From a bacterium (GTDB lineage Bacteria; SAR324; NAC60-12), in the NCBI GenBank assembly GCA_965233585.1, contig CBDDTI010000735.1:1-10877 (forward strand): a DNA stretch of 10,877 nt, in the 5' to 3' direction. The notes beneath the pieces are model-generated. The model ran no database searches and was not told the DNA's origin. It saw only the letters and a list, made by a program, of their open reading frames with translations. Each line of letters begins with the position of its first letter. The first letter of the stretch is position 1. Made by a program: the position numbers and the translations under genes. Shown here one piece after another: positions 1-10,877 of the stretch.

Positions 1-1769
1 AGTCAACTCAAGAATATTTCCTACAGCTATATCTACGCATATGATTTCTCCAAACAGAGGCACATTCTGAGCAAAGAGGAATGAACAGCTCTTACTGATT
101 TACGTAATGATGACAGCATCATCATCACGAAACCAGATAAGGGTAATGGAATTGTCATCGTTAACAAGCTTGACTACCTCAATAAAATGAAGCAACTGAT
201 CTCTGATGAAACTAAATTAAAAAACTTACACAAAACCCAACGAAGTCTAGAGAGGACAGTCTTATTACCTACCTCCGTAAACTTAAAAGAGATGGTATTA
301 TTGATGATGAAACACTTCTTAAAATACTGCCATCTGGTTCCACGCATGATGTCCTCTACGGTCTTCCCAAGGTACATATATCTGGTTGCCCGTTTCGCCC
401 TATTGTCTCCTCTGTGAACACTTATAACTATAACCTTGCCTCCTATCTTGTTCGGGTACTTCAACCTATCTCAACTAATCAGTTTACTGTCAAGGACTCC
501 TTCAGCTTTGCAGAATGGGCCAAGACACAATCATAATGGCGAATATATGTGCTCTTTTGACGTTAGTTCTCTCTTCACCAACGTTCCACTTGATGAGACA
601 ATACAAATCTGTCTAGAAAAATTATATGCTTTAGCCAATCCACCAAAGCTACCACGCTCTGTTTTGAAAGATTTACTTGCTTTAGCCACTAAGAGGAGCC
701 ATTTTGTCTTTGATGGCCAGTAATACGACCAGATCGATGGTGTCGCTATGGGATCTCCTTTAGGACCGGTTTTGGCCAATATTGTTATGTGTGACTTCGA
801 GGAAAAATGGGTCATGAATAACGGTGCACGTCCAACCATTTGGTTTAGATATGAAGATGACACTTTCACCCTATTTAACAATAAGGACACCGCTGTTCAA
901 TTCCTTTCTTATCTCAATAGCCGGCACAAGAACATTTAATTCACCATTGAATTTGAACAGGACCATGAGATTCCTTTTCTTGATGTTCTCATCAAACGCC
1001 ATCTTAACAACTCTTTTTCCACTTCCATCTACCGAAAGAAAACGTTCACTGGTCTCTACACTCAATGGGATTCTTTCACACCACGGAAATACAAGATTAA
1101 CCTCATCCGCACACTTACTTCTCGTTGTCTGCGAATTTGTTCATCACCCTGTATGCTACAGTCGGCTTTAGACGATCTCAAGACGCATTTGTCACGCAAT
1201 GGGTACCCCCGTGGTATTATTTCTTATAACATGAACGATGTAGTCAATAAACACCGAAACAAACCTAAGGATATCATTACAGTGCCAAAAAAAGAAATTT
1301 TCATTGTTTTACCCTATCTGGGTATTCAAAGTAAAATTGTCACTCAACAGCTAAAATCATATATTTACAAGTTCTATGGTTGTTTTAATCCTAAGATTAT
1401 TTTCAAAAACACTCGACAAATTAAGTCTTTTTTTCCCCTATAAAGACAGACTCGACCGCTCCTTTAGGTCTAAAGTAGTTTATAAGGCTAGCTGCTGGGA
1501 TTGTGACGATTGCTATATCGGAAAAACAAAACGTCGATTGCATGACAGGAAAACGGAACACTTCAAAGCGCTCGACGAGTAACAGTCATTCTTGTGCCAT
1601 TGCTGATCATATAACCCAAACAGGCCACAGGATAAAATGGGATCACTTTGACATTTTAGCCACTGGACGGTCTGATATACATTGTAAAACTAAGGAAACC
1701 TTGTTGATTTGCGATTTAAAACCAGCGCTTAATGAAAATGTTGGCAGTGAGAAACTTCTTCTCTACTAG
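1..1769 (+). pseudogene. PLE reverse transcriptase / GIY-YIG endonuclease pseudogene
   Basis: Motifs across frames: TKPDKGNGIVI, LYGLPKVH..CPFRPIVS, SFDVSSLFTNVP, QIDGVAMGSPLGPVLANIVM, WFRYEDDTF (YxDD), IPFLDV, YRKKTFTGLY, NGYP, LPYLG, then VVYKASCWDCDDCYIGKTKRRLHDRKTEH (GIY-YIG) and KPALN. In-frame stops at 82-84, 721-723 and 937-939, plus several frameshifts. Confidence 0.95.
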
Positions 1770-1897
1770 CCGTTTATATTTTTCCAGCAGACTTAGTAAC
1801 TAGGTCTGTTTATTTTTATTTACTTTTACATTGTCATTACTTTCCTTATTTGGTATAAGTCTTAATGTTTAAATTTAATTGTAGTTTAGGTAACCGT

Positions 1898-1939
1898 TAC
1901 TTCTGAAGATGTATGTTGGAGCATACGAAACGTCAAGTA
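1898..1939 (+). ncRNA. Minimal type I hammerhead ribozyme (PLE-associated)
   Basis: Stem I TACTT(1898-1902)/AAGTA(1935-1939); core CTGAAGA(1903-1909); extra T; stem II GTATGT-TGGA-GCATAC; GAAA(1927-1930); palindromic ACGT stem III; predicted cleavage after GTC (1934). Confidence 0.88.
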
Positions 1940-2006
1940 CATAAATGAAAGTTTTCACAACATGTGTTGTTCCGTTATGTTTATAACCGCAGTTTGTTTG
2001 ATATTT

Positions 2007-2039
<33 letters not shown>

Positions 2040-2613
2040 TTGATGATGATAAAAATTTTAACTTTTAATTATGTCAGCGGCCTGGCATGGCTTAAAAAGC
2101 GGGTTGGCAAACCTTATATTCTTTATAGGCTTTCACAATTTCCCTATTTTATATTAGCCTGTTGACTGCTTTCTTCGTGGGTAATGTCCGGGTTGTTTGC
2201 TTGTTTTCTGGTTAGGGATTTGTATAGAAGTTGATGTAGACATAATTTCCGTCTCTTCCCTCCACATCCCGCCTCGCCCTTTCCCTATCTTTTCTCCTTA
2301 CCCACAATCCGACTCTATAAATATCTCTGTTTTTTTTTCTGAAAATAGGGTTAGCAAAGATCAGGACTCATTCTACCACTTGGCAATTAAAAACAATAAA
2401 ATTCGTCCAAAGGCCGATTGAAAGCCCTTATCTCAGGCCGCGCATTAAAAAGAGGGTCCCTAGAAGCATTTGAACGAGTAGAAGTTTAAAATGACGCAAA
2501 TTTTAGAACATTTATTCAGTAACCCGATTTCCGGCGAAGTTTCAAAGCGGTGTCATTTCAGTCTAGAAATTGTCAAGTTGAGTTTGCTGCAGCGATAGAG
2601 TGCCTGATTATAG

Positions 2614-3693
2614 GGCTTACATAGCAATAATAATCAGTAAAACACTACTTTTTTCGTAGTCCGATAAACGACTGGATTTCGCATGGAATAGAGAACAAAC
2701 TGGATGAAACATAATGCATGAATTGTCACCATATATGCTCAAAGACTGGCCTATGCTTTAACCTCATTAGCGGTGAGCCCGCTAAAACTAGACCTACAAC
2801 CTTGAACAGAATAAAATGAAAAATAGAAGCACCCCGTCCCAATTTAATGATGTACTCGTGCTACAACGAAAAGGCGCCATATTTCCATCATTGAAATGGG
2901 GAGATGGGTGGTCTTAATTTTCCATCCATTTTGTCCTGAAGATTGTAGATCCCATTTTCCTGAGTAGAGAAATGCTTTTTCCAAGGAACGATCAGCTAAG
3001 CTAAACACAGACGAACCAATATTAATGCACAGCACAGACTATATTGGCGAAAACGCACTTAAACAAGACATCACACAACAGTCAACACCATGCGTAAATC
3101 GCACAATCAAACACTTTCGCGGCATTGCTTAAGGCTTACATAGCAACTTAATTTGTCAGTAAAACAATAATTTTTTGCGGTCTGATAAACAGCAGGATTT
3201 TGCATGGAATAGATAACAAACTGAATGAAATAAAGTGCACGAATTGCCACCTTGTCGACCTTGTCTGCACAAAACTGTCCAATGGTTCAATGCCATTAGA
3301 GACCGCTAAAACTAGACCTAGATCCAATTTTCGTGAGTAGAGAAATGCTTTTTCCAAGTTGCGATCAGCTAAGCTAAACACAGGCTTAACAATATTATTG
3401 CCTAGCAGACTACTTTGGCGAAAGACATACATACCTGCCAACACTGTGCGAAAATCACACAATCTTTCACTTTCGCGGCACTGATAACAAGGCTATCCAC
3501 AACCAGGCATAATCTTTTCATGTTTAACGTAAGCGAAATATCATCGAATAACTCAAAAAAAAGTCGGCCTAGAGGTAAATAAACACCTCTGGACTTTTCT
3601 CTCAAACTCGTCTTATGCAAGTTCCCGGATGTAGAGTCACACGCTGGCGGGGAACACAATAGAACTGTAGAACTGATTTTCAAAAAAAATGTC
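2614..3693. repeat. Diverged tandem duplication of an unclassified repeat (period ~519 bp; second copy has an internal deletion)
   Basis: GGCTTACATAGCAA at 2614 and 3133; CCGCTAAAACTAGACCTA at 2779 and 3303; TGAGTAGAGAAATGCTTTTTCCAAG...CGATCAGCTAAGCTAAACAC...CACTTTCGCGGCA in both ~2950-3125 and ~3325-3480. Confidence 0.9.
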
Positions 3694-4364
3694 TTGGCCT
3701 GGGTCAACATTGACCTGCAAGTTTGCTCTCACCTAACTCATTTGACTCCTAAAACTGCACTAAACTTTTATTAACTGATTTCGAGGAATATGAAAATCGT
3801 CAGAATTTCAGCAAAATAAACTATTTTTAGCCCACTGGCCACTTAGAGTTCCTATAAAGTGTTTATTCCTCTTGCTCTTCACTAGACGCCCTTCCGATCT
3901 CACTGAGCACTAGACGCGCAAAGCATTTTCCGCACGGTGGTACTGCTCTTTGGTCTTGCTGCCGGATTTGGCGGCTAAGATGAAAAATTCGCCATCGAGC
4001 CTGCATCATCTCGGTTTCCCTCTCATCGACCACACCCCCTCGTACGAAAACTAACTCGTGTTTGCTAATGCCAAATATAGGCGTGTCCCTATCAAACACA
4101 ATGTCTTTGCAAAAGTGTGACTTTGGGGCTGGTAGATGTACAGGCTGTCCCTCTGACATAAGAAGAAGATCGTGCCACAGTATTATTTGGGGGCTCCAAC
4201 GAAAGTCGTTTAGAAAAATGACTTCGGAATGCTCCACCCCCACCCATGCGAAGGTAGTGGTGGCTGGATTCGAAAAGGTTTCGAAGATGACAGTAAGTGG
4301 TTGTAAACAAAACAAATTTGATAGCAAGGCTGGTACTACGGCAAGGGCAATTGAAACTTTAATG

Positions 4365-4405
4365 GGCCAATATTTCGACTAGCAGAGCTAGTCTTCTTCA
4401 GGGCC
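4365..4405 (-). ncRNA. Minimal type I hammerhead ribozyme (minus-strand copy)
   Basis: Exact reverse complement of 4433-4473. Confidence 0.85.
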
Positions 4406-4432
4406 AGTACTAATACAACTAGTACTAGTACT

Positions 4433-4473
4433 GGCCCTGAAGAAGACTAGCTCTGCTAGTCGAAATATTGGCC
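4433..4473 (+). ncRNA. Minimal type I hammerhead ribozyme (plus-strand copy)
   Basis: Stem I GGCC(4433-4436)/GGCC(4470-4473); CTGAAGA(4437-4443); extra A; stem II GACTAGC-TCT-GCTAGTC; GAAA(4462-4465); palindromic ATAT stem III; predicted cleavage after ATT (4469). Confidence 0.87.
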
Positions 4474-4892
4474 CATTAAAGTTTCAATTGCCCTTGCCGT
4501 AGTACCAGCCTTGCTATCAAATTTGTTTTGTTTACACTTCAAGTGACGTCTGGTACGTGAATTTCTACAAGAGATCCGGCAACAGAGTGGCCAAGTTGTT
4601 TTGTTCGACGTTGTGTGGTTCTCCTGCATTCAATCGTTTGTTACAAGTGGTTGTAGCAGGAAAGTCTTGGCAGAATTAACAGGTCCCACTAGAAGTATAT
4701 TGCGGAATTTACCCCTGCTTTTGTCCAGTAAGTTAATGACTGCTTCAGCAAACGATTGGTGGGAAAGTCTGTTCATATCACAATTTATTGCCTCTTTCCT
4801 TTTCTTTCCCCCTTTTGTTATTAGGTCCCACGTGATCTCGTTCTCCACGTTACAGTTCATTTCAAGGGATTGTAACGAAAGTCTCACGCTCA

Positions 4893-5433
4893 GACAACCT
4901 TGGACGTATTGTCTTGGAAATTTCCCCCGCGTCCCAGTTCACTGTTGGAGATACCAACGCAATCAATGTACACGAATATTTACCCCAACATTGAAAAGAA
5001 GGGAGGGGGGAGTTTTTTTCCAACATTTGAGACCAAGATTGCAGATGCAATTTTCCTGAGTCGACAAATGCTTTTTCCAAGGAACGATCAGCTAAGCTAA
5101 ACACCAACGTAGCAATATTAATGCCTAGTGCAGACTATTTTGGCGAAACCACACTTAAACAAGACATCACATACCTGTCAACACCATGAGGAAATCACAC
5201 AATCACACACTTTCGCGGCACTGATAAGGCTATCCACAACCATGCACGCATAATCTTCTCAGGTTCAACATAAGCCAAACATCATCAAATAACTCGGAAA
5301 AACTCAGCATCTTGGCAAATAAACAACTCTGGACTTTTCTCTCTCACTCGTCTTATGCAAGTTCCCGGATGTAAAGTCATGCACTGCTGGGGAACACAAT
5401 ACAACTGATTTTCACACGGAAAAAAACTATGTC
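4893..5433. repeat. Third diverged copy of the repeat at 2614-3693
   Basis: Shares AAATGCTTTTTCCAAGGAACGATCAGCTAAGCTAAACAC with ~2970, and CTCTGGACTTTTCTCTC..ACTCGTCTTATGCAAGTTCCCGGATGTA..GGGGAACACAATA with ~3587-3661. Weaker similarity extends left to ~4893 (ACAACCTTG, compare 2796). Confidence 0.88.
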
Positions 5434-5436
5434 TCC

Positions 5437-5577
5437 AAAGAACACTTAAAGACATATTTTTATAGGAAAGCCTTCCTTTAATTATTGATCCCACATTTCA
5501 TATAATCTGTATTTAGCGCAGATGAACATTTTATGCTAATCTGCGCTTTTTAAGTGCAATTAATTATTAATTATTAT
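5437..5577 (+). mobile_element. Heavily 5'-truncated L2/CR1-group LINE 3' end
   Basis: 5437-5481 reads KEHLKTYFYRKAFL*, like the L2 ORF2 terminal LKTxxFxxAF motif; then a 9-bp stem-loop AGCGCAGAT(5515-5523)/ATCTGCGCT(5539-5547) and a (TTA)-like tail. Confidence 0.7.
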
Positions 5578-5842
5578 ACCCTAAGCGATGCTGTCAGCAG
5601 CGAAAAGCTTTCTCTGTAGTAGTTTGCATTTTTTAATGCAATTTTTTTCGTAGCTTTTGCCATTGTTATTGTTAATTAGTTACTTATCTTGAATTTAAAT
5701 TTAGTCGTTTCTCGTATTATAAACGGTCTCTTCTGAAGATGTATGTCAAAACATACGAAACTTCAAGTTAAAGTCAAACAATTTTGTTTTCCAACATGCG
5801 TTTTAATGTCATGTTTGTCACTGCGGTTTGTGTGCTATTTCT
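5578..5842 (+). mobile_element. Second PLE 3'-end fragment, related to the element at 1-2007
   Basis: 5578-5622 reads TLSDAVSSEKLSL** versus ALNENVGSEKLLLY* (ending 1769). Same CTTCTGAAGATGTATGT...CATACGAAAC hammerhead and downstream CAACATG...ATGTTT...GTTTGT.TG.TATTT. Confidence 0.85.
5730..5767 (+). ncRNA. Minimal hammerhead ribozyme, probably impaired
   Basis: CTT/AAG stem I; CTGAAGA(5733-5739); stem II GTATGT-CAAA-ACATAC; GAAA(5757-5760); stem III ACTT in place of palindromic ACGT. Confidence 0.72.
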
Positions 5843-5907
5843 CATTAAGCTACGATGGCCAAAGAAAAAGAATTTCGGCATAGAATTCTCTTACTTTATC
5901 GTATTTG

Positions 5908-6735
5908 TTACCTTTCGCTGACGTCAAGTTTATAATTTCGTCCATGTGGGTTTTCCCACGCCGTTTTGTAGCCCAATGCACTGGTTTTAAGGTTAGCTAT
6001 TCTTTCTCTTACGCTGGGGATGACCATCTCAAGCAAGCCGCCAAATTTCTCTTGGTACCGGTCGGCTATGTACTTGCCTGATGAACATAATCTCAAATCG
6101 CACCCAATTTGATGAGTGCCCCTGAAGTATGTGAAACTTAACTTGGGAAGTTTTACTTGATTAGATTTTGCGGCCGCGTTTCCATCTCTATCCTTTCTCC
6201 GCAACGCGTAACCCAGCCTCGAACTTCTCCTCCCAAGATTTCCTCCCTTGTTATTTGTTATTGTCACTCTCGTCTCACGCGCTTCCTGCGTTCCCTTTTG
6301 GCCTCCCGATTCTGCCATTCGATCCCATCGTCTCTTTCTCTTTGTTTAGTCGACAAAATCTCTGAAATTCTGTCTTCTTTCTGTTTAACGGGAAACAGAG
6401 TTCTTCTTTATTCTTCTTCCATCGTCGAACATCGCTTACAGAAACTTCAAAGTCCATCTTTATACTTGCGAAATTAAATCCGTAATCTTATCAATTATTT
6501 AGGTCCTTTATATTATCGGTTATTTGGGTCTCTACATAATAGTTATTTTCAATAACTTTATCAGCCAATTTCAGTAGCATTTTAGCTTCAAATTCTTGTT
6601 ATCGAAGGTTTTCTTCGAACGGCCCCGCAATCGCTTTAGAAAGCTATTCTCTTTCTTTCATGTGTGATTGCTTCAGTACTGCTCCGGCCACGCAGTCAGT
6701 CTAAACATTGAATTCCTCTGTCGTTGTTTCCGCCT
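5908..6735 (-). pseudogene. BEL/Pao LTR retrotransposon gag remnant (DUF1759-like)
   Basis: VKLPKLSFTYFRGTHQ, then after a frameshift WVRFEIMF, then EKFGGLLEMV...GYKTAWE, preceded by a charged K/E-rich segment. Many stops and frameshifts; boundaries approximate. Confidence 0.75.
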
Positions 6736-6740
6736 TTTTC

Positions 6741-6761
6741 CGAATCACGGTCGCGGCACCG
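6741..6761 (-). other. Degenerate primer-binding site, tRNA-His-like
   Basis: Minus strand CGGTGCCGCGACCGTGATTCG versus remembered tRNA-His 3' complement TGGTGCCGTGACTCGGATTCG (16/21); lies 3 nt after the LTR-terminal CA. Confidence 0.65.
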
Positions 6762-6764
6762 AAA

Positions 6765-7082
6765 TGGTACCGAACTTGTGGGGTACACCCTCATTGACAG
6801 ACACAACTCACTTGTACTCGACAAATCCTTAGTTTATTCTTTTTCAGTCTCAAAACGCGTCCTATTTCTTGTTCTCTCGAAAAAGTCCTAAACCACAATC
6901 ACTTGCGTCTTCGATTTCAAACTTAAAAATCTCGCCATTCTAGCTGTAGCTGTCACCTATTGAAATGTCACGCAGTCACGACTTTTCTGAGACAGAAATA
7001 CGCACGATCACTGGTCACCAGTGTAAGCTAGACCAATCAAGACAATCCAAGTGAAAGAACGTGGAATAATGGTTCCGTAAAA
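6765..7082 (-). mobile_element. 5' LTR (~318 bp) of the BEL/Pao relic
   Basis: Adjacent to the PBS; imperfect terminal inverted repeats TGGTACCGAAC(6765-6775) and GTTCCGTAAAA(7072-7082), both close to TGTTACGGAAC; minus-strand AATAAA near 6835. Confidence 0.6.
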
Positions 7083-7525
7083 AGCTACCATTAACGTACA
7101 TCTAGAGATATTTGACTTTTCAGTCTCAGCTTCTATCAAGAATAGCTTCTATTCGTCAGAGTCGACTTAAGGAGATAAATTTTAATTTTAACTGCGTGAA
7201 ATGGGTTATTAATATAAGACGGGAAGAAGACATCGAGGTCTTCAGATTTGACATGAGTGAACCTCTCACAGACCAGAAGAGTCTAATGAGTCAATCGACT
7301 TCGCCAACTCGTTCAACTGCAGCACTCGTGTTTTCCCACCACCGTGGTTATAAATAGCTTGCGTGCAAGAGCCAATAGACCAGATCTGGAGATAAGCTGT
7401 CAATCATGATGTTACAAGTCACCGCAATTCCTAAAAGATGCAACTGAATTTGAAGCATCTACATGTATTTTGGAAACAGCTTCGCCAATTCCTATTTCGG
7501 TCAGCTCATTGAGAGTGAGCGAAGT

Positions 7526-8112
7526 ATAGAGTGTGTGCGCCTGACGTCATCAAATTCTCAAATCCAAAACAAAACAGCCACTAAAGGTTTCATCCTCATC
7601 AGGCATAAGAAGTACCAAATTTATACCTGGTTACAACTTTCCAGCTCAATAGCATCCTCCGTTTGGAAACCAGCACACTTTGAACTTCGAAGTTATGGCG
7701 GTGCGTGACATAACACGAAGATCGCTTTTGTCGAAAAATATACACTTATCTCGTGATTATTGGCCATTTTAGGAGTTTAAGTATCTGGAAAAGTGATTTT
7801 CTAAATATTTTTTGGCTCGGTTTAGATGATCAGTCAGCTAGATAGCCAAAGTAAGTTCCAGATGTTTATACTATTTACTGGCCGCCATGTTGGAGGACCA
7901 AAGAGGTCCTCCAACATGGCGGCTCCATACTAGGCTCTGTAATTTTGTGCAGAACATTTCGACGAATATCTCAGCTTTGGAACAACGCACACACTTTAAA
8001 CTTGGAGAACTGTCTTCTTTATTTATTGTTTACAATATCACAGTTTTTTTACTTTGTCCCTTGCATAGTTTTTTATTTTATTTTTTATTGCGTGACAGCG
8101 CACACACTTTAT
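7526..8112. mobile_element. MITE / non-autonomous DNA transposon (~587 bp)
   Basis: 15-bp TIRs with one mismatch: ATAGAGTGTGTGCGC(7526-7540) / GCGCACACACTTTAT(8098-8112); no credible ORF; internal palindrome. Superfamily not determined. Confidence 0.72.
7881..7923. repeat. Perfect 19-bp-arm palindrome inside the MITE
   Basis: GCCGCCATGTTGGAGGACC-AAAGA-GGTCCTCCAACATGGCGGC. Confidence 0.95.
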
Positions 8113-8130
8113 TTTGTTTGAGGTAGCATT

Positions 8131-10877: not shown

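Follow-up and report, generated by a model that had tools for sequence, protein, structure and literature searches.

A perfect 111-bp palindrome with a minimal hammerhead motif on each strand is very probably a head-to-head insertion of a PLE 3' end

The window analyzed here, a stretch of 10,877 nt that makes up contig CBDDTI010000735.1 (C735) of assembly GCA_965233585.1, carries a long palindrome with a hammerhead-like motif in each of its arms, which raises the question of what kind of element this is and how it acquired its two mirrored halves. The contig is eukaryotic (the runs concerned are labelled coral or marine) and had been binned with a bacterial genome. A first-pass annotation had described mismatch-free arms of 111 bp, and indeed the stretch 4302-4412 is the exact reverse complement of 4426-4536 (111/111), with pairing that ends at the outer limits and a complementarity that is far beyond chance; a repeat search recovered this pair with an arm length of 115 nt, at 99%. 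The string given for the motif in each arm occurs exactly once per strand, at 4433-4473 (+) and 4405-4365 (-), so oriented that the two ribozyme senses are directed away from the center as had been described, and H17 lies at precisely the cut positions that had been named, 4469 (+) and 4369 (-). The center of the palindrome comprises 13 nt, ATACAACTAGTAC. Alignment with the parent element extends the inverted copy to ~4417/4418, 6 nt past the perfect arm, and suggests 4422 as a possible start of the direct copy, so that ~4-7 central nucleotides are without parent assignment. The predicted fold of a read-through RNA from 4290 to 4660 has an energy of -242.9 kcal/mol, compared with -96 +/- 5.5 for 100 shuffles (z = -26.7), none of which (0/100) reached this value. 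It is a fair prediction that such an RNA would bury the ribozyme in a hairpin of ~115 bp.

Metazoan Penelope-like elements (PLEs) carry a minimal hammerhead (min-HHR) with CUGANGA and GAAA boxes, a helix I of 4-5 bp, a helix II of 7-8 bp, a G10.1-C11.1 pair, an unpaired nucleotide after A9 and a palindromic stretch at 15.2-16.2 in place of helix III and loop 3 (Cervera and De la Pena 2014, PMC4209133). In the plus-strand motif of the window, the catalytic boxes are CUGAAGA (4437-4443) and GAAA (4462-4465), followed by U16.1 at 4468 and U17 at 4469 (an H17 that is not G). Helix I is GGCC/GGCC (4 bp), helix II is GACUAGC/GCUAGUC (7 bp, including the G10.1-C11.1 pair) with the loop UCU, the unpaired nucleotide after A9 is A4444, and there is neither a helix III nor a loop 3, with A15.1-U-A-U16.1 (AUAU) being self-complementary. 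As judged from its sequence, the motif fits the PLE min-HHR point by point and has all of the published sequence hallmarks (PMC4209133). It resembles the metazoan motifs in its boxes, its helix lengths, its unpaired nucleotide and its location in the PLE terminal repeat or 3' end (in the parent on contig C209 it is found in a 458-nt 3'UTR that lies 3' of a GIY-YIG ORF), whereas it differs from them in belonging to a new sequence family, in its AUAU dimer helix III and in its U17. The hammerhead call is based upon these published descriptor features rather than a covariance model. Our own min-HHR descriptor, which required G10.1-C11.1 and helix pairing and allowed either 0 or 1 nucleotide after A9, yielded 57 matches in the assembly and 0, 0 and 0 in three shuffles, and all 57 of the matches had the extra nucleotide after A9, even though this was not imposed. 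The sister families have GAAAUAU-H in common and differ in helices I and II, which still pair; since pairing is required by the descriptor, it is not independent support.

A search with Infernal and the Rfam hammerhead models, which the first-pass annotation had put forward as a check, came back negative, as there was no match either on the window (E<=1) or on 4420-4490 (E<=10). The Rfam models miss min-HHRs, and negative Infernal scans accordingly do not exclude them. When the assembly was scanned with RF00163, the window motif was not among the 28 matches, although only 150 of 1699 candidates were scored, which is no proof of absence. The same model identified seven canonical type I hammerheads over the cut-off elsewhere, in which helix III measures 2 bp and the loop is a palindromic AGCU. 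These have catalytic boxes and type I topology in common with the window motif, whereas the latter lacks loop 3, carries an additional A behind A9, has a helix II of 7 bp and is invisible to Rfam. The Rfam models otherwise returned only sub-threshold miRNA and snoRNA look-alikes on the window, as is expected of any hairpin.

Lacking a helix III of its own, a min-HHR presumably becomes active only through the pairing of two sense copies. Single min-HHR motifs were reported to be without detectable cleavage and dimers to have only low activity (PMC4209133), while hammerhead cleavage was described as protein-assisted in a later study (PMC11167929). For the window motif, the minimum free energy (MFE) structure of the monomer consists of exactly helix I plus helix II (-16.9), and the modelled double hammerhead, at -28.8 kcal/mol, is less favorable than two monomers at -33.8 by nearest-neighbor calculation. 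This predicted unfavorable dimer energy agrees with both the low, dimer-only activity (PMC4209133) and the protein-assisted cleavage (PMC11167929), and self-cleavage of a single-arm transcript would seem doubtful. Core-breaking changes were found in diverged copies of the family (C3 to A in C532 and G10.1 to A in the left arm of L019), which is to be expected for dead copies.

We consider it very probable that 4306-4644 is a single recent PLE insertion that was dead on arrival, of which only the non-coding 3' end was copied, twice and head to head. The insertion of 339 bp lies inside an 11-bp target-site duplication (TSD), AAGTGGTTGTA, with a left copy at 4295-4305 and an identical right copy at 4645-4655; the 11 letters at the 4294-to-4645 joint fit either side. 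A single TSD that encloses both element copies points to one integration event. Immediately inside the left TSD is an inverted, 5'-truncated PLE 3' end on the minus strand (4306-4418), which BLAST aligned to the parent 3'UTR and which corresponds to positions ~-6 to 107 of the parent unit. In the contig C209, 3'UTR positions 233-348 match window positions 4417-4302 at 97%. The outer end of this inverted copy is an internal end site, which we refer to as site A (...GTTTTGTTTAC), and the letters TGTA (4302-4305) are common to both the inverted copy and the TSD. The min-HHR motif of this copy (4365-4405, minus strand, H17 at 4369) was identified by both an exact string match and a descriptor match. 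Next are the junction letters CTAGTAC (4419-4425), which were compared with the sequence upstream of the unit in C145, C209, C669 and C69; they repeat the adjoining TAGTAC and are absent from the parent at the corresponding place. The direct copy (4426-4644, plus strand) is likewise a 5'-truncated PLE 3' end, a "unit" of 219 nt that terminates at the usual 3' terminus (...CAATCGTTTGTTAC), referred to as site B, and that contains the second motif (4433-4473, plus strand, U17 at 4469), for which the exact string, the descriptor and the monomer MFE structure agree. The final 108 nt of the direct copy (4537-4644, plus strand) form an extension or "tail" between sites A and B that is present in this copy only and has no inverted partner. 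The insertion is recent, because the arms are mutually identical and the unit is identical to that of C145.

We also compared the Logan contigs of four runs with positions 4150-4800. An empty site is represented by contigs in which 4294 is followed at once by 4645 (350 letters skipped, with 11 letters at the joint that are ambiguous), and these were found once in run X1 and twice in run X5, which belong to two studies. The empty-site contigs differ from the window flanks at 8/109 letters (X1) and at 6/90 and 8/90 letters (X5), and their source is probably a paralogous copy or a diverged haplotype and not the same allele. Contigs that cover 4618-4800 without differences (X1 and X5) have 27 element-side letters, fewer than our 31-letter rule, and were not counted as bridging. 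The locus itself is probably without function, being a recent dead-end insertion.

To which element does the copied 3' end belong? A search of the window's own 12-Mb assembly with 4426-4644, the route to the parent that had been proposed at the outset, returned 11 matches and led to an autonomous PLE on C209. The unit is 100% identical in C145 (over 217 nt), 99% in C124 and C338, 96% in C209 and 77% in C532, and in C145, C209, C669 and C69 the homology extends upstream of the unit. In C209, the unit forms the end of a 458-nt 3'UTR located 3' of a GIY-YIG ORF (PF01541, 32.4 bits versus a cut-off of 22.6), and an ORF further upstream has a weak RVT_1 match (19.2 bits, E=0.001) that is under the Pfam cut-off. 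The PLE coding region of C209 is broken by a LINE insertion between the RT and GIY-YIG ORFs. By eye, its translations contain a DKG motif in the ORF with the RVT_1 match, and a CxxC within the GIY-YIG region together with a C-x5-C-x2-C linker in the GIY-YIG ORF, all of which are PLE features according to the available part of Craig et al. (PMC8557442), where the linker is typical of the Neptune and Nematis clades. Going by these translations, the parent is an autonomous, endonuclease-bearing PLE with a predicted RT followed by a C-terminal GIY-YIG. Because the unit ends the C209 3'UTR after the RT and GIY-YIG ORFs, the insert is a 5'-truncated copy of an autonomous PLE and not a separate protein-less family. 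The earlier proposal of a protein-less, very recent PLE product with an inverted copy on its 5' side is thus supported by the RT/GIY-YIG parent, the 11-bp TSD, the empty site and the identical arms. The suggestion that it represents a separate PLE or retrozyme-like family proved half right: the sequence does differ from the motifs at 1892-1938 and 5722-5768, whereas the retrozyme-like character was not borne out, as the parent encodes protein and no tandem array was seen. Neither an upstream pLTR nor a tandem arrangement was found in the 12-Mb assembly, in which the 3'UTR is present once on C209 and the other copies run off short contigs. In a genome-contig collection, which possibly does not include the window's own genome, the exact 37-nt pattern occurred at 0 loci.

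The one-sided tail of the direct copy led us to tally where copies of this family end. The tally combined the assembly copies with 13 metagenome loci that were retrieved by an exact 28-nt hammerhead match and are accordingly biased to intact motifs. It excluded L025 (which reaches the contig end and has no 3' end) and C344 (a 57-nt fragment), and L030 was counted once with L020, as both are the same locus. Among the 19 direct copies, 10 end at site B with ...CAATCGTTTGTT(AC) at unit 217-219, each with different flanks, including the 77% copy C532, which aligned to unit 213 and was tallied here. Another seven have ragged ends at site A (...GGTTTTGTTTAC, unit ~103-114). The remaining two (C69, with a break at unit 81, and L022, in which both arms end at unit ~66-68) end elsewhere. 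In five assembly contigs, the 3' end of the unit is followed by unrelated flanks. Sites A and B have TTTGTT(T)AC in common. The outer limit of the palindrome (4302-4306 and 4532-4536) coincides with site A, and 4537-4644 is the A-to-B stretch. Thus, the palindrome stops at 4536 and leaves a one-sided tail at 4537-4644 because the inverted copy ends at an internal site 108 nt upstream of the usual terminus. This one-sided 108-nt extension matches the published PLE "tail". A comparable second tail was considered for the ACUU...GUAUG family and dropped, as there is no clear second terminus among its 14 other copies; in 13 of the 14, homology ends 71-81 nt past the cut site.

The head-to-head arrangement is not confined to the window, as this PLE family includes four further cases (C338, L019, L022 and L031). 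In C338, which has the 11-bp TSD TTGAAAACATA, an inverted unit from 51 to ~101 and a direct unit from 51 to 219 meet without a spacer at the palindromic TTAA. In L031, the 11-bp TSD TATCAAATTAT flanks an inverted unit of 2-108 and a direct unit of 190-217. The cases of L019 and L022 are of greater age or complexity. The inverted arms end at site A in four of the five cases (C735, C338, L031 and L019, though not L022), and the TSD measures 11 bp in all three cases in which it can be read (C735, C338 and L031). The joints between inverted arm and flank display short microhomology of 3-8 nt, which in the window is the TGTA. Other PLE families have similar arrangements: among eight assembly contigs with at least two min-HHRs, six have divergent pairs with arms of 117-1360 bp, one a convergent pair and one a direct pair.

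How might such a structure arise? We propose that a PLE inserted into a host coding region with an 11-bp target duplication, and that the direct copy (4426-4644) would have been made from the usual 3' terminus and the inverted copy (4306-4418) from the internal site 108 nt upstream. We infer that the inverted copy arose within the one integration event. The likely route would be reverse transcription that started on each of the two cut DNA strands, the top strand using the inner site A and the bottom strand site B, whether or not the new cDNA was in addition copied by folding back. More generally, reverse transcription in this family may have two favored start sites at a distance of 108 nt that share ...UUUGUU(U)AC, of which the inner one would always serve the inverted copy and the outer one the direct copy, all within a fixed 11-bp staggered cut, a reading that we put forward tentatively and regard as somewhat short of an even chance. 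If it is true, it would provide in vivo support for, and extend, a two-strand, two-site priming for which the observations come from a single lizard PLE and only from in vitro work, and it would mean that a PLE "tail" can be three times longer than described. The lizard element is PAc (Poseidon of Anolis carolinensis), for which two alternative reverse-transcription start sites define the "tail" in vitro, both DNA strands are cut and extended in a manner that would yield head-to-head copies, and the hammerhead, which is protein-assisted, is not needed for insertion (Frangieh et al. 2024, PMC11167929). In PAc, the two sites adjoin each other in an AC-rich stem-loop that is located inside the ORF start, whereas in the window family sequence comparison places the ends 108 nt from each other in the 3' region, with ...TTTGTT(T)AC in common, and the 3-8 nt microhomology at the inverted-arm joints contrasts with the PAc starts, which are without homology (PMC11167929).

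The main competing route is a snap-back of the cDNA alone, in which the strand primed at the usual 3' end would have folded back and copied itself with no priming on the second strand. Three of the head-to-head cases are well accommodated by this route, since the two copies in C735 break off at parent UTR positions 233 and 234, those of C338 meet at the palindromic TTAA without a spacer, and those of L022 both start at reference position 219; a break-off of both arms at the same position fits such copying better than two independent primings. However, the inverted (2-108) and direct (190-217) parts of L031 do not overlap, so its inverted copy was primed on its own, and the arms of L019 start 22 nt apart. 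Snap-back copying also leaves unexplained why four of the five inverted arms stop exactly where seven simple copies end, and PAc extends both strands in vitro (PMC11167929). Priming on both strands is backed by L031, by the site-A rule and by the extension of both strands by PAc, while snap-back copying as the sole mechanism is unlikely, albeit with a real share of the probability; a mix of the two could also have operated. Twin priming of human L1, attributed to Ostertag and Kazazian (2001), reportedly involves priming by the second cut strand at an internal RNA site and is said to produce an insertion whose 5' part is inverted inside a single TSD. L031 has exactly this appearance, whereas the inverted part in C735 repeats 107 nt of the direct part rather than continuing it, and the enzyme would be that of a GIY-YIG PLE and not an APE LINE.

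The remaining explanations question the nature of the locus itself. The true locus could be a simple insertion or one with longer arms, with the palindrome created or collapsed by the assembler. Inverted PLE structures are indeed troublesome for short-read assemblies according to the available text of PMC8557442, and among the listed Logan contigs of the four runs, none bridges the palindrome center (4412-4426) and none spans the whole stretch, so the exact center rests on one assembly. Contigs of the runs with loose ends at 4411-4418 carry on as parent sequence. An artefact of this kind is nonetheless very unlikely, as the left flank joins inverted and the right flank direct element sequence between matching TSD copies, which means that an inversion joint must exist; moreover, the center contains letters found in no parent copy, and similar structures are present in C338 and in the separately assembled metagenome contigs L019, L022 and L031. 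The chances are slimmer still that the insert is a non-LTR retrozyme or another non-autonomous hammerhead repeat that spreads via circular RNA. It is short, protein-less and hammerhead-bearing, and animal retrozymes are argued to derive from PLE pLTRs in the accessible portion of a preprint (10.64898/2026.07.22.740005), yet neither in 8 assembly copies nor in 13 metagenome loci were tandem direct repeats of the unit seen, its sequence runs colinear with the 3'UTR of an element that has RT and GIY-YIG, and the points of 5' truncation vary among the copies. We attach equally little probability to a selected hairpin-RNA or miRNA-like gene, or to a DNA transposon of the foldback or MITE kind, bounded by terminal inverted repeats. 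The hairpin has a very stable predicted fold and drew Rfam scores for mir-4079 (33.3 bits versus 62) and mir-BART21 (31.6 versus 70), but these are far under the gathering scores and any long hairpin would give them. Furthermore, the other family copies are mostly non-palindromic with inversion points that differ, and the insert is asymmetric, with a 108-nt one-sided tail and ends (4306 and 4644) that are not inverted repeats of each other as a MITE would have.

Considered as a head-to-head PLE insertion, the locus is of a textbook type and has little significance in itself. The inverted 5'-truncated copy, the one-sided tail and the pairs of min-HHRs on opposite strands have all been published already, and what is new is the sequence family. 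Typical PLE insertions are 5'-truncated, with an inverted 5'-truncated copy by the 5' end and a one-sided "tail" of 30-40 bp, as given in the available part of Craig et al. (2021, PMC8557442), where Evgen'ev and Arkhipova (2005) and Arkhipova (2006) are cited. Measured against that partial account, the window insertion has the same 5' truncation, head-to-head inverted copy, one-sided extension and TSD, but it is a 339-bp miniature without an ORF, its extension is 108 nt rather than 30-40 bp, and no tandem or pLTR copy of this family was seen among the copies compared. Dual min-HHRs on opposite strands are reported at distances of 100-700 bp (PMC4209133), whereas the two motifs described here lie within a perfect palindrome at a spacing of only 100 nt. 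As a small and clean set of TSD-bounded head-to-head insertions, the family could be used to test two-strand priming versus fold-back copying.

The insertion also splits a minus-strand ORF of a multi-copy host gene, with same-strand pieces on both sides in the ORF list, and a perfect 111-bp inverted repeat within a gene is predicted to be a natural source of hairpin RNA. The first-pass annotation had put forward, as hypotheses, that such a duplex may be an siRNA or ADAR substrate and may silence the ribozyme, and that transcripts begun at the center could self-cleave. The upstream half of this ORF (4645-4938, minus strand) encodes a P-loop-like motif, GPVNSAKT, and had no significant match in Pfam or PHROGs; the downstream half (3863-4303, minus strand) had none in Pfam, PHROGs or PDB. 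A lead for the downstream half came from the Atlas only, in the form of clusters with Parvo_NS1 and RNA_helicase, carried by 29% and 24% of members. A tblastn search of the assembly with the ORF halves recovered a single weak relative (C177, 34%), and thus the empty-site form is known from the runs and not from the assembly. Contigs from an RNA library (X16) cover parts of the element, which is no proof of transcription. Across the Logan contigs, depth was 10^3 to 10^4 over the insert and 10-130 on its flanks (sums that do not equal copy numbers), and the PLE family is therefore very abundant in those samples.

Besides the palindromic insertion, the window carries a decayed Penelope-like element (PLE) of a different family at 1-1940, recognized from a DKG motif near positions 130-160 and from frameshifted ORFs that reach as far as 1769, followed by a minimal hammerhead motif at 1892-1938 with its predicted cleavage-site nucleotide (H17) at 1934. 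A related motif occurs as a solo copy at 5722-5768. The family to which both belong (ACUU-CUGA[A/G]GA-U-GUAUG...) is the most frequent in the assembly, as it accounts for 15 of the 57 matches to the minimal hammerhead descriptor. A further mobile element is represented by ORF fragments on the minus strand at 8131-8908, in which DDE_3 (PF13358) and paired-box-like (PF00292) domains were recognized with E-values of 8.9e-7 and 3.5e-7, respectively; they are the remnant of a Tc1/mariner-type transposase.

That this contig is of eukaryotic origin is clear from its PLEs and hammerheads, together with a Tc1/mariner-like gene and a LINE-bearing relative. The sequencing runs containing it are labeled as coral or marine metagenome. 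Its assembly, GCA_965233585.1, is filed as a prokaryote genome of 747 contigs and 12.0 Mb (92% complete, 2% contaminated), and 8.5 Mb of this total is contained in 732 contigs of <50 kb. A large share of the "genome" may be host DNA that is invisible to the completeness check.

A repeat search of the window identified several direct repeats with 76-96% identity at 2634-3667 and 5035-5407 (families D1-D6, D8, D13, D16, and D17), having spacings of about 356-373, 521-524, 1723-1741, and 2096 bp. In the minus-strand sense, they are located upstream of the host ORF interrupted by the insertion and recur further on, which suggests that they are tandem paralogous gene or pseudogene copies. Short tandem repeats are also present at 9190-9239 and 10593-10658, consisting of four overlapping 20-nt copies with 10-bp spacing (unit CTGCCTTCCG) and two copies of a 33-bp unit.

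On C209, the contig with the autonomous parent PLE of the insertion, a 678-bp near-perfect palindromic repeat (14698-15375) lies immediately upstream of the RT ORF of this parent. The repeat is abundant in the assembly, being found on about 20 other contigs as well, with 77-98% identity and self-matching on both strands; it is an unrelated, foldback-type element. Separately, in another contig of the assembly (C658), canonical type I hammerheads matching RF00163 with 45.3 and 32.5 bits occur at 4511-4555 (-) and 4726-4770 (+), respectively, on opposite strands and about 170 bp apart; they form a further divergent hammerhead pair, from the canonical-hammerhead PLE lineage.
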